Part shown: one piece after another, positions 1 through 64,000 of the stretch
Layout of the letters: each line of letters begins with the position of its first letter
Numbering within the stretch: position 1 is the stretch's first letter
NCBI GenBank assembly: GCA_964516805.1
Contig: CAZEXI010000004.1
Location: forward strand, 710 to 64,709
Source of the DNA: an uncultured Thermoplasmata archaeon
GTDB lineage: Archaea > Thermoplasmatota > Thermoplasmata > Halarchaeoplasmatales > Halarchaeoplasmataceae
Direction: 5' to 3'
Length of the DNA: 64,000 nucleotides
The notes under the pieces: model-generated
The model's database searches: none
Told to the model about the DNA's origin: nothing
What the model saw: only the letters and a program-made list of their open reading frames with translations
Position numbers and translations under genes: made by a program

Positions 1-422
1 GGATAGCAGCTGATAAAAAAATCATAGAAAAGGCCTGGAAATGGAAAGATTATACTACTATTTCTCCATCTATATTCGGACATCATATAGCGGAACAAGT
101 TTTCAGTGATATGAAGCAAGAAATATTGAAAGAAAATAGAGAATTAGCAGAAAAAAATCGTAATATTGTAGATGATTTTGTTAAAAAATTCGATCTGCAG
201 TGGTATTATCCCTTTGGAGTCAATGGATTCATAAAGATACCAAATATGTTCGATAGCTCAGTAGATTTCTGTAAAAAGTTTTTCGAGGAAAAGAAAGTTG
301 TGTTGGCACCAGGTGAAGTTTTTGGTTTCGATGATTATTTTAGAATCGGTTTTGGTCTAAAAACTGATAAACTGAAAGATGGTTTAGAAAGATTAGGTGA
401 TTTTATAGAAATGTATTCTTGA
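1..422 (+). CDS. PLP-dependent aminotransferase (class I/II fold), C-terminal fragment; 5' end outside window
   Basis: Frame 3 is open from the window edge (IAADKKIIEKAWKW...) into the listed 111..422 ORF. The C-terminal VVLAPGEVFG...YFRIGFG pattern is typical of class I/II aminotransferase small domains. TGA stop at 420-422. Confidence 0.6.
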   Translation, partial: IAADKKIIEKAWKWKDYTTISPSIFGHHIAEQVFSDMKQEILKENRELAEKNRNIVDDFVKKFDLQWYYPFGVNGFIKIPNMFDSSVDFCKKFFEEKKVVLAPGEVFGFDDYFRIGFGLKTDKLKDGLERLGDFIEMYS

Positions 423-473
423 AAAATTGTAATAAGTTTTATTAGAGATAAGTCAAAACAGAAAATCGATATC

Positions 474-1616
474 ATGAAAGCTCTAATAAATGGAGAGTTG
501 AATACCGCAACAAACGGTACTTTTAAAGGTTCTATTTTAATAGATGATGGAAAAATCAAAGAGATCGGCAAGGATATCGATATACCTGATGAAGCGGAGA
601 TTATAGATGTTGAAGGCAAAACCGTTATACCTGGCCTGATCGAAGCTCACTGTCATACAGGCATCCATGAAGAAGGTGAAGGATGGGAAGGTATGGATAT
701 GAACGAACGATACGATCCGATAACACCCCACCTGAGAGCATTGGATGGCATTTATCCTGATGACATCGGTTTAAAAGAAGCGGTTAAAGCAGGTATAACC
801 ACTTTAAATATAACTCCTGGTTCAGCTAATCCTATCGGGGGAGAAATGGTAGCAATAAAAACTGCTGGTTCTAATATCGTAGATGAGCTTATACTTGAAG
901 AACCGACTGGTATGAAGATGGCATTTGGTGAAAATCCTAAAAGAGTCTACAAGGAACAGAATAAAACACCTGCTACAAGGATGGGTACAGCAGGTATTTT
1001 GAGAAAAACGTTCTATGAAACTGAAAATTACATGAAAAAAGATGATGAAGATGAAAAAGAAGATTTCAAGAAGGAAGCATTGAAACCTGTTTTAGAAAAG
1101 AAACTTAAAGCAAGGATACATGCTCACAGAGCTGATGACATGATCACAGCTATCAGATTAGCTGAAGAATTTGATTTTGATATGGTTATCGAACATGCTA
1201 CTGAGGGTCATCAGATAGCTGAGTACCTAGCAGAAAAAAATATACCTGCAGTTGTAGGACCTTGTCTCTCAGCTAAAACAAAAAGAGAAACTTCAGATAG
1301 AACATTTGAGACACCAGGTGTCCTTGCAGATAAAGGTGTGAAAGTTGCACTTATGACCGATTCACCGGTGATCCCTACTAAATATTTGAATCTAATGGCT
1401 GCATATTCAGTGAGAGAAGGAATGGATGAGGAAGAAGCATTAAAAGCTATCACCATCAATCCTGCTGAGATATGTGGTATTGATGATCGAGTTGGTTCTT
1501 TAGAAAAAGGAAAGGATGCAGATATAGTAGTGATAGATGGAGACCCATTAGAGATAAAATCAAAGGTAGAAAGGGTTTTCATCGAAGGAGAAGAGATAGA
1601 CCTAGAAGACCTGTAG
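474..1616 (+). CDS. Amidohydrolase superfamily metallo-hydrolase (COG1228-like)
   Basis: 380 aa. VIPGLIEAHCHTG carries the HxH metal motif after an N-terminal beta-sandwich; C-terminal GSLEKGKDADIVVID motif. Confidence 0.75.
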   Translation: MKALINGELNTATNGTFKGSILIDDGKIKEIGKDIDIPDEAEIIDVEGKTVIPGLIEAHCHTGIHEEGEGWEGMDMNERYDPITPHLRALDGIYPDDIGLKEAVKAGITTLNITPGSANPIGGEMVAIKTAGSNIVDELILEEPTGMKMAFGENPKRVYKEQNKTPATRMGTAGILRKTFYETENYMKKDDEDEKEDFKKEALKPVLEKKLKARIHAHRADDMITAIRLAEEFDFDMVIEHATEGHQIAEYLAEKNIPAVVGPCLSAKTKRETSDRTFETPGVLADKGVKVALMTDSPVIPTKYLNLMAAYSVREGMDEEEALKAITINPAEICGIDDRVGSLEKGKDADIVVIDGDPLEIKSKVERVFIEGEEIDLEDL

Positions 1617-1623
1617 ATTACCC

Positions 1624-2397
1624 TTATTCATCATCTCGACATATCTCAAAACCACATTCCTCTATTATTTCTAATTGTTCTTCAATCTCTTGGAACCATT
1701 GACCCCATTTCCTGGAAATGTGTTCTGTCCAACTGTAATCATCTAACGTGTATTCATCTTCTTTACCGTCTATTTGGATAGGTATTTTACCGTTCAAGAT
1801 CCGGTAGTAATCCTGTTCAAGATATCCTTCGTCCATCTCATCCATAGCTTCTTCAAGTGTGCTATCATCTATATCTGGGTATTCATCTTCAAATAGAGTG
1901 AAATCTAATGGATATCTTGGTCGAGTAGGTGGATATTCAGCGGGGTAACCAACTGTTAATTGTACGAATGGAAATACTCCTTTTGGAAGGTTATACTTTT
2001 CTTTCAGTTTATCAGCTTTCATTAGTGCTCCACCAAGATAGCAAGTACCCATCTCAAGGCTCTCTGCAGCAACCACCATATTTTGAGCCATATAAGAAGC
2101 ATCCTGTACTGCAAACATCAATAATGTCAGGTCATTGGTTTTCAAATCCCAATCTCTTTTCTCCATGAATAGTTTAAGTTTATGGATATCAGCACAGATG
2201 GTGAATAAAATTGGAGCACCAAATGGTATATTATCCTTTTCTTTCTCTATTATGACACTGTACAATTGAGATGAAAAAGCTGCCTGCTGACCAGCCTTAA
2301 CTATTGTTTCTATCTCTTCTTTATTAGGTACATCATCAGTATATTCTCTTATCGATTTATGATTCAACAAACAATCTATCAATTCATTTTTGATCAT
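1624..2397 (-). CDS. Nitroreductase family protein with acidic C-terminal extension
   Basis: 257 aa. N-terminal HKSIREYTDDVPNKEEIETIVKAGQQA matches the nitroreductase signature; the last 80 aa or so are D/E-rich. Confidence 0.7.
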   Translation of the reverse strand: MIKNELIDCLLNHKSIREYTDDVPNKEEIETIVKAGQQAAFSSQLYSVIIEKEKDNIPFGAPILFTICADIHKLKLFMEKRDWDLKTNDLTLLMFAVQDASYMAQNMVVAAESLEMGTCYLGGALMKADKLKEKYNLPKGVFPFVQLTVGYPAEYPPTRPRYPLDFTLFEDEYPDIDDSTLEEAMDEMDEGYLEQDYYRILNGKIPIQIDGKEDEYTLDDYSWTEHISRKWGQWFQEIEEQLEIIEECGFEICRDDE

Positions 2398-2501
2398 TAT
2401 ATCATCTCTTTATAAGGTTAAAGAGAAAAAGCTATTTGTAAATTTACTTGTAAATTTTCTTTTTTCAGGTCGCTGTGTAATTTCTTCTTAAAAAGTATGA
2501 T

Positions 2502-3443
2502 CTACCTGTATTTATGACAAGCTATCCTTCGTCCATAAGCTTCGATCAAATCAGGACTCTCTCTTTCACAAATAGAATCAACCTTTTCCTTACATCTTGG
2601 AGAGAAGGCACATCCTGGCGGAGGATTAGCAGGGCTAGGTACATCTCCTGTAAGCGTAATTTTGACCTTTCTATCTGGGTCTGGAGTTGGAACTGTTTCT
2701 AGAAGAGCTTTTGTATATGGGTGCTTTGGATCCTTGAATATTGTTTTTGTATCACCGACCTCCACTACTTTACCTAGGTACATCACTGCTATTCTATCAC
2801 TGATAGCCCTCACCAAGTTGATATCGTGGGAGATGAACATATATGAGAGCTTAAATTTTCTTTTAGCTTTATCTAAAAGTTTTAGAATTTTAGATTGAAC
2901 AGATACATCCAATGCTGATGTAGGTTCATCCAGAACTAAAAAATCTGGTTCTAAACAAAGCGGTCTAGCTATACATACACGTTGTTTTTGACCACCGCTC
3001 AATTCATGAGGATATCTAATCATGTGTTCTGCCTTCAATCCCATGATATTCAATATTTCAATTATCCTTCTTATCTTATCTTCTTCATTATCGACCATAT
3101 TATGTATCTCAAGTGGTCTACTCAGATGATCGTAAACGGTCATCTGGGGATTGAGGGAAGATACTGGGTCCTGGAAAACTATATTCATCTTTTTTCTTAA
3201 TAGTTTCATCTTCTTCTCGCTGTACTTTGTTATATTTTCTCCATCAAAATATATATCTCCATTAGTAGGTTCTGTCAGTTTAAGAATCGTTCTAACCAAG
3301 GTTGTTTTTCCACATCCACTTTCCCCGACCACACCTAAAGTCTCCCCTTTTACAACTTCAATAGATACATTGTTCACTGCTTTTACAGTTCCTCTCTTTG
3401 ATCCAAAGAATTTATCTAGATTTTTAGTTTCCAATATATTCAT
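2502..3443 (-). CDS. oppF: Oligopeptide/dipeptide ABC transporter ATP-binding protein
   Basis: Walker A GESGCGKTT, signature LSGGQKQR, Walker B LVLDEPTSALD, C-terminal PPPGCAFSPRC motif. Start set at the ATG that forms an ATGA overlap with the oppD stop (the ORF track extends to 3458). Confidence 0.9.
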   Translation of the reverse strand: MNILETKNLDKFFGSKRGTVKAVNNVSIEVVKGETLGVVGESGCGKTTLVRTILKLTEPTNGDIYFDGENITKYSEKKMKLLRKKMNIVFQDPVSSLNPQMTVYDHLSRPLEIHNMVDNEEDKIRRIIEILNIMGLKAEHMIRYPHELSGGQKQRVCIARPLCLEPDFLVLDEPTSALDVSVQSKILKLLDKAKRKFKLSYMFISHDINLVRAISDRIAVMYLGKVVEVGDTKTIFKDPKHPYTKALLETVPTPDPDRKVKITLTGDVPSPANPPPGCAFSPRCKEKVDSICERESPDLIEAYGRRIACHKYR

Positions 3444-4435
3444 TCTACCTCCTCCCAAAAATGACAGGCTACAAAATGTTCTTCAGATATTTCTTCCAGG
3501 TCTGGTTTCTCCTTTTGACATATCTTTCTTGCATATTCACACCTGGGATGGAATCTACAGCCGGTAGGTGGATTTATCAATCTAGGTACTGTTCCTGGAA
3601 TCGTTTTAAAATCATCTATAGACATTTCAACGCCTGGTACAGAATGGATCAAACCAAGAGTGTATGGATGCTTTGGCTTTTTGAATATATCCTGAACATT
3701 AGCTGTTTCGACTATCTGTCCAGCATACATGACTGTCACTATATCACAAATTTCAGAAACTACAGCCATATCGTGGGTGATATATAATATAGATAAATCC
3801 ATCTCTTCCTGTAATGTTTTCAATACCTCTAAAAACTGAGCCTGTATCGATACATCTAATGCGGTAGTCGGTTCGTCTGCGATGAGAAGATTAGATTTAC
3901 AAGCAAGCATCATCGCGATCATGACCCTCTGTTTCATGCCTCCGCTCAATTCATGAGGATATTTTTCATAAACATCCTCTGGATCAGGTAGTTTTACCCT
4001 ATCTAATTCACTGAGAACTATGCGTTTAACCTCATTTTTATCTTTACTTTGATAAAGCACTACGGATTCTCTAACCTGATTACCAGCAGTGTATACTGGA
4101 TTTAGAGAGGTTTGAGGATTCTGAAAAATCATACTTATTTCATTACCCCTTATTTCTTTCCTCAATTTCTTTTCAGATAATCCCAATAAGTTCCTACCTT
4201 TGTATAATATCTTTCCGCCCATCAATCTTGCGTTTTTATCAAGCAAACCTAAAACAGCAAGGCTGGTGACAGATTTACCACATCCTGTCTCACCTATCAA
4301 TCCATGAATCTCTCCTTTTTTGACGACCAAATTTATGCTGTCAAGAGCTTTTACTATACCCTCTTCTGTTTCAAATTCAAGTTTAAGATCTTTAAGTTCC
4401 AGTAATGGTTCTCCCCTTTTTATACCATCTTTCAT
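3440..4435 (-). CDS. oppD: Oligopeptide/dipeptide ABC transporter ATP-binding protein
   Basis: GETGCGKS, LSGGMKQR, LIADEPTTALD, C-terminal PPTGCRFHPRC. Confidence 0.9.
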   Translation of the reverse strand: MKDGIKRGEPLLELKDLKLEFETEEGIVKALDSINLVVKKGEIHGLIGETGCGKSVTSLAVLGLLDKNARLMGGKILYKGRNLLGLSEKKLRKEIRGNEISMIFQNPQTSLNPVYTAGNQVRESVVLYQSKDKNEVKRIVLSELDRVKLPDPEDVYEKYPHELSGGMKQRVMIAMMLACKSNLLIADEPTTALDVSIQAQFLEVLKTLQEEMDLSILYITHDMAVVSEICDIVTVMYAGQIVETANVQDIFKKPKHPYTLGLIHSVPGVEMSIDDFKTIPGTVPRLINPPTGCRFHPRCEYARKICQKEKPDLEEISEEHFVACHFWEEVE

Positions 4436-5359
4436 TCAGGAGCCACCTCTTCTAACTGGATCAAGTGCATCTCTTAAACCATCGCCCATGAAATTGAATG
4501 CTAAAACGGTTACCACTATAGCCAAACCCGAAACAGTAACCATCAATGGATTGAACTGCATAAATACAGCCCCTGAGTTCACCATCTCACCCCAACTAGC
4601 TGTTGGTGGTTGGACACCAACACCAAGATAGTTTAAAGCTGCTGCCGCAAGGATCGCCCAGGGCATCTGAATTGTAGCCATGACAACTATAGAAGGTAAA
4701 ATGTTCGGTAAGAAATACCTAAAAATAATACTAATCCTGCTTTCACCTATAGCTTTTGCACTCTCGATAAATCCCTCATTTTTAATGGACAATACTTCAC
4801 CTCTAGTCACTCTCGCAAATCTAGTCCACATAACCAGACCAACAGCTATAATGACGGGGTAAAGTCCAAAACCAAGTGATGTGGCTAAAGCCAACCCAAA
4901 GAGTAGAGTTGGGAAAGCAAGGAATGTATCTACCAATCTCATTATAATCTCATCTACCCATCCACCAGTCGTACCTGCGATCAAACCTAATGTGACTCCG
5001 ATGCCTCCTGATATAAAAACCACTAGTATCCCTATCATAAGAGAAATTCTTGCACCGTACATCAGTCTAGTAAGTGTATCTCTACCCAACTGATCTGTAC
5101 CAAGTAGATGATTCCAAGAAGGATCAGCCCTTGTGTTGTAAACATCAGTTTTTATCGGGTCATGAGGAGCTATAAAAGGAGCAAAGATAGCTACTAAGAT
5201 CAATATTATCAGAACACTCATGCCAAATAAAGCCAATTTATTTCGTTTGAACCTTAGCCATACAAGCTGCATCTGGCTGGTTTCTTTTCTTTTTAGATCT
5301 TTAATCTCTTCCTCGATATCTACACCTTCAGTTCCAAAATATGATTCTTTTTCAGTCAT
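4436..5359 (-). CDS. oppC: Oligopeptide ABC transporter permease
   Basis: 307 aa multi-pass protein with a BPD-transport permease core, directly abutting oppD. Confidence 0.85.
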   Translation of the reverse strand: MTEKESYFGTEGVDIEEEIKDLKRKETSQMQLVWLRFKRNKLALFGMSVLIILILVAIFAPFIAPHDPIKTDVYNTRADPSWNHLLGTDQLGRDTLTRLMYGARISLMIGILVVFISGGIGVTLGLIAGTTGGWVDEIIMRLVDTFLAFPTLLFGLALATSLGFGLYPVIIAVGLVMWTRFARVTRGEVLSIKNEGFIESAKAIGESRISIIFRYFLPNILPSIVVMATIQMPWAILAAAALNYLGVGVQPPTASWGEMVNSGAVFMQFNPLMVTVSGLAIVVTVLAFNFMGDGLRDALDPVRRGGS

Positions 5360-5361
5360 GA

Positions 5362-6324
5362 TTATACCTCCTCTGAAGTACCGAGTTCTATCCTTGGATC
5401 AATGTATGTGTAAGCAATATCAGCTAAAAGATTGGCAATCACAGCTACTATTATCATCAATAAAATACTGCTTTGAACAGCTATGAAGTCCCTAGCCATG
5501 GTCGCTTCGAAGATAAATCGTCCCATTCCAGGTATGTTGAATATCTTTTCTATTATCATACCATATCCGATCAACCAAGGCATTCTCATCGCGATAACTG
5601 TAACCACAGGTATCAGTGCATTCCTTAAACCGTGCTTCAAAATAACTGTCCTGTTTTTCAATCCTTTAGTCTGTGCAGCTTTTATATAATCTTTATTTAA
5701 TACATTTAACATACTGGATCTCGTAAGTCTAGCTATAACAGCTTGTAGTCTAATTCCGATGACAAAAGCTGGCAATATCAGATAATATATATTTTCATAA
5801 CCTCCGAGCGGAAACCACTCGAGGTGAAATGAAAAAATCAGCAGAAATATAGTTCCTACCCAAAAACTTGGTGCACTCCGCCAAAATAAGGCTTGGACCG
5901 AGGCTAAGTAATCTATCCAAGTATTAGGATGTAAAGCACCGACAACACCTGTCCCTATCCCCAATATCACAGAAATAAGAAGAGCTAATCCCATCAATTG
6001 AAAGGTAATAGGAAGCTTTGGTTCGATCAACTCCGCTACAGGCATATCCCATCTTAAAGATATACCCAGGTCCCCTCTAAAGAGGCCTAACATCCAATCT
6101 CCATATTGAATGTACCATGGATTGTTCAAACCATGTTTTACATTGAATTCATGTATCCTTTCTTCAGTTGCATAAAGTCCTAAAATTCTTCTTGCAGGGT
6201 TAACATCTCCAACTCTTAAAATAGCAAAAGCGATGAATGTAGCTATCAAAATAACCGGGATGGATTTGATGATCCTCATTATGATGAATCTCTTCCTCTT
6301 GCTTTTTATATACTTCTCCAACAT
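5362..6324 (-). CDS. oppB: Oligopeptide ABC transporter permease
   Basis: 320 aa. Permease core with the typical KGLKNRTVILKHGLRNALIPV loop. Confidence 0.85.
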   Translation of the reverse strand: MLEKYIKSKRKRFIIMRIIKSIPVILIATFIAFAILRVGDVNPARRILGLYATEERIHEFNVKHGLNNPWYIQYGDWMLGLFRGDLGISLRWDMPVAELIEPKLPITFQLMGLALLISVILGIGTGVVGALHPNTWIDYLASVQALFWRSAPSFWVGTIFLLIFSFHLEWFPLGGYENIYYLILPAFVIGIRLQAVIARLTRSSMLNVLNKDYIKAAQTKGLKNRTVILKHGLRNALIPVVTVIAMRMPWLIGYGMIIEKIFNIPGMGRFIFEATMARDFIAVQSSILLMIIVAVIANLLADIAYTYIDPRIELGTSEEV

Positions 6325-6383
6325 ATTTATCCCTGTTTTTGATTATTAAAAATAAAGAAAAGGGTTTGTGCTAGTTTGAGTCA

Positions 6384-7976
6384 CTATTCTTCTACTTCCC
6401 AAAGATGTGTCTTATAATACGGTCCGTCGTACATGTATGGAGTGAACGCCTCTTCTGGAATCGTTACTGATTCATGATATACGATAGGTTGTCTTGTAAA
6501 TCCAACAACATACACAGCCATGTTATCCTCTATCAGATATTCCTGACACTCTGCATATTTCTGCATTCTGTCATCATAATCTAGTGTTTTCATTGCATCT
6601 CTCATCATGTCGTTGAATGTAGAATCATTGTAGAAATTACCCCAGAAATTTTTGGCACTCGTACCCATGTAATAATTCATCTTATCGTATCCAGAAGGTC
6701 CCGCTGTTAGATGGTGGAAATTCATCTCTGTTTCCCCTGCTGACATCATCTCTACGAACGTACCCCATTCTATAGATTGAATCTCTAAGTCTATACCTGC
6801 TTCAGCCACCTGTTCACTAACCACTGTCATCTCGTCTGTTCTATCACCAGGATTGGTGTAAAGGGTCAGTTTTACTCCGTTTGGATAGCCTGCTTCTTCA
6901 AGTAGTTCTTTAGCCCTGTCTATATCTTGGTCATATTGATTCGGATTTTCTGGATGAGCTGGATGTCCAGGTGGATATAGATATCTAGTATTGATAGCTA
7001 ACTCTTTTCTTTTTAAAGCTATAACTTCTTCGCTATCGACAGCATATGCAAAGGCTTTTCTAACCCTTACATCCTGTAAAGGTCCGTCCATCCTATGGTT
7101 GAACTTTATATTTACTGCTCCAGGATGGTTGTATACTTTTGTCTTTACATTATCTACACCTTTTAAGTCCTGATAATATGTTGTATCAACGGGATGTACT
7201 GCATGAACATCACCGGCTCTAAGTGCAGTTACTGCAGAGGATTGATCCCCATAGAAATGTAACACTAGTTTATCAGTATTAACATCTAAGCGATAGTCCT
7301 CATTCTTTTTGAAAACTATCTTATCTCCAGGCACATATTCTTCGAATTTATAGGGTCCAGTTCCTATCATTTTATCCTGGTATTTCTCGTATCCATTTTC
7401 TACGATGTAGTCCTTTGGAATTACAGAGAAATCTTGCACAAAAGATCCTTCTAATAATCCAGGATATAGTTCTTTCATTTCTATAACCAATGTATATTCA
7501 TCAGTCGCTTCTACGGATTCAACATCGTCAAGGTGCATCTTCATGACTGATTCTGGTATTCCTGTTACACCATACATTTCGTCTGCTTTTCCCATAATAG
7601 CATGGAAAGTAAACGCTACATCTTCAGCTGTTAATTCGTCTCCATTGTGGAATTTTATTCCTTCTTTTATCTGGAACGTATACGTATATCCATCTGAACT
7701 CACATCATAACTTTCAGATACAGCTCTACCATCACAGTTTGGCTTTCCATCAGGATAGTTCTGTATGAATGAGTCAAATATCTGTAGATTTACGTATCTT
7801 CCGTAATCCCCAGTTGTACCTATCGGATCTATTACTCCAGGTTCACGAGTCATGGCTATATGAAGCGTGTTCCCCTTATCTTCCTCTTCTAAACAGCCCA
7901 GCAGTCCCACCGAAGTCATCACTAGTAGACTAACACATACTATACTGAAAAGTTTCTTTTTTCTTCCAACATTCAT
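6384..7976 (-). CDS. oppA: ABC transporter substrate-binding protein, family 5 (peptide/nickel), lipobox-like signal
   Basis: 530 aa. N-terminal hydrophobic signal ends in LLGC; length and position at the head of the opp operon fit a family 5 binding protein. Confidence 0.85.
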   Translation of the reverse strand: MNVGRKKKLFSIVCVSLLVMTSVGLLGCLEEEDKGNTLHIAMTREPGVIDPIGTTGDYGRYVNLQIFDSFIQNYPDGKPNCDGRAVSESYDVSSDGYTYTFQIKEGIKFHNGDELTAEDVAFTFHAIMGKADEMYGVTGIPESVMKMHLDDVESVEATDEYTLVIEMKELYPGLLEGSFVQDFSVIPKDYIVENGYEKYQDKMIGTGPYKFEEYVPGDKIVFKKNEDYRLDVNTDKLVLHFYGDQSSAVTALRAGDVHAVHPVDTTYYQDLKGVDNVKTKVYNHPGAVNIKFNHRMDGPLQDVRVRKAFAYAVDSEEVIALKRKELAINTRYLYPPGHPAHPENPNQYDQDIDRAKELLEEAGYPNGVKLTLYTNPGDRTDEMTVVSEQVAEAGIDLEIQSIEWGTFVEMMSAGETEMNFHHLTAGPSGYDKMNYYMGTSAKNFWGNFYNDSTFNDMMRDAMKTLDYDDRMQKYAECQEYLIEDNMAVYVVGFTRQPIVYHESVTIPEEAFTPYMYDGPYYKTHLWEVEE

Positions 7977-8625
7977 ATAATCTCAATCACTAGATAACTT
8001 TCTTATCTTATAAAAATTTATTTGTAATTGCTAAATTAGTAAATATTTTAAATATTTTATTATGCATTAGTGTATTTACCTTTTAAAAGTATATATAAAC
8101 AATACTTATCCCATCATTTAAAGAATTGAATTGATAATGAAATACAAATTATTCCATTTGTAAAAAATTAGAGCTTTCTAGATGCATTACCAAAAGAGTA
8201 ATTTCGTTAACTAAATATGCTTCTAAAAATATATAAATATATATCTCCTTTGATTTAAAATAATAAAAGTTTATCATATAGATATTATTGTTAAGATGGT
8301 TCATATCATAATGAACACCCACTTGTAAAAAGGAGTAAAGCTTTCTGTCCTTAAAAAATACGTTTAAGTTTATGTTTAGTTATCTTTATTTAAATAAAAA
8401 ATTATAGATCGTCTTTTATCTTGAATTCAATAGCTAATAGATGTTTTTTAACAAATTATTATTTGGTATTAAATAAAATATTGACTAAAATATCAACCAT
8501 TATAGAAACTTTTTTAACCGTGCCTATTAAAATTTACTATCTAAACAAAATTGCTATATCAATAGCTATTTCTAACTAAAAGATTAATACTGATTAAATC
8601 AATATTATTTTTATAGGTAATTATC

Positions 8626-9885
8626 ATGAATATTAAGAAGGTATTGTCCGAGTGTAAAAAAATTGAAGACAAGATTATAGAATACAGAAGAGAGCTTCAT
8701 AAATTTCCAGAATTGGAATTTCAGGAAAAAAATACTTCTGATTTTATCAAGAAAAAACTAAAAGACATGGGGATCGAGGCCAAAGAAGGATTACTAGATA
8801 TAGATGATATCGAAAATGAATACGATGAAGATAAGCAAAATGATGTTGAAGATACCAGTGTTCTAGGTATCATAAAGGGTGAAGGTAAAGACAATAAAGG
8901 AACAGTGTTACTGAGAGCCGATATAGATGCAGTATCTATCAGGGAAACAGACGATCCTGAGCATATTCCAAACAAGGAAGGTTTTAGATCAAAAAACGAT
9001 GGTATCATGCATGCCTGTGGACATGATGGACATATGGCTATGTTGTTGGGTGCTGCTCATGTTCTTTCAAAGAATAAGGAAGAAATCAATGGTGATATCA
9101 AACTGATCTTTCAACCAGCTGAAGAAGGTGGTAAAGGGGCTAAACTAATCAGCAAAACAGGTCTACTAGATGACGTAAGTGCTGTCTTCGGCATGCATGT
9201 AAAAATAGATAGAAGATCGGGACATTTTATGATAAACGACGGTCCGATGCACTCTTGTATCGATAAAATAAAGTTGGAGATTATAGGCGGAGGAGGACAT
9301 GCAGCTAGACCTCATGAAACTGAAGATCCTTTAGCCATTTCTGCAGAGATGATCACATCTCTCTACAATATGCAGAACCGAGAGATAGATAGACGTGAAC
9401 CTGCAATACTTACTATATCTAAAATAAAAGCTGGTAATGCATGGAATGCCATCCCAGATAGAGTTGAAATGGAGGGTACAATAAGGACATTCGATGAAAA
9501 TATACGAAAAAAAATACTGAAAAGAACGAAAGAATTAGGAGAATCGTTAACATCCGTACACAACCTAGATTTTAAATTTGAAGATGAAAAATTAGGACAT
9601 CCTACCCTGAATACTGAGAGAGAAGCTGAGATTGCCAGAGAGGCTGCTAGAGACTTGTTCGGTAAAGATAAAGTCACTGAGGGTAAACCGAGTATGGGTG
9701 GTGAGGATTTTGCATATTACCTACAAAAAGTTCCTGGAGCATACATACACATCGGTGTTAGAGATGAAGAAAGAGGATTGATTAAACCACTGCATAATCC
9801 ACACTTTGATCTGGATGAATCTGCATTGTACAAAGGAAGTGCTTTACATGTCAGTACAGCTTTAAAGTATCTTGAAAATTTATAA
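8626..9885 (+). CDS. M20D family amidohydrolase (N-acyl-amino acid / hippurate hydrolase-like)
   Basis: 419 aa. HKFPELEFQE, MHACGHDGH and IFQPAEEGGKGA motifs. Has an acidic insertion (DIDDIENEYDEDKQNDVED). Confidence 0.8.
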   Translation: MNIKKVLSECKKIEDKIIEYRRELHKFPELEFQEKNTSDFIKKKLKDMGIEAKEGLLDIDDIENEYDEDKQNDVEDTSVLGIIKGEGKDNKGTVLLRADIDAVSIRETDDPEHIPNKEGFRSKNDGIMHACGHDGHMAMLLGAAHVLSKNKEEINGDIKLIFQPAEEGGKGAKLISKTGLLDDVSAVFGMHVKIDRRSGHFMINDGPMHSCIDKIKLEIIGGGGHAARPHETEDPLAISAEMITSLYNMQNREIDRREPAILTISKIKAGNAWNAIPDRVEMEGTIRTFDENIRKKILKRTKELGESLTSVHNLDFKFEDEKLGHPTLNTEREAEIAREAARDLFGKDKVTEGKPSMGGEDFAYYLQKVPGAYIHIGVRDEERGLIKPLHNPHFDLDESALYKGSALHVSTALKYLENL

Positions 9886-9916
9886 TCAAGGTTCTAATAA
9901 TTATAATATCTATTCT

Positions 9917-9936
9917 AAACTGAAGAACAGTTAAAT
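9917..9936 (+). repeat. Exact 20-nt direct repeat, copy 1 (aaactgaagaacagttaaat)
   Basis: Identical 20-mer recurs at 10142..10161. This copy is intergenic, 31 nt after the M20 stop. Confidence 0.9.
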
Positions 9937-10056
9937 GTAGTTAATTTATTCAAATGATTTACATATTTCTTAGATTTGGGTTTGTTTTTTAAATTTGTAT
10001 TTATTAAAAACAAAAGTTTTATTAAAAAAAACATGTTATTACTAATGGTGCTATTA

Positions 10057-10869
10057 ATGAAGAAAACAAAATTAATTTCAGTCATCCTGATTTTTAGTCT
10101 GATTTTTGCAAGTTTGGCTATTTCTGGGTGTACGAATGAAGAAACTGAAGAACAGTTAAATCCAAAAGCTAAAATAAATGTACAAAATGCAGAATTACGT
10201 GCAACAGATTCTATGGATACCACGCCTTCCGAAGGGAATGTATACCTTTATTTGAAAGTAGAAATTGAGAGTTTGAATGAGAAAGAAGATTTATCAATAA
10301 ATCCATATAGTTTTGAGTTGGTCACAGATAATCAGACAACATATACCGCTTCATTATGGACCACAGACAATATGCCTGATAGTATAACTCCACAATCTTC
10401 TGAGACCTTTTGGATTGGTTTTGAAATACCTGAGAAAAGAGAAGGAGAAACATTACGTTTTGAACCGAGTTGGTTCCAAGAAGACCCATTCACTGCTAGT
10501 ATTCCCTCTTATGATACTACACCACCAAAAATTGCTAGTTTAGACATTTTAGATGCTGAAGAAAGGAATGAAGATTCTATGGGATTTACACCTGATGAAG
10601 GAAATATCTACCTATACGTCAATGTTAAAATAGAAAATCTAAAAGACGAAGGAGATTTGTCATTAACTGGTGCTACATTCAAAGTAGAAACAGATACTGG
10701 CTCAAAATTTAATTCTTGGGAAAAAGCAGGAGATCCCGATAGCATCACATCAGGAAATAGTACTACATTATGGGTTGGATTTGAAATACCTGAAAGTCAG
10801 ACCGGAAACACATTACATTATGAACCTATATGGGGAAATGATTTACAATTAGCAATTCCTTCATATTAA
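10057..10869 (+). CDS. Secreted lipoprotein with two tandem DUF4352-like beta-sandwich domains
   Basis: MKKTKLISVILIFSLIFASLAISGC lipobox, followed by two homologous halves (TPSEGNVYLYLKVEIESL...FWIGFEIPE / TPDEGNIYLYVNVKIENL...LWVGFEIPE). Start moved to the ATG at 10057; the ORF track begins at 9976. Confidence 0.7.
   Translation: MKKTKLISVILIFSLIFASLAISGCTNEETEEQLNPKAKINVQNAELRATDSMDTTPSEGNVYLYLKVEIESLNEKEDLSINPYSFELVTDNQTTYTASLWTTDNMPDSITPQSSETFWIGFEIPEKREGETLRFEPSWFQEDPFTASIPSYDTTPPKIASLDILDAEERNEDSMGFTPDEGNIYLYVNVKIENLKDEGDLSLTGATFKVETDTGSKFNSWEKAGDPDSITSGNSTTLWVGFEIPESQTGNTLHYEPIWGNDLQLAIPSY
10142..10161 (+). repeat. Exact 20-nt direct repeat, copy 2
   Basis: Identical to 9917..9936. 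It lies inside the lipoprotein CDS, where it encodes TEEQLN just after the lipobox Cys. Confidence 0.9.
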
Positions 10870-10997
10870 ACCCATTTTTTATCATCTTATTTTTTATAAC
10901 AATAGATTCTACTAGTATGCTATTTTTGTAATTTTATTTCTAAAAATATTCAGACTAGCTCTCTATACTTTTATCTTTCTTTATAAAGTAAAGAGGA

Positions 10998-11069
10998 AGC
11001 CACTGGCGGGAATCGAACCCGCGACCTATTCCTTACCAAGGAATCGCTATACCTCTAAGCCACAGTGGC
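10998..11069 (-). tRNA. tRNA-Thr (anticodon GGU)
   Basis: Cloverleaf read by eye: acceptor GCCACUG/CAGUGGC, anticodon arm AUUCC-UUGGUAA-GGAAU, T arm GCGGG-UUCGAUU-CCCGC. No encoded CCA. Confidence 0.9.
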
Positions 11070-11119
11070 AATCACATTGGTTTTTTTAACCTATCAATCA
11101 GCTTTATCGAGATTAGATA

Positions 11120-11557
11120 TTAATGTTTTTCGTCTTTCAGTTCGTCATAATTCCATTTTTTCTTCGTTTCTTCCACTTTCTTCAAGTAAACTCTTTCACT
11201 AATATCCCCCTCAGCCAACTTGATGTCGTAATTTTCAATCTCATTCTCTGCTCTTCTGATCATACTTTCTCTGTATCTGTCTGCTATCTTGTCCAGTGTT
11301 GCGGTTAATTTCCTACACTCCTTTGTCAATTCGTACATTATCTTCGGTCTACCATCAGGAGGAAAGATTGCATTCCGTTCTACCAATCCCCAGTCATGTA
11401 ATTCTAATAGATGTTTATCTACAGCCTGCCTAGTTATTTCCAATTCCTCAGCCAGATCATCAGGATGATCATAACCTTCTTTTAACATATCTATTATCTT
11501 ACACCTGGTGCTAGAGGAAAATAAAGACAGTAAATCTTCAGTATAATCTTTCATCAT
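11120..11557 (-). CDS. ArsR-like winged-helix regulator with C-terminal SHOCT-like motif
   Basis: TRCKIIDMLKEGYDHPDDLAEELEITRQAVDKHLLELHDWGLV is the wHTH; the C-terminus carries KLAEGDISERVYLKKVEE. Start set at the first ATG; the track uses an upstream TTG at 11593. Confidence 0.7.
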   Translation of the reverse strand: MMKDYTEDLLSLFSSSTRCKIIDMLKEGYDHPDDLAEELEITRQAVDKHLLELHDWGLVERNAIFPPDGRPKIMYELTKECRKLTATLDKIADRYRESMIRRAENEIENYDIKLAEGDISERVYLKKVEETKKKWNYDELKDEKH

Positions 11558-11588
11558 TTTAGTATAAGCAAGCGTATATTTTAACTTT

Positions 11589-11606
11589 TTCAACTTTAAA
11601 GTTGAA
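11589..11606. promoter_or_regulatory. 18-bp perfect palindrome ttcaactttaaagttgaa (candidate operator)
   Basis: Self-complementary over all 18 nt. It lies in the divergent intergenic region between the wHTH regulator and the bactofilin-like gene. Confidence 0.55.
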
Positions 11607-11650
11607 GATATTTAATCTGATTTTGTGCTTATCTAATTTTATATTCAAAA

Positions 11651-11660
11651 TAAATATAAA
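11651..11660 (+). promoter_or_regulatory. TATA-box-like element upstream of the bactofilin-like gene
   Basis: taaatataaa lies about 47 nt upstream of ATG 11703, leaving a roughly 20-nt leader with an aaaggtg SD-like sequence. Confidence 0.3.
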
Positions 11661-11702
11661 TACTAATCCTACCTTATCTATATCAACAAAAAGGTGTTCA
11701 AA

Positions 11703-12602
11703 ATGGATAAAGAAATATTAAGAAAGTTGGACGAAAGGCTTGCTAAAGGTGAAATCTCAGAGGAACTCTACAATGAAATAAAAGCAAGATATGAAGGGGA
11801 AGAAGAAGAAATAGAAGATGAAGAGATGGAAGAACTTGATGAAGAAGTAGAACTAGAGTTAAAAGAAGAAAGGGAAGAAAAAAAACCAGAAGAAAAGAAA
11901 CAAAAAAGAGTTAGTATTTCTGGAGTCTCAAAAATAGATGGCTGCAACTGTGAGATATTCCGTTCTTCAGGAGCCTCAAAAGTGAGTGGTGACCTAAAAG
12001 CAGATGACGCAGATATATCAGGATCAACTAAAATTTCAGGTGATGTTTTTGTGAAAACACTCGATTCGAGTGGAAGTCTAAAGATCGACGGTGATACAGA
12101 AGCAAAGTCACTAGACTTGAGCGGTGCTACAAAATTCGATGGGAAAGTAAAGGCGGATAAAATAGATTCAAGCGGTTCAACAAAATTTCAATCAGATATT
12201 GAAGTAAAGGATTTCGATGGATCAGGATCGTTCAAAGCAGAATCTAACATCACTTCAGACATATTCAACGCCAGTGGTGCATTCAAAATAAATGGAACCC
12301 TCAAAGGAGAGGAAATAAATCTTAACCCTGCAGGAAACTGTAAGATAAAAGAAATAGAAGGCGGAAATATAATAGTAGAAGCCGCCTCCTCAGGACTTTT
12401 ATCCTTCGGTTTTGGAGGAAGCGGTTCTTTGACAAGTGATAAAATCAAAGGAAATGAAATCTATTTAGAAAATACTAAATGTAAATTAGTGGAAGGAAAC
12501 AAAGTAAAGATAGGTCCTGGCTGTAAAATAGATACTGTCAAAGCAAAGAAACTAAAAGTTCATGAATCTGCAAGCGTAAAAAATAAAGAAAAAACAGAGT
12601 GA
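11703..12602 (+). CDS. Bactofilin-like polymer-forming protein with N-terminal SHOCT-like motif and poly-Glu linker
   Basis: N-terminus LDERLAKGEISEELYNEIKARY, then an E-rich linker, then about 10 degenerate repeats of roughly 18 aa (SG-S/A-x-K-h-x-G-D...), as expected for a beta-helical bactofilin/DUF583 fold. Confidence 0.6.
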   Translation: MDKEILRKLDERLAKGEISEELYNEIKARYEGEEEEIEDEEMEELDEEVELELKEEREEKKPEEKKQKRVSISGVSKIDGCNCEIFRSSGASKVSGDLKADDADISGSTKISGDVFVKTLDSSGSLKIDGDTEAKSLDLSGATKFDGKVKADKIDSSGSTKFQSDIEVKDFDGSGSFKAESNITSDIFNASGAFKINGTLKGEEINLNPAGNCKIKEIEGGNIIVEAASSGLLSFGFGGSGSLTSDKIKGNEIYLENTKCKLVEGNKVKIGPGCKIDTVKAKKLKVHESASVKNKEKTE

Positions 12603-15600
12603 TCATATACCTCTAGTATTTTCATACCATTTACGGATCTCGTAATCCGATACCCTTTTCTTTTTATTCTTTTTGTCTATCCTTACACCCATATTATGAT
12701 CATAGGCCCATTCCCTTATTGTTTTCTTATATTTATTGGGCCCCTCAAATTTCTTCACATTTACCAAACCGTCTGATATCCTAGCTGTGAAGGCTGCTAC
12801 CATTTCTGGACCATCAAAGACCACATGACATGTACCAAGATCAAATTTATCTTTTATCTCATCTCTAAAGTACAAGTTCAATCTATCTTTGGTGCTGAGA
12901 ACAAAATCTCCTTCAAAGCTGATATCCTCTATTTCATCAATACCTTCATCAAGCATCCAGTAAACAGTATCATCATTCTTTTTAAGGAAACCTTTGACCA
13001 TTAATCCTTCTTCAACCAGTACTGATAAGATCTTTCTCAACTCAGCCATAGGGAAATTAATACCAAGATAAGAAGATAATCGCTCTGCTGAAAACACACC
13101 AAAGTTTTCAAACATCCATTTGACTACTTCTTTTTTAGCATTCCATGGTGATATTTCAGCTGGTGGAGTTAATACGTATCTATTTTCATGGTCTCTGCCT
13201 ATGACCAGACCTTCATAAAGGTCATCGATTGCCTCTTTTGTTCTTGTTGTACTATATGGAGACTGATGATAGATGGTCCTTTTTGGAACCGGCTGCTTTT
13301 CATTGATTATCTTCTGAACTGTCTCCATTGCAGAATCGATGTCTACATTTTTTGCTGTTTTATAAATGGAAGTTTCCCTTGGTAATGCATATAAATAATA
13401 AGATGGTATCATCTTTCCAGCGTATACTTCCCCTCTTCTGTACAACCAGTCCAGTGAATAAAACTCATCTACTCTAGGCCTTAATTCAAAATCTGACCTT
13501 AACCCCTTCATCCCTTTCAATGCTTCTTTTGGATCTGTATATTTATCACCAAACACCTTCTGTCTGTAAAGGACATAAGTTTTCAGGTCTTCTTCTTCTA
13601 ATACATCTTCCACGATATTACCTTTCACCAGCATACCCTGGATCATGGTATATCCGTTTTCAAAAAATACTGACAATTTCTCTTCTGATAAGGTCGAGAC
13701 ATCCTTATTTTGATGGTTCCTTATCCTTACTATATCATATCCTTCAAGATTATGATATTCCATCATCTCATCTATTGCTTCTAGAGCTTCGTCCAAACAT
13801 GATTCATCATCAAGGTCTAGATGTCTAACTTCTATACATCCACTCATCTTCCATCTCTCTATACCACCGATGACCTCACCATCCTTAACTATAGGAAATA
13901 CCCAGTCATCGCCATATCGAGAGTAGATTTCAGCCCACATAGGTCTGGTATACGGGTCTCTTTTTGACAATATCCTCAATTTCTCATGCTCATTACCAGA
14001 GACCTCTTTCAAAATATCGACTTCATCCTGCAGTAAGTAAAGTTCCCTGCTTGAAGAACCTACCTGGATCTTTGTTACTTCGCCCTCATGGATCATACGT
14101 GATACGATCGATTCAACTTCCCTTCCGTTGAATCCAGTCTGATATCTTAGATCAGAGAATGAAATAGGACCGTTGCCTTTTATAAATCTTCTAACTATCC
14201 TTTTCTTAGCTACATCTTTATCTACTGGTTCAATATCAAGGGCTCTATACTTGTTTTTAGAAGACCAACCTTCCTTACCTGTATATTCTCTAATTATGTA
14301 GAGATTTTTATCAAGCTTCTTAACTATCTCTTTGACTCTATCATTTTTTAGATCACTTTTCTTCTTTAACTTACGCAACGTTCTAGCTTCCCCAGTTTGT
14401 ATAAGATGTAATATATTTCTCTCATCTTCGTTAAGTTCGCTATCTTCTCTATAAGCTCCAACAAATAATGGTATATCATTTTTGAAGGCATATCTTACTT
14501 TTCCTTTGATGAATCTACCTTCTACTATCTTACCATTTTCTCTCATCTCCTTCCATTTGTCAAGTGAAAAATTCTCTACTCTGTGGAAGACATCATATGA
14601 CATGCTGGCTTCTGTGAATAATTCGAAGTACTCTTCTATCGAACCCACTTTACCGAACTGTTTTTCAGCCTTGTATTCAGCTATCTTTTCCTCTGATACA
14701 TGTTCTCCTTCAGGGAATCTTAATGATTGATAATCTTCATGGAGCATGTACTGCTCTCCTTCACCCATAACTAGTCTACCTGAGACAACTTTGTTCTGCT
14801 CCACCAAATTGTTTAGGGCTTTTTGAGTCAAGTCCTCTCCAAGATCCAAAGTATAGGCTATTTCTTCTAAACTTCTAGGAGCCTCATATTCGAGATGATC
14901 TGAAATAATATTCTCAACAGATTCAAGATTCGTATCTTCCTTTTCAAGCAAACCATATTTGAATTTCCCTTCCTCAGTTATACCTTTTCTAGTAACAAGC
15001 AGTTTTCTCTCCATATCTCTTATTATATTATCGATATCTTTCAATCTCAGATTAGTCTCTTCGTAAATCTGTTTTTTAGTCTTGACACCTTCTTTTAAGG
15101 ATTCGATAACTGGGGTACTGCCGTGAGGCTGTTCACCTTGATCCAAGGAGTGTAGATAAACTTCCAAGTCTTCTGTAAGAACATATTTAACATCACCAAC
15201 CCAGATGGATTGTATCTTTCCATCATTCAACAGCTCCTTGGACCACTTTCTAACTGTATCGAATGGTTTATCTGTACGATTGAATATGTTATTACCTCTC
15301 TCATTCAATACATGGACTGGTTGTAACTTCTTGATTATGTCCAGCATCTCTTCTTTCTTGTTAAATGTAGGTTTCTTTTCAAAATAATATTCTTCGACAA
15401 CTTCACTTTCAAACTTGAATTTTTCTATCTCTTCCTTAGGGATCACCTGTTCTAGCACTTTTTGATGGAACTGTCTCAATAGAGCACTCTTATCCTCCAT
15501 CATTATAACGTCGGAGACTCCTACCATTATTACATTGTGAGCAAATGGTGATGGTGTGTTATTGTAGTCCTCTATACGTACTTCCATCTCACCTTCATCT

Positions 15601-18065
15601 ATCCACTTCAAGACCTCTTTAGCATGTTTTAGATCTAAAACCTGGTAAAGAATTTCATTGTAAGTTTCTTTAATTATCGGGAAATCATCAACACTATGAA
15701 GTCTGTCCAGTATTTTTCTAGACCTCAATTTCTGTTTTGATACTGAAATATCTCTACCTTTGTAATTCCTCAATATCATCAAAGCTCGACTTGCACAATG
15801 TCTAAATCTCTGTTTGAATAGTTCAGTATCTTTAACACAGCTCTTCAAAGTTTCATCAATATTTTTATAATCAACAAGATCGACCACTTCATCTATCTCT
15901 ATCTTTTTAGGAGTAGTTATCATGAAATTGTCATCTGTAACTGACACATTCGTATTACAGTTATATTTCTTAGAAATCTTATAAGCGAAAGCTCTGGACA
16001 GTGCGTCATTTGTCCTTCTTCCAAAGCATGCATGGAATATCAGATTATATTTACCATCCTGGTCTATATGTCCCTCTACAAGTAACCTTTTATCTGTCGG
16101 TAAATCTTTGATAACACCCATCTGTTCTTTGACATAACTTACGATTGTCTGGGCTGAACCCTTATCTATGTGGTAATTATCCATAAGCCAGTCAAGAACA
16201 TCATCATCGTTCACCCTTTCAGATAGCTTTCTTCTGAATCTGCCTATTCCAACAGATAGATCAAAGCTTCTTGGAAGCATCTCACCAGACCAGCTGGGTA
16301 CTGTTGGTTTCTTACCTGCAGCATCCTTAACAAAAACTTTTGTCCCTCTCGTATGCAGGAATTCGTACGAATGACTTCCAAGAACGAAAACATCTCCTTT
16401 AGCCAATCTCTCCACGAACTTTTCAGATAGCGTTCCCAAAGGCACCCCTTTATCAGAATAAACTCTATAACTCGAATCAGAAGGTATCGTACCTATATTC
16501 ATGTAATAGAGCATCTGAGAGCCACCCTTTTTACCGATGACTCCTTCATCTTCATTGTACCATATCTTAGGATATACTTTCTCTAGTTTTGTTCCTCCTA
16601 GATAATCCAAAACACTTAGAAAATCATCCTTGGATAAATCATGATAACAATATGATTTTTTGATGAGTTCATAAGCTTCGTCTACATCCCACCTGTGTTC
16701 GATACTCATTCCAATTATAGCCTGGGCTAATACATCTAAATTGTTTGTAGGTATGTTTACTCTATCGATCTCATGCTGATAGGCTTGATATGTCAAAACA
16801 GTACACTCTACCAAGTCATCCTTTTCGAAAACGATCATTCTTCCTTTCGAGGTTTCACCTATAGAGTGACCTGCCCTACCTACTCTCTGCAGTCCTTTAG
16901 CCACATTCTTAGGTGATCCCACCTGAACAACAAGATCGATATAACCAACATCTATACCCAATTCCAATGATGTTGAAGACACAGCTGCTTCCAATTCACC
17001 GTATTTTAATGAATCTTCAACATCCAATCGGGTCTCTTTACTTAGACTGCCGTGATGCGCAGCTATCTCTTCTATCCCTCTATCTTTCAATTTATAAGCA
17101 ACATTCTCAGCACCACTACGTGTGTTAGTGAATACCAAAGTTGTTCGATGATCCAGGACCATCTCCTTTAACTTATCGTACATCCTGGAATTGACTATCT
17201 CATAAGGCAGTAAAGTCATGTCTTCTACTGGGGATATGACAGATAGGTCCAATCTTTTCTCCCCCATGACCTCTATAATATTAACAGGTCTTGGCTTTCC
17301 ATTCTCAAAACCTCCAAGGTATTTGGCTATCTCTTCTATCGGTGCTTGTGTTGCTGATAGTCCTATCCTTGTCATCTCACTTTTTACATGGTCTTCTAGA
17401 CGTTCTGTATTTAATGAAAGGAAAACTCCTCTTTTTGATGAAGAGATCTCGTGTATCTCATCGTTAATAAAGTACTGTACATCATCGAATTTTTCTCTAA
17501 ATTTAGGCGATGATAATACCAAACCCAGACTTTCAGGAGTTGTGATAAAGATATGTGGCGGGTTCTTGGCCATCTTCCTCCTTTCTTTTTGAGATGTATC
17601 TCCAGACCTGATAGCTGTCTTAATTTCAGGAACCTTCATACCTTTCTTTTCAGCAAGTTCCTTTATCTCGTCAAGTGGTTCTTCTAGATTTTTGTGTATA
17701 TCATTAGCCAATGCTTTCAGGGGAGACACATAAACACAGTATATTTTATCTTCCAGCTCATCTTCTTTGTCCAGCTTGTACAACTCGTTGATTATAGATA
17801 AAAATGCGGTGAGTGTTTTTCCTGAACCCGTCGGTGACGATACTAGAACGTTCTCTCTTTCATGTATAAGCGGTATTGCATAACCTTGGGGCTCTGTAAG
17901 TGCATCAAATTTTTTGTTGAACCATTCAGCTATCAATGGTTCCATCAAATCAAGGATATCTTCCTTATCCTTTTCCTCTGTGACCCGTGTTATCATGGTT
18001 TCGATACCTATCGACAGTGTCGAATTCATGTCTACGATTAAGGTGTTTAATAATCTTTTCCTCAA
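12603..18065 (-). CDS. lhr: Lhr-family DEAD/DEAH helicase, long form with about 950-aa winged-helix/AlkZ-like C-terminal extension
   Basis: SSPTGSGKT, DEIH, SAT and QRVGRAGH motifs. These are followed by the Lhr WH and domain-4 signatures (LDVLAQAIIGM...; NIGTIPSDSSYRV...GDVFVLGSHSYEF). After about aa 870 come several wHTH-like modules and two YcaQ/AlkZ-like blocks. Confidence 0.85.
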   Translation of the reverse strand: MRKRLLNTLIVDMNSTLSIGIETMITRVTEEKDKEDILDLMEPLIAEWFNKKFDALTEPQGYAIPLIHERENVLVSSPTGSGKTLTAFLSIINELYKLDKEDELEDKIYCVYVSPLKALANDIHKNLEEPLDEIKELAEKKGMKVPEIKTAIRSGDTSQKERRKMAKNPPHIFITTPESLGLVLSSPKFREKFDDVQYFINDEIHEISSSKRGVFLSLNTERLEDHVKSEMTRIGLSATQAPIEEIAKYLGGFENGKPRPVNIIEVMGEKRLDLSVISPVEDMTLLPYEIVNSRMYDKLKEMVLDHRTTLVFTNTRSGAENVAYKLKDRGIEEIAAHHGSLSKETRLDVEDSLKYGELEAAVSSTSLELGIDVGYIDLVVQVGSPKNVAKGLQRVGRAGHSIGETSKGRMIVFEKDDLVECTVLTYQAYQHEIDRVNIPTNNLDVLAQAIIGMSIEHRWDVDEAYELIKKSYCYHDLSKDDFLSVLDYLGGTKLEKVYPKIWYNEDEGVIGKKGGSQMLYYMNIGTIPSDSSYRVYSDKGVPLGTLSEKFVERLAKGDVFVLGSHSYEFLHTRGTKVFVKDAAGKKPTVPSWSGEMLPRSFDLSVGIGRFRRKLSERVNDDDVLDWLMDNYHIDKGSAQTIVSYVKEQMGVIKDLPTDKRLLVEGHIDQDGKYNLIFHACFGRRTNDALSRAFAYKISKKYNCNTNVSVTDDNFMITTPKKIEIDEVVDLVDYKNIDETLKSCVKDTELFKQRFRHCASRALMILRNYKGRDISVSKQKLRSRKILDRLHSVDDFPIIKETYNEILYQVLDLKHAKEVLKWIDEGEMEVRIEDYNNTPSPFAHNVIMVGVSDVIMMEDKSALLRQFHQKVLEQVIPKEEIEKFKFESEVVEEYYFEKKPTFNKKEEMLDIIKKLQPVHVLNERGNNIFNRTDKPFDTVRKWSKELLNDGKIQSIWVGDVKYVLTEDLEVYLHSLDQGEQPHGSTPVIESLKEGVKTKKQIYEETNLRLKDIDNIIRDMERKLLVTRKGITEEGKFKYGLLEKEDTNLESVENIISDHLEYEAPRSLEEIAYTLDLGEDLTQKALNNLVEQNKVVSGRLVMGEGEQYMLHEDYQSLRFPEGEHVSEEKIAEYKAEKQFGKVGSIEEYFELFTEASMSYDVFHRVENFSLDKWKEMRENGKIVEGRFIKGKVRYAFKNDIPLFVGAYREDSELNEDERNILHLIQTGEARTLRKLKKKSDLKNDRVKEIVKKLDKNLYIIREYTGKEGWSSKNKYRALDIEPVDKDVAKKRIVRRFIKGNGPISFSDLRYQTGFNGREVESIVSRMIHEGEVTKIQVGSSSRELYLLQDEVDILKEVSGNEHEKLRILSKRDPYTRPMWAEIYSRYGDDWVFPIVKDGEVIGGIERWKMSGCIEVRHLDLDDESCLDEALEAIDEMMEYHNLEGYDIVRIRNHQNKDVSTLSEEKLSVFFENGYTMIQGMLVKGNIVEDVLEEEDLKTYVLYRQKVFGDKYTDPKEALKGMKGLRSDFELRPRVDEFYSLDWLYRRGEVYAGKMIPSYYLYALPRETSIYKTAKNVDIDSAMETVQKIINEKQPVPKRTIYHQSPYSTTRTKEAIDDLYEGLVIGRDHENRYVLTPPAEISPWNAKKEVVKWMFENFGVFSAERLSSYLGINFPMAELRKILSVLVEEGLMVKGFLKKNDDTVYWMLDEGIDEIEDISFEGDFVLSTKDRLNLYFRDEIKDKFDLGTCHVVFDGPEMVAAFTARISDGLVNVKKFEGPNKYKKTIREWAYDHNMGVRIDKKNKKKRVSDYEIRKWYENTRGI

Positions 18066-18157
18066 ATATCTATGAAAATAATATTTATCCTACATTGCCT
18101 ATTTATATATTTTAGACATTACTGGTGATAATATAAATAATTAAAAGAAAAGGGATT

Positions 18158-18937
18158 TTAATTGACTATCATTCTTTCTTCCTCTTCTTCTTTTTGTATA
18201 TCTTCTTCCTGCTCCATTATATCTTCATAATCTTCGATATGCTCCTTTCCGACTTTTAATGACTCTTCCTCAGGAACATATAGGAAAACCACTACCATAG
18301 TACCCGCAGTTATAGCTGCAGCTATTAAGGCTATATACCAGGAAGTAGTTCCTCCCCAGCTAGTTTCCATCTTCATTCCTTCAACATTTTCACTATCAGA
18401 TCCAAAGAAATTATTGCTCATCTTATCCATTGTGTCTCCATAGAACACACCGCCAGGTGTTTGTTCATCATCACCAATCGCAGTTGGAAGAGAAGTCATC
18501 ATGTATATCGGCGCTATTATTGCAAAAGCAAATCCGATTGCCAAGACTAGTACTGCAATCTTTGGATTGAAACTCCCTCTAGTCACCATATAAATCAATC
18601 CTGCACCAACACCGATTATAACTATTGCGATGATGACGAATATCCTTGTATTCGAAAATACTGAAGTCATCTTTAAATCCTTGTCATGATCTTCTTCTGT
18701 TTCGTCTTTCTCTGTTTCTCCAAGTGACGTGTATTTTGTTTCTGTGATACTGCGATCATAATACGCATCGTAGTTCATCTCACTCTTATAATCATATTCT
18801 TCATAGTATCCGCCTTCGTATTCATAGTTGCTTTCCATACTTCCCTGTACATTGTACCAGGGGAAAAAGAATGTCAGAATCAGCAATATCACTGCAATTA
18901 CAGATAGCACTAAACCCACCATAGGTTTCATTTCCAT
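18158..18937 (-). CDS. Hypothetical four-pass membrane protein, highly acidic loops and tail
   Basis: 259 aa with four hydrophobic segments and a Y/E/D-rich first loop. No recognisable family. Confidence 0.55.
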   Translation of the reverse strand: MEMKPMVGLVLSVIAVILLILTFFFPWYNVQGSMESNYEYEGGYYEEYDYKSEMNYDAYYDRSITETKYTSLGETEKDETEEDHDKDLKMTSVFSNTRIFVIIAIVIIGVGAGLIYMVTRGSFNPKIAVLVLAIGFAFAIIAPIYMMTSLPTAIGDDEQTPGGVFYGDTMDKMSNNFFGSDSENVEGMKMETSWGGTTSWYIALIAAAITAGTMVVVFLYVPEEESLKVGKEHIEDYEDIMEQEEDIQKEEEEERMIVN

Positions 18938-19050
18938 TTTATATCACCCTCCTATTTCAAAACGAATAAGAGATATAAACATATTTAATAATTTCTATAA
19001 TAAAAATGCAAGAATATAAAAAAAGATAAAATATAAAAATAGGTGTTTTT

Positions 19051-20550
19051 TTATCGTTCTCGATCGTAGTAATCGGACCATTCCTCTTTTTCTTTCGATG
19101 TTTCTCTATCGTACCTGTCCCTTTGAATAGAATCATCACTTTTTCTGTAAAGTAAGGTCACGATGATTACTAGTGCTAAACCTGCTACGAATACCATGAA
19201 TATTGGTCTCCCAAGTATTCCTCCTGGTCCAGTAGGTCCCTCATCGTCATCTGTGGAACTTGTAACTTCTAGATATGCGCTTCCTGACTGAGCTGGATCG
19301 TGGTATATTTGTTCTCCACCGGGATAGTTCAGTCCACCCCAAATCTGGAAACCTATGAAGTTATCCGTGAATGGTCCAATATGAACAATAGGTGCTCCAC
19401 CCATGATCTGAGCCGTCATTTTGTCTGGTGCTTCATCGACTGTTACATTGGATTCCCATTTAAACATTCCAACCCTAGACCATTTACTTCCATACTGAAT
19501 CCTGTTCTGCTTTAGAATTTTCTCTTGGAATCGTCTTGTATCACTGAAATTTGTATCTTCTTCTCCATCTTGTGTCCTGAATTTAGCTCCTTCCTGCGGC
19601 AGTTTTTGATGCATAAATCTCCTGTACCAATTATTCGGTCCATCTGGATACCTGTTTCCGAACATATTATGAAAACCCATCACTAACATAGGATTCTGAT
19701 TATCTTCCTCATAATCCCATCCATCTATTTCATGATCCCATTTCATATCATAATCTCCTACTACTCCGTTTACCTTCTGAGACCCATTTCTGTTAGCATT
19801 TCGGAATACTCTTCTGTCTCCAATTCCTTTTCTAACTTCAACATCAAATGAAGGCATCTCAACATCTTCAACTTCCCTTGTTCCAGCAGTTAGGTGGAAT
19901 GTAAAATTCACATATTCTAGTACTTCTTCATCCATGCCTGGTGTAAGTGAATAACCAACTGGCTCATATGACAAATTTCTAGCAGTCAGTGTAAATTCCC
20001 AAGATGTATTATCACCATCTTGTTCTTCGATCAATTCACTTGATGTCCATTCAGCATCCCTCAGGTTAACGTATTTATATACTTCCTCTAACTCAGAAGT
20101 GATCTTTCCGTCTTCGTCCATCACGAAGTTCACTACACCATTTTGATTGCTATCATTATATTCGTATATCTTACCTATTGTAGTTCCAAGCATAGATTTC
20201 ATTTTAACATAACTATTCTGTTTTTCATCTTCGTTTTGGCCAATTCCAGTCATCTGGACCTGTACTTGAGCTAAATACCTTACCTGAGTGGATACCATAA
20301 CTATCGAATTTGGATTACTGCTCGTTCCCCATATAACTCCGAACATAGCATCAGTACCTGGATCATTACTGAACTTGAAATACCTGTAGGCTCCACCACC
20401 AAATCGATCAGTTGTCCCTTCGTCTACTTCTACGTCCCATGAATTCTCACCCTCATCAGCGTTTACCGGTCCTACTGTAAATATAGAACTTACTGCGAGA
20501 AGTGCGATAACCATGAAAGCTAGATACGTTTTTCCTCTCATTTTGATCAC
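19051..20550 (-). CDS. Hypothetical secreted protein, C-terminally membrane-anchored
   Basis: 499 aa. N-terminal signal (TYLAFMVIALLAVSSIFTVGPVNA), C-terminal TM (IFMVFVAGLALVIIVTLLY) and a roughly 30-aa charged tail. Confidence 0.6.
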   Translation of the reverse strand: MIKMRGKTYLAFMVIALLAVSSIFTVGPVNADEGENSWDVEVDEGTTDRFGGGAYRYFKFSNDPGTDAMFGVIWGTSSNPNSIVMVSTQVRYLAQVQVQMTGIGQNEDEKQNSYVKMKSMLGTTIGKIYEYNDSNQNGVVNFVMDEDGKITSELEEVYKYVNLRDAEWTSSELIEEQDGDNTSWEFTLTARNLSYEPVGYSLTPGMDEEVLEYVNFTFHLTAGTREVEDVEMPSFDVEVRKGIGDRRVFRNANRNGSQKVNGVVGDYDMKWDHEIDGWDYEEDNQNPMLVMGFHNMFGNRYPDGPNNWYRRFMHQKLPQEGAKFRTQDGEEDTNFSDTRRFQEKILKQNRIQYGSKWSRVGMFKWESNVTVDEAPDKMTAQIMGGAPIVHIGPFTDNFIGFQIWGGLNYPGGEQIYHDPAQSGSAYLEVTSSTDDDEGPTGPGGILGRPIFMVFVAGLALVIIVTLLYRKSDDSIQRDRYDRETSKEKEEWSDYYDRER

Positions 20551-20673
20551 TGTTACAAACTTTGTATTTATAAGATATAAAAGTAAAATCTAATTCTATC
20601 ACTAATTCTATCAAATCCATCTCAATCTATCAAACATCACAAATAAATATGGTCATTCACATACTGTTCAACG

Positions 20674-23394
20674 ATGGGGCCTAAAACCAGACTTTTAACT
20701 CATAAAGAAAGGATACTTTTACTTATCGATGAAGTTGATTTTGATAAAGAAGATTACATGGCTCCATACATATTGTGCCAGGACGGGATAAGTGAAGCAC
20801 TAGACATTTTAAAAAATAATGTAAGTAGAGAAATAACTGGGCTGAAAGAGGAGAGTCTCATCAAAGAAGAACTCTCTAGAGTAAAAGGTGTGGAAAGACG
20901 AAGAAACATATATCTACTGACAGAAAAAGGAGAAGAGGCTGCTTATAGAATAGAGAACGAAATATTAGAAGAAGAGATACTCGTGGAAGATAACGGCAAG
21001 AAAAAAATATCATTGAAAGAAGCTTTGGATAGATTGAAAGAAAATCATCAAAATGTAACACCACTACATATAGAAGAATGGTTAAGAAAGAAAGATGTTC
21101 TTCATGTACATAATTTTAAAACCCCATCATTTGTGACAGATGGTACTGAGGAAGAAAAAGTTGAGATGATCGTCAGTGCCCCTTCTAAGGGAGATTTTTA
21201 TGGTAGAAAAGAAGAAATAAAAAACATAACATCGCTTTTAAAAGGATCTGTACCACCGATCGTCTTGATATCAGGAATAGCAGGGATAGGAAAAAGCAGC
21301 TTAGGCATCATGTTGATGGATGAACTCAAAAACAAAAAGGATATACTCTGGTACAGTTTTCAAAAATGGGATAATAAAGAAAGTTTAGGGAAAGTTATCA
21401 GCGATTTCTGTGTAAGAGGTGGTATGAACTCACTAGATACAGAAAAATCCTTACCTATAATTACTACTGAATTTATTGAAAAAATTTCAGGATTAGATCC
21501 AGTTATTTTTTTAGATGACTGTGAAAATTTATCCGATGATCTAGAGGTCTTTTTTGAAATAGCTTTAGAACATAAAAAAAGAGGAGAAGATTTTGCTTTG
21601 ATACTGATGAGTAGAAAGAAGATGAACTTTTACGATGTTAGAGACATTATGGACGACCACGTATTCGAGCTTGAACTCGGTCCTCTAGATATAGAATATG
21701 TGAAAGAGATGATCGGAGGAGAAAAAAATGCTGAGAGGATATATGAAAAAACCGAAGGACATCCCCTGTACATTGAACTGAGTAAAAAATATCCTGGTGA
21801 AACAACCAGGATGAACGATTTTATCGAGGATGAGATCTACTCTAAGTTGGAGGAAAGAGAAAAAGCTGCACTGCGTAAATTATCTGTATTCTGGGAGCCC
21901 GTAAGTAAGGATATCATTTTGGATGAAGGAGAATTAGACATACTTATCAGACTAAAGAAAAACAACCTTGTCAAAGAAACCAGAGATGGAAAAGTAACGA
22001 TCCATTCGATATTGAAGGAATTCTTTTATGAACATCTATCTATGGATAAAAGGAAAGAACTTCATCTTAAGGCTGCAGAACGATTGAAAAGGTTTGAAGG
22101 AGTGAAAAAACTTGAAATTCTATATCATTTCGAAAAGGCAGAACGATGGAAAGAAAGCTTAGAATTGATGAAAGAATTGACTCACCAGATCAGTACGTTA
22201 AATGATTCACTTCGTGAGGAGATTATTAAAGGATTTCCGGGTAAAGCGATACCTGAAAACGATAAAGGAGAGTATTATGAAATTTTAGGTAATATCTATC
22301 TTGAATCTGAAGAGTGGAAGAAAGCAAAAGAATACTATCAAAAGGCTGTTGAAAACGGAATGGATTCCACCTTGATGAGAGAGAAATTAGGAGAAGCACA
22401 GATGAAACTTCAGCAGTGGAATGAAACTATCGAATCACATAAAAAAGCACTAAAAAAATATAAAGAAAAGGAAGATAAAAAAGGAGTTGCACGTGAATAT
22501 CTCAGTCTAGGTACAGTTTACAGAAAAAAAGGTGAGTATAAAAAGGCTGAAAAATATTATGAAAATGTTAAGAATATAATCGAAAATAAAGATTATAGGG
22601 ATATCAAGCCAACCTTGTTTAATAATCTAGGAATGTTAGCATTGGCTAAAAAGGATTTTAAAAGATGTGAGGATATGTTATTTAAATCTTTGAAAGTAGG
22701 AGGGGAAAAGGGAGTGATATATGAAAATTTGTCATTACTTTATAAAAATAAAGGGGAAACAGTAAGGTCATTAGAATATTTAGAGAAATCGATCAAAAAT
22801 TATTACTCTAAGGGGAAACAAAAATTAGCTGTTAATCTTCTTCTTGATAGTGCCGATAGATACTTAGAAACTGGTGATGCAGAACAGGCTGTGGATAACC
22901 TCAAGAAAGGGGTCGATATTGAGCAAGAAAAACAATTAGGATTTTCATTATTCAAAAGCACGAAAATGAGCAGGTTAGAGGTCCAACTGCACAATAAACT
23001 TGCAGATGTATTGAGAAATAAAGACTGGACAGGGTGTTTAAATCATCGCATGAGAGCTGTAAAAGGCTTTGCGGATTTAGGAGAACAAGAAAAGTCTGAC
23101 AGAGTCATGTTAAAATACGCGTTTGACTTACATGACAGTGGTAGATCAAAGGAAGCTATTAATGCCTTAGATGAACTCATCAGTAAATTGAAAGAGAAAG
23201 GTGTGATGAACGGTGTTAATGCATGTGAGCTTGAAAAAGCCAGGGTATACAGAAAGATGGGAAGATATCAGGAAGCAAAGAATATCCTAGATGATATCAT
23301 TGAACGATCAAAAGAGATGGGAGATGAAAAGGCACTGAAAAGAGCTAAAGATATCAGAAATAATGTTCTTAAAAAAATGGGTAAAAATACGTGA
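20674..23394 (+). CDS. STAND-type ATPase (archaeal ATPase / PF01637-like) with N-terminal wHTH and C-terminal TPR array
   Basis: 906 aa. FYGRKEEIKNITSLL precedes Walker A GIAGIGKSSLG; Walker B is VIFLDDCE. Multiple TPR-like repeats in the C-terminal half (YYEILGNIYLESEEWKKAKEYYQKA, YLSLGTVYRKKGEYKKAEKYY). Confidence 0.7.
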   Translation: MGPKTRLLTHKERILLLIDEVDFDKEDYMAPYILCQDGISEALDILKNNVSREITGLKEESLIKEELSRVKGVERRRNIYLLTEKGEEAAYRIENEILEEEILVEDNGKKKISLKEALDRLKENHQNVTPLHIEEWLRKKDVLHVHNFKTPSFVTDGTEEEKVEMIVSAPSKGDFYGRKEEIKNITSLLKGSVPPIVLISGIAGIGKSSLGIMLMDELKNKKDILWYSFQKWDNKESLGKVISDFCVRGGMNSLDTEKSLPIITTEFIEKISGLDPVIFLDDCENLSDDLEVFFEIALEHKKRGEDFALILMSRKKMNFYDVRDIMDDHVFELELGPLDIEYVKEMIGGEKNAERIYEKTEGHPLYIELSKKYPGETTRMNDFIEDEIYSKLEEREKAALRKLSVFWEPVSKDIILDEGELDILIRLKKNNLVKETRDGKVTIHSILKEFFYEHLSMDKRKELHLKAAERLKRFEGVKKLEILYHFEKAERWKESLELMKELTHQISTLNDSLREEIIKGFPGKAIPENDKGEYYEILGNIYLESEEWKKAKEYYQKAVENGMDSTLMREKLGEAQMKLQQWNETIESHKKALKKYKEKEDKKGVAREYLSLGTVYRKKGEYKKAEKYYENVKNIIENKDYRDIKPTLFNNLGMLALAKKDFKRCEDMLFKSLKVGGEKGVIYENLSLLYKNKGETVRSLEYLEKSIKNYYSKGKQKLAVNLLLDSADRYLETGDAEQAVDNLKKGVDIEQEKQLGFSLFKSTKMSRLEVQLHNKLADVLRNKDWTGCLNHRMRAVKGFADLGEQEKSDRVMLKYAFDLHDSGRSKEAINALDELISKLKEKGVMNGVNACELEKARVYRKMGRYQEAKNILDDIIERSKEMGDEKALKRAKDIRNNVLKKMGKNT

Positions 23395-23967
23395 TCATGG
23401 CTTTCCTTTTGATTCTCCTCTCACTATACCAGAAGCTATGATATGACTGATCCGGATCGGTTCTGGTAACCTCCCTCTAACTGTGAACAGCTTTAAAAAG
23501 TGTTTTAATTTCTCAAGGTCAGCTCCTTCTGACTGTATATAGATCGGTTTATGCTCTGTTTTGACCTCAAATATTTCCCCTTCCATTATAGCTTTGTACT
23601 TATCCTCCCAATCGTCAAAATGTCCTTTTAGAGCTTCCTTTATGCTCTCAAAATCTGGCTTGTCTCTAGATACACTCATGATAGGTATACCTGTCTCATC
23701 ATATATTCTTTTCAAATTCACCAAATTAAAACCACCTAAAGCTGCACCATCCGTGAATATAACTTTACCCTGCTCTGCAAACCTGGAATCATTTATCATT
23801 TCTATTATCTTTTCAGTGGCATCATCACCATCGACTTCTACTTTAGTGGATAATATCCCTTCTAGGTAATTTGGGGCTCTAACTATACTTCCCACTATTA
23901 GAACATCTTCATCTGAAAACTGGAAAGGTGCATCATCTATACCGATAGCTCGAATCTTGTTTTTCAA
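23395..23967 (-). CDS. DUF99 (UPF0215) family protein, endonuclease V-like fold
   Basis: 190 aa. N-terminal IGIDDAPF motif and a length typical of archaeal DUF99. Confidence 0.65.
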   Translation of the reverse strand: MKNKIRAIGIDDAPFQFSDEDVLIVGSIVRAPNYLEGILSTKVEVDGDDATEKIIEMINDSRFAEQGKVIFTDGAALGGFNLVNLKRIYDETGIPIMSVSRDKPDFESIKEALKGHFDDWEDKYKAIMEGEIFEVKTEHKPIYIQSEGADLEKLKHFLKLFTVRGRLPEPIRISHIIASGIVRGESKGKP

Positions 23968-24019
23968 ACAGCATCACATCTTTCTTTAAAAATATAGTAC
24001 ACTCAACAATTATAAACAT

Positions 24020-24376
24020 TTAGAAAAGTGATAGGTCTCCTGTTATTTTATCTACTTTTTCATTCGGTCCTGGACCTATGCCCAAACATGTTTTTGTGCC
24101 TGGTACTACTTCTGTTAGGCCAGCATCCTGAACAACTTTGGTTACCAATTCTTCCTTCTCGGCTCTCTGCTGTAAGAAATCCATGTGCTCAAGATCATCA
24201 CATTTGACAACTACTTTCTTCTGACCTTCATTGAACCATCTATCGAAGTAATCCCCACTCTCTTTACTCTCAACTGCACATGCTACCGACGCATGAGCTA
24301 CCTGGACAGCTAACTTACCAGGTGATAAGTCAACATCCTTCCTAACTACGACTACTAGTTTATATTTGAAACTCAT
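24020..24376 (-). CDS. pth2: Peptidyl-tRNA hydrolase, archaeal type
   Basis: 118 aa. GKLAVQVAHASV and TCLGIGPGP motifs. Confidence 0.85.
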   Translation of the reverse strand: MSFKYKLVVVVRKDVDLSPGKLAVQVAHASVACAVESKESGDYFDRWFNEGQKKVVVKCDDLEHMDFLQQRAEKEELVTKVVQDAGLTEVVPGTKTCLGIGPGPNEKVDKITGDLSLF

Positions 24377-24377
24377 A

Positions 24378-24932
24378 TTATTCCTCTTCCTCTAAACTTT
24401 CTGCTCTTTCTTTTTCTAATCTCTTCAAATCTTCAACTGTATCTTCTAACTCTTCTTCCAAACTACTTATTTCATCATCACTAGCTTCTTTTTTTCTTGA
24501 CTTTTTTATTTTATCTTTTATATCATGTTGTTTTCTAACAAGACTTTCCATCTCTTCGATCTTATCAAAATCATCGATACAAGTTGAACCTTCATTTGGA
24601 ATAGACCTATCTAATTTAGGATGTAATTTACCCAGCCACTGATAAGCACCACGATACCATCCTGACACAAAAAAAATTATGCTTATTACAGATAATCCAG
24701 ACCAAATATACGGTGATTTATAGAAAGAACCATAACCAACCATCAGGTGTAGATTTCCTAATATATAACCTATCAAGACCACGAAAACAACACTCATAAC
24801 GATACTGTATGCGATCCTGTAGAGTATGTCTAAATCTTTGTCCAACTCATCTTTACCGGGAAACAATGCATTGATAAATGTATACCCAGGAATGAAGAAC
24901 ATAATCAGAGATGCAGCTATTAAGCCAATCAT
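24378..24932 (-). CDS. Membrane protein, DUF1616-like N-terminus with coiled-coil acidic tail
   Basis: FFIPGYTFINALFPGKDELD...LYRIAYSIVMSVVFVVLIGYILG resembles the DUF1616 N-terminal region. About three TM segments. Confidence 0.45.
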   Translation of the reverse strand: MIGLIAASLIMFFIPGYTFINALFPGKDELDKDLDILYRIAYSIVMSVVFVVLIGYILGNLHLMVGYGSFYKSPYIWSGLSVISIIFFVSGWYRGAYQWLGKLHPKLDRSIPNEGSTCIDDFDKIEEMESLVRKQHDIKDKIKKSRKKEASDDEISSLEEELEDTVEDLKRLEKERAESLEEEE

Positions 24933-24973
24933 GCAAAGGTAGATTATATTTTTTATAAAAAGACTTTTTGGAA

Positions 24974-25963
24974 TCAGTCGAACTCGTCGTATATCTCGCC
25001 TACCAATTCCTCCAATGAGTCTTCTAACGTTATTATTCCATCGAATTCTCCTTCTCCATCTTTAACGATAGCCATGTGTATTCTCTCCTTTCTCATCCTT
25101 TGGAATACCTCTGTAACGTCCTGCTCATTTCTTACAAAGTAAGGTTGTCTCATGTAATCTTTTACTTGACCGCCTTCTTTTCCAAGTATTTCTTTACTGT
25201 ATAAAATACCAACCACTTCCTCTGATCCATGTTTGGTAACTGGGAGTCTCGTAAATCCATGTTCATTGATGAAGTCTGAAGCTTCTTCTATGGATAAATT
25301 TGCATCTAGTGCAAATGTGTCTTCTTTGCTTACTTTAACATCCTTAACTTTTCTATCTCCAAACCAGAAAACTCTATGGAGAATGTCCTTCTCAATCTCT
25401 TTTATAACTCCTCTTTCCTCTAACATAGAGGCCAACTGTTTAACCTCTGACTCCGTTACTAACAGTTCATTGAGCTGGGTTTCTCCACCCACGAGGTTTA
25501 CGAAAAAGTCAGAAATCTTATTTAAGACTATTATCAATGGTTTTAATGCTATCGATAGATAATATATCATAGCTGCATTTTTTTGACTGAAGTGTTTCTT
25601 GTTCTTGAGAGAATATCCTTTAGGTGTTATCTCTCCAAATATCAGTAAAATTATTGTGAGAACAGCACTACCTATAGATACCGCCCACCTTCCAAATAAA
25701 TCTTGGACCAATATAGTCACTAAAGTAGGTGCAGCTACGTTAACCACATTATTACCGATCAAAATGGTCGTAATAGTATTATCCATATGATGTTTCAGGT
25801 ACTCTATCTTTTCAGCGTGTTTAACTCCTTCTCTCTTCATCTTAGAGATATCAATTTTAGAGAGTGAGGTCAGCGCAGTTTCGGAACCTGAAAAACGACC
25901 ACTCATATACAAACAAAATACTATCGCGACAAGATACAAAATGATCATAAAGTCCATTTTCAA
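24974..25963 (-). CDS. CNNM/DUF21 transmembrane domain protein with CBS pair (CorC/HlyC-type)
   Basis: 329 aa. The N-terminal four-TM DUF21 has SGSETALTSLS; the C-terminal half is a tandem CBS. Confidence 0.75.
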   Translation of the reverse strand: MKMDFMIILYLVAIVFCLYMSGRFSGSETALTSLSKIDISKMKREGVKHAEKIEYLKHHMDNTITTILIGNNVVNVAAPTLVTILVQDLFGRWAVSIGSAVLTIILLIFGEITPKGYSLKNKKHFSQKNAAMIYYLSIALKPLIIVLNKISDFFVNLVGGETQLNELLVTESEVKQLASMLEERGVIKEIEKDILHRVFWFGDRKVKDVKVSKEDTFALDANLSIEEASDFINEHGFTRLPVTKHGSEEVVGILYSKEILGKEGGQVKDYMRQPYFVRNEQDVTEVFQRMRKERIHMAIVKDGEGEFDGIITLEDSLEELVGEIYDEFD

Positions 25964-26019
25964 TATCCCTTTCCTATTTTAATCTCCGATTCATCGATTA
26001 TGTTTAACATATTTAATCT

Positions 26020-26772
26020 TTATTTGATTTCAAGTAATAACTCTTCTAAATATTTTTTGCTTTTAATCAACTCGTCTTTGGCCCTTCCTTCTATGACGTA
26101 GTTACCATTATAATCATCGAGTGTCTCTATAATGTATTTGAAATTTATTTCTCCGTCGCCCAATGCCAAATGAGAATCCTCCTCTCCTAAATTATCATGT
26201 AGGTGTAAATTTATAGGATTAAACTCCAAAAACTCATCTAAGGCGTTGCTGGTATAAGCATGACCTACGTCTAAACAAAAGTCGAGCTCTGTCTCATCTA
26301 AAAAATCTCTAGTTTCTTCGGGGGTGGAACAAAGGGCTAACCACATTTCAGGTAAGTTCTCCATAGCTATTTTAACACCGTATTCTTCTCCCTTGACTTT
26401 CAGTTTATTCAATGATTCGATGGCTGTTTTCGCAGTTTTATCCCAGTATATACTTAGTGGTGAGTATATCCCAGGGTGAACAGTCACTATTTCAACATCG
26501 ATCTCATTGGCTAATTTTAATGTTTTTTCAATCTCTTCTATAGCTGCCCTTCTTAATGTAGGATTAATGCTGGCAATATTCAAATCATTCATTGGAGAAT
26601 GTATCTGTATCTTCATATCAACTGTACTCAATTGATCTTTTATTTCACCACTGAATTCCCATGAATGATATTTTTCTGCTAAAAATTCCCATCCATCGAA
26701 ATCATCTTTTACTATATCAAGAGCCTCTTTGAAAGGCATAAGACTAAATTTTGGATTAGATGCTAATATCAT
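26020..26772 (-). CDS. Sugar phosphate isomerase/epimerase (xylose isomerase-like TIM barrel)
   Basis: 250 aa. VTVHPG, IAMENL, DVGHA and HLHDN motifs in order. Confidence 0.7.
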   Translation of the reverse strand: MILASNPKFSLMPFKEALDIVKDDFDGWEFLAEKYHSWEFSGEIKDQLSTVDMKIQIHSPMNDLNIASINPTLRRAAIEEIEKTLKLANEIDVEIVTVHPGIYSPLSIYWDKTAKTAIESLNKLKVKGEEYGVKIAMENLPEMWLALCSTPEETRDFLDETELDFCLDVGHAYTSNALDEFLEFNPINLHLHDNLGEEDSHLALGDGEINFKYIIETLDDYNGNYVIEGRAKDELIKSKKYLEELLLEIK

Positions 26773-26773
26773 A

Positions 26774-27160
26774 TTATTCTCCCGTGTCAGTTAATACTTC
26801 AATCAGATCATTTATTTTTTCACTCTGAATTCTTATATCTATACCGCCTAATGGTTGAACCTCATCAGAAAAATTTATCTTCGAATTACAGGAGGCCTGT
26901 TTATTTATCGCAAATTCGCATTTGTTTCCTGTCGCTTTTCTTCTCATGTAACTTCTTGCTGTGTCCCTTATCTGCATGTTTTCAAGTATTGTTTTAAATG
27001 TTTCAAGTTCGGATGTCTTTCCTGATATCTTATTCTCAGTCTTTTTCCATTTTACATCTGGAAAAATATTTGAAAGACATTCTTTAACTTTTGCTGGGTC
27101 CTCTGTTGAATAAAGGGGCGTTTCTATTTTAACATCATATTCAATATCTTCTAGAATCAT
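26774..27160 (-). CDS. Small conserved archaeal protein, possibly UPF0201/COG1931 RNA-binding family
   Basis: 128 aa. The pattern V.IETPLYSTEDPAKV ... FAINKQAS ... PLGGIDIRI resembles UPF0201 proteins. Assignment is from memory only. Confidence 0.4.
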   Translation of the reverse strand: MILEDIEYDVKIETPLYSTEDPAKVKECLSNIFPDVKWKKTENKISGKTSELETFKTILENMQIRDTARSYMRRKATGNKCEFAINKQASCNSKINFSDEVQPLGGIDIRIQSEKINDLIEVLTDTGE

Positions 27161-27288
27161 TCGTAATCACGTCAAAGTTTAGATATATAAAAACCTTATT
27201 TTTTCTTATAAAATCGATAGAAAAATTTTATTAGATAAAACAAGTTTAGTTCCGAAATAGTCGAGAATTTAGTTTTGTTACCCGCAGA

Positions 27289-27362
27289 GGGCTCATAGTC
27301 TAGTTGGTTATGACGTCGCCTTCACATGGCGGAGGTCGCCGGTTCGAACCCGGCTGAGCCCA
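27289..27362 (+). tRNA. tRNA-Val (anticodon CAC)
   Basis: Acceptor GGGCUCA/UGAGCCC, anticodon arm UCGCC-UUCACAU-GGCGG, T arm GCCGG-UUCGAAC-CCGGC, discriminator A. No CCA. Confidence 0.9.
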
Positions 27363-27391
27363 TCATATCATAAGTAAAATTATCTACACAC

Positions 27392-28342
27392 TCATTTCCT
27401 TTTCAATATATTCTCCTGCTTCTCTTCATTTACCAGCAATTTGAATATATCCGGTCTAGAATAATGTCCAGTTACGTCAAAATCAAATCTGCTTCTACAT
27501 ATTTCACCAAGGTCTAACTCCGTATACAATATACCCTCCTCACCATATAGAGGTCCTTCAATAAACTCACCCATAGGAGATATTATCACACTACCACCTC
27601 TGCAGTTAAGTTCTTTTGAATCATCTACATCCTCTTTTAAATAATCAGGATACATATCCGAATCAACATATTGATTACAGCCTAAAACGAAACATCGACC
27701 TTCCAGAGCTATATGTTTCATGGTAGCCTGCCACCTATCCCTTGAATCCGCGGTAGGAGCAAGATATATCTCTACTCCTTTATCATACATAGTCATCCTA
27801 GCTAAAGGCATGTAGTTTTCCCAACATATCAATCCACCTACCTTTCCAAATTCTGTATCTACAACAGTAAGAGTACTACCATCTCCTTCACCCCAGATAA
27901 TTCGTTCAGTACCTGTTGGCTTTATCTTTCTATGCTTTCCTAGAAAACTTCCATCTGGGCCAAAATATAATATGGTGCAGTATAACGTACCTCCCTGTTT
28001 AGAAGGTTCTTTCTCTATAACACCCATGGCAAGAAATATCCTGTTTTTTCGAGCTCTTTTTGATAATATTTCAGTTATTTTACCTGGAATCTCAACAGAA
28101 TTATCATAGTATTTCTGCCAAAGCTTTCTACCCTTATCAGTTCTATTTCCTACATCAGTATCAAAAGTTGAGCCTCTAGGATATGCTGGTATAAATGCTT
28201 CTGGAAATAGTACTAAATCAGCACCATTATCAGAAGCTTCATCGATCAAATCTACAGCCTTACTCACAGTTTTTTCTTTATTGAATAACACCGGTGAAGC
28301 TTGGACAACAGCAACTTTAACTTTTCCTTCTTGGTCAGACAT
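27392..28342 (-). CDS. Nitrilase / carbon-nitrogen hydrolase family protein
   Basis: VKVAVVQ start, FPEAFIP (Glu), HRKIKPT (Lys) and CWENYMP (catalytic Cys) form the nitrilase triad. Start set at MSDQEG. Confidence 0.85.
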   Translation of the reverse strand: MSDQEGKVKVAVVQASPVLFNKEKTVSKAVDLIDEASDNGADLVLFPEAFIPAYPRGSTFDTDVGNRTDKGRKLWQKYYDNSVEIPGKITEILSKRARKNRIFLAMGVIEKEPSKQGGTLYCTILYFGPDGSFLGKHRKIKPTGTERIIWGEGDGSTLTVVDTEFGKVGGLICWENYMPLARMTMYDKGVEIYLAPTADSRDRWQATMKHIALEGRCFVLGCNQYVDSDMYPDYLKEDVDDSKELNCRGGSVIISPMGEFIEGPLYGEEGILYTELDLGEICRSRFDFDVTGHYSRPDIFKLLVNEEKQENILKRK

Positions 28343-28457
28343 ACATAACATAATGAAAACATCGATGTTAATATTTACCAATTTTCTGATTCATAATAGA
28401 TTCACGATATAAACAATGTCCCGTTATCATTAAATAACTAAATTTCCTATTTTATAA

Positions 28458-28856
28458 ATGGGTTTCAAAATGAGTGTCGATGATAATATCGTTGATATCA
28501 CTAATAGCAACTTCTCTGATAAAATTAAATATCATGATAAGATCGTTTCTGTATTTTTTTACAGTCCACAATGTCCTCACTGCAAAAAAGTACTACCAAT
28601 ATACAAAAAATTAGCTCAGAATATGGACAAGGTAATCTTTGGACAAGTTAACGTTTTAAATCAAAGAGAATTAACTCTAAAACAGGGAATAAGTTCGGTG
28701 CCTACAATAAGGTTCTATTGTGATTCAAATCAACTTGGGGAGATTATGGGAGAAATAAATGAAACTATGCTAAAAAATACGATTAAAGACTATCAAAAAT
28801 ACGGTAAAAGCTGTTCTAAAACAACACCTATCCGAGAGCTAGACGGTTACGCATAA
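28458..28856 (+). CDS. Thioredoxin-fold protein (CPHC active site)
   Basis: 132 aa. FFYSPQCPHCKKVLPIY and SVPTIRF (cis-Pro) motifs. Confidence 0.7.
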   Translation: MGFKMSVDDNIVDITNSNFSDKIKYHDKIVSVFFYSPQCPHCKKVLPIYKKLAQNMDKVIFGQVNVLNQRELTLKQGISSVPTIRFYCDSNQLGEIMGEINETMLKNTIKDYQKYGKSCSKTTPIRELDGYA

Positions 28857-28913
28857 CTTCTTCATATCCAAAGATATATACTAATTTCTAAAAAACTTAA
28901 TAAACCACCTTTT

Positions 28914-29387
28914 ATGATATGGTTCATAATGAAAAGAGCAATAATTGTTGCTTTAGTTATATTTATTTCATTTAGCATTGCTGGCTGTTCAAATCCACCC
29001 TCTCCACCAGGATCAGAAATACCTATGGTGGTAGTAGATTATGTTGATAGTGATAAATACAGTAATGTTAACGAAAACCATTCAATTATATATGTACATG
29101 GGTTGGATGAAATAAGATACAAAAATATAACTATCAAAATAAATAATAAAACGGTCCTCAGTAAGAATCATACTTATTCTTCAGAGGTAACAACTAATCT
29201 AACTAAATTTGGATTAAATATTAAAGTAGTGCATTATGAAAAACGTTTTATTTACAATGCGACTTTTGAAATGTCAGAGAAAAAAGATATTAGGTACAAA
29301 ATAACCTATCCTGACCAGGACACTAAAGAAGTCAATATTGATGATCTGCCCTACTCAGAAAAATTAGATCAAGTTGAGGAGGAATAA
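28914..29387 (+). CDS. Hypothetical lipoprotein
   Basis: Signal peptide with lipobox FSIAGC. No recognisable family. Confidence 0.5.
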   Translation: MIWFIMKRAIIVALVIFISFSIAGCSNPPSPPGSEIPMVVVDYVDSDKYSNVNENHSIIYVHGLDEIRYKNITIKINNKTVLSKNHTYSSEVTTNLTKFGLNIKVVHYEKRFIYNATFEMSEKKDIRYKITYPDQDTKEVNIDDLPYSEKLDQVEEE

Positions 29388-29389
29388 AA

Positions 29390-29701
29390 ATGCGTGATAT
29401 ACCTCTATCATTATTGTTACTAGCTACTGGCTTAATCTTCGTTGGCGTTATAGTGATACTTATATTAACAGGATATATATCATTCGAAGAGATCTTCACT
29501 AGATTCATAGTATTCGTATTCTCTTTGGTAATCATCTCTATACTTGCAATAATCGGTGCTGTGTTTATCGGTATGTTCATTTCACACAGAGTCTTTTCAT
29601 CGAGGCAATTTACCACCTTTGAAGAAGAGATGCTGAAAATGAAAAGTGACGTTAATGAAATGAGAGAAATGATAGAAGAATTAAAAGATAAAGAAGATTA
29701 A
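29390..29701 (+). CDS. Hypothetical small membrane protein (2 TM plus coiled-coil tail)
   Basis: 103 aa with two hydrophobic segments, then EEEMLKMKSDVNEMREMIEELKDKED. The start is 2 nt after the preceding stop. Confidence 0.5.
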   Translation: MRDIPLSLLLLATGLIFVGVIVILILTGYISFEEIFTRFIVFVFSLVIISILAIIGAVFIGMFISHRVFSSRQFTTFEEEMLKMKSDVNEMREMIEELKDKED

Positions 29702-30684
29702 ACCAAGGATTCTGGACATATATCTCTTCTTGAACAATTTTTACATTTTCCTTTTCTGTTATGGTTGCGATGAATATCTTCAGTTTCTAAAGCCTTTCTC
29801 ATATCATCTAATTTACCTATCAAAAGTTCTTTTAAATCCTCATCATAATCTATCTCAAATTCTTTCTTACCATATCTTATGATTCCATATGGTGGTGCTT
29901 CTCCTTTTTCCTCCTCGATCATCAAACAGTAAGCTGCAAGTTGAATTATATGTGAAAAAAAAGGTCCTTGGGGAACTCTACCGGTTTTGACCTCAACGGG
30001 AACGCTTTTCCCTTCCCTTTCTATTATAAAATCTGGTCGACCTCTTAATTTATACTTTTCAGAAACCAGCATATCGGAATTTCTGTCAGGATTATCCACA
30101 TAAGTGATATCATCTTCTATATCAATTTCCTTTCTAGCATCCTTAGATTCGTTTCTTAAAGTCAAAGATATTTTTAGCCAATAACTAGCACCTATCAACC
30201 AAACTAGAGATATCACTTGGGCTAACTTAGCTAAATTGTAGTCAGCTATTTTAAATGTCATGCCGTAAACAGCTAGAACAGTAGCCACCATTGCAAATAT
30301 CAGTATCGTTCTTTCTAATTTTGTCTCTTGTAACTCCCATAATCGGCTTTCACTCAAATATAGTAAAAAAGCTGCTGCTAAAATCCATACTAATGAATTT
30401 ATAATAAAAATATTGCTGAAAATATTTTCAGGGTACAGAAATGTGATGCCCATGATCGATATTATTGTAGCACTCACAGCAAGCCATAATATGATACTTT
30501 CTAACTTTTTGATGCTCTCTTCCTTACTCTTTATACTATCGACCTTTTCTCCTATTTGCTTATGTTGGATATTTCCTTTTTTAAGGTCTTCATTGGTGAC
30601 CTCCTGTTCTTCACTCAACCACCAACTCAATGGACAGTATCCATACTTTTCAACATCACTTGCTGAAATCCATTTATCACTCAT
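29698..30684 (-). CDS. Cas4/RecB-family PD-(D/E)xK Fe-S nuclease carrying a four-helix transmembrane insertion
   Basis: N-terminal YCPLSWW Cys and GNIQH. Four hydrophobic helices at about aa 61-173. Then RGRPDFII, VPVEVKTGR, IIQLAAYCLMIEE and the terminal CKNCSRRDIC. Confidence 0.7.
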   Translation of the reverse strand: MSDKWISASDVEKYGYCPLSWWLSEEQEVTNEDLKKGNIQHKQIGEKVDSIKSKEESIKKLESIILWLAVSATIISIMGITFLYPENIFSNIFIINSLVWILAAAFLLYLSESRLWELQETKLERTILIFAMVATVLAVYGMTFKIADYNLAKLAQVISLVWLIGASYWLKISLTLRNESKDARKEIDIEDDITYVDNPDRNSDMLVSEKYKLRGRPDFIIEREGKSVPVEVKTGRVPQGPFFSHIIQLAAYCLMIEEEKGEAPPYGIIRYGKKEFEIDYDEDLKELLIGKLDDMRKALETEDIHRNHNRKGKCKNCSRRDICPESLV

Positions 30685-30735
30685 GCAGTCTATTATAAAG
30701 TCTGTTTAGATATGAATAATTTTTGGATTCGTATT

Positions 30736-31728
30736 TTAAAACATATCTTCTATCTCTGAAGTGTTGAAAACACCTTTTTCTGTGATGTATCCTGTTATGT
30801 ATTTTGAAGGGGTAACATCAAAAGCTGGATTCTTAGCAGGTGATCCCTCAGGGGTTATACACGTATCTTGTATCCTGCAAACCTCAGATTCATCTCTTTC
30901 TTCTATAGGTATTTTAAAACCATCTTCTATCGTAGGGTCGAAGGTTGTAATAGGTGCTGCAACATAAAATGGAATGTCATTTTCTTTTGCAACAACAGCC
31001 TTTTCATAAGTTCCTATTTTGTTTGCGATATCACCATTAGCAACTATTCTGTCGGTGCCTACGATCACCATATCTATCTCTTTCCTTTGCATATAATGGC
31101 CAGCTGCATTATCAACTATTACCGAATGTGGTATATCTTCATTGAAAAGCTCCCAAGCTGTAAGTCTAGCACCCTGAAGTCTAGGTCTTGTCTCATCTGC
31201 AAAAACGAATATATTTTTACCTTCTTCATTTGCCACCCTCATAGGAGCTAGAGCAGTACCGTAATCTACCGTTGCCAGTGCACCAGCATTACAGTGAGTT
31301 AAGATTGAGTAACCATCTTCTATCAATTCAGCTCCATTTTCACCTATCCGTCTGCATTTTTCTACGACTGAAGATGAATATTCCCTAGCGGTTCCCACAG
31401 GATCGTCATCGATATTATCAAGCATGTAATCAACAGCATAGAAAAGGTCATAAGCCGTAGGTCTAGCAGACTTGATTTCCCTTTCAGCTTCATCTAAATC
31501 TTTTTTCTGTACAGCTGCCTGAGCAATACCATATGCTGCTGTTACGCCTATAGCAGGGGCTCCCCTCACCATCATATCTTTTATTGATTTTTTAATATCA
31601 TTATAATCTTCAGCAGTGAAATATTTCAACTCATTGGGTAAAACTCTTTGATCTATCATTTTAACTTCGTTACCATCCATCCAAACTGCTTTCATATCTT
31701 CTATTCCATTTTCAGTTTTTACTTTCAT
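30736..31728 (-). CDS. mtnA: eIF-2B alpha/beta/delta family isomerase, MtnA-like (5-(methylthio/deoxy)ribose-1-phosphate isomerase)
   Basis: VKMIDQRVLP ... MMVRGAPAIGVTAAYGI ... HCNAGALAT ... VGTDRIVANGDIANKIGTY. The ATG at 31728 is 1 nt after the upstream stop; a GTG at 31737 is the alternative start. Confidence 0.75.
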   Translation of the reverse strand: MKVKTENGIEDMKAVWMDGNEVKMIDQRVLPNELKYFTAEDYNDIKKSIKDMMVRGAPAIGVTAAYGIAQAAVQKKDLDEAEREIKSARPTAYDLFYAVDYMLDNIDDDPVGTAREYSSSVVEKCRRIGENGAELIEDGYSILTHCNAGALATVDYGTALAPMRVANEEGKNIFVFADETRPRLQGARLTAWELFNEDIPHSVIVDNAAGHYMQRKEIDMVIVGTDRIVANGDIANKIGTYEKAVVAKENDIPFYVAAPITTFDPTIEDGFKIPIEERDESEVCRIQDTCITPEGSPAKNPAFDVTPSKYITGYITEKGVFNTSEIEDMF

Positions 31729-31729
31729 T

Positions 31730-32485
31730 TTATCCACTCACATTTTGATATGCTTCCCATAATTTTGGAACTGTATCTATCTCTTTAATTTCTTCAGGAG
31801 ACACCCATTTATATTCTACATTTTCCCAGTTCAAATCAACATCGCCTTTTACGTTAAATAAAAATGGATTCACATCCCATATTTTATTTTTATACCTAAC
31901 TCTAACAATCTCCCCCTTTCTTACAAAATCAGTATTTAATCCAGTTTCCTGTTCAATTTCTATCAGGGCTTGATCCATCAAACTCTCAGTTTCAACATAT
32001 CCTGAAACAGCTGACCATTTACCTCGATAACTACCTACATTTTTACCTCTTTTTAGAAGTAATACTTTGCCTTTATTCATCAAGAACGAGGTCACTACTG
32101 GTTGTCTGTGAACGTTTTTTAAATTTATCTTTCCCTCTTCGCCATCTATTTCTACTTTGTCTCCATCTTTAAATAGATCTATCTGAATTTTATCTAACAG
32201 AGGTATATCTGATATTATCGCTCCTGTAGCCACTATCGTTTCAGATCTAGTGTTGATCATGCCTTTGGGAGCAGTTCCATTCTTCTTCAATTGATATATG
32301 ACATATGACCCTACAGTGCTTCCTCTTCCGCCGGGAAATACGAAAATTGAATCCTTTATACTCTTTCTATTAAATACAACACCTGTATTAGGGTCAACAT
32401 CTCCTAAGAATGATACTGGGTTTTCTACTTTCACGACTTCTCCCTCTACATAACCTTTAGAGATACCCCTTCCTTCCAGTATCAT
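31730..32485 (-). CDS. AcnX small subunit (DUF126 swivel domain) fused to a C-terminal Nudix hydrolase domain
   Basis: The N-terminal 125 aa or so carry GEVVKVENPVSFLGDVDPNTG...FPGGRGSTVGSYVIYQLKKNGTAPKGMI (DUF126). The C-terminal half carries a Nudix-box-like GYVETESLMDQALIEIEQETGL. Confidence 0.7.
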   Translation of the reverse strand: MILEGRGISKGYVEGEVVKVENPVSFLGDVDPNTGVVFNRKSIKDSIFVFPGGRGSTVGSYVIYQLKKNGTAPKGMINTRSETIVATGAIISDIPLLDKIQIDLFKDGDKVEIDGEEGKINLKNVHRQPVVTSFLMNKGKVLLLKRGKNVGSYRGKWSAVSGYVETESLMDQALIEIEQETGLNTDFVRKGEIVRVRYKNKIWDVNPFLFNVKGDVDLNWENVEYKWVSPEEIKEIDTVPKLWEAYQNVSG

Positions 32486-33651
32486 GCTATCATCTCCAGC
32501 AGAGTTTTGGTGTCTGCATAGATCACCTTTTGATCTGCCAACTTTGGCAAGTAAGCTGAAGCTTTACCAGAGTTGGTTGCTGCTGTCTCATATTTTTCTT
32601 CTAGAGGACTCACCACCATACATGTATCTGTTATAACTTCACCATATTTTTTAATGGTATTTACCGCCTCAGGAACTTGATTTGCTACATATTTACTGGT
32701 GTATACTAATAGATCCGGACCTTCTTTAGGCTCCTTATCATCCAATATATCAGCTATGTACTCTAACTCATTTGAAGAGAGATGGGGGCAGCCTAGAACG
32801 ATCACATCTGGCTCGGACTCAGTAATCAATCCTTCTTTTACTTCATTTATATCTTCGTCGGTTATAGTTATTCTCTCTAAGGCTTCGGTAGAGAAATCGT
32901 TCCATTCAGGTGTTATATTTTCCACATGATATAGTGCTACTGAACCGGTAGCTGCCATAGCTGCACCTAAAGTTTTCAATTGATCATCCTTATAATCAAC
33001 CCCTCTAAAATATGGTACCCTATCACCTACCATCTCTCCAACTTTATAACCTAGCAAAGCAGCTGGATAATCGTCTTCAACTTCAAAAACTACATCTGGA
33101 CTTCTATTCTCTTTGATATGTAAGCCGTAATAAGGAGTCTTTCCAATTACTGCTGACATCAATGCTGATGGACCACCTTCTCTATTCGTCCTGGCTCCAA
33201 GAACAGAATTCGCATAGGATACTGCTGAACTTTCGCTCCAAGCTAAGTGCTCGTCTTTTTTTGGTTTATTTCCAGCTAGATAAGGCGTGCATGTGCAGGA
33301 AACTTCGATACCCATACTACTGTACGCTTCGATTAACCTTTTCTGTTTTTTTCTAAAATCTTCAGACTCGTAGTGTTTTTTTTCAAGGTCCATTCCTGCT
33401 GGATTCAACATTGACTTTATCTTAACTTTGGCCTTTTTAGAAAAATCTTCGATAAATTCCAGTCCAGCATCACCCATTGTTTTATAAGAGACACCAGCTA
33501 TCTGTGCAGACTTCACGGGTATGAGTCTCTCAGCATCATAAATATCTCCCAAAGCTACTAAGATCTCCATCGCTTTCTGGGGACCTGGTCCTTTACCCCC
33601 CTCTAAAATCCTTTCCTCTTCCTTGGTTAGATTCAAGCTATCACCTTTCAA
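32482..33651 (-). CDS. AcnX large subunit (DUF521 aconitase-X catalytic domain), putative phosphomevalonate dehydratase large subunit
   Basis: 389 aa. LTKEEERILEGGKGPGPQKAMEILV at the N-terminus and the length fit DUF521. ATGA overlap with the small-subunit gene. TTG start in the track. Confidence 0.7.
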   Translation of the reverse strand: MKGDSLNLTKEEERILEGGKGPGPQKAMEILVALGDIYDAERLIPVKSAQIAGVSYKTMGDAGLEFIEDFSKKAKVKIKSMLNPAGMDLEKKHYESEDFRKKQKRLIEAYSSMGIEVSCTCTPYLAGNKPKKDEHLAWSESSAVSYANSVLGARTNREGGPSALMSAVIGKTPYYGLHIKENRSPDVVFEVEDDYPAALLGYKVGEMVGDRVPYFRGVDYKDDQLKTLGAAMAATGSVALYHVENITPEWNDFSTEALERITITDEDINEVKEGLITESEPDVIVLGCPHLSSNELEYIADILDDKEPKEGPDLLVYTSKYVANQVPEAVNTIKKYGEVITDTCMVVSPLEEKYETAATNSGKASAYLPKLADQKVIYADTKTLLEMIA

Positions 33652-33667
33652 ATAAGCAAAAATTTAG

Positions 33668-33740
33668 TGCCGCAGGCCGGACTTGAACCGGCGACATCCA
33701 CCTCTTCAGGGTGGCACTCTCCCAACTGAGTTACTGCGGC
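33668..33740 (-). tRNA. tRNA-Phe (anticodon GAA)
   Basis: Acceptor GCCGCAG/CUGCGGC, anticodon arm CCACC-CUGAAGA-GGUGG, T arm GCCGG-UUCAAGU-CCGGC, discriminator A. No CCA. Confidence 0.9.
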
Positions 33741-33798
33741 TTAATATGCCTCATAATTTCATTAGATTTTAATCTTACGCCTAAAAATAGATTAATAG

Positions 33799-33818
33799 CA
33801 GGGAATCATCGATCCCTG
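33799..33818 (-). terminator. Hairpin (6-bp stem caggga/tccctg, 8-nt loop) followed on the minus strand by a T-rich tract
   Basis: Sits 10 nt downstream of the stop of the 33828..34100 gene, at the end of the four-gene cassette. Confidence 0.35.
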
Positions 33819-33827
33819 TAATGGTTT

Positions 33828-34100
33828 TTAGTTCAATACGTTTCCAAATAAGTTCTCTTTGTTTAGGTTGGCAGCGCTCAACATATCCGAAATAGAGATT
33901 ACATTCATATCTTCACAAAGATCATCAATTTTCTCTTTTTCCATGCCAGCTTTGTTAAGTTCTTTTCTAAGATATTTTTCTCTCTTTTTTACCTTTCTTT
34001 TGTACTTTAGATAGACCAGACCTAGTTTTAATAGTAAAGGAAGGGCAGTGGCGATGATTACTGCCAACATAAATACTGGAGACTGATCTTTCTCTGACAT
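33828..34100 (-). CDS. Small single-pass membrane protein sharing the KEL-x2-AGM-EK motif with the two upstream paralogues
   Basis: 90 aa. TM is VFMLAVIIATALPLLLKLGLVYL, followed by a basic stretch and LRKELNKAGMEKEKIDDL. Confidence 0.55.
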   Translation of the reverse strand: MSEKDQSPVFMLAVIIATALPLLLKLGLVYLKYKRKVKKREKYLRKELNKAGMEKEKIDDLCEDMNVISISDMLSAANLNKENLFGNVLN

Positions 34101-34472
34101 CTACTCCCATTCCTCGTCTTCCATTTTTTTCTTTATCTTTGCTCGAATCTTCTCTTCCATTTCTTCTTTGTCAAAATCTTCATTACTACCACCGCCAAAT
34201 GGTCCACCAGCACCACTGAGAGCTTCTCTTACCAATGATGTCACATCTCTCCCTTTCATGAAATCTCTGGTTAACTGATATGCCTGATCCTTTTCCATAC
34301 CAGCATCTACAAGTTCTTTGTAGAATTTAGCAGTGTTTTTTGCAAGTTCTTGACTATCCTCTGCACTGTATACCGCCTCAACTATACCTGATATCAGTGA
34401 AGGGACAGTGTCGTTCAACGTTTCCATCAATTCTTTCAATTTTTCTATATCTTCTTCATCATCTAATTCCAT
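34101..34472 (-). CDS. Small acidic helical protein, paralogue of 34976..35251
   Basis: 123 aa, roughly 60 percent identical by eye to the 91-aa paralogue over about 75 aa (DIEKLKELM.TLN..VP.LISGI..AVY....S...A.NT.KFYKEL...GM.K.QAY.LTRD......DV.SLVRE.L). A gaggtg SD lies 7 nt upstream. Confidence 0.65.
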   Translation of the reverse strand: MELDDEEDIEKLKELMETLNDTVPSLISGIVEAVYSAEDSQELAKNTAKFYKELVDAGMEKDQAYQLTRDFMKGRDVTSLVREALSGAGGPFGGGSNEDFDKEEMEEKIRAKIKKKMEDEEWE

Positions 34473-34513
34473 TTTTTACACCTCTATTTATTAACATAAT
34501 ATGTATGAACAAA

Positions 34514-34975
34514 CTATTTCTTGATACCGAGCAGTTCTGCCCAATCATCAATAGTACTTTTAGTCAAAGAGTAACCTTTTCCGAAATTTTCATTTTCGTC
34601 CATTATTACTATTCCTTTTTCTTCTAACTTTTTTAACCTATTCCTAACAGTGTGCCTAGAAGCTGATCCTCTTTTCTCTCTCAATCTTTCTGTTATCTGT
34701 GTTATATTCAACGATTTTGCATCCAAAAGTATTTCAACGATGGTTTCTGAAATAGGATCATCTATACCTGGTAAGGCTGAAGGAGAAACTTTACCAAACT
34801 GCTGATAAACTGAAAGCATCCTAAGATACCTTTGCTCTACATCTGTATTAACTGATATTTTTTCAAGAACATTTTTATGCATATTCATGATATTCTCCAT
34901 CATACCCTCCATTGCGGACAACTGCTTCTTTAAAGAGTCGATCTCCTCCTTCAGTTCTTCATTGCTTTCTGACAT
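34514..34975 (-). CDS. Coiled-coil plus winged-helix DNA-binding protein
   Basis: 153 aa. The N-terminus is a coiled coil (EELKEEIDSLKKQLSAMEGMMENIMNM). The C-terminal wHTH is ISETIVEILLDAKSLNITQITERL...TVRNRLKKLEEKGIV. Confidence 0.6.
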   Translation of the reverse strand: MSESNEELKEEIDSLKKQLSAMEGMMENIMNMHKNVLEKISVNTDVEQRYLRMLSVYQQFGKVSPSALPGIDDPISETIVEILLDAKSLNITQITERLREKRGSASRHTVRNRLKKLEEKGIVIMDENENFGKGYSLTKSTIDDWAELLGIKK

Positions 34976-35251
34976 CTATATCAGTACTTCTCTAACTAGA
35001 CTTCCTACGTCTCTATCTCTTAAATAATCTCTTGTCAATACATACGCTTGTTGCTTTTGCATACCCGAATTAGTTAACTCCTTATAGAATTTTGTTGTAT
35101 TTCTAGCTATTTTATCGCTATTTTCTGTATTATACACTGCCTGCATAATACCGGATATCAATTCAGGAACATCATAGTTTAAAGTTCCCATGAGCTCCTT
35201 CAGCTTCTCGATATCATCTTTGTTGTTCATATCCATATTATCGGTTCTCAT
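34976..35251 (-). CDS. Small acidic helical protein, paralogue of 34101..34472
   Basis: 91 aa. Its stop directly abuts the start of the wHTH gene. Confidence 0.65.
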   Translation of the reverse strand: MRTDNMDMNNKDDIEKLKELMGTLNYDVPELISGIMQAVYNTENSDKIARNTTKFYKELTNSGMQKQQAYVLTRDYLRDRDVGSLVREVLI

Positions 35252-35335
35252 ACCATACTATAACGAACAAACTATAACTTGATGTTGAGCACTTCTGCCC
35301 ATCTTCCTACATCATATCAATCAAAACGGTTAAGT

Positions 35336-35719
35336 ATGATTATGGCATTACCATACAATAGTATGAAACCAGACTTTAGTTACGACGAGATAAACTGCAG
35401 TAATGTGATGGAATGCCTGTATAATCTATCTAGCCTTGACAAAAAAATATTATCTTTGCTATCAGATGGAGAAGAACTACGTTCATCTGACATAGCTGAA
35501 AAACTAAATAAAGATCAAAGTACAGCTTATAGATCTCTAGAAAAACTTTTGAATTGCGGTTTGATATATAAGGAAAAACAGACCATCAGAAATGGAGGCT
35601 ATTATTTCCTTTATTCTAGACGGCCTATAAGCAAGATAAAGGAAGAAGCATTTGAATGTATAGATAGATGGTATGAAGATATGAAAGATGCTGTAGAAGA
35701 ACTAGAAGATTTTGAGTAA
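35336..35719 (+). CDS. TrmB/MarR-like winged-helix transcriptional regulator
   Basis: LDKKILSLLSDGEELRSSDIAEKLNKDQSTAYRSLEKLLNCGLIYK. Start moved to the ATG at 35336 to leave room for a divergent promoter; the track starts at TTG 35279. Confidence 0.55.
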   Translation: MIMALPYNSMKPDFSYDEINCSNVMECLYNLSSLDKKILSLLSDGEELRSSDIAEKLNKDQSTAYRSLEKLLNCGLIYKEKQTIRNGGYYFLYSRRPISKIKEEAFECIDRWYEDMKDAVEELEDFE

Positions 35720-35720
35720 A

Positions 35721-36050
35721 CTACAAATCAAAATTATCTTCTATTTTTTCCCTTAGATCACCTTTATCTATGGTACCTCTTATCATCTCTATTACCTCTC
35801 CATCCTTCAAAAACAATAACGTTGGTAATGACTGAATACCATATTTTGAAGGGATACTACCGTTATTCTCTATATTTACCTTTCCAAACCTAACGTGGTT
35901 AGTAAATTCTTCTGCAAGATCTTCTATCACAGGATCAAGCTGTACACATGGACCGCACCAGGTTGCCCAGAAGTCTATAACTATGTTCTTATTTTCGGAA
36001 ACAAATTCATCAAAATTATCTTCTGTAACTTTTAAAGGTTTGTCAGGCAA
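35721..36050 (-). CDS. trxA: Thioredoxin
   Basis: 109 aa. FWATWCGPC active site, SLPTLLF cis-Pro loop. Confidence 0.9.
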   Translation of the reverse strand: MPDKPLKVTEDNFDEFVSENKNIVIDFWATWCGPCVQLDPVIEDLAEEFTNHVRFGKVNIENNGSIPSKYGIQSLPTLLFLKDGEVIEMIRGTIDKGDLREKIEDNFDL

Positions 36051-36169
36051 TGTTTTATCCTCCTTTTATGAGCTTACCTATGTAAATTATATAGACATAT
36101 TTAGGTTTTTCACTTGACATTTAATCAAAAGATTTTAATCTGAAAACTATTTTGGTTCACTTAGATATT

Positions 36170-36436
36170 ATGTCTGAAGATAAAATCAACATAGAATTTG
36201 TATATTCTGATACATGCCCAGATTGTCCACCAGCGAAAAGAATCGTAGAAAATGTTACTGACGATATGGATAATGTAAAAGTAGATTATCTAAGAGCTAA
36301 AGATAGCCCGAACATGATAAAAGAACATGAAATAACACATGTTCCTACGATAATAATAGACGGCGAGGTAGCTTTTATAGAAACACTAACCGAGAATGAT
36401 TTAGAGAAAGAGCTTAAGGATAAGATGGATGAATAG
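36170..36436 (+). CDS. Small glutaredoxin/thioredoxin-like protein (CPDC)
   Basis: FVYSDTCPDCPPAKR ... HVPTIIIDGEV. Start at the ATG at 36170; the track starts at TTG 36152. Confidence 0.65.
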   Translation: MSEDKINIEFVYSDTCPDCPPAKRIVENVTDDMDNVKVDYLRAKDSPNMIKEHEITHVPTIIIDGEVAFIETLTENDLEKELKDKMDE

Positions 36437-37412
36437 ATTAATATTTGAATTATCTGGACCCAATTTCGATCTAGCTGAAGCTGAAATAAAATCATTATTC
36501 GAAGGTTCAAATTATCACTTTTCTTCTCCTAGGTCATATAAAGGAATATTTTCATTAAAAACAAATATAGATCCGATTAAAATTGGAAAAAACCTGGGTT
36601 TGACACATCGGATTTTATCTGAAGGTACTATTGCTGTTTTAGAAGACATAAAAAACAAAAATATAGAGATAACACTACCTGAAGGGAGTGCTGCTGTTAG
36701 GGCTAGAAGGGTCGCAGGAACTAAGGCAGACACTTTACAATTGAAAAGGTCTATAGGAGATATAATTTCAAAAAATAATCCAATAGATCTAGATGACCCT
36801 GATCTTGAGCTGCTCGTACTAATCTCAGAAAAATGCGCACTAGGTAGGATCGTATTTGAAAGAAATAAAGACTCTTTCAAATCTAGAGAAGTAAAGAACA
36901 GACCTTATTTCTCTCCAGTCTCTTTGGAACCAAAATACGCAAGGGCCATGATCAATCTTGCTAGAGTTACTAAAGGGGACATGATTCACGATCCCTTCTG
37001 CGGTACTGGTGGGATATTGATCGAAGGTTCCTTGATAGGGTATAATATGTTTGGAGGAGATATAGATGAAGATATGGTTAAAGGATGTAGAAAAAATTTA
37101 AAAGAATTTGATTGTGATGCTGAAGTTGAGAAAGGAGACGTTTCTCAAACCATACCTGAAAATATCGATGCTGTTGTGACAGACCCACCTTACGGAAGAG
37201 CCTCTACAACTTCAGGAGAAAAGAAATCAGAGGTCTATAAAAGATTATTTGAAACATGTAAAAATAAGTTAAAAGATGGAGGTCACTTATCTACAATCTT
37301 TCCAGATAAAAAATATTATGAAATGGGTAAAGATTTTTTAGAACCTATAGAGAGATATAAAGTGAGGGTTCACGGTTCTTTAAATAGATATTTTTGTGTG
37401 TTCCGTAAATGA
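36429..37412 (+). CDS. trm11: tRNA (guanine(10)-N2)-methyltransferase, THUMP plus class I MTase (Trm11/TrmG10)
   Basis: 327 aa. DPFCGTGGILIEG SAM motif and DPPYG catalytic motif after an N-terminal THUMP-like domain. 8-nt overlap with the upstream gene. Confidence 0.8.
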   Translation: MNRLIFELSGPNFDLAEAEIKSLFEGSNYHFSSPRSYKGIFSLKTNIDPIKIGKNLGLTHRILSEGTIAVLEDIKNKNIEITLPEGSAAVRARRVAGTKADTLQLKRSIGDIISKNNPIDLDDPDLELLVLISEKCALGRIVFERNKDSFKSREVKNRPYFSPVSLEPKYARAMINLARVTKGDMIHDPFCGTGGILIEGSLIGYNMFGGDIDEDMVKGCRKNLKEFDCDAEVEKGDVSQTIPENIDAVVTDPPYGRASTTSGEKKSEVYKRLFETCKNKLKDGGHLSTIFPDKKYYEMGKDFLEPIERYKVRVHGSLNRYFCVFRK

Positions 37413-39269
37413 TCAAGGCACGACACCGATTATTTCATGTTCTCTGCTCATATCAGTATTATGTGATACTATTTTTATCCTTAATTTGACAGTCTCTCCT
37501 GATTTTTCTAATGGCTCATCTGCATACAGAACCATATTTATATTAGATTTAGAGAATTTTCCGACTGTAAAATTCAAGTTTTCTCCTGTTTTGGCATCTA
37601 ATGAATAACTTATACTCCAGCTGCTGTTAGAAATGTTTAATGTAGATATTCCATAACAGTCTAATCTACCTTTATTTTCTAAACTTATGTTAAATCTATA
37701 ATTTGTCCTTTCCTTGTCCATCAAGAAAACATCTTTGATCAACATATCATCGCCAGTCAAAGTTGCATTCATCGAATATCCTAGTTTTGAACTCAATTTT
37801 ATAACTTTTTCCTTATCTGTTGCGTTTGATTTTACTTTAAAACTTATGTCAGTTTGATTAGTACTTTCTTTTACAGACTTTATGGTTAATCTATATGTGA
37901 TGTTATCTTTGACGTCTAAATTCGCGTATGTTTGATTACCTGATACGTTAACATACGTCCAATTATTACCAACTTTCTCCCTATAACTCAATCTAGACTG
38001 CCATGACTCATTTGATAATTTATAGCTTACATTGTAAATGATACCTTGGTCTTCTTCTATATTCTTACCCTTATTTTTAAGATTAATATAATAATCGGTA
38101 GTTTCATTAACTAAAACTGTACGATCAGGTACGCCTTCTAACTGCATCTGAAAATCATAACTGTACTGCTGCTGCTCAACAGGGATCGGATGAAAACTCA
38201 CGATGAGTATTACCACGCCGATCACTCCTACAATCTTTCTTTTATTGTCTAGTTTACTGATATCGTTAAGAGGGGGAGGATGTTTTACGCCTCCTAAGAA
38301 AAGTATCAGTACAGCAAATAAAATCCAACCTGGATACCTCCATATACCAACTATCATCAAGAATCCAAATGCTGCATAGCTGATGAATTTTGAATTATCA
38401 CCTAATAAAGAGCGGATAACGTGTCCACCATCCAATTGGGATGCAGGTAAAAGATTTAAACCAGTAACTAAGAAGCCTACCCATCCTGCAAATAAAGTGG
38501 GATGTAGATTAGTTGTAACATTCCAAGGAAGTAAAGCTGCTAACCCTTGTATTATTATCGGATTACTCCAGAGGAAACGTACTCCTTGACCTGAAACTGG
38601 AGGAGATGGATTTCCTGTTGCCCCTAAATATAAACCGATTATAGATACAGGTATCGCTACTATAAAACCACAGATAGGCCCTGCTATACCCACATCTAAT
38701 AATGATTTTTTGTCAGGAATCGGTTCTCTTATGCTGATAAAAGCACCAATAGTTCCTAACGGTGGAGGAGCTGGCATAAAGAATGGAAGTGAAGCTTTTA
38801 TCTTATGTAATCTAGCCATAAAATAATGTCCCATCTCATGTATTCCTAAAATAGTCAATAAAGGTAACGTGAAATAAAATCCACCATAGAGTAAGTTGTG
38901 AAGAGAAAACATACCATTAACAGGATCATACGTACCCCATTGATAAGTACCTGCAATAAGTGCAGTACCTATAGTTATAAAGAGCATGATAAGATTAGTT
39001 TTTACTCCCCTATAGCTCTTCTCTTCTTGTTTTTTATACTTGATTATATATTCACCTGAGTCCTCAGACAAAAATGGTATGTAATTCTGAGGCACTAATT
39101 CCTTCCTTAAAGAATCAAATCTATCTTCTATGTCCTCTCCATCAAAAACTCTAACATAAACAGAAACTATATTATATTCAACTTCAGTTTTATAAACAGG
39201 AAAATGTTTACCTGTTACATTTTGAAGAAATTCTATTTCATTTTTATAATCTTCAGGACTATCTACCAT
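37413..39269 (-). CDS. Site-2 protease family (M50) membrane metalloprotease with large sequon-rich C-terminal extracytoplasmic domain
   Basis: HEMGHYFMA (HExxH) and LPASQLDGGHV motifs in a multi-TM core. The C-terminal 250 aa or so are beta-rich. Confidence 0.8.
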   Translation of the reverse strand: MVDSPEDYKNEIEFLQNVTGKHFPVYKTEVEYNIVSVYVRVFDGEDIEDRFDSLRKELVPQNYIPFLSEDSGEYIIKYKKQEEKSYRGVKTNLIMLFITIGTALIAGTYQWGTYDPVNGMFSLHNLLYGGFYFTLPLLTILGIHEMGHYFMARLHKIKASLPFFMPAPPPLGTIGAFISIREPIPDKKSLLDVGIAGPICGFIVAIPVSIIGLYLGATGNPSPPVSGQGVRFLWSNPIIIQGLAALLPWNVTTNLHPTLFAGWVGFLVTGLNLLPASQLDGGHVIRSLLGDNSKFISYAAFGFLMIVGIWRYPGWILFAVLILFLGGVKHPPPLNDISKLDNKRKIVGVIGVVILIVSFHPIPVEQQQYSYDFQMQLEGVPDRTVLVNETTDYYINLKNKGKNIEEDQGIIYNVSYKLSNESWQSRLSYREKVGNNWTYVNVSGNQTYANLDVKDNITYRLTIKSVKESTNQTDISFKVKSNATDKEKVIKLSSKLGYSMNATLTGDDMLIKDVFLMDKERTNYRFNISLENKGRLDCYGISTLNISNSSWSISYSLDAKTGENLNFTVGKFSKSNINMVLYADEPLEKSGETVKLRIKIVSHNTDMSREHEIIGVVP

Positions 39270-39374
39270 CTTAGATTGAATAAATTATTGTCCCTAATAA
39301 GTCTTGTGTAGATTTAGATTTTTAAAATACTCTTTGGCAAAACAATATTAATAACCTTATTTTATGGATTGGAA

Positions 39375-39881
39375 ATGCATTTAAGAAGAAATATCTCTGA
39401 TGATAAAAAAGGGTCCCTGGAAGGTTTACCATTAGAAATGCTGATTATAATATTAGTCATGGGTATATCAATACCCATTATCTGGAATTCAGCTAAATAC
39501 TATTCTAAAAACGATTTAGAAAAAGAAATAATCACTGAATTAGAAATCTTTTCCGAAAAGGTGGAAGATGTAGCAAGTTCAGATAAAGGTAGTACCCGTA
39601 CTATGAAAATAGATATCGAAGATAATATACTTTCAAGAATTGATAATGTAAAGATCGGTGGAGATACATTAGAAAAGATGAGTAATATCAGATATGAAAT
39701 AGATGGTGAGAAGAAAAGATACTCTCTTGATAATTTATTGGTTTCTAATATTACTGATGAAAAAACATCCTCGATGAAGATTCCTCATGATGGTGAAAAA
39801 GTGTTCATAAAAAATAGTGGCTTCATAGCAAATGGGATCGATGTTATTGAAGTAGGAATTGCAGGGAGAGTAAATGCATGA
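39375..39881 (+). CDS. Hypothetical protein with N-terminal class III (type IV pilin-like) signal-like segment
   Basis: KKG-SLEGLPLEMLIIILVMGISIPIIW at the N-terminus. Paralogous core shared with the next gene (IDIEDNILSRIDNVKI vs IDLKGNLFAGIDYVKI). Confidence 0.4.
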   Translation: MHLRRNISDDKKGSLEGLPLEMLIIILVMGISIPIIWNSAKYYSKNDLEKEIITELEIFSEKVEDVASSDKGSTRTMKIDIEDNILSRIDNVKIGGDTLEKMSNIRYEIDGEKKRYSLDNLLVSNITDEKTSSMKIPHDGEKVFIKNSGFIANGIDVIEVGIAGRVNA

Positions 39882-40354
39882 GATCGATCAAAAGAATAGA
39901 TAAAGAAGGCGTTCTAGATATCCCATTCAAAATCATAATAATGATCGTTCTTATAGGGTCAGTAGTCCCCTTAGGATTGATGAGTTATAGAAACATATCT
40001 CGTGAAAAATTCAAGAATAGAATCAAAAATGAATTAGATGATATTTATTTTTCTGCAAAAGAGGTATCATTACTTGGCAATCTGTCAACTCAAAATGTTG
40101 AGATCGACCTGAAGGGAAACTTATTCGCAGGGATAGATTATGTTAAGATTATAGATTCAAGAGGAAACAATGAAAGCCTTATCGAGTACAAATTCGATTG
40201 GAGAAAAGAGTTAGACCATATTCACTTATATGAATCAAGAATAAAAATAGAAAATAAAGATTTCATAATGCTCCATGATAGTAAATATGAATTATCTTTA
40301 AAACAGGTTGAATATCCTGGGGGATCACATATAGTCATTTCAAAAAACAATTAA
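39878..40354 (+). CDS. Hypothetical pilin-like protein, paralogue of 39375..39881
   Basis: KEG-VLDIPFKIIIMIVLIGSVVPLGL at the N-terminus. ATGA overlap with the upstream gene. Confidence 0.4.
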   Translation: MRSIKRIDKEGVLDIPFKIIIMIVLIGSVVPLGLMSYRNISREKFKNRIKNELDDIYFSAKEVSLLGNLSTQNVEIDLKGNLFAGIDYVKIIDSRGNNESLIEYKFDWRKELDHIHLYESRIKIENKDFIMLHDSKYELSLKQVEYPGGSHIVISKNN

Positions 40355-40782
40355 AAATCCTCTAAACGCTTCTCCTTCCATGTTCCACCTTTACCAATAT
40401 GCACCACATCAAATCCATCTTCTTCTAATCTCTCAGCTATGAATCGTCTATGACATTTTAAAGGGTCTTTCTCCATACACATTATAACTGTTTTACCTTC
40501 CTCCGCTAATTCTTTCAACTCATTGTATGCTATTTTCCATTCTTTTGTTTTCATCTTATCTCTGTAATCGCTATCGATCAATCCTCCCAACTCCGGTTTA
40601 TGCTTGTAATATATACTTTTATGAAATAACGACTCTTTCAACTTTTCTTTATTAAAATCTTCTAATCGAGAACGGGGGAGGGACCTAACATCCACTAAAT
40701 GTTGAATACCATATTTCCGTAGTAAATCTATCACCTCATCTATGGATTTGCCCTGGTATCCTATAGTGTATATTTTTTTCAC
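40351..40782 (-). CDS. DUF488 family protein
   Basis: KKIYTIGYQGKSIDEVIDLLRKYGIQHLVDVRSLPRSR matches the DUF488 N-terminus. Start placed at GTG 40782; the track ORF extends to ATG 40911 with a 43-aa hydrophobic extension that has no homology. ttttatcta lies about 25-30 nt upstream of the GTG, so the mRNA may be leaderless. Confidence 0.6.
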   Translation of the reverse strand: MKKIYTIGYQGKSIDEVIDLLRKYGIQHLVDVRSLPRSRLEDFNKEKLKESLFHKSIYYKHKPELGGLIDSDYRDKMKTKEWKIAYNELKELAEEGKTVIMCMEKDPLKCHRRFIAERLEEDGFDVVHIGKGGTWKEKRLEDF

Positions 40783-40983
40783 GTTTGTATATTGAAAACA
40801 ATAGATAAAACTTTTATGATTTTCAATTTGAAATATCAAAACGAAAGCATTAAATAATGTTTCTTCTATTATCTGTATGACAAACGACATCGAAACGATG
40901 TCGCTCGTCATCTATGCGTCTCATGGTGTACCTCCTTCGTACATCTTTTAGACGTTTATTGACATACGAGTTGGTGGAGGAAA

Positions 40984-41217
40984 GTGTCCGAATCTGAAAA
41001 AATCACAATAAGATTACCAAAAAGCTTCGTCGATAGAGTTGACTTTTTGGTCGAAATGGACGACTTTTCCTCACGCTCCGAGGCAATCCGAACTGCAGTT
41101 AGGGACATGCTATATTATCGGGTTGATTTGGTTGCCGAAAAGGTGGAGAAAATGGCTGAGCAAGAACAAAAGATGGCTCAGGCAAAAGCAATCAGAGAGG
41201 AGTATTTAAAAAGATAA
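40984..41217 (+). CDS. Ribbon-helix-helix (CopG family) DNA-binding protein
   Basis: 77 aa. ITIRLPKSFVDRVDFLV...RSEAIRTAVRDML fits strand-helix-helix. GTG start 3 nt after a ggtggagg SD. Confidence 0.7.
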   Translation: MSESEKITIRLPKSFVDRVDFLVEMDDFSSRSEAIRTAVRDMLYYRVDLVAEKVEKMAEQEQKMAQAKAIREEYLKR

Positions 41218-41307
41218 TCAATGTGCTATGGGATGCACTCTAACCTGCTAGCCCTCCTCATGGGCGTTTCAGCAGAATATCACGATAAATCTCTCCCCTC
41301 TCCCCTC

Positions 41308-41320
41308 TTTTTTATTTTTT
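41308..41320 (+). terminator. Oligo-T tract (ttttttatttttt) after a pyrimidine-rich run
   Basis: About 90 nt downstream of the RHH stop, after two hairpins. Archaeal terminators are typically T-runs. Confidence 0.4.
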
Positions 41321-41413
41321 CAATGTTTTTTAAAATCCTAATTTAATTAAGTTAAACAGTGGATTCAATTAGAAAAATGTACTTGACACTTTTACAAATA
41401 TTGGCTTATAACT

Positions 41414-42580
41414 CTAAACACCCATTGCTAACCGCAATGTATTCCTCACAGCTGGAGCGGCACCCAGGACAATTATTACAAATTTGATAAGGTTACGTAG
41501 ATAAGGATACTCTAAAAATTCTTCCTCAAGATATCTGTCAAGAAGATATACTGCAGCAACGATTATCAGTAATTTAAGACCATACATGACCAGAGAGGTA
41601 CCAGTAAGATCTATAGCCAATCGGGGTAAAACATGCTTCTCTAAATATCCATAATATTCCATACCTCTGTATGTGGCAGAAGCATCAAAAAAGTGGGACC
41701 AAGCTATCAAAATATTAAGGGGTGCGAAATATAACATAGATATCTCTTTTAATTTATCAACCATTCCAATTAACTTCCAAGCCCCTAGGAAAAGTATAGT
41801 AGCAAGAACAGACAGTGCTGGAATGATCAAAGCTTCCCATGGATTTGTTCCATCGATAGTAGTTATATAATGATAGTTATAGCTCAATGAAAAAATCAAA
41901 AATGAAGCACCATAAAGTGAAAATAGATACGATTCATCCATCCAATCTTTTATATGACCTACTAAGGTAATCACAGCTATAACCAAAGCTAACAAAACAT
42001 ATGGAAATAAGACATATTCCGAAAAATAACCTTCTGTCAGTAATAAAACAATAATGATAGGAATTACCAGTAGCAATCTTATGATGAACTTATATTTATC
42101 TTGTAGATCAGCTTTTTTAATGTAGGCACCCGCTACCATGGAAGATATTGCTGATATCCCTAGAACAAAATAGATGATCGGAGATATGAAAAATTGATCC
42201 AAAGGTTCCTTGAATAACCCTACATCCTCCAAACTTCTTAGGGATCCTCCTAAACCAATCCAAGGCAGGAGTGATATCAAAAAAATGCTATCTATCTTCA
42301 AATCAAAATACTCAACTAATTCGTATATTCCATAAAATGCGATCACAATACATATTCCATAAACTATCGTGTTGACCGTGTTATATCCTTCTGATATGCC
42401 ATTAACAGCTCTATCTTTAGAATCTGCAACTACTGGACCCCAAAAGTATCTCCATATGAAAGAGTCCCAAAATATCTCTGGTAATAATAAGCAGCCCAGG
42501 GTCATTAAAGCGGGTATTCCCAATATTATAACTGCCCAGACCTTTAATTTGTTCCTGTTGTAAAATGATATTGGATCCAT
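41414..42580 (-). CDS. Polytopic integral membrane protein (possibly DUF63 family)
   Basis: About 10 hydrophobic segments. N-terminal region has ...WRYFWGPVVADS...GYNTVNTIVYG. The ATG is 1 nt after the glmS stop. Confidence 0.55.
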   Translation of the reverse strand: MDPISFYNRNKLKVWAVIILGIPALMTLGCLLLPEIFWDSFIWRYFWGPVVADSKDRAVNGISEGYNTVNTIVYGICIVIAFYGIYELVEYFDLKIDSIFLISLLPWIGLGGSLRSLEDVGLFKEPLDQFFISPIIYFVLGISAISSMVAGAYIKKADLQDKYKFIIRLLLVIPIIIVLLLTEGYFSEYVLFPYVLLALVIAVITLVGHIKDWMDESYLFSLYGASFLIFSLSYNYHYITTIDGTNPWEALIIPALSVLATILFLGAWKLIGMVDKLKEISMLYFAPLNILIAWSHFFDASATYRGMEYYGYLEKHVLPRLAIDLTGTSLVMYGLKLLIIVAAVYLLDRYLEEEFLEYPYLRNLIKFVIIVLGAAPAVRNTLRLAMGV

Positions 42581-42581
42581 T

Positions 42582-44369
42582 TTATTCAACCGTCACGCTT
42601 TTAGCTAGATTTCTTGGTTTATCTATCGATCTATCCAGTCTGTATGCTGTATAATAAGCAACCAACTGAAGGACTACATTGACAAGTATCGGAGAAAATA
42701 ATGGCGGTACCATAGGTATAGTTACGTACTCATCACTGAGTTTTCTAAGCTCTTTATCCTCATCCCCTACAGCAATGATAGGGCTCTCTCTTGCAGCTAT
42801 CTCTCCGATATTCCCCAGCATCTTTTCAAATGTATGATCTTTTACAGCGATAGCTATCACAGGAGTATCCCTGGTTAAAAGGGCAAATGGACCATGTTTC
42901 AATTCTCCTGCTGGATATCCGGTAGCGTTAATATATGCTATCTCTTTAAGTTTTAAGGCTCCTTCCAGTGCAACTGGATAATTTATATTTCTCCCGATGA
43001 AGAATATATCATAGGCCTTAGATAATCTTTCACTTATCTCTTTTATCTCATCTACTTTATCCAAAATCTTTTCTACCTTTCTAGGAAGTTTTCTCAACTC
43101 AGCTTTATAATCTTCAGATTTTCCTTTACTTATAACTCCTTTCTTGTAAGCCAATTCTATAGCCACCAGATACAAGGCTATAAGCTGAGTTGTAAATGTC
43201 TTCGTTGCTGCTACACCTATCTCTGGACCAGCTTGAGTATAGACCACTTCATCCACTTCTCTGGTTATAGAGCTATCTAATACATTGGTCACAGCAAGTG
43301 TAGTACAGCCTCTCTTATTTGCCTCTCTAGCAGCAGCTATTGTGTCTAAAGTCTCACCGCTTTGAGATAATAATATGGTAAAAGGATAACTATCATTTTC
43401 AGAGGAATAACGGTACTCAGAAGATACTTCAACAGAACAGGGTATCTTAGCTATCTTTTCTATTATATATTTACCAACATAGGCTGCATGCATCGATGTA
43501 CCACAGGCTATCAGCTTGATGTCATCGATACTATATTTAGAAAAATTTACCTCGTCAAATTCTGCCATCCTGCCCAAAAGAGATTCATGTATTGCATCTG
43601 GCTGCTCATGGATCTCTTTCAACATGAAGTGTTCATATCCTCCTTTTTCAGCATCCTCTACACTCCAGTTTACCTTTTTTGTTTCTCTTTCTATTTGGTT
43701 ACCTTCAAAATCGATTATTTCGATATCATCTTTACTTACTCTAGCAAGGTCTCCATCATGCAGGTATTTTATCTCGTTAGTATAATCCAAAATCGCAGGA
43801 ACATCAGAGGCAACTAGGTTTTCATTAGCTCCCACACCTATCACGAGGGGACTTTCATTTCGAGCTACTACCAAATTATCTTCGTCTTTATGTATAGCTA
43901 CTATTGCAAATGCTCCTTTTAATTTTTTAATGGAGTTCCTGAGAGCTTCCAATAGATCACCTTCGTAATTATCTTCCAAAAGATGAGCTATTATCTCACT
44001 GTCAGTCTCTGATGTGAATTCGTGACCCTTCTCCACTAATTCTTCTTTTAAACTTACAAAGTTATCTATTATTCCATTATGTATCACAGCTATATCTTCA
44101 CCACAATCTGAAAAAGGATGTGCATTTTTATCTGAAGGTTTACCATGTGTTGCCCATCGAGTATGCCCTATACCAAGACTTCCGGATGGGAAACCATCTT
44201 TGTTCAAATCTTTAACTCTGCCTTTCTTCTTTTGTATATACATATCATCTTTATCAGTCTTTATAGCTACTCCTGCTGAATCGTATCCTCTGTACTCTAA
44301 TCTCTTCAATCCTCTTAAAAGTATATTACCTACATCTTCTGATCCATTGTATCCTACAATACCGCACAT
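42582..44369 (-). CDS. glmS: Glutamine--fructose-6-phosphate aminotransferase (isomerizing)
   Basis: 595 aa. MCGIVGY N-terminal nucleophile, two SIS domains, C-terminal NLAKSVTVE. Confidence 0.95.
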   Translation of the reverse strand: MCGIVGYNGSEDVGNILLRGLKRLEYRGYDSAGVAIKTDKDDMYIQKKKGRVKDLNKDGFPSGSLGIGHTRWATHGKPSDKNAHPFSDCGEDIAVIHNGIIDNFVSLKEELVEKGHEFTSETDSEIIAHLLEDNYEGDLLEALRNSIKKLKGAFAIVAIHKDEDNLVVARNESPLVIGVGANENLVASDVPAILDYTNEIKYLHDGDLARVSKDDIEIIDFEGNQIERETKKVNWSVEDAEKGGYEHFMLKEIHEQPDAIHESLLGRMAEFDEVNFSKYSIDDIKLIACGTSMHAAYVGKYIIEKIAKIPCSVEVSSEYRYSSENDSYPFTILLSQSGETLDTIAAAREANKRGCTTLAVTNVLDSSITREVDEVVYTQAGPEIGVAATKTFTTQLIALYLVAIELAYKKGVISKGKSEDYKAELRKLPRKVEKILDKVDEIKEISERLSKAYDIFFIGRNINYPVALEGALKLKEIAYINATGYPAGELKHGPFALLTRDTPVIAIAVKDHTFEKMLGNIGEIAARESPIIAVGDEDKELRKLSDEYVTIPMVPPLFSPILVNVVLQLVAYYTAYRLDRSIDKPRNLAKSVTVE

Positions 44370-44379
44370 CTAGTCCACC

Positions 44380-45579
44380 TCACATCACTCTTGTTTCAGA
44401 TGGTACATTTTCACGTATGACCTTTCCAGAAGTGATCTTACAATCTGCACCTATTATAACTCCAGATTCAGTAGTTACTCCACTACCGATTACTGTGTCT
44501 TCAGCAATCATACATCCTACATCTTTAATTTCATGTAAACCGTGTTCAGAGATTATGCTTGCATCAGATAGGTAAGTAGAGAAATTACTTCCAATATTAA
44601 CTCCAGTTCCTATAACTGAATTCTCAATTTTCGAACTTGGCTCTATGTTTATACCCTTCATCAACAATGAATTTTTGACCACTGTGAAAGGCGATATTTT
44701 AGAATCATTTCCAATACTAGTCGATGGAAGAATACAGGCCTGGGGTCCGATATCACAGTTTTCCCCGATCTTAACTGGACCTTCAATATATGTCCCTCCT
44801 CTAACTATCGTACCTTCTCCTATCTCTACATCACCTTTGATGATAACATTATCCTCAATAATACCCTCAACTGAATTTGGAACGTTCTGAAGTGCAGCAG
44901 AATTTACTTTTTGTAAATCCCAGGGATACACAGCATCTATCCAAGTAGATTTTGTGATTATACCCTTAACATCTTTACTTTTCATTACTCTAGTTACCAC
45001 TGTTGTTAGATCGTAAATTCTTTCCTCCATAGCTTCTTCTATGTGATCAAATATCTCAGGAGGGAATGAATATATTCCAGTCGATATTAGATTGCTTTCA
45101 CTTCTTTCTGGTTTCTCTATCAAGTCGCATAATTTACTATCATCTAGAGTACATACACCGTACTTTGAAGGTGTCTTACTTCTTGTAACAAGCAGAGTAT
45201 ATTCATCTTTTCCTTCTAATAAATCTTTTATAGTCTTATCTGAGATCACGTTATCTCCAGGCAGTACTAAAAATTCATCATCTATCTTCGCTCTAGCTTT
45301 ATGTAATGCGTGAGCAGTGCCACCTTGAGAAGGCTGTTTTCTCTGATATACATAGTCAATATTGGCATCAAAGTCTGATCCATCACCAAAATAAGACATT
45401 ATCTTTCTTCTCTTATAACCAACAACTATGACAATATCCGTGATACCATTTTCAACTAAAGATTCAACAACATATTGTAAAATCGGCTTATTAGCAACAG
45501 ATATCATCACTTTTGGCTCAGAGACAGTGAATGGACGTAATCTAGTACCTTCACCCGCAGCCAGAATAACTGCTTTCAT
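44380..45579 (-). CDS. glmU: Bifunctional sugar-1-phosphate nucleotidylyltransferase / acetyltransferase (archaeal GlmU-like)
   Basis: MKAVILAAGEGTRLRP N-terminus plus C-terminal left-handed beta-helix hexapeptide repeats. Confidence 0.75.
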   Translation of the reverse strand: MKAVILAAGEGTRLRPFTVSEPKVMISVANKPILQYVVESLVENGITDIVIVVGYKRRKIMSYFGDGSDFDANIDYVYQRKQPSQGGTAHALHKARAKIDDEFLVLPGDNVISDKTIKDLLEGKDEYTLLVTRSKTPSKYGVCTLDDSKLCDLIEKPERSESNLISTGIYSFPPEIFDHIEEAMEERIYDLTTVVTRVMKSKDVKGIITKSTWIDAVYPWDLQKVNSAALQNVPNSVEGIIEDNVIIKGDVEIGEGTIVRGGTYIEGPVKIGENCDIGPQACILPSTSIGNDSKISPFTVVKNSLLMKGINIEPSSKIENSVIGTGVNIGSNFSTYLSDASIISEHGLHEIKDVGCMIAEDTVIGSGVTTESGVIIGADCKITSGKVIRENVPSETRVM

Positions 45580-45617
45580 GCATAAGTATAAAGATTAGAT
45601 TAATTTAAGAGTTTTGA

Positions 45618-48479
45618 TTATTCGACATATATTGCTGGTTTTCTAGGCATGGCATGTTTGCTCTTGTTTACTGGGTCATATATGTTTTTTTCTCCAGCTT
45701 TGTATATTCTTATGGTTGTATCAAACTGTGATTCTAGGAATTTCTTGTTATTTTCCAACGTTTCATATTCATCAAACGAAATGCTCCATGTTTTTTTCTG
45801 CCCTTTTTCTCTGATTTCCTGAAGTACGTCCTGAACGAAGGACGAAAGTTGATTGGAAGGCGCATCTATCTTCTGTACTAATTCTCCCATTATTCCCATA
45901 CCTTTATCAGGATTATCGATGATCTCCTTCAAAGCCTCTTCTTTCCAGGATCCCGCTACATACAGGTGTATCTCTTCTCCTTTAACATCTGCTATATCCA
46001 ATATCTGTTTTATATCATCACTGACGTCTTTTAGATATTCCTCTTTAGCTTCTGCTATTTCTGATATTAAATCTTCATTTACTTCCGGTAAACTTTGTTC
46101 CGTCACAAACTCAGTATCGAATTTACTGCTCAACTCTTCCGCGATATGTGGTGTGAAGGGAGCAATCATTTTTACCCATTTCTTCCCTATTCGTTTCAAA
46201 AGTGCTCCGTTCACGCCTCCTCTATTAAAGTACCATTCTATTTCAGAAGGAATATCGTAAAACACAACATTAGCTCCTTTCCTTATCTCCTGATCTTCCA
46301 TTATATCGTAATATTCTCTCATGAGAACGTTGAATCTAGATTCCAAGTATTCATCAACAGATGATTCTTCTCCTTCAGTGTCGAACATCTTATTGACCAG
46401 ATCCCATATACTTCTGAGTTTTTTTCTGTAATTGAACGCTTCTTTCTCACTCCAATCCTTATCAACAAAAGGACTAGATGAATGAGCGTAGAACAAACGC
46501 AGGGTATCTACTCCGTACTTCTCAGCAGCATCCTGGATAGGTTCAGCTCCACCTTTTGATTTAGATATCTTTCCGCCTTTACCTACTAACCACCAATTGA
46601 CAAAAATTCCTTGAGGCCAGTTTTCTTCATTTAGTATACCAACATGATTCATTAGGAACACAGGGAAGTGTACCGTCATGTGTTCTTTACCACCCAGGTT
46701 CAGATCGAGTGGATACCAGTACTCGAAATCTTTTCTAGCTTTCTCTATCTTATCTTTTTCTAAACCAGTCTTTTTAGATACCTTTTCAACATCTCCTCTT
46801 CCAAGATAAACGTAATCAAAGAATTCTTCTGTCATCTGTTCTGCTTTTATTTTACCTTCATTATAGTGCTTAGCAAGGATATAATATGCTGGATACAAGG
46901 TTGAATCCGCTATAGCCTCGATCACCCATTTTTCATCGAACGGAAATTCTGTACCCATCCAATTACCCATCCTAGCACAGGAACGATCCTGAAACCATTC
47001 TATAGTATCTGGGAGGTTGTCTGCATAACTCTGAGGTTTTATGTTCATATTTTCAGCATGTCTTTTACTTTCTTTTGTCAATTCATCATCAGAGTACTGG
47101 ATGAACCATTGATCCGGAATCTTTCCAACTACTACTTTCCCACCACATCTGCATATCACTTCTTCAGAAAGATCGTACATGATGTCCGCTTCACCAGATT
47201 CGATCATATCATCCTTGACCATATCCTTAGCTTCCTGTACTCTCATCCCCTCATACTCTTCACATGAACCCAGCATAGTTCCTGTGTGAAATCCAGCTTT
47301 GTAAATCTTCTGGGTAGCCTCTTCCAGTTTTTCTTCTTCCTCCTGACTCCCTATTTCCATCTCATCTATGATCTTCTCTGCAGGATTTCTACCCCATTCA
47401 TCAGAATCTATGATAGCTATCGGTTCTACATCTTTTATCTTTTCTTTTAAATCAAACGTTTCCAATAACTCGTCATCTTCCTTGATATCCTTCAAGGCTA
47501 TCCAATCATAAGGAGCATCACTTGGTACGCTTGTTACGATACCCGTTCCAACGTCTGGATCTGTGAAAGTAGCTGGTAAAATTATGATGTCACGATGTAT
47601 GGCAGGTGCGGTTGCATAATCACCTATCATCTCCTCTCCCCTGATCGTATCAACGACTTCGATATCGTCTTTTTGATAACTCAATTTATCAGCAGCTTCT
47701 TCACTCAGTATCCACTCTTCGTCATCGATCTTAGCGATTACGTATTCTTCCTCAGGATCGACCCATAGATTCGTTTGTCCAAACACAGTTTCAGGTCTCA
47801 GTGTTGCCGCTGTTATGTATCTATCTCCATACTCGAACTTGAGAAGCGTGTATTCATGCTTTTCAGCATTACCACCTTTTTGAAGATCAGTTTCAGAGGG
47901 ATCGACAGCCACAGGACCACATTCAACACATTCGGTTCCGAAATATGGTTTCTGAGTGAGTAAATCATTCTCCTTTAATTTCTTGAACTGCCATTTTATG
48001 AACTGTTTGTAATCATCTCTAATAGTATATGTGAAATAATCAAAATCTATACTTATACCAAATTTCTTCCAATATTTTTCTTTATAGACTTCGTTGAAGT
48101 AATCGACCAACTCCATGGGATCCTTTAATCTCTCTATCTCTTCTTCAGTAGCACCGTTCCTTTTCATGTAGTCGATCTTATCTTGATTTCCATCTTCTAT
48201 TTGTTTTGCTAAACTTATAGCTTGATTTCCAGTAGGATGTGTTCCTGCAGGGAATAGTACATTGTAACCTTCCATCTTCTTGTATCTAGCAATTATATCT
48301 GTATAACTATAACATCTCATATGACCTAGATGAAGAAAACCTGAGATTCCCGGATATGCGAATATCAGATAAAACGGCTCTTTGGATTCATCTACTTCGG
48401 TTTTATAGACACCATTCTCCTGCCATCTCTGCTGCCACTTTTCTTCGATCTCCACGGGGTCGTACTCGCTCATACTCAA
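45618..48479 (-). CDS. leuS: Leucine--tRNA ligase, archaeal type
   Basis: 953 aa. HLGH and KISKSKG class I motifs, an editing-domain insertion and an archaeal-type C-terminal extension. Confidence 0.9.
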   Translation of the reverse strand: MSMSEYDPVEIEEKWQQRWQENGVYKTEVDESKEPFYLIFAYPGISGFLHLGHMRCYSYTDIIARYKKMEGYNVLFPAGTHPTGNQAISLAKQIEDGNQDKIDYMKRNGATEEEIERLKDPMELVDYFNEVYKEKYWKKFGISIDFDYFTYTIRDDYKQFIKWQFKKLKENDLLTQKPYFGTECVECGPVAVDPSETDLQKGGNAEKHEYTLLKFEYGDRYITAATLRPETVFGQTNLWVDPEEEYVIAKIDDEEWILSEEAADKLSYQKDDIEVVDTIRGEEMIGDYATAPAIHRDIIILPATFTDPDVGTGIVTSVPSDAPYDWIALKDIKEDDELLETFDLKEKIKDVEPIAIIDSDEWGRNPAEKIIDEMEIGSQEEEEKLEEATQKIYKAGFHTGTMLGSCEEYEGMRVQEAKDMVKDDMIESGEADIMYDLSEEVICRCGGKVVVGKIPDQWFIQYSDDELTKESKRHAENMNIKPQSYADNLPDTIEWFQDRSCARMGNWMGTEFPFDEKWVIEAIADSTLYPAYYILAKHYNEGKIKAEQMTEEFFDYVYLGRGDVEKVSKKTGLEKDKIEKARKDFEYWYPLDLNLGGKEHMTVHFPVFLMNHVGILNEENWPQGIFVNWWLVGKGGKISKSKGGAEPIQDAAEKYGVDTLRLFYAHSSSPFVDKDWSEKEAFNYRKKLRSIWDLVNKMFDTEGEESSVDEYLESRFNVLMREYYDIMEDQEIRKGANVVFYDIPSEIEWYFNRGGVNGALLKRIGKKWVKMIAPFTPHIAEELSSKFDTEFVTEQSLPEVNEDLISEIAEAKEEYLKDVSDDIKQILDIADVKGEEIHLYVAGSWKEEALKEIIDNPDKGMGIMGELVQKIDAPSNQLSSFVQDVLQEIREKGQKKTWSISFDEYETLENNKKFLESQFDTTIRIYKAGEKNIYDPVNKSKHAMPRKPAIYVE

Positions 48480-48513
48480 GCGAAATATAGTTGTTTATTT
48501 AAAACCTTTCGAA

Positions 48514-49776
48514 TCATCTAGATAATTTATCCATGATACCTTTCTTTTTACCTATCCTCCCAGTTATCAACCTATCGCTTTTGAATATCCAAACAGCTAC
48601 AGCTATCATAACCAAAGAAAATAGAGCCACATAGATTATACCAGCTATCACCAGCATGTAATCCCCGAACATCAGTGATCTCATGGCCAAGATCGGATGA
48701 GAGAAAGGAATCGCGAACATCGCTCCCTTCATCAACATGGGTAGATTGTTAAAATCAGTGAACATGAACACAAACATCGGTACCATGGCAAGTGCTGTGA
48801 TGGGAAATAGAAGAGTTTGTGCAGATTTGTAATTCTTAGCAAATGTTCCCATTATCAAACTCAAAGCTAATCCAGCGAGTAATGCTACGAAGAGTGATAT
48901 GCCTACAAGGACATAATCAAAAACACCGAGACTTAAACCATAATTAGCCAGATCCAGTTCCGTAGTTTGAAAGGACTGCATGTAGTACCCAAATCCTATC
49001 ATGTAAACAACGGCCATCATCAAACCGATAACCGCTGCTCCGATCAATTTGCCAGCTACTATCGAACTCCTCTTTATAGGTAGTGTAAGCAATGTTTCTA
49101 ATGTTTTATCTTCTTTTTCCATCCCCATCGATGAAATCACAGTGCCCCCTGCCATCATTATAAGCATCATAGTCACTATCGGTACCATTATCGATTGTGT
49201 TGAAAGCAGGCCACTTATCGTAGAAGGCGATACATCATCCATCCTTTTCCCTTTGAAGATGGTTGTTTCATTTCTAACTGTAGGATGCAGTATTTGACCC
49301 GGTTCAGCACCAGTTTTATTTTCTATCAATGATTGAGATATATGCTGATCTATACTCGTTATCAAGTTGTTTACAACTTCAGAGGAAACAGAATCCATCA
49401 ACCCTGCGCCTTTCATTATCCAGAATATACGGATTGTTGTGGTTGAGTTATGTTCTATGCTGTGAGTGAAATTGGACGGTATCTCCAGCACAGCAGTGCC
49501 ATCCTTATCAGTTACGTAACCTATTCCTGTATCTATATCACTACCATTATACACGATCTTTGAATTTTGATCTAAAACTGATACAGCTAAATCAGAATAA
49601 TTACCCGAATCATTATTGATCAAACCTATAACTGGTCTTTCTTCTAACTCTTCTTCAAAACTCCCCATCATGTTACCTATGGAAGCAAAAACTAGAGCAA
49701 TAACAACAACAGGAACTATGGTAGAAGGGGTCAATAACTCTTTGACCTCTTTCTTTATAATATTTATAAGACTCAT
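48514..49776 (-). CDS. ABC-2 type transporter permease
   Basis: 420 aa. N-terminal TM, large extracytoplasmic loop and a C-terminal five-TM bundle. ATGA overlap with the ATPase gene. Confidence 0.7.
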   Translation of the reverse strand: MSLINIIKKEVKELLTPSTIVPVVVIALVFASIGNMMGSFEEELEERPVIGLINNDSGNYSDLAVSVLDQNSKIVYNGSDIDTGIGYVTDKDGTAVLEIPSNFTHSIEHNSTTTIRIFWIMKGAGLMDSVSSEVVNNLITSIDQHISQSLIENKTGAEPGQILHPTVRNETTIFKGKRMDDVSPSTISGLLSTQSIMVPIVTMMLIMMAGGTVISSMGMEKEDKTLETLLTLPIKRSSIVAGKLIGAAVIGLMMAVVYMIGFGYYMQSFQTTELDLANYGLSLGVFDYVLVGISLFVALLAGLALSLIMGTFAKNYKSAQTLLFPITALAMVPMFVFMFTDFNNLPMLMKGAMFAIPFSHPILAMRSLMFGDYMLVIAGIIYVALFSLVMIAVAVWIFKSDRLITGRIGKKKGIMDKLSR

Positions 49777-50495
49777 TTTACCACCTTCGTAAATACTTCT
49801 TCGATGTTTTCTGCTTCGTATCGTTTCTTTAGCCTTTTTGGAGTTCCATGTTCTACAATTCTACCTTCGTCTATCAGTGCTATTCTATCACACATATAAT
49901 CTACTTCTAACATATTATGTGAAGATAACAGAACAGTTGTACCTTCCTTAGCATAGTTCTTGATTATCTGCCTGACCTCTCTAGCATTCACCACATCTAA
50001 TCCCGAAGTGGGTTCATCTAAAATAGCTAATTTAGGATCTATCATCAAAGCCCGCCCTATCAATAATCTTCTTTTCATGCCTTTACTATATGTATCTACT
50101 TTGTCATCGATCCTATCGCCTAAATCAGCTATACTGACGCCTTTCTCGACTTTTGCCTTAGTTCTGTCTTTTCCATCGAAAAATTTTGCTATGAATTCTA
50201 GATACTCTTTACCCGACAAATTCTTGTAAGCACCTGCATCTTCAGGTAGATAACTAATTATCTCTCTAACTTTATCTGGCTGCTTTTCAACATCATTACC
50301 AAAAACATCTATCGATCCTTCTGTTATCTGAAGCAGAGTCGAGATTATTCTGAGTGTTGTTGTTTTCCCAGCTCCATTTGGTCCGATCAAACCGAATATT
50401 TCACCCTCTTTTACTGAAAATGAGATGCCTTTTACAGCTTCGAAATTTCCATATTTTTTTACTAGATCATTTATCTCAACAGAGTTTTTCATCAT
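49773..50495 (-). CDS. ABC transporter ATP-binding protein
   Basis: GPNGAGKTT, YSKGMKRRL and LDEPTSGLD motifs. Confidence 0.9.
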   Translation of the reverse strand: MMKNSVEINDLVKKYGNFEAVKGISFSVKEGEIFGLIGPNGAGKTTTLRIISTLLQITEGSIDVFGNDVEKQPDKVREIISYLPEDAGAYKNLSGKEYLEFIAKFFDGKDRTKAKVEKGVSIADLGDRIDDKVDTYSKGMKRRLLIGRALMIDPKLAILDEPTSGLDVVNAREVRQIIKNYAKEGTTVLLSSHNMLEVDYMCDRIALIDEGRIVEHGTPKRLKKRYEAENIEEVFTKVVK

Positions 50496-50620
50496 AACCC
50501 TCGCATATTAAATATGACATTAGATTTTAGAATGTATATTTAAACATATCTTTGTTTTTTAAATAAACAGCCTAAAAGCTTATTTAACCAAAAATATTAG
50601 TTACATCTAAGTGAAGCTAA

Positions 50621-51382
50621 ATGATCGAGACGAAGAAGCTCTACAAAAGTTTCGGAAATACAGCAGCTGTAAATCACTTGGACTTCAAAGTAGATGATAG
50701 CGAGATCTATGGACTATTAGGTCCCAATGGCAGTGGAAAAAGTACGACCATGAAGATACTTACAGGTATATTGAAACCAACAGGAGGACAGGCATTTATC
50801 AACGGTATAAATGTAGCAGAAAATCCCAATAGAGTGAAAGAGATGGTTGGATATATCCCTGAAAGTCCAAATCTATATGAAAGTTTGACACCTAATGATC
50901 TGTTCAACATGGTTGGAGGAATAAGAAATATACCTGACGAAAAATTGAACAAGAGAGTGAATTATTTTGTCGATGCTTTCGCTCTTGAGGAGTATATGCA
51001 CCAGTTCATAGGTTCACTGAGCTTTGGAAATAAACAGAAAGTCTCGATCACGACTGCACTTCTTCATAATCCTTCAATACTGATAATGGACGAAGCTATG
51101 AACGGACTCGATCCGAAGATAGCTAGGATACTTAGAGAGATCTTATTTGAGTTCAAAGAAGACGGTAAAAGCATCATTTTCTCTACTCATGTATTACCTT
51201 TAGCTGAGATAGTTTGCGACAGGATGGGGGTCATAAACAGAGGTAAAATAATCGCGGAAGGAACTGTAGAGGAACTAAAAGAAAAATCACATGAAGGTAA
51301 TTTAGAAGATGTATTTTTAGAATTGACAAAAAGCAAAGATGAGGTTTCAACCGTGGTAAGTGCCCTTAAGGAAACTGAATAG
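50621..51382 (+). CDS. ABC transporter ATP-binding protein
   Basis: GPNGSGKST, LSFGNKQKV and IMDEAMNGLD motifs. Confidence 0.9.
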   Translation: MIETKKLYKSFGNTAAVNHLDFKVDDSEIYGLLGPNGSGKSTTMKILTGILKPTGGQAFINGINVAENPNRVKEMVGYIPESPNLYESLTPNDLFNMVGGIRNIPDEKLNKRVNYFVDAFALEEYMHQFIGSLSFGNKQKVSITTALLHNPSILIMDEAMNGLDPKIARILREILFEFKEDGKSIIFSTHVLPLAEIVCDRMGVINRGKIIAEGTVEELKEKSHEGNLEDVFLELTKSKDEVSTVVSALKETE

Positions 51383-51390
51383 GTGGTTAT

Positions 51391-52866
51391 TTGTTCGAAG
51401 TGATCAAGATACTGTATAGAGAACTACATTACCAGATGGTAAAAAGCAATCCGATGGTAGCTAATGACGAGAAAAAATTCGAGCAGCAGTTGAAGAAATC
51501 ATTGGACATGAAAAAAAATATTCTAAGACAATCATTCGGTTTTTTGTTCTTTGGCGTTTTCACCGCTTCAAGTATCTATATGGCTGATAGTGAATCCATG
51601 ATGATCGGAGTTCTATCCTCACTAGCTTTGATCCCACTAATCTTATCTATTTATCAAACAACTATTCAGGCTTCGTATTTTACATCGTTAGGCATATTTG
51701 AACCGTTGAAATCTCAACCGGTTAAACTTGGTGGAAGATATCTCAGTGGTGTTATATCAATAGACCTGTTACCTGGACTTATCATCGTGATCCCGAGTGC
51801 TATCGTATTGATAGTTAAAAGTCCACTTCACGGATTTTTAGCTCTTATGTGGCTACTTGTAGGAATATTGATAGGTCATACCATAGGTCTTGGAATTTTC
51901 TCAACATTTGGTTTAAAAATCAAAAACTATAAAGGTAAATTTGGATGGGCTAAAAATATCGGTAAAACTATCGGTCTTCTCTTGGTAATGGGTATGTTCT
52001 TTGCTGTGATATACCTGCAGGATTATATAGCACAGCAGAGTCAAATAATAACCAGCTATTCTTATGTTTATCCACTTTCTATAGCTTCTGTTTTTGATCC
52101 ATTGAATAGTGCATTATTATTGATCGGCCATCTGATAATCGTAGTACCACTCTATTTCTTTTTCATCAAAAAGGTTTGGTCAGGTATACTTGAACCTGAA
52201 GTCGTTACTGAAGGAAAGGTTGAAACCAGCTATAAAACTTCAGTGAAGAAACCGATCGCTTCGCTCATATACAAAGATTTTAGGATAATTAGCAGAAAAA
52301 CATCGATGATCGCTGGATTCCTATTACCTCTTTACATAATAATACCTCAGATCTTTATCGGCATCGAAGACGGAGCTATATCGATAACAGAAACTACCAC
52401 TTTTATGTTCATAGTTGGAGTGATGACTGTCGCTGGAGCTGATGCTATATTGAAGGTGGAAGGAAAGACCTTAGATTTCCTAAAGACTTTACCGATCTCA
52501 AAAAAACAGTTCGCCATGAGTAAAGCTGTCTCGATGTGTATAATACCTACGATCTTAGAGATGGCCGTTATAGGAGTAGGACTTTATTTTGATACACAGG
52601 TACTATACCTAGTTCCCTTGGCTCTTATCTTACCCTTCACTTCAGCACTTGTAACTATGGCGTATCTTTTCAGATATAAAGGTGACGATATAGGTACGCC
52701 AGAGTTCAACTACAAAAAGATGTTCATATTATTCATCATAGTCGGAGCACTGTTCGGAGTGATCGCACTACCTATATTTATCCTGGATATGCTACCAAGA
52801 TACTTCATCAGCTATGGGATCGCATTCATTTCAGCTTTCATGGTTTATAGATTCTTGAACAAATGA
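51391..52866 (+). CDS. Polytopic membrane protein, putative permease partner of the preceding ABC ATPase
   Basis: 491 aa with about 12 hydrophobic segments. TTG start 5 nt after an aggtgg SD and 8 nt after the ATPase stop. Confidence 0.55.
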   Translation: MFEVIKILYRELHYQMVKSNPMVANDEKKFEQQLKKSLDMKKNILRQSFGFLFFGVFTASSIYMADSESMMIGVLSSLALIPLILSIYQTTIQASYFTSLGIFEPLKSQPVKLGGRYLSGVISIDLLPGLIIVIPSAIVLIVKSPLHGFLALMWLLVGILIGHTIGLGIFSTFGLKIKNYKGKFGWAKNIGKTIGLLLVMGMFFAVIYLQDYIAQQSQIITSYSYVYPLSIASVFDPLNSALLLIGHLIIVVPLYFFFIKKVWSGILEPEVVTEGKVETSYKTSVKKPIASLIYKDFRIISRKTSMIAGFLLPLYIIIPQIFIGIEDGAISITETTTFMFIVGVMTVAGADAILKVEGKTLDFLKTLPISKKQFAMSKAVSMCIIPTILEMAVIGVGLYFDTQVLYLVPLALILPFTSALVTMAYLFRYKGDDIGTPEFNYKKMFILFIIVGALFGVIALPIFILDMLPRYFISYGIAFISAFMVYRFLNK

Positions 52867-52916
52867 AAATCCCACAAGATTTATTTATTCTAGATTATTT
52901 CTTCTAACTGATCATC

Positions 52917-53582
52917 ATGGTTAATACTCCAATTATAATAGTAAATTACAAGACTTATTCACAATCGGTAGGAGATAAGTCTGTAAAGCTTACAAACATA
53001 ATAGAAGATAATAAAGAAGCAAGCTGGTCAGTATGCCCTCAAACTGCAGACCTAAGAATGGTAGCTGATGAGACTGAAATCCCTATACTAGCACAACACG
53101 TAGATGGGATAGAACCTGGAAGCAATACTGGTCACGTTTTATGTGATACGATGAAAGAAGCAGGAGCAGTAGGAACTCTGATAAACCATTCAGAGAAGAG
53201 ACTTAAAATATCAGAAATAGAGAGAATAGTAGAAATATGTAAAGAAAAAGACCTGATGACAATTGTTTGTGCTAACAATCCAAAAGTTGCTGCAGCTGCT
53301 GCCGCGTTCTGTCCTGATTTCGTTGCTTATGAGCCTCCTGAATTGATAGGCGGGGATATTTCAGTGTCATCTGCTAAGCCAGAATTGATCCGTGAAGCCG
53401 TTGAAAAAGTCAAAGATGTTAACCCAAAAGTAGAAGTTCTCTGCGGTGCTGGTGTTAAAGATGGTAATGATGTAAAGAAAGCTTTAGAATTGGGTACTAA
53501 GGGTGTTTTATTGGCATCTGGATTGGTAAAATCCGATAATCCGGTTGAGGTAATAAAAGATCTTGAATCCGGGATTCAGTGA
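52917..53582 (+). CDS. tpiA: Triosephosphate isomerase, short archaeal form
   Basis: 221 aa. IIVNYKTY, LINHSEKR and AYEPPELIGG motifs. Confidence 0.9.
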   Translation: MVNTPIIIVNYKTYSQSVGDKSVKLTNIIEDNKEASWSVCPQTADLRMVADETEIPILAQHVDGIEPGSNTGHVLCDTMKEAGAVGTLINHSEKRLKISEIERIVEICKEKDLMTIVCANNPKVAAAAAAFCPDFVAYEPPELIGGDISVSSAKPELIREAVEKVKDVNPKVEVLCGAGVKDGNDVKKALELGTKGVLLASGLVKSDNPVEVIKDLESGIQ

Positions 53583-54659
53583 TCATTCCACATCTAATGC
53601 CTCTTCCGGACATATCTCAGAACAGCAGTAACATCTTATACATTTCCACCAGCTTATCTTTGGACCATATTCTTTCATAGTTATAGCATCTTTTGGACAG
53701 ATGTCCATGCATTTGGCACATCTGATACATCTTTCTTTATCTAACTCAGGTCTATCTAGATAAAGTTTAGCTAAAAGGCTCGCTAAAGAACCAGGGGCCC
53801 ACCATGGTGTAGAACCTCCTTTCGGATATTCAAAACTATAATTAAAATCATCTGGAATCAATTTTACATATTCTATCTCTTCTGGGTTGAAATCAGACCT
53901 CCCTATAGTTTCCACTTTCTGGACAGGTATCCCTACAGACTTGCAAGCTGCATAATCCAGTGCAATTCCATCTTCTGAAGCTAAGATCATATTTGTTTCA
54001 ACCGGATGGCCAGAGGCAGGACCAGAACCCTCCATGGCCCATATTCCATCCATAATTGAAATACGTGGATTTACCATCGAGTATACATCTAACAACATAT
54101 CTGAAAAATCCGTCAATCCTTTAAATGTACCATGATAAGCTGATTTTGTAAGACCATGAACTATACCAAATGTATTTTTGACAGCTCCTGTAAATACCGT
54201 AAGATTATGTGTCTTCAATTTAGGAAGGTTAATTACCCCGTCCACCTCGCTAAATGTTTCTATAGTAGAAAATGATTTTTTTATTCTCCCTGAAGGATGG
54301 CTAGTCTTTACTTCATCAGTATTATACATGAGTGTTGCTCTTGTTTCCTCTTCTATTTTATCCCATCCAGATTTCTCATAAGCTTTTTTTAAACTTCTTT
54401 CCGACATCGGCCCTCCAGGACTGTCTCCAACGATTATATCGATGTCTTTCTCTTCCAGTATTTTAACAACTGCTATTATAAAATCGGGATGTGTAGCTAT
54501 AACTCTCTCTGGAGGAGAGCCTTGAAGCATATTTGGATTTACTAGTATCTTTTCCCCATCATTTACAAATTTGTCTATTCCACCTAGCTTTTCAAAAGCA
54601 TCCCTTATTACACGCTCTGAATCCTCATAATCTTTACATCGATCTATGAAAACTTTCAT
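53583..54659 (-). CDS. DUF362 domain protein with C-terminal 2x[4Fe-4S] ferredoxin domain
   Basis: A DUF362-like body, then CIRCAKCMDICP and CIRCYCCSEICP cluster motifs. Start set at MKVFIDRC. Confidence 0.7.
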   Translation of the reverse strand: MKVFIDRCKDYEDSERVIRDAFEKLGGIDKFVNDGEKILVNPNMLQGSPPERVIATHPDFIIAVVKILEEKDIDIIVGDSPGGPMSERSLKKAYEKSGWDKIEEETRATLMYNTDEVKTSHPSGRIKKSFSTIETFSEVDGVINLPKLKTHNLTVFTGAVKNTFGIVHGLTKSAYHGTFKGLTDFSDMLLDVYSMVNPRISIMDGIWAMEGSGPASGHPVETNMILASEDGIALDYAACKSVGIPVQKVETIGRSDFNPEEIEYVKLIPDDFNYSFEYPKGGSTPWWAPGSLASLLAKLYLDRPELDKERCIRCAKCMDICPKDAITMKEYGPKISWWKCIRCYCCSEICPEEALDVE

Positions 54660-54706
54660 TGATAATACCCACAACGTTTATATTATAAGTATTTGTAGGA
54701 AATTGT

Positions 54707-54943
54707 ATGTGCCTAGCAGTACCAGGTAAGATCGAATCCATCGATGGTGACAATGCCAAGATAGATTTTGGTGGAGTCACCAGAAAAGCTAACATATCGT
54801 TAGTCGATGCTGAAGTGGGTGACTACGTTATAGTCCACGCAGGTTACGCAATAGAACAATTAGATGAAGAGGAAGCAAAGAAAAGTCTGGATGCGTGGGA
54901 CCAAGTAATCGAAGCACAACAGCAGATGGAAAAAGAAGCTTAA
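54707..54943 (+). CDS. hypC: [NiFe]-hydrogenase maturation chaperone HypC/HupF family
   Basis: 78 aa. The MCLAVPGKI N-terminus with the essential Cys2 is diagnostic. Confidence 0.85.
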   Translation: MCLAVPGKIESIDGDNAKIDFGGVTRKANISLVDAEVGDYVIVHAGYAIEQLDEEEAKKSLDAWDQVIEAQQQMEKEA

Positions 54944-55083
54944 TTTAATATTTTAAAATTTTTATTCCTTACATCAGATTGAACTCTGATCTTTCTTGAA
55001 ATGAAATCTATCAAATAACTTTTCTCTTTAAAATTACTTCTAGTATTATTAAAAATAAAAAAAGGTAGTAAATTAAATGTTTT

Positions 55084-56757
55084 TTACATCATGCCGCCCA
55101 TTCCACCGGGCATTCCTCCGGGCATTCCGCCTGGAGCGCCGCCTGGTCCTCCGGCTGGTGGTTCTCCACCTTCGTCGCCGGATCCTTTGGAGGCGATGAC
55201 GTCGTCTATTCTTAGTATCAAATTAGCTGCTTCGGTTGCTGATTTTATCGCTTGGTTCTTAACTCTGAAAGGCTCGATGATTCCGTCTTTTACCATGTTC
55301 TGTGTTTCTCCGGTATCGACGTCTATTCCAAAGTTCTTGTTGCCGTCTTTTTCGTGTTTTGTGTTAAGTTCCATCAGTACATCTATTCCGTCAAGTCCTG
55401 CATTCTCTGTGATAACTCTTGGTACTACATCTAGGGAATCTGCGAATGTTTCGAATGCTATCTGCTTTCTACCGCTTACCTTACCAGCATGATCTTTTAA
55501 TCTGTTGGAGAGCTCTACTTCTGTTGCTCCTCCACCTGGTAGTATTGCGCCATCTTCTATTGCTACGGATATTACCTTTATTGCGTCTTCTATCGCTCTT
55601 TCGAGTTCGTCTACAACGTGTTCTGTTCCTCCTCTTAGTAGGAGTGATACTGATTTTCCATCTTCGATTCCTTCAACAAAAGTCATCTTGTCTCCTGCAA
55701 CAGTTCTTTCATGAACTCTTCCTGCTTCACCGAGGTCTGCTTCTTCAAGATCGTTTAGGTTGTTAACTACGTTTCCACCAGTTGCTTTTGACAGTTTCTT
55801 CATATCGGATTTCTTGACTCTTCTGATAGCCATTATTCCGTTCTTGGCTAAGTAGTGTTGAGCTAAGTCATCTACACCTTTCTGGCATAGTAATACGTTA
55901 GCACCGACATCTTTTATCTTCTGTGCCATCTCTTTAATTCCTTCTTCTTCTTCATCGATGAACTGTTGTAGCTGATCTGGATTTGTAATTTCTATTGAAG
56001 CGTCTATCTCTGTTTCTTTGACTTCTAGAGCAGAATTGAGAAGTGCTATCTTTGCATCTTTTTGATCTTTTGGCATGCTTTCAGTAAGTCTCTCTTTATC
56101 GAGTATTATTCCGTTGACCATCTCAGTTTTATCTACTGAAGCTCCTGCTTTCTTCTCTACTTTTATATTGTCAACATTAGAGAAGTAACCTTCTTCTGTT
56201 TCTTCTACTATGTGTTTCACTGCCTTTACTGATATGTCTGCTAAGTCCTCTTTGTCAGCCTCTATTGACTTTCCTGTCATCGCAGTTTGTGCGATGCTTT
56301 CCAATTTATCATCATCATCGATATCTATCTCTTCTTTCATATCTTCTAAAATTTCAGAAGTCTTTTCTGAAGCTAATCTGTAACCATTAGCTATTGTTGA
56401 TGGATGAAGTTGATCCAACATGTCTTCAGCTTCTTTTAAGAGCTCACCTGCTAAAATCACAGCAGATGTTGTTCCATCCCCGCATTCTTCTTCTTGAGTT
56501 TCAGCCACTTCTACTAACATTTTGGCTGCTGGATGTTCGATATCGATTTCGTTAAGAATGGATACTCCGTCGTTTGTTATAACAACGTCCCCGAGACTGT
56601 CTACGAGCATCTTGTCCATTCCTTTTGGACCTAATGTCGTTCTCACTGCGTCTGCTATTGCTTTTGCTGCGTTTATATTGTTTTTCTGTGCGTCTTGTCC
56701 TCTTTCTCTTTCAGTTCCTTCTTTTAATACAAATATGGGTTGATTACCCGACATCAT
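55084..56757 (-). CDS. ths: Thermosome subunit (group II chaperonin)
   Basis: 557 aa. [20 protein letters not shown] and GDGTTSAV motifs; C-terminal [15 protein letters not shown] tail. Confidence 0.95.
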
Positions 56758-56789
56758 AGTATCATCTGTTTTTGACTATTTAGAGGTTC

Positions 56790-56797
56790 TATATAAA
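56790..56797 (-). promoter_or_regulatory. TATA box (tttatata on the minus strand) upstream of the thermosome gene
   Basis: Centred about 37 nt upstream of ATG 56757 and preceded by an A-rich BRE-like stretch. Confidence 0.4.
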
Positions 56798-56842
56798 TTT
56801 TACTAATACTGGCCTATATATCAACTATATCTATTATTATAT

Positions 56843-57460
56843 TTATTCTTCCATCGAAAAACCACTTTTCTTTTTAGGGATATGTATTATCAATAAATAT
56901 ATCATCATTAGTATTATCAAAGTAAATACAAAGGAAGAGACCACCATCATCATCGAATTATTAGAAATACTCATATAACCGTATATGCTGAAAAATGATC
57001 CCATGATCGAAACAAAGAACGCTGATAAAGATGTAAAAACTATATACTTGAGTGAACTGCTCTTGAACTGTTTGATGTAAGGATTCTCTAAAGTTTTACT
57101 TTTTTGATCATATATATTTAAGATATTGATCACATTGTTAGACAAAGATATTGTTAGATATGCCAAGAAGAACGAGCCCGAAATTATGAACAAATACAGA
57201 AAATTAAGAGGATCTGTTATATGTAAAAATAAGAAATGCAATTCTACCAAAACTATTCCAAAAGTTAAGAATCCTTTATCCCTTTTAAGAACTCCAATTA
57301 ATGATATCACCGTAGGCAATAATATTAATGACCACCAGCTTGTATAAAGCGAGAAGAATGAGGTATACGATATAAATATAATTATCGATGAATAGCTCGA
57401 GAATTTTAGTTTTTTAGTATTTAGGATCTCATCCGAAATCGTCTCACCTCCTCTAAACAC
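56843..57460 (-). CDS. Hypothetical polytopic membrane protein
   Basis: 205 aa with about 6 hydrophobic segments. GTG start overlapping the DUF58 gene end by 40 nt; the exact start is uncertain. Confidence 0.5.
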   Translation of the reverse strand: MFRGGETISDEILNTKKLKFSSYSSIIIFISYTSFFSLYTSWWSLILLPTVISLIGVLKRDKGFLTFGIVLVELHFLFLHITDPLNFLYLFIISGSFFLAYLTISLSNNVINILNIYDQKSKTLENPYIKQFKSSSLKYIVFTSLSAFFVSIMGSFFSIYGYMSISNNSMMMVVSSFVFTLIILMMIYLLIIHIPKKKSGFSMEE

Positions 57461-58686
57461 AACTCCAAAGGTTGATCCGGATCCCAGTCTAAAACTATAC
57501 CGTGATTCCTTAAGGCTCCTATCCTGCTTCTTCTTTCCAGTAGATTTATTTTCTCTGCTAACGGATCTTCAATATCACACAATTTCTTTTCCATCCCGAT
57601 AGGTGAAGGAGATATAACTATGAGATCATACTGCTTCCTGCTCATATCAGTTAAAGTATTGGTTACCTCTGGATCAGTCAACGGTGAAATAAAAAGCACA
57701 AGTGATTTTTTAGGAAAGAACCTTTCCATAATCCATCGTATATCCTTTAAACCCCATTGACCACCTGATCTTATATTGCTTAAAGAGTCCATTATCTTAT
57801 AGAATTGCTCTCTCCCCTGTCCTGGAAATATCCAATCCAACATCTCTCCGATGACTATTAGACCGACTCTATTCCTATCTGAAAGAATATCAGAAGCTAA
57901 TGTGGCTGCAGCTCTTACTGAAGATTTTACAGTATTTTCTTCTTCAGTTCCGACTTTAGAACCTGCAGATGCATCTACAATTATTATTACATCTCCGCTC
58001 CTTTCACCTTCAAACTCATTAGTTATAGGATGATTACTCCTGGCTGTAGCTTTCCAGTTTATCTTCCGTATAGTATCTCCAGGGGCATATTCTCTTAATG
58101 AATAGAATTCTGAACCCACGCCTATCCTTTTGGACTGTATGTTTCCAAGTCTACTTCTCGTATGCTGTGGACGAATCTTTGATCGACTTATCTCTTCCAT
58201 CTGAGGTAAAACCATCAGCTCTGTGGTTGATTCTTCAACCCACTCCTTTGTGAAAAAGTTGTGTCCGTCCCTATACCTGACTTTCATAGGGCCTATTTTA
58301 TAGGCTCCAGATTGAGGTAACTGAACCTTGTATTTTACCGTTTTAACTTCTTTGTGTTCTAAATCGATTATTTCGTGATTTGTTCCCTTCAACATCTTTA
58401 CGTTCTCTGGTATTTCATCTATCACTTCCAAAAACCGTATTTTTTTTCCAAAATTTTTAATTTTAACTTCAATCCAGATATCATCGCCTTCGTAAACATC
58501 TATATCTTCTCTTTCTCTTTCTATCTCGATATCTATTTCTTTAGGTGGAAGTCCATACAGACTTATGCCGATGATAGAAAATGATGATATAGAAATAACT
58601 GACATTACCCAATTTCTAAAAACTACAGCGATGAAGAGAGAAAAGATACCTGCAACGAACAAATATTTTATCTTAGAAGTAAACAT
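57421..58686 (-). CDS. DUF58 domain protein (vWA-like, MoxR-associated family)
   Basis: 421 aa. Two N-terminal TMs, a beta-sandwich, then GSEFYSLREYAPGDTIRKINWKATAR and a vWA-like VIIIVDAS. Confidence 0.75.
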   Translation of the reverse strand: MFTSKIKYLFVAGIFSLFIAVVFRNWVMSVISISSFSIIGISLYGLPPKEIDIEIEREREDIDVYEGDDIWIEVKIKNFGKKIRFLEVIDEIPENVKMLKGTNHEIIDLEHKEVKTVKYKVQLPQSGAYKIGPMKVRYRDGHNFFTKEWVEESTTELMVLPQMEEISRSKIRPQHTRSRLGNIQSKRIGVGSEFYSLREYAPGDTIRKINWKATARSNHPITNEFEGERSGDVIIIVDASAGSKVGTEEENTVKSSVRAAATLASDILSDRNRVGLIVIGEMLDWIFPGQGREQFYKIMDSLSNIRSGGQWGLKDIRWIMERFFPKKSLVLFISPLTDPEVTNTLTDMSRKQYDLIVISPSPIGMEKKLCDIEDPLAEKINLLERRSRIGALRNHGIVLDWDPDQPLELCLEEVRRFRMRS

Positions 58687-58700
58687 TATTTTCTCACCAA

Positions 58701-59306
58701 TCAGGATAATTTTTTTATTTTTTCCATGATCTTGTACAGTCTTCTTCTGTATTCCGAACTTGTCACCTTTTCTCTGTTCGTTGAGCTTTCTTCAAGAAAA
58801 TGATCATTAGATATCTCTTCTCTGTACTTAGTTTCAATAATAAATTCAGACAGATACTCGTCTTCAAGCAGTTGTTTTAGTTTATCATGGTCGTTCTTTA
58901 GATAGCTGTATATCCTCCTTTTTGATATGTCATGAATATTTTCCAAGCGATAAAATATTTCTTCAACCAACCTTTTTTCAAGCAGATCTCTATAAACTTC
59001 AGACCCTTCTATTGCATTTTTTATTATCCTAGAATCGTTCTGAAGTTGGAATCTATTATATCTGTCTAGATTCTCTTCAGTATCCCATCCCTCGATATCT
59101 AATGTATGTTTACCCATAAACTTATAGATTGCAGCAGATGCCAGGATTAGCATCAAAATACTTATCGAGCCTTCCACACCTTTCAGTATAAACATCAATA
59201 CTGCAAAAAAACCTCCAAACAAAACGATAGCAAGATTGATCAGCATATTTGAGTCCGCTTCTTCCGCTATTGACCTTAGTATTTCTGATCTACGAACTTG
59301 AGCCAT
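58701..59306 (-). CDS. Hypothetical two-pass membrane protein with helical cytoplasmic domain
   Basis: The TM pair is LINLAIVLFGGFFAVLMFIL / ISILMLILASAAIY. Start at the ATG at 59306; the track uses TTG 59318. Confidence 0.5.
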   Translation of the reverse strand: MAQVRRSEILRSIAEEADSNMLINLAIVLFGGFFAVLMFILKGVEGSISILMLILASAAIYKFMGKHTLDIEGWDTEENLDRYNRFQLQNDSRIIKNAIEGSEVYRDLLEKRLVEEIFYRLENIHDISKRRIYSYLKNDHDKLKQLLEDEYLSEFIIETKYREEISNDHFLEESSTNREKVTSSEYRRRLYKIMEKIKKLS

Positions 59307-60180
59307 TGTCACCACCAATATTAGATTTTATATATTTAAGATCCTTTATAGCTTTCTCTCTTTTGATCTCTGTTATTTCATGAGAGCTGTATCTAGCCTC
59401 TTCAAAAAGATCTGTAAGCTCATCCAAAGGTTTCTTCTCAATCCTTATGTTTGATAGGACTAGATCTTTAAATTCTCTCGGAGTTAAGATTTTATTCTGC
59501 TTAACACCTCTATCTTCTAATAAATAACAGGTCTTCCAATAACACCTTAAGATTGTGTTACGAGGATCTTTTCCTTTTTTAAGATTCTTTATAGCTTTCT
59601 CAATATTGGTTGTTAAATCTTTTTCGATGATCTCCTCCCTGGTTAGATCTCTTTCTTCTCCTTCTGAGCCATATCTCTCATATACGATCACCCCTATTAC
59701 AATCCCTACAAAAGAAAACATAATAATTAATCCTAATTCTCTTGAAATATTGCTCATACTCCAAATATCTGGTCTACCAAAATCTGGGAAGTCTAAATTA
59801 AAGTTCATATCAAAAACCGACCCCACTGATGAAAAGGATACATATTTATTGAGAATAAAAATTAACCCGTGTCCACCGATCGCGATTAAAGTGAATAGAC
59901 CTAATTTGATTTTTTGGTCCCATGTAGAAAAATATAACCATGCACCTATTATGATCAAAACAACGCCAAATACAACATATTTATTTAATTTGATATCAGT
60001 GCCTATATCGGCGCCGGTAGGATTTTCAGTTTCTCTTTCATATGGATGACCTTCATTTCCAGGGATATCATGATAAACGTTGACTAAATTTCCAAGGGTC
60101 CATGAAAACATCAAAATGAGTAGTACTGAAATCAACGCTATCGTCTTTCTGGACAACTTGACACCCATCCGTTGTATCAT
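59290..60180 (-). CDS. DUF4129 domain membrane protein
   Basis: Four TMs, then TPREFKDLV...LTDLFEEARYSSHEITE, which is characteristic of DUF4129. Confidence 0.6.
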   Translation of the reverse strand: MIQRMGVKLSRKTIALISVLLILMFSWTLGNLVNVYHDIPGNEGHPYERETENPTGADIGTDIKLNKYVVFGVVLIIIGAWLYFSTWDQKIKLGLFTLIAIGGHGLIFILNKYVSFSSVGSVFDMNFNLDFPDFGRPDIWSMSNISRELGLIIMFSFVGIVIGVIVYERYGSEGEERDLTREEIIEKDLTTNIEKAIKNLKKGKDPRNTILRCYWKTCYLLEDRGVKQNKILTPREFKDLVLSNIRIEKKPLDELTDLFEEARYSSHEITEIKREKAIKDLKYIKSNIGGDNGSSS

Positions 60181-60461
60181 CTATAGATATAAAAAAATTA
60201 TGGGTGATAAAATTTCTAAATATTATTTCAAGTAATAAAATTAATTTTGTATCTCATATTATCTATAAGATTTAGCTTTCTAGGAGACGCTTCACTCATA
60301 TAAAAATCATATATTTCATCACCTAGAATATGATAAAATGATTAGATTAAGCTTTCTAAACTGCATGAGATATCAAAGTTAATGTCTTGTTATACAAATA
60401 TTCGCTAAATTATCTTAGCATTAAAAAAAGTATATAAATATGTTGTAAAAAATAAAGGTTT

Positions 60462-61151
60462 TTAGAATCTGGATTTCAGCACAACTATGCCATCGTCCTG
60501 TGTTATGCTGATAGGCTGCCTTCCAGTAGTATGGTCCGTACCTCTCATCTTTAGTACTTCTAGGTACTTTCTTCTAGATCCTTCTTCCTCTAACATAGAG
60601 AGTAAAACAACTGAATCGACCGCGTACGTGATCTCTGCTGGATACTGTTCACCTGGATTCACTTCACCAGTCAACACAGATACAGCTTGCCAATTTTTAA
60701 GCAGATTGGTAAGCTCGAACAAGAATGTTCTGTAGTCCTCTTCGAAAAATGTGCCTACAACAGTTATAGGATCTATAACGATCCTCTGAGGCATGACCTC
60801 TGCTATCTTGTCATCTATGAAATCTAGAAGTTCTTCGTAACCTTCTTTCTGCAGCATCAGTCCTATATCCTGGTATTTGATCTCATTTCCAAAGTAATCC
60901 TTATCGATAAAATCAAACTGGCTGGCATATCTCAGCATCCACTGTGTAGGTTCACTTAGTGTTGTAAAGAATAAGCCTTGTTCTCCTTTTCTAGCCCCAT
61001 CTGTCAAAAATTCCATTGCAAACGTTGTTTTACCTGTACCTGCCCCTCCAGCGACTAACACCACTGATGGAAATGGAAAACCTCCAGACACCATTTCATC
61101 TAGACCTTTTATTCCCGTAGATATTCTCCTAAAAGATGATGTTCCTTTCAT
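60462..61151 (-). CDS. KaiC/RadA-like single-domain RecA-superfamily ATPase
   Basis: ISTGIKGLDEMVSGGFP...VLVAGGAGTGKTTFAMEF (Walker A), RIVIDPIT (Walker B-like) and LKMRGTDH motifs. Confidence 0.8.
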   Translation of the reverse strand: MKGTSSFRRISTGIKGLDEMVSGGFPFPSVVLVAGGAGTGKTTFAMEFLTDGARKGEQGLFFTTLSEPTQWMLRYASQFDFIDKDYFGNEIKYQDIGLMLQKEGYEELLDFIDDKIAEVMPQRIVIDPITVVGTFFEEDYRTFLFELTNLLKNWQAVSVLTGEVNPGEQYPAEITYAVDSVVLLSMLEEEGSRRKYLEVLKMRGTDHTTGRQPISITQDDGIVVLKSRF

Positions 61152-61156
61152 GATCG

Positions 61157-61768
61157 TTACCTCTTATTCTTCAATTCTTCTATATCTATCACATTGTCGA
61201 AATGCTTACTAATCATATCATATAATTCAGCATGTGATTCTTTATCTATTGTTACACATCCCATAAGATTATCTCTCGACTGAATCAATTTATGGAATGA
61301 TTCTATAAATTCTTCAACTTTTTCTATGCTGTTATAATTCAACATAGATGATATATTATCTATCAGTACAAAATCTATCTCGTCAGGAGATGCAAAATGA
61401 GAACCTCCTTCGTTATCAGGCTCGAAAGCATCAAAAAGATGCTCAATATGGAACGGCCCTTTTACGAAATCTACGTTATCACTTTCTACCTTTTCAGTAC
61501 CAGACATATGGGTTACAGTATCTATATACCAAATATTTTCCTGACTTATATCATGCATATGTAGAAGATAAGCCATATATTGATGTGGTCTATCTAAAAC
61601 AACAAAATACCCTTTTTTATTTTCATAATCTAATAACCCCTTCAATATAAGGAGATTGGATTTAGCAATCTGGGTAAAAGAGGTATTGAATAAAAGTGAT
61701 CGCGAATTTGACTGTTGATTGATAGCATCCATGATTGTATCCACTAGAGACAGATCTGCTTCGTTCAT
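61157..61768 (-). CDS. P-loop-less RecA/KaiC-fold-like protein (DUF835-like)
   Basis: 203 aa. The strand pattern GYFVVLDRP ... IDFVLIDNISSML ... MGCVTIDKE mirrors the KaiC-like core but has no GxxGxGK[ST]. 5-nt gap to the KaiC-like gene. Confidence 0.45.
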   Translation of the reverse strand: MNEADLSLVDTIMDAINQQSNSRSLLFNTSFTQIAKSNLLILKGLLDYENKKGYFVVLDRPHQYMAYLLHMHDISQENIWYIDTVTHMSGTEKVESDNVDFVKGPFHIEHLFDAFEPDNEGGSHFASPDEIDFVLIDNISSMLNYNSIEKVEEFIESFHKLIQSRDNLMGCVTIDKESHAELYDMISKHFDNVIDIEELKNKR

Positions 61769-62087
61769 TGCGCGTCCCGTATTGACAAACCTAGCAGAGT
61801 ATTTATATTTTACTAGGATTTTATTACAATTGAAATCAATGGTTCTATGTAAAAAATTCTAAATCATTATTTTTTATTAGATACTATTAATTATAATTTT
61901 TATATATCTTCATATAATTCCATTATTTTATATCTAAATATAGTAACATTCGACCATTTATGAATGATCTATTAAGTTTGATAAATAATTAGGGGATCAG
62001 TAAATTAATTTAATGTCTTTGTTTTATATATGGTTACATCTCACGTTATAGTTTCGAAAAGATATTGTGTGTATCTGATAGAGTATC

Positions 62088-63326
62088 TCATTCATCTATC
62101 AATTTACGAACATCTTCTATAACAGGATCCTCCGGTAACTCGTGATTGTTACAGAAAAGGAACGCATTATGGTCGGTATGCTTTCCTTCGAAAATATTCT
62201 GTTCAAAGATATCATCATACTTGACTCCGCCCTTTAGATTGAAGCCTTCACTTGGGGTCAGAACAATATCTGGCGCTCTATCCATGTACTTTCCTTCGTA
62301 TATATCTTCTCTCTTTCTGATATTCTTTATTACTTTTTTACCGTTGTACTCTAAGTTTTCAAAAATTTCGATTATCTCATCTATCAATCCTTCACCATCA
62401 TTTACTTCACCGCGGGGATATCTTCCCTCTCTGTTTATGTAGATCCTACCCGGGTCCAAAGCAAATGCCTTTGTTCCTTCCGCTAGGTTTTTGTATCTTT
62501 CATCTGGTTTATCTCCAAGTTTTAAAAATCCGTGTTTTTCAAGATGTGCATTTACATTGACATTTTCTGTTATCTGTTCCATACCATGATCTGATAAAGC
62601 GATGAGTCTATCGTCCTCACCCATTTTCTCTACGATATCTCCGATTATCTTATCTACTTCTCTGAAATAATCGATAAACTTCTCATGATATTCATGTGAT
62701 CCGTCTTCGTAAGCTGGCCATAAAAAGTGCTCAAGCCTGTCGCTTCCAGTGAATACCAGCATGAACACATCCCATTTATCTTCCCAGAAATGCTCGTAGG
62801 CTTTCTTCCTCTTTTCTAACGTTTCAAAAAGATTATCCAAGAATAATCTCATAGATTTATGAGCCTTTTCAGAATCAACATCGACGCTGTAATCAATATC
62901 CCTAAGATACTTTAAAGCTGATTCAGGTGTGATAGCTCTTTCTAACTCTGGTGAAACAAATCCTGAAACCATAACTCCATCGATATCATCCGCTGGATAC
63001 ATAGCAGGAACGTTCAAAATTATATGTCTTCTATCATCTTTCCAGAACGGTTCAGCTTTTAATGCTCTCCTGTCCGGGAAGGATACAGTATAAGTGCCCT
63101 GAATAAGTTCGGTAAAACCAAATATCCCATGTTCACCTGGATTCTTACCAGTCACCATGCTGGACCAATTCACATTGGAAACCTCAGGGATGGCTGAGCG
63201 CATCCTGGAAAAATGTCCTTCATCGATCAGTGATGCAAAATTAGGCATGTCTCCACTTTCAGCTAGATCTTTTATCAAATGAAATGGTACACCATCTATA
63301 CCTATTATGACTGTTTTTTCATCCAT
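62088..63326 (-). CDS. Alkaline phosphatase superfamily protein (nucleotide pyrophosphatase/phosphodiesterase-like)
   Basis: 412 aa. VIIGIDGVPF N-terminus, SNVNWSSMVTG (nucleophile region) and LSDHGM motifs. Confidence 0.7.
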   Translation of the reverse strand: MDEKTVIIGIDGVPFHLIKDLAESGDMPNFASLIDEGHFSRMRSAIPEVSNVNWSSMVTGKNPGEHGIFGFTELIQGTYTVSFPDRRALKAEPFWKDDRRHIILNVPAMYPADDIDGVMVSGFVSPELERAITPESALKYLRDIDYSVDVDSEKAHKSMRLFLDNLFETLEKRKKAYEHFWEDKWDVFMLVFTGSDRLEHFLWPAYEDGSHEYHEKFIDYFREVDKIIGDIVEKMGEDDRLIALSDHGMEQITENVNVNAHLEKHGFLKLGDKPDERYKNLAEGTKAFALDPGRIYINREGRYPRGEVNDGEGLIDEIIEIFENLEYNGKKVIKNIRKREDIYEGKYMDRAPDIVLTPSEGFNLKGGVKYDDIFEQNIFEGKHTDHNAFLFCNNHELPEDPVIEDVRKLIDE

Positions 63327-63458
63327 CGATTTTACTTTATAACCGGGGAATATAAGCTATTTTCGACTCAGTAATAATGTTTATTTATAATTTAATTTAG
63401 AAATTATCATCGTGCAAAAAAAGTATATATCATCAATAGTAAATGGCGAATTGATACG

Positions 63459-64000
63459 ATGGAACTAGACCCTATGTTTTACCCGGAGAGCGTTGCTGTT
63501 ATTGGTGCATCAGATAAAGAAGGTAAAGTTGGAAATGCAATAATGAAATCACTTGATAGAGAATTTGGAGGAAACATATATCCAGTTAACTTGAAGGATG
63601 ATGAAGTTTTAGGATATAAAGCATACAGATCAGTCTCAGATATAGATTCTAATGTTGATATGGCAGTTGTTGCTATACCAGCTAAATACGTACCTGACCT
63701 GGTAAAAGAATGTGGGGAGAACGATATCAATAATATGGTGGTTATAAGTGCAGGTTTTAGAGAAGCTGGAAGAGAAGACCTGGAAAACGAGGTCAAAGAA
63801 TATTCTGATGAGTACGAGATCAATATAATAGGTCCAAATTGTTTAGGTGTCTACAATCCAGAGATCGGTTTAGACACTATTTTCAACCCACCAGAAAGAC
63901 AGGCAAGACCTAAAAAAGGTCGTGTAGCATTCCTTTCTCAAAGTGGTGCATTCGGTGCTGCTATTTTAGACTGGTTCTCTGAGGTAGATATAGGTGTCAG
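63459..64000 (+). CDS. Acetate--CoA ligase (ADP-forming) / CoA-binding domain protein, N-terminal fragment; 3' end outside window
   Basis: Open frame from the ATG at 63459 to the window edge: MELDPMFYPESVAVIGASDKEGKVGNAIMKSL...YPVN...VDMAVVAIPAKYVP...GPNCLG. It is absent from the ORF track because no stop lies in the window. Confidence 0.8.
   Translation, partial: MELDPMFYPESVAVIGASDKEGKVGNAIMKSLDREFGGNIYPVNLKDDEVLGYKAYRSVSDIDSNVDMAVVAIPAKYVPDLVKECGENDINNMVVISAGFREAGREDLENEVKEYSDEYEINIIGPNCLGVYNPEIGLDTIFNPPERQARPKKGRVAFLSQSGAFGAAILDWFSEVDIGV

Follow-up and report, generated by a model that had tools for sequence, protein, structure and literature searches.

A gene on the minus strand of the 64-kb stretch of DNA analysed here (the window), which we call Cas4-TM, is predicted to encode a Cas4-family nuclease that is built into the membrane. 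Its sequence strongly supports a catalytically intact Fe-S PD-(D/E)xK nuclease. There is also strong support for a nuclease fold that is interrupted behind the His41 helix by four membrane crossings, formed by a 2-TM hairpin present in two tandem copies, and that is completed by the chain thereafter. We regard this overall architecture as near-certain. Our best guess at function, to which we give a probability of about 40%, is that Cas4-TM, held in the membrane, processes the ends of DNA that is present at the envelope. The role of Cas4-family nucleases outside CRISPR is a long-standing question, and the retention of a membrane-built Cas4 by a phylum that includes the very abundant Marine Group II gives a testable clue, namely action on envelope DNA. 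The Cas4 fold is known; for a membrane-inserted Cas4, a design conserved here across an archaeal phylum, no published description was found in the literature. The gene and its parts are:

29698..30684, minus strand: Cas4-TM gene, 328 aa, ATG start; Cas4-family Fe-S PD-(D/E)xK nuclease interrupted by a 4-TM insertion
30520..30684, minus strand: N-terminal Cas4 segment, aa 1-55, with Cys17 (YCPLSWW) and His41 (G-x3-H); aligned with residues 5-53 of Cas4 8d3l
30337..30519, minus strand: hairpin unit 1, aa 56-116, TM1 and TM2 with a short outer loop; AF2 helices 31-80 and 86-111
30145..30333, minus strand: hairpin unit 2, aa 118-180, TM3 and TM4 with a conserved W161-L-x-G-A-S-Y motif; AF2 helices 119-142 and 148-186
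29701..30129, minus strand: C-terminal nuclease core, aa 186-328, with Asp218, Glu231, Lys233, Gln248, Tyr252 and Cys314-x2-Cys317-x5-Cys323; TIGR00372 aligns with aa 206-324

A complete Cas4 nuclease is obtained when the N-terminal ~55 residues and the C-terminal ~145 residues are taken together. The N-terminal part contains KYGYCPLSWW (Cys17) and GNIQH (His41), the core contains RGRPDFII (Asp218), VPVEVKTGR (Glu231, Lys233) and IIQLAAYCLMIEE (Gln248, Tyr252), and the C-terminal motif is CKNCSRRDIC (Cys314, Cys317, Cys323). A preliminary description of this DNA had reported Cas4-type motifs in the 328-aa product, and every motif that it quoted was found in the ORF at 29698-30684 on the minus strand. 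That these are genuine nuclease motifs is borne out by three profile HMMs that score above their curated cutoffs, the NCBIfam equivalog TIGR00372 (89.4 bits, cutoff 65) and the Pfam families PF12705 (60.2 bits, cutoff 22) and PF01930 (46 bits, cutoff 22.7), and a fold search concurs. The PADLOC Cas4 profiles also match the protein, with E-values to 6e-26. All ten residues named above (Cys17, His41, Asp218, Glu231, Lys233, Gln248, Tyr252, Cys314, Cys317 and Cys323) are invariant in 93/93 homologues, across which there are 42 invariant alignment columns, residues within the helices among them.

The Cas4-TM family profile matches two Cas4 structures, 8d3l and 4ic1. Its N-terminal Cys/His segment aligns apart from the core, and the RecB nuclease motifs (His, D, ExK, QxxxY) align with the Cas4 motifs of both. 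An AF2 model of the protein (pLDDT 85.3) was searched with Foldseek and gave 8d3q, 7mi5, 4r5q and 4ic1 at probability 1.00, with E-values down to 1.6e-5; the matched proteins are Cas4, Dna2, MGME1 and ACE1, and include 5ean, 5zyv and 9iac. By HMM score, RecB motifs, four candidate cluster cysteines and a RecB-like fold Cas4-TM belongs to the Cas4 family. The best structural matches are Cas4 proteins (PF01930 / TIGR00372), namely SSO0001 (4IC1), Pcal_0546 (4R5Q), the type I-C Cas4 (8D3L) and the Cas4/Cas1 fusion (7MI4). Both these and Cas4-TM have a PD-(D/E)xK core with D, ExK and QxxxY, and one N-terminal and three C-terminal Fe-S cysteines. The difference lies in the ~125 residues of membrane hairpins that separate the His41 helix from the core in Cas4-TM, so that residues ~53-102 of 8d3l correspond to ~180 profile positions in the Cas4-TM family. 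Unlike Cas4, the family also has an extra invariant cysteine, Cys253, and conserved 2-TM and exoprotein neighbours, and is not associated with Cas1, Cas2 or CRISPR. The nuclease fold is further shared with AddB, Dna2, MGME1 and ACE1 (repair and pAgo-associated enzymes), which act on free DNA ends but, unlike Cas4-TM, are soluble, often fused to a helicase or partnered with an Argonaute, and carry no TM insertion. AddB and Dna2 carry an Fe-S “staple”.

The hydrophobic segments of Cas4-TM lie at aa 64-84, 92-111, 126-145 and 155-174, in agreement with the four that the preliminary description had placed at nt 30166-30504. Three of the four exceed a Kyte-Doolittle (KD) value of 2.1 in a 19-residue window, and the mean KD of the segments across the family is 2.09, 2.11, 2.35 and 1.15. 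The fourth is only moderately hydrophobic; it is helical in the AF2 model and homologous to TM2. Comparison of unit 1 with unit 2 by hhalign gave a probability of 99.2%, E=5.9e-20 and 35% identity, with shuffled controls at E>=0.005. Five residues inside the helices (Trp99, Leu107, Trp161, Leu162 and Ala165) are invariant, which implies specific helix packing.

In relatives the insertion has 2, 4 or 8 helices as judged by hydropathy, and 6- or 7-segment counts are rare; counts of “3” and “5” include a hydrophobic helix of the nuclease core near residue 240. An HMM of the hairpin unit found that 1, 2 and 4 units predominate and that basic residues flank the units. An even helix number keeps both halves of the nuclease on the same side of the membrane. 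The preliminary description had argued likewise that all cysteines would lie on one face, and the relatives, mostly with 2, 4 or 8 helices in duplicated 2-TM hairpins and a basic nuclease side, support it. Mean K+R on the nuclease side is 3.5, 3.1 and 3.7, compared to values of 0.66 and 0.73 for the two outer loops, which identifies the nuclease side as the cytoplasm. Fe-S cluster assembly is cytoplasmic. Taken together, hydropathy, charge bias and comparative logic, on which this topology rests, strongly support a placement in which the nuclease halves and all cluster cysteines are on the cytoplasmic face and just two short loops of ~8 residues each are outside. In terms of protein evolution the family would represent a TM module inside an enzyme fold that has grown by whole hairpins (2, 4, 8 helices) while preserving both the topology and the Fe-S site.

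Like Cas4-TM, the archaeal solo-Cas4 proteins (PMC5704561), including that of Methanosarcina mazei (PMC12501428), are encoded outside CRISPR-cas loci; a Cas4-family nuclease has been reported in ~90% of archaeal genomes (Hudaiberdiev et al. 2017, PMC5704561). The M. mazei Solo-Cas4 binds a [4Fe-4S] cluster, shows metal-dependent cleavage of linear DNA and in purified form is a soluble ~318-kDa complex (PMC12501428). Solo-Cas4 proteins described so far are soluble, single-domain proteins of ~170-270 aa without TM segments, whereas Cas4-TM shows a positive-inside pattern around its four hydrophobic helices; the RecB motif, absent from the M. mazei protein, is retained in Cas4-TM. Text searches of PMC5704561 and PMC12501428 found neither a membrane nor an insertion mentioned in relation to solo-Cas4. 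“Cas4” and “transmembrane” were found together in a single publication (PMC13621843), whose subject is a soluble Cas4-DEDD fusion from Mycoplasma.

A database search returned >1000 homologues, with full-length matches of ~330 aa, and relatives are encoded in at least 300 GTDB species genomes. The named homologues are from Thermoplasmatota MAGs, save for one contig labelled Aenigmatarchaeota. A 2-TM form is found in Poseidoniia (>100 contigs), and Marine Group II is among the carriers. A search for a cultured host with a DHVE2 and Methanomassiliicoccales profile gave named matches that were all MAGs. The closest soluble relatives are ordinary Cas4 proteins of ~175 aa from mixed taxa. Across the Thermoplasmatota loci sequence conservation is high, and the gene is syntenic and slowly evolving. 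Its recurrent neighbours are housekeeping genes (aIF-2B-like, AcnX, GlmS, GlmU-like, TIM, Trm1, Rpo11 and TruD). Cas4-TM appears to be vertically inherited across the Thermoplasmatota in the manner of a core gene, and it behaves as a gene of housekeeping neighbourhoods rather than of defence islands. No sign of a viral or mobile origin was seen; a scan of viral contigs for the family motifs gave 22 pattern matches, none of them a relative.

The preliminary description had noted the lack of any CRISPR-cas context, and this extends beyond the window. No repeat array was found in the 64 kb, and no CRISPR array in 89 sources (the window and 88 related loci) totalling 1.13 Mb. CRISPR-like signals in two of the related loci (L016 and L061) were in-frame coding tandem repeats without spacers. 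A PADLOC search with 60 window ORFs gave no Cas1, 2, 3, 5, 6 or 7 among the best 25 of 62 matched families, those beyond the best 25 being single-member matches of E > ~7e-12, and among the matches listed only generic helicase, ATPase and HTH matches were seen. The strong PADLOC matches (DpdJ, BrxH, Mad and others) come from window genes that do not adjoin Cas4-TM, and those of DpdJ and BrxH type probably come from an Lhr-type helicase of the window. Cas4-TM is a CRISPR-independent solo-Cas4, located away from cas genes in four distinct neighbourhood types, with neither cas1/cas2 and an array nearby nor a fusion to Cas1, the marks of a Cas4 of CRISPR adaptation. The label “CRISPR-associated Cas4” could falsely suggest a capacity for CRISPR adaptation in genomes that perhaps have none.

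Two genes that converge on Cas4-TM are conserved with it in part of the family:

29390..29701, plus strand: partner 1, 2-TM protein of 103 aa whose C-terminal helix is acidic, recognised by a family HMM; its stop overlaps the Cas4-TM stop
28914..29387, plus strand: partner 2, 157-aa N-terminally anchored protein with lipobox IAGC and an Ig/FnIII-like beta-sandwich; predicted extracytoplasmic

The overlap of the stops of the 2-TM gene (29390-29701, plus strand) and Cas4-TM in TTAA, as first described, was checked on the sequence. Partner 1, detected by its family HMM, lies tail-to-tail with Cas4-TM in 49 of the 77 loci that have enough downstream sequence, mostly with an overlap of 4 nt, and partner 2 accompanies it in the same 49. 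A clade-B family (f24) is homologous to partner 2. Both partners also adjoin the 8-TM variant (E=1.5e-31 for partner 1 and E=1.1e-27 for partner 2), and within +-8 kb both are absent from clades C and D and from Marine Group II. As the pair is convergent to Cas4-TM, it is not co-transcribed with it. Upstream genes differ between loci although the pair is retained. The preliminary description had listed three neighbours here, a thioredoxin-fold protein, a lipoprotein and a 2-TM protein; the latter two proved to be conserved, but the thioredoxin (28458-28856) is at its position in only a few loci and was dropped as a partner, its presence being incidental.

Other links are clade-specific and could reflect plain synteny. 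In clade B a secreted protein that is anchored in the membrane and combines two PLDc_2 domains with an LTD and a PKD domain (LTD-PLD-PKD) has operon-like spacing to Cas4-TM in 12 loci. Its gene abuts or overlaps the Cas4-TM start, the gap being -4 to 24 nt, and it is also found beside the 8-TM form. A TPD/CDIN1-type PD-(D/E)xK protein is operon-like with Cas4-TM in 11 loci of clade C, where RNase HII is also nearby. Neither TPD nor PLD homologues were found in the 64-kb window.

It is the convergent 2-TM/exoprotein pair, together with the operon-like LTD-PLD-PKD and TPD loci, that provides the evidence for a link to the envelope. We propose that the TM hairpins would hold the nuclease on the inner membrane surface, apart from the nucleoid, and that tethering there would restrict its action to free-ended DNA appearing at the envelope, such as entering virus, plasmid or environmental DNA. 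Like the soluble Cas4 enzymes, Cas4-TM might then trim or degrade this DNA from its ends, and the 2-TM partner and exoprotein may link it to the cell surface, through either an event or a structure there. The purpose could be either the exclusion of invaders or the processing and salvage of imported DNA; the roles suggested in the preliminary description, in which the nuclease would act on DNA that is incoming or is associated with vesicles or pili, are plausible.

A working analogy, and nothing beyond that, is offered by SNIPE of E. coli, a membrane-anchored, cytoplasm-facing nuclease that cuts phage DNA during injection and turns toxic once its TM anchor is removed (bioRxiv 10.1101/2025.11.03.685801). 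In both proteins a cytoplasm-facing nuclease domain is tethered to the membrane, which in SNIPE keeps the nuclease off the chromosome. The folds are unrelated (GIY-YIG and DUF4041 in SNIPE, PD-(D/E)xK and Fe-S in Cas4-TM), and no SNIPE-type GIY-YIG or DUF4041 Pfam domains were found in Cas4-TM. SNIPE has a single N-terminal TM anchor in place of internal hairpins, and is a bacterial defence gene while Cas4-TM is an archaeal core-like gene. If a SNIPE-like reading were true, location-based discrimination of self and non-self would hold for archaea and for the Cas4 fold as well. Core-like, syntenic and slowly evolving genes such as this one are atypical of defence, which counts against the proposed function.

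A rival reading is that Cas4-TM serves housekeeping genome maintenance unrelated to incoming DNA, resecting or trimming chromosomal ends in repair, replication restart or division-site clearing, with the anchor limiting or positioning its activity. Phylum-wide, syntenic and apparently vertical occurrence among housekeeping genes, high sequence conservation, the operon-like TPD/CDIN1-type PD-(D/E)xK linkage and nearby RNase HII of clade C, and the frequency in archaea of soluble solo-Cas4 of uncertain role (PMC5704561, PMC12501428) are all consistent with this. However, it leaves unexplained why a repair nuclease should be an integral membrane protein, why specific intramembrane motifs are kept, and why the gene is paired with a 2-TM and a surface-exposed Ig-like protein and linked to a secreted LTD-PLD protein, and on balance we find maintenance doubtful. 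Uptake or salvage of extracellular DNA, a sub-case of envelope-DNA processing, takes up the last of these links: surface nucleases such as the LTD-PLD-PKD protein would cut environmental DNA, and Cas4-TM, on the cytoplasmic face, would degrade or convert the import to provide nucleotides or substrates for recombination. Bacterial transformation offers a parallel in its EndA and ComEC steps. Nuc endonucleases belong to the PLD superfamily and the LTD occurs in bacterial extracellular nucleases, and these links, the abutting or overlapping gene starts in 12 clade-B loci and beside the 8-TM form, and the core-like character expected of a metabolic or uptake function all argue for it. The PLD domains may equally target lipids, though, the LTD-PLD link is confined to one or two clades, no channel, pilus or ComEC-like gene was found as a recurrent neighbour among the loci and no pore features are evident in the TM hairpins, and we consider uptake as such unlikely. 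More speculative still, and in our view improbable, is an oligomeric ring in which the hairpins, perhaps with the 2-TM partner, line a pore over the nuclease chamber, making an archaeal DNA conduit with an end-processing nuclease as a counterpart of ComEC/EndA. Soluble Cas4 toroids form pentameric and decameric rings. Such a conduit might import DNA or destroy it during injection, with the surface Ig-like protein as receptor or gate.

Two further explanations we think very improbable. A score above the TIGR00372 equivalog cutoff and the database name “CRISPR-associated protein Cas4” would fit an ordinary adaptation Cas4 that acts in trans with Cas1-Cas2 encoded elsewhere in the genome. The neighbours are housekeeping genes in every clade, however; the window gave no strong cas match, and neither it nor the 88 related loci (1.13 Mb) yielded an array. 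CRISPR systems are usually patchy in distribution, as opposed to the at least 300 species genomes that carry Cas4-TM, and membrane embedding is ill-suited to docking on the soluble Cas1-Cas2 integrase (8d3l, 7mi4). Alternatively the insertion may not span the membrane, being instead a buried helical domain or an oligomerisation module of a soluble enzyme; the only moderate hydrophobicity of the fourth segment and the large oligomers formed by soluble Cas4 proteins (PMC12501428) can be read in this way. Against it are three segments with KD > 2.1 over ~20 residues and almost no charges, the strict positive-inside pattern, the dominance of 2, 4 and 8 helices in relatives, and AF2 helices of TM-like length (24-26 residues, and longer where they run on into stalks).

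Some minor observations concern the partner proteins. Partner 1 is not a free copy of the Cas4-TM hairpin unit (hhalign probability <1%). Nor is partner 2 represented in diverged form by an anchored protein of 141 aa that lies upstream of Cas4-TM in Marine Group II (probability 0.7%). Partner 2 matched no Pfam or NCBIfam family and no sequence relative in the PDB. Its AF2 model has a modest pLDDT of 62.7, with core residues 38-119 forming a beta-sandwich, for which a fold search returned generic Ig/FnIII/CBM-like matches only, uninformative as to function.

The gene under study, here called Cas4-TM together with its relatives, encodes a Cas4-family nuclease carrying an internal transmembrane insertion:

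29698-30684, minus strand: open reading frame of 328 aa, start codon ATG

The N-termini of its homologues line up at 'WISASDVEKYGYCPLSWW', indicating the same start throughout the alignment. The Cas4-type motifs quoted in the preliminary description are all found in this product, and its assignment to the family was borne out by profile searches. The Pfam families PDDEXK_1 (60.2 bits) and Cas_Cas4 (46 bits) each match over cutoff, NCBIfam TIGR00372 'cas4' scores 89.4 bits against a cutoff of 65 bits, and PADLOC Cas4 profiles match down to E=6e-26, several of them in two stretches flanking the insertion, one per side. A family profile of 93 members matches the solved Cas4 structures 8D3L and 4IC1, with the Cys/His N-terminal segment (profile 4-51) aligned to Cas4 5-53 separately from the nuclease core (profile 231-332), which is aligned to 102-202, so that about 180 profile positions stand where a normal Cas4 has about 48 residues. 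Judged by sequence, the Cas4 homology is well beyond marginal.

A confident AF2 model built from the alignment of 93 homologues (mean pLDDT 85.3, pTM 0.69) places helices at 31-80, 86-111, 119-142 and 148-186, and the alpha/beta core after them has as Foldseek neighbours type I-C Cas4, a Cas4/Cas1 fusion, Pcal_0546, SSO0001, Dna2, MGME1 and ACE1. Cys17, His41, Asp218, Glu231, Lys233, Gln248, Tyr252, Cys314, Cys317 and Cys323 are unchanged in all 93 sequences, and Cas4-TM is therefore predicted to be an active, cluster-bearing nuclease. A fifth cysteine, Cys253 (codon 29926-29928, minus strand), directly follows the QxxxY motif and is also invariant (93/93); it lies outside the four canonical cluster ligands.

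The topology was judged by three independent lines: hydropathy, charge bias and comparison of relatives. Three insertion segments exceed a Kyte-Doolittle value of 2.1 (19-residue window), and across the 93 homologues the four hydrophobic segments originally described have mean hydropathies of 2.09, 2.11, 2.35 and 1.15, with charged residues nearly absent. In these homologues K+R residues average 3.46 ahead of TM1, 3.10 within loop 2-3 and 3.73 beyond TM4, and just 0.66 and 0.73 in the 8-9-residue loops 1-2 and 3-4. Basic residues mark the cytoplasmic side of a membrane protein (the positive-inside rule), which puts the N-terminal segment, middle loop and nuclease core in the cytoplasm; the whole enzyme is thus predicted to lie on the cytoplasmic face with a negligible part outside. 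Fe-S clusters are assembled in the cytoplasm, which fits this topology.

Searched exhaustively with a profile, 1.84 billion representatives yielded 209 at E<1e-30, in length classes of about 265-285, 330 and 500-645 aa. Hydropathy shows 2, 4 or 8 helices in their insertions; counts of 6 or 7 segments are rare, and those of '3' and '5' include a match to a hydrophobic nuclease-core helix near residue 240. Comparison of TM1-TM2 with TM3-TM4 (hhalign) gave a probability of 99.2% and E=5.9e-20, with 52 columns aligned at 35% identity, while all 20 column-shuffled controls gave E>=0.005, which identifies the two, at sequence level, as homologous copies of a single hairpin unit. A hairpin HMM mostly finds one unit in 2-TM forms, two in 4-TM forms and four in the nearest 8-TM forms, missing diverged units in distant forms, and its matches have basic residues around the units and few at the turns. 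Helix counts are even because the insertion grows from a duplicated unit, and expansion by whole hairpins is to be expected if both nuclease halves must share one side. The earlier proposal that an even helix number keeps the cysteines on one face thus agrees with helix counts, duplication and charge bias alike. Trp99, Leu107, Phe129 and Trp161-Leu-x-Gly-Ala within the helices are invariant or almost so, which argues for specific helix-helix contacts rather than a passive anchor. Cas4-TM is an intact Cas4 nuclease interrupted by duplicated transmembrane hairpins. What the preliminary description observed, and how it read the structure, proved correct and now has a comparative basis.

All named homologues are metagenome-assembled, and no cultured isolate was found among the matches listed. 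They belong to Thermoplasmatota: Thermoplasmata (the window's own halo-alkaliphilic Saliniplasma/Natronoplasma group among them), Methanomassiliicoccales-labelled MAGs, DHVE2 and Poseidoniia (Marine Group II), whose 2-TM form alone occupies more than 100 contigs. The sole differently labelled locus, L004 (JBKHKA010000001.1, 'Candidatus Aenigmatarchaeota'), encodes a 60% identical Cas4-TM within complete clade-A Thermoplasmata synteny, and is therefore probably mis-binned or mislabelled. A motif scan with one genome per GTDB species found relatives in at least 300 genomes, the figure being a minimum since the motifs used are 4-TM-specific. A scan of viral contigs found none.

The window's content is housekeeping (Lhr-type helicase, LeuRS, GlmS, thermosome, M50 protease, ABC-transporter solute-binding protein and three tRNAs). 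The lack of CRISPR-cas context noted before was upheld: there is no CRISPR array in the 64-kb window or across all 89 sources (1.13 Mb), and PADLOC found no convincing cas gene among the window's 60 ORFs, the 25 families listed of 62 matched giving nothing beyond generic helicase, ATPase and HTH matches. CRISPR-like signals in two related loci (L016:5377-5574 and L061:912-1079) were rejected, being coding repeats arranged in tandem and in frame (periods 54 and 69 nt). Clustering of neighbour genes over 81 loci gave four neighbourhood types:

Clade A (the window's own): upstream AcnX, AcnX-swivel/NUDIX and an aIF-2B-like gene
Clade B: upstream FBP aldolase/phosphatase, TIM and a secreted LTD-PLD-PKD protein
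Clade C: TPD (PF14811) protein upstream; GlmS and a GlmU-like gene downstream
Clade D: downstream Rce1-like protease

The clade C arrangement is borne out by an independently annotated 1.86-Mb contig, the aIF-2B-like gene lies about 50 nt from Cas4-TM, and the Poseidoniia form is co-directional with THEP1 NTPase, Trm1, Rpo11 and TruD. Such neighbourhoods indicate a stably inherited cellular gene, unlike a defence island; Cas4-TM is CRISPR-independent and core-like.

Many loci pair Cas4-TM with a surface protein and a 2-TM protein. Conservation of these two convergent neighbours was apparent from family HMMs, which place a 2-TM protein (103 aa) and an anchored protein of about 155 aa directly tail-to-tail with Cas4-TM in 49 of the 77 loci with enough downstream sequence. 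The TTAA stop overlap reported in the window is real, and the same 4-nt overlap is common to most paired loci. An 8-TM variant also has the pair (E=1.5e-31 for the 2-TM protein, 1.1e-27 for the anchored protein). Clade B has, as its anchored protein, family f24, which is homologous to the lipoprotein of clade A but diverged, with a signal anchor instead of a lipobox. The modelled beta-sandwich core of the window's anchored protein matches only generic Ig/FnIII-like folds. Beyond this pair, clades A and B have nothing in common in their neighbourhoods, which we read as functional linkage to Cas4-TM, though the genes are convergent and without co-transcription. The pair was not found within ±8 kb in clades C, D or Marine Group II, and a relationship between the 2-TM partner and the Cas4-TM hairpin was rejected for lack of homology. 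Two other neighbours have operon-like spacing to Cas4-TM, with a median of 20 nt (range -4 to 24, 12 loci) for the LTD-PLD-PKD gene and 22 nt (range -4 to 57, 11 loci) for the TPD gene:

L042:1393-4005, 11 other clade-B loci, and L085:3-641: LTD-PLD-PKD protein, abutting or overlapping the Cas4-TM start
L056:2587-3372, L087:6200-6976 and 9 other clade-C loci: TPD-family protein (PF14811), on the Cas4-TM strand, upstream

The former (about 870 aa, membrane-anchored, secreted, with two LTD, two PLDc_2 and one PKD domain) may act outside the cell as a nuclease or phospholipase; the latter are related to human CDIN1/C15orf41, which is predicted to be a PD-(D/E)xK nuclease.

The characterised Cas4 enzymes SSO0001 and Pcal_0546 act on free-ended DNA. 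The M. mazei solo-Cas4, encoded outside CRISPR-cas loci, does so too (PMC12501428). In E. coli the cytoplasm-facing GIY-YIG nuclease SNIPE, held by a membrane anchor, cuts phage DNA during injection, and without its TM anchor it attacks the host nucleoid (bioRxiv 10.1101/2025.11.03.685801); it shares no domain with Cas4-TM, the likeness being an analogy of working only. Free-end activity and this logic favour a tentative reading (probability roughly 0.4) in which Cas4-TM would process the ends of DNA coming into the cell: its membrane hold would confine it to ends appearing at the membrane and keep it away from the chromosome, and the 2-TM protein would couple it to a surface component. Exclusion of invaders and uptake or salvage would both fit this reading. 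A core-like mode of inheritance speaks against a defence gene of the usual arms-race kind, and the clade-specific link to the secreted LTD-PLD protein is a hint of salvage.

The main alternative, a housekeeping role in chromosome maintenance, accounts for the TPD link as well as the conservation but leaves membrane integration and the surface partner unexplained, and we consider it less likely than the favoured reading. CRISPR adaptation in trans, set beside array-free loci, is very improbable, and so, given the hydropathy and charge pattern, is an insertion lying outside the membrane.

Cas4-TM belongs to the Cas4 family by sequence, motifs and fold and to the solo-Cas4 genes by context, and is neither CRISPR-associated nor a soluble single domain. 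Text searches in the 2017 Cas4 phylogenomics paper (PMC5704561) and the 2025 solo-Cas4 study (PMC12501428) turned up no relevant mention of membrane or insertion. No earlier description of a membrane-inserted Cas4, including in Thermoplasmatota, Marine Group II or arCOGs, was found in the literature covered, which takes in few subscription papers, an absence of evidence only. For specialists in Cas4 and archaeal DNA metabolism, an Fe-S Cas4 that is integrated in the membrane throughout a phylum and expands by modular hairpins would be a surprise; it also gives a concrete handle on the solo-Cas4 question, with function approachable by experiment.

Several other genes were observed in the window and in a Marine Group II locus, L081:

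12606-18065, minus strand: 1820-aa Lhr-type helicase (DEAD, Helicase_C, WH_Lhr, DEAD_assoc) with an AlkZ-like DNA glycosylase domain at 1207-1401, probably behind the window's strong DpdJ- and BrxH-like PADLOC matches
19054-20550, minus strand: 499-aa ORF with no Pfam match at E<=1e-5
20674-23391, plus strand: 906-aa protein of STAND-like architecture, combining an AAA_16 NTPase region with many TPR repeats
L081:163-5499: 1778-aa protein without a Pfam match, ahead of the 2-TM Cas4 form
L081:5514-5939: 141-aa N-terminally anchored beta-rich protein preceding the 2-TM Cas4 form, rejected as a lipoprotein-partner homologue (not homologous)
31730-32485, minus strand: fusion of an AcnX swivel domain and a NUDIX hydrolase, just downstream of the AcnX large subunit (32482-33651, minus strand); fusion and gene order are repeated in about 28 clade-A loci

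Follow-up and report, generated by a model that had tools for sequence, protein, structure and literature searches.

A conserved pair of small soluble and membrane-anchored proteins, encoded beside unrelated transcription regulators in archaea and bacteria, as a candidate output of membrane stress circuits

A cluster of four small genes in an uncultured Thermoplasmata archaeon, found in a stretch of 64,000 nucleotides (hereafter the window), contains a two-gene core that appears to be universal to its relatives in at least three archaeal and several bacterial lineages: a gene for a soluble acidic protein (family A), followed by one for a basic protein with an N-terminal membrane anchor (family TM). 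Judging from gene neighbourhoods, this pair is linked to at least two, and possibly three, unrelated classes of transcription regulator. The reading that we favour, with a probability of about 0.4, is that A and TM would form an inducible membrane-associated hetero-oligomer serving as the output end of a circuit for membrane or envelope stress, under the control of a dedicated regulator encoded beside it. This regulator would be a coiled-coil winged helix-turn-helix protein (CC-wHTH) in archaea; in bacteria its place would be taken by an ECF sigma factor together with a short anti-sigma factor. The probable circuit is one that has not been studied before. The two families (more than 1,700 clusters) are unnamed, lack a model in Pfam or NCBIfam as well as a structure, and are nearly always encoded next to a transcription regulator.

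The four genes are on the minus strand of the window, in the order A1 (91 aa, 34976-35251), CC-wHTH (153 aa, 34514-34975), A2 (123 aa, 34101-34472) and TM (90 aa, 33828-34100), with spacers of 0, 41 and 0 nt, as tightly packed as the original prediction had it. RNA contigs cover genes of the cassette and span both zero-spacer junctions, indicating transcription in situ; these contigs come from an oligo-dT library with a thin coverage of 2-3x, which leaves out the 41-nt spacer and the 5' half of A2, and the check for co-transcription is thus positive for the two junctions bridged. The A and TM genes appear to be translationally coupled. Downstream of TM (33783-33819, minus strand) there is a genuine hairpin of 7 pairs (33798-33819) and a run of five T residues (33783-33787), which had been proposed to close the unit as a hairpin with T-tract. 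As the run begins 12 nt past the stem on the genes' own strand, the hairpin is no textbook intrinsic terminator, but the two elements together are likely to mark the 3' end of the unit. A tRNA-Phe gene (33667-33740) lies beyond them.

A2, the core member of family A in the window, is an acidic, soluble, all-helical protein consisting of a conserved core of about 85 residues, a Gly-rich linker (residues 87-101) and, at the C-terminus, an amphipathic helix with EEWE as its last residues. AF2 places helices at residues 5-35, 40-56, 61-75, 77-87 and 102-122 (pLDDT 74 in a second run, used in place of a first one based on a shallow alignment, with pLDDT 51.6); the pTM of this second monomer model is low (0.37), which counts against our main model. 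A Foldseek search of the PDB with the monomer gave no fold match (best E about 1), and profile searches of the PDB with family A matched solely de novo designed helical repeats. Both A and TM are absent from Pfam, NCBIfam and the PDB, so that the paralogues stay outside any described family, as first suspected, and no characterised family emerged from Pfam, NCBIfam, PDB sequence or Foldseek searches. Family A comprises 325 representatives at 50% identity and 1,720 clusters at 90% identity; nearly all clusters with a source name are called "hypothetical", as is every one of the 50 close homologues of A2.

A1 is a tail-less paralogue of A2, with 53 of 85 residues identical (62%, BLASTP E=6e-40), which settles the predicted relationship between the 91-aa and 123-aa products. 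It was found only in the two closest relatives (L008 and L009), being truncated in L009, and it evolves faster than A2 (dN/dS of 0.19 vs 0.08). The DNA 5' of A1 is homologous to the 3' end of the wHTH gene plus the spacer. A1 thus seems to be a recent, lineage-specific accessory duplicate of A2. Because the 91-aa gene is confined to these two relatives and truncated in one of them, the conserved archaeal unit is composed of three genes (CC-wHTH, A and TM) rather than the four of the proposed cassette, and the four-gene form is a lineage-specific elaboration of an ancient module without a name. The order of the unit is kept in about 40 species-level genomes, and gene-order comparison across loci agrees that the DNA-binding partner is part of it.

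The TM protein contains a single segment of strong hydrophobicity (mean of 2.35 over 19 residues on the Kyte-Doolittle scale), with a conserved LPxL-h-K in the middle of the helix. A polybasic juxtamembrane stretch comes next, and the cytoplasmic part is a bihelical hairpin whose homologue in A is the second, C-terminal half of the core. Across the family, 44 of 51 members have a 19-residue mean of at least 1.6, and the mean net charge is +9.4. For the single protein compared with its paralogues the match is weak (10 of 20 motif positions identical, E=0.014). The family profiles align with an hhalign probability of 91% (E=1.1e-6, 38 columns), the real score being 40.1 against at most 13.9 in reversed and column-shuffled controls, and the two family HMMs match each other reciprocally. 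The motif common to A and TM therefore reflects homology, and the single-pass membrane protein related to the soluble ones, described in the original prediction, is upheld at the level of family profiles. Paralogy over the full length of the two proteins is suggestive and was not adopted: when the profiles are aligned globally they are collinear and the two conserved prolines coincide, with a score no higher than that of the hairpin alone. An argument from "Rosetta stone" fusions was dropped as well, because the extra N-terminal hairpin-like repeats of these fusions score 6-10 bits and are not of the TM type. In our model, A and TM would associate through the common hairpin into a membrane-tethered hetero-oligomer, with the flexible linker and C-terminal amphipathic helix of A positioned on the inner side of the membrane. 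We count the opposite mean charges of the two families (about -11 for A and about +9 for TM) in favour of this model.

Gene A is followed by TM in 55 of 57 non-duplicate loci from archaea and bacteria, mostly with 0-nt spacers or overlaps, and the two families span Thermoplasmatota, Bathyarchaeia, other archaea, Bacillota, Clostridia, Acidobacteriota and Armatimonadota. What stands beside the pair varies. A CC-wHTH gene is found within 1.5 kb of 44 of 60 A genes, with orthologues adjoining A-TM in Thermoplasmata, a Methanobacteriota-labelled MAG, Bathyarchaeota and the distant locus L059. In six bacterial lineages (L051, L052, L054, L056, L061/62 and L064/65), A-TM lies directly 3' of an ECF sigma factor gene and a gene for a short putative anti-sigma factor; the sigma factors have Sigma70_r2 and r4_2 domains in 6/6 lineages and the anti-sigma factors a zf-HC2 domain in 4/6. 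L054 is the locus of Paenibacillus thermotolerans. The L063 pair has what is apparently a sigma-54-type activator as its partner, and the Armatimonadota loci carry the pair without an adjacent regulator. The neighbours show an envelope theme, which we count in favour of the main model: besides the ECF sigma factors, one clade has an ABC-2 transporter and another a trypsin-like protease. None of the proteins has a stress-related domain, which counts against that model. A nearby M50 site-2 protease was considered as a partner and rejected, not being syntenic in relatives.

A TrmB/ArsR/Lrs14-Sta1-like wHTH gene (35363-35719, plus strand; likely start at 35363, not 35279) is divergent from the cassette, as noted at the outset, its product matching TrmB, HTH_5 and Sta1 with 39.5, 41.9 and 65.7 bits. 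It adjoins many of the loci in which the wHTH gene comes first. Since it is missing from the loci in which A comes first and from the distant ones, it is probably outside the core.

The 153-aa CC-wHTH protein has the architecture first proposed for it, an N-terminal coiled coil and a C-terminal winged helix. The coiled coil covers about 35 residues (approximately 8-40), with a regular 3-4 hydrophobic spacing of heptad type read from the sequence and a weak match to the prefoldin coiled coil; the winged helix (residues ~77-135) matches Penicillinase_R with 23.0 bits and HTH_11 with 22.4 bits, and the conserved C-terminus is WAELLGIKK. The Penicillinase_R match is marginal, exceeding a cut-off of 22.6 bits over profile positions 6-56 of 115 only, and a distant orthologue scores 14.1 bits. 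HTH_5 gives 15.4 bits for a cut-off of 22. The closest solved winged helix is that of PagR, of ArsR type (E=6.5e-4, wHTH part only), and NCBI labels the proteins as BlaI/MecI/CopY or wHTH. BlaI/MecI/CopY repressors are similar in the marginal profile match and in the idea of a repressor under a membrane partner, but the order of domains is reversed in CC-wHTH, which has its coiled coil N-terminal and its winged helix C-terminal, and no sensor protease of BlaR1/MecR1 type (M56) was seen in the flanks within the window or in related loci.

The strongest competitor of the output reading would make A-TM primarily a regulator: membrane-anchored TM would hold A, and A or TM would bind the coiled coil of the wHTH protein or, in bacteria, the anti-sigma or sigma factor, keeping the regulator inactive until a membrane signal arrives, in the manner of YxlC/YxlD-SigY, CnrY/CnrX-CnrH or the predicted HAAS-PadR dyad. 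We consider such signalling or sequestration doubtful, with several observations in its favour. CC-wHTH consists of a coiled coil and winged helix without a ligand-binding domain. The linked bacterial anti-sigma factors are short (104-146 aa) and have no large extracytoplasmic sensor, so that an extra sensing component would be needed, and the sigma, anti-sigma and A-TM genes all run in one direction and overlap, like those of known operons of sigma factor, anti-sigma factor and co-regulator.

The best precedent is the sigY-yxlCDEFG operon of B. subtilis (ECF31). Bacterial A-TM genes occupy positions +2 and +3 after an ECF sigma factor and short anti-sigma factor, with overlapping genes as in that operon, and one archaeal A-TM clade is followed by an ABC ATPase and an ABC-2 permease, like YxlF and YxlG, which we take to be the ABC ATPase and ABC-2 permease counterparts in the sigY operon. 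Proper regulation of SigY requires both YxlC (+1) and YxlD (+2) (PMC7826278). The likeness has its limits: the linked sigma factor scores 66.9 bits against a cut-off of 194 bits for the SigY model, NCBIfam gave no match for A or TM, and the archaeon of the window has no sigma factor, CC-wHTH taking its place. A second precedent is the concept of HAAS-PadR dyads and SHOCT-like bihelical domains, for which a signalling role close to the membrane has been predicted in PSP-related systems (PMC11237479). These likewise combine a small helical membrane-linked protein with a stand-alone wHTH protein, have a bihelical unit proposed to lie beneath the membrane, occur in archaea and bacteria and are often linked to sigma factors and ABC transporters (PMC11237479). 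DUF1700, DUF1129, DUF1048, SHOCT and DUF1707 gave no match at E<=1 in A1, A2, TM or 106 diverse members of family A. Further differences are that CC-wHTH is not PadR-like (PadR is missing from the 35 weak wHTH matches listed for it, the nearest relative being PagR) and that no PspA, PspC, LiaF or Toastrack genes lie near A-TM.

Sequestration is argued against on several grounds. The pair would have to dock onto the unrelated zf-HC2 anti-sigma factors, CC-wHTH and the apparent sigma-54-type activator of L063; the Armatimonadota pair lacks an adjacent regulator; and profile searches of Pfam and NCBIfam gave no link to YxlD, HAAS, PadR or anti-sigma domains. In addition, A-TM has its own strongly conserved promoter-like region (discussed below), which marks it as a regulated target. 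The "anti-sigma-like logic" of the original prediction gains unexpected support from context, in the position of A-TM in the six bacterial lineages, but the promoter-like region and the several unrelated classes of regulator would suit a regulated output as well as, or better than, a signalling device.

Returning to A-TM as an output, its nearest parallel would be the Psp and Lia systems (PspA-PspB/C and LiaH-LiaI), where a soluble helical protein is likewise combined with a small membrane anchor, the dedicated regulator varies by lineage and may itself receive feedback from the effector. Feedback of this Psp- or anti-sigma-like kind by A-TM is plausible and secondary in our model. A differs in its small size (~85-120 aa) and in being paralogous to the anchor that it goes with, unlike the soluble proteins of Psp and Lia. 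Searches for PspA/Snf7, PspB, PspC and LiaI/LiaF domains found none above noise (2 of 106 A-family members at E about 0.07).

The promoter-like region of A2 (34473-34543, minus strand) is defined by motif counts, DNA conservation and synonymous constraint. It includes an imperfect palindrome, GGGCAGAACTGCTC (34529-34542), which encodes the residues W-A-E-L-L of the wHTH protein, a TATA-like sequence, AAGAAATAG (34514-34522), overlapping the wHTH stop codon, and a Shine-Dalgarno-like GAGGTG (34479-34484). A non-coding duplicate is found 5' of A1 (35252-35301, minus strand), with its palindrome GGGCAGAAGTGCTC at 35287-35300 and TATA-like AAGTTATAG at 35272-35280; the two blocks align as GGGCAGAAsTGCTC..ATCAAG.wATAGTTTGTTC. 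In the hypersaline Thermoplasmata loci examined, all A genes but the decayed copy of L009 are preceded by this block of ~70 nt (GGGCA-N4-TGCTC with a TATA-like box). The window has two copies of the palindrome motif where 0.04 would be expected, and the motif is present in 27 loci. Synonymous sites are frozen only where the wHTH gene lies 5' of A (GCA in 29/29 and CTC in 29/29, against backgrounds of 0.21 and 0.19), and the clade with a relocated wHTH gene uses the alternatives GCG, GAG, CTT and CTG. Wherever no wHTH gene precedes A, the block is kept as non-coding DNA, two non-coding copies of the palindrome having become perfect through different changes.

In the output model, a dimer of the wHTH protein would act on the palindrome and TATA-like promoter region to drive A2-TM, this region overlapping the last codons of the regulator's own gene. 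The duplication that gave rise to A1 would have brought a copy of it to the front of A1-wHTH, thereby placing the regulator under the same control. Autoregulation through the palindrome would not be general, as no palindrome was found 5' of the wHTH gene in 25 loci where that gene comes first. In loci having the TrmB-like gene, the TrmB-like protein could be the one that binds the element. Further points against our model are that the palindrome usually falls short of perfect symmetry, is weaker in the distant L059 and might function as RNA instead.

This last possibility can be stated as an alternative in its own right, in which the block has no internal promoter and acts, within a polycistronic transcript of wHTH, A and TM, as an RNA hairpin (GGGCA/UGCUC, loop of GNNN type), providing a processing site, stabilising the A-TM mRNA or tuning translational coupling. 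The hairpin is the sole RNAalifold consensus structure in the region, its G-U pair is changed to G-C in one sequence and to A-U in another, a Shine-Dalgarno-like AGGTG is conserved 3' of the block, and the wHTH-A spacer of 25-45 nt is as short as within one transcript. Against this, the hairpin has only 5-6 pairs, which are nearly invariant and without two-sided covariation, the cis-element being too invariant for covariation to decide on RNA structure, and one pair is broken in one clade (C-A, L006/L047). Furthermore, the block is kept where no upstream gene supplies a transcript, with an A/T-rich TATA-like box after it, spaced as for a promoter, in the A-first loci, and in distant L059, which keeps the block with a weaker palindrome, the flanks are better preserved than the pairing. 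We find a role as RNA unlikely. An anti-Shine-Dalgarno hairpin (CACC...GGTG), noticed by eye, was rejected, being missing in the window and not universal. A wider regulon was also rejected, as a third palindrome with one mismatch (45650-45663) falls within our own estimate of chance expectation.

A more far-reaching idea, and also an improbable one, is that A-TM is an ancient self-contained sensor of membrane state that plugs into host machinery (ECF sigma and anti-sigma factors, or CC-wHTH), with the operator inside the regulator's coding sequence. It would amount to a previously unrecognised accessory signalling module common to both domains, and the protein sequence and the binding site would constrain each other in the C-terminal codons of the regulator.

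The last alternative, a toxin-antitoxin or holin-antiholin-like system in which basic TM is a membrane-damaging toxin, its acidic paralogue neutralises it and the wHTH protein represses the genes, would account for small coupled genes with acidic and basic products, for the DNA-binding protein encoded in the same cassette and for a PIN/RHH pair seen beside one distant locus, but is very improbable, the locus being stable and apparently vertically inherited with the same neighbours in many species, under strong purifying selection in all parts of the module, with no second copy of the whole module in the contigs examined and with a linkage to ECF sigma factors that is atypical for such systems. 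Defence and phage readings were rejected together with it, A1, A2 and TM having no PADLOC or PHROG match; only the generic wHTH of the 153-aa protein matched models of these sets.

Dedicated stress regulators of archaea are poorly understood. In bacteria, A-TM represents a conserved and undescribed extension of a set of ECF sigma/anti-sigma operons whose anti-sigma factors have no sensor domain; in archaea, the compact locus brings together a regulator, the genes that it probably controls and a candidate operator. Where the conserved cis-element overlaps the end of the regulator's reading frame, dual coding can be seen in a clean natural case, with an internal control in that the synonymous constraint is lost once the gene moves. 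The cluster members checked are all MAGs, and the sole cultured carrier seen is Paenibacillus thermotolerans.

The A and TM proteins form a real, conserved and uncharacterised pair that has a dedicated regulator and occurs in both archaea and bacteria. In the window the pair is part of four minus-strand ORFs, which are as first described: A1 (34976-35251, 91 aa), the coiled-coil winged-helix protein wHTH (34514-34975, 153 aa), A2 (34101-34472, 123 aa) and TM (33828-34100, 90 aa), with spacers of 0, 41 and 0 nt. A1 and A2 are indeed paralogues (53/85 identical residues, E=6e-40), and the C-terminal winged helix proposed for wHTH is matched at residues ~77-135 by Penicillinase_R (23.0 bits) and HTH_11 (22.4 bits); on inspection, its N-terminal ~35 residues carry hydrophobics spaced regularly every 3-4. 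TM has a single strongly hydrophobic segment followed by KYKRKVKKREK, in agreement with its description as a single-pass membrane protein. The hairpin and T-tract thought to close the unit hold only in part, as the hairpin is present (33798-33819) but the T5 run on the coding strand begins 12 nt past its stem. A tRNA-Phe gene comes next downstream.

Near-identical contigs over the locus were found in two sediment metatranscriptome runs (oligo-dT library, contig depth only 2-3x). TM and A2 are joined on one contig (33926-34259) and wHTH and A1 on two (34804-35041 and 34949-35099), while a further contig (35133-35283) reaches from A1 to a point 32 nt before its start codon. This shows in situ transcription of the genes and co-transcription of each zero-spacer pair (A2/TM and A1/wHTH), and one transcript of all four genes is possible; RNA contigs cover neither 34283-34456 nor the 41-nt wHTH-A2 spacer.

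All 50 close homologues of A2 are annotated as 'hypothetical' and come from hypersaline Thermoplasmatota (Ca. Saliniplasma, Natronoplasma and relatives). When a single genome was scanned for each species, 48 related loci came up. The order wHTH-A-TM recurs in ~40 Thermoplasmata genomes, often adjoined by a divergent TrmB-like gene and a thioredoxin; a Natronoplasma-like clade has the order A-TM-wHTH, after which come an ABC ATPase and an ABC-2 permease. Apart from the window, only its nearest two relatives, L008 and L009, have the short extra A copy upstream of wHTH, which is truncated to 75 aa in the latter. Compared with their L008 counterparts, the window's A1 is 62% identical (dN/dS 0.19) and its A2 87% (dN/dS 0.08), and A1 is without A2's Gly-rich linker and C-terminal amphipathic helix. 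Since A1 is restricted to the closest relatives, diverges faster and has no tail, the four-gene cassette of the original prediction is a lineage-specific elaboration of a conserved three-gene unit. One locus with a typical Natronoplasma-like wHTH-A-TM unit (L041, JBKHKA010000009.1; A 80% identical to a reference) is labelled Candidatus Aenigmatarchaeota, which may be a MAG binning or labelling error.

More distant relatives of A (29-42% identical) occur in two Methanobacteriota-labelled MAGs, Bathyarchaeota, an Armatimonadia MAG and Clostridia MAGs, as well as in the cultured Paenibacillus thermotolerans, and a TM-family gene follows A in each of these groups. Among 60 distinct A genes, a TM-family ORF was recognised beside 51 by HMM and beside four by inspection; of the other five, three are A1 duplicates, one is at a contig end and one is a fusion protein. 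The A-TM core is thus a two-gene pair, older than the three-gene unit and present in both domains. Several bacterial proteins (P0108, P0121, P0123 and P0153) are fusions in which the A core is preceded by a very long coiled coil rich in Glu and Arg and by weak additional hairpin-like repeats; P0153 (L056:4001-5167) follows an ECF sigma/zf-HC2 pair, with no TM gene downstream.

An exhaustive profile search gave 325 A-family representatives at 50% identity (65 with E<=1e-10), and 1,720 clusters at 90% identity came from a word-indexed search based on a bacterial sub-alignment. No Pfam domain appears among the 120 A-family clusters listed, and the named ones among these are called 'hypothetical protein', except P0350, whose JGI label is evidently spurious. 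Pfam and NCBIfam hold no family for A or TM, and this also goes for bacterial members and for 106 diverse sequences run singly (the commonest match concerned 5/106, every one generic helical noise). Neither A nor TM has a match in PADLOC or PHROGs, and PDB profile searches returned designed helical repeats only. The AF2 model of A2 from a diverse alignment (pLDDT 74, pTM 0.37) has five helices, one of them C-terminal, with a hairpin at 40-75 (pLDDT >90) and disorder in the linker at 88-101; Foldseek gave no match for it. The paralogues accordingly remain without a family, as first noted, and the A and TM families are new to curated databases. Mean net charge is -11.4 in the A family, which is acidic, and +9.4 in the basic TM family; 44/51 TM members pass the usual hydrophobicity threshold.

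The motif that TM was said to share with the paralogues is weak for TM and A2 as a single pair (10/20 identities, E=0.014). We aligned each family across the related loci and ran the two alignments against each other as profiles in hhalign, which matched 38 columns (A 48-86 vs TM 44-81) with 91% probability (E=1.1e-6). The real TM profile scores 40.1, the controls (reversed and 30 column-shuffled profiles) at most 13.9, and the two family HMMs give weak reciprocal matches to each other's members. These comparisons uphold the shared motif and show that it reflects homology, not chance. In a global alignment the two families run collinearly, and the conserved Pro in A (VPxLI) falls opposite that of the TM helix (LPxLI); paralogy over the full length is only suggestive, because this alignment gains no score. 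A 618-aa M50 site-2 protease (37413-39269, minus strand; Peptidase_M50 71.6 bits, residues 132-292) is encoded 2 kb away from the module and has a long C-terminal tail with many N-x-S/T motifs; it was rejected as a possible protease acting on the Pro-containing TM helix, as relatives show no synteny.

The A-TM pair is nearly always accompanied by a regulator, the type of which varies. The archaeal partner is the coiled-coil wHTH, found in Thermoplasmata, Methanobacteriota-labelled L049, Bathyarchaeota L053 and L055 and metagenomic L059. NCBI's BlaI/MecI/CopY label for it is a marginal, partial match, the domain order of the window protein is reversed relative to those regulators, and no BlaR1/MecR1-like sensor protease is present alongside. 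Six independent bacterial lineages (L051, L052, L054, L056, L061/62 and L064/65) have overlapping genes in the order ECF sigma - anti-sigma - A - TM. The sigma factors (Sigma70_r2 and r4_2) share only 25-40% mutual identity; the anti-sigma factors are short (104-146 aa), 4/6 having a zf-HC2 with the motif H-x3-C-x2-C. Upstream of the pair at L063, by eye, is an apparent sigma-54 activator C-terminus with a Fis-type HTH, and in Armatimonadota loci the pair precedes a trypsin-like protease with no regulator adjacent.

By aligning the DNA upstream of each module we found a cis-block, absent from the original prediction. It contains a 14-mer, GGGCAGAA(N)TGCTC, that precedes the A start codon by ~50-70 nt. 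The 14-mer was seen in 27 of the loci collected, and the window has two copies (35287-35300 before A1 and 34529-34542 before A2; 0.04 expected by chance). The A2-side copy lies within the wHTH gene, encoding W-A-E-L-L of the conserved C-terminus WAELLGIKK, and the wider block reads TGG GCA RAA NTG CTC GGT ATH AAR AWA TAG - TTTGnnCACCCTTATA - n6 - AGGTG - n5-7 - ATG, with the TATA-like AAGAWATAG overlapping the wHTH stop codon.

Constraint on this block is at the nucleotide level and tied to its location upstream of A, because the block is kept when non-coding, its synonymous sites are frozen, the codon constraint is lost when the gene moves and the block shows compensatory changes. It is kept without a preceding wHTH gene at A1 of the window and of L008, at L018, L025, L036 and L039, and in the entire A-first clade, where it is a frame-intact remnant (WAEVLGKNK, then stop) that L034 and L042 have closely preceded by stop codons. 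Across 29 unique wHTH genes immediately preceding A, the block's Ala codon is GCA in 29/29 (background 0.21), its Glu codon GAA in 18/18 (0.52) and its second Leu codon CTC in 29/29 (0.19); at other positions of the gene, only 48-64% of sequences have the majority codon. When wHTH is relocated downstream of TM, the same residues are encoded by GCG, GAG, CTT or CTG. The imperfect palindrome GGGCA/TGCTC has become perfect in two non-coding copies through separate, unlike changes (GGGCA/TGCCC in L018, GAGCA/TGCTC in L036), and distant L059 retains a recognisable version of the block. No palindrome lies upstream of the wHTH gene itself in 25 wHTH-first loci. The block may work at the DNA level, as an operator, or in RNA, as a short hairpin; RNAalifold predicts the palindrome hairpin as its sole structure, too invariant for two-sided covariation.

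DNA upstream of A1 aligns with the wHTH 3' end and spacer upstream of A2, so A1 arose from a duplication of wHTH 3' end, spacer and A that brought a copy of the block before A1-wHTH. In L009 (~6150-6240, upstream of the truncated A1) the block is replaced by a perfect 13-bp inverted repeat (GTCAAAGACGTAA...TTACGTCTTTGAC), which suggests an insertion or rearrangement eliminating the duplicate. A one-mismatch palindrome (GAGCAAACATGCCA, 45650-45663) in the 3' end of a 953-aa ORF, 70 nt before the next gene's start, has the same geometry as in the module, and was discarded as a further site, being within chance expectation for the relaxed pattern.

Our tentative reading (probability roughly 0.4) is that A-TM is a regulated membrane-associated output. 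It is favoured by the constancy of the pair while its regulator changes, by its own conserved promoter-like region, by the opposite charges, membrane anchor and common hairpin, and by envelope-flavoured neighbours (ECF sigma factors, ABC-2 transporter, secreted protease). TM would recruit A via the homologous hairpin, and wHTH would act on the palindrome-TATA region. The main rival, that A-TM is itself a sensor restraining the regulator, seems to us less likely, yet it has genuine support in the lack of a sensing domain in both the coiled-coil wHTH and the short bacterial anti-sigma factors. Both readings can hold, since PspA does both jobs, as effector and as regulator. The sensor reading also has a published precedent in YxlD, the second small protein downstream of the anti-sigma factor, which is needed for control in ECF31 (PMC7826278). 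The module resembles ECF31-type sigma operons, the predicted HAAS-PadR dyad with SHOCT-like bihelical domains (PMC11237479) and Psp/Lia pairs in logic, not in sequence, and the defining domains of these systems were searched for in the module proteins and not found. It is best filed with regulator-linked small membrane-protein modules.

In the A-first clade (L001, L006, L034, L042, L043 and L047), where a decayed 3' end of an older wHTH gene persists upstream of A, an ABC ATPase (323-332 aa) and an ABC-2-type permease (254 aa) come after the module, as does a 77-aa acidic protein at some loci, a layout resembling sigY-yxlCDEFG.

The divergent TrmB-like regulator reported beside the unit is a TrmB/ArsR/Lrs14-Sta1-like wHTH gene, likely starting at 35363. 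It is flanked by a thioredoxin (109 aa, 102 bits) and a glutaredoxin/thioredoxin-like protein (94 aa) at 35721-36436, and the order thioredoxin - TrmB-like - wHTH-A-TM also occurs in at least one relative viewed in detail (L004). Zinc (ZAS) anti-sigma factors sense redox state in some systems; 4/6 of the bacterial anti-sigma factors linked to A-TM are of this type, and a redox link to the module is possible.

On the other side, an AcnX large subunit (389 aa, AcnX 488 bits) and a 251-aa protein overlap by 4 nt (31730-33651, minus strand); the latter fuses an AcnX swivel domain to a C-terminal NUDIX domain, which looks unusual for a small subunit. Over the tRNA-Phe region (33672-33742), contig depth in DNA run X1 is 76-146 vs ~9, with variant contigs present, and the excess is probably due to collapsed near-identical tRNA genes of other community members.
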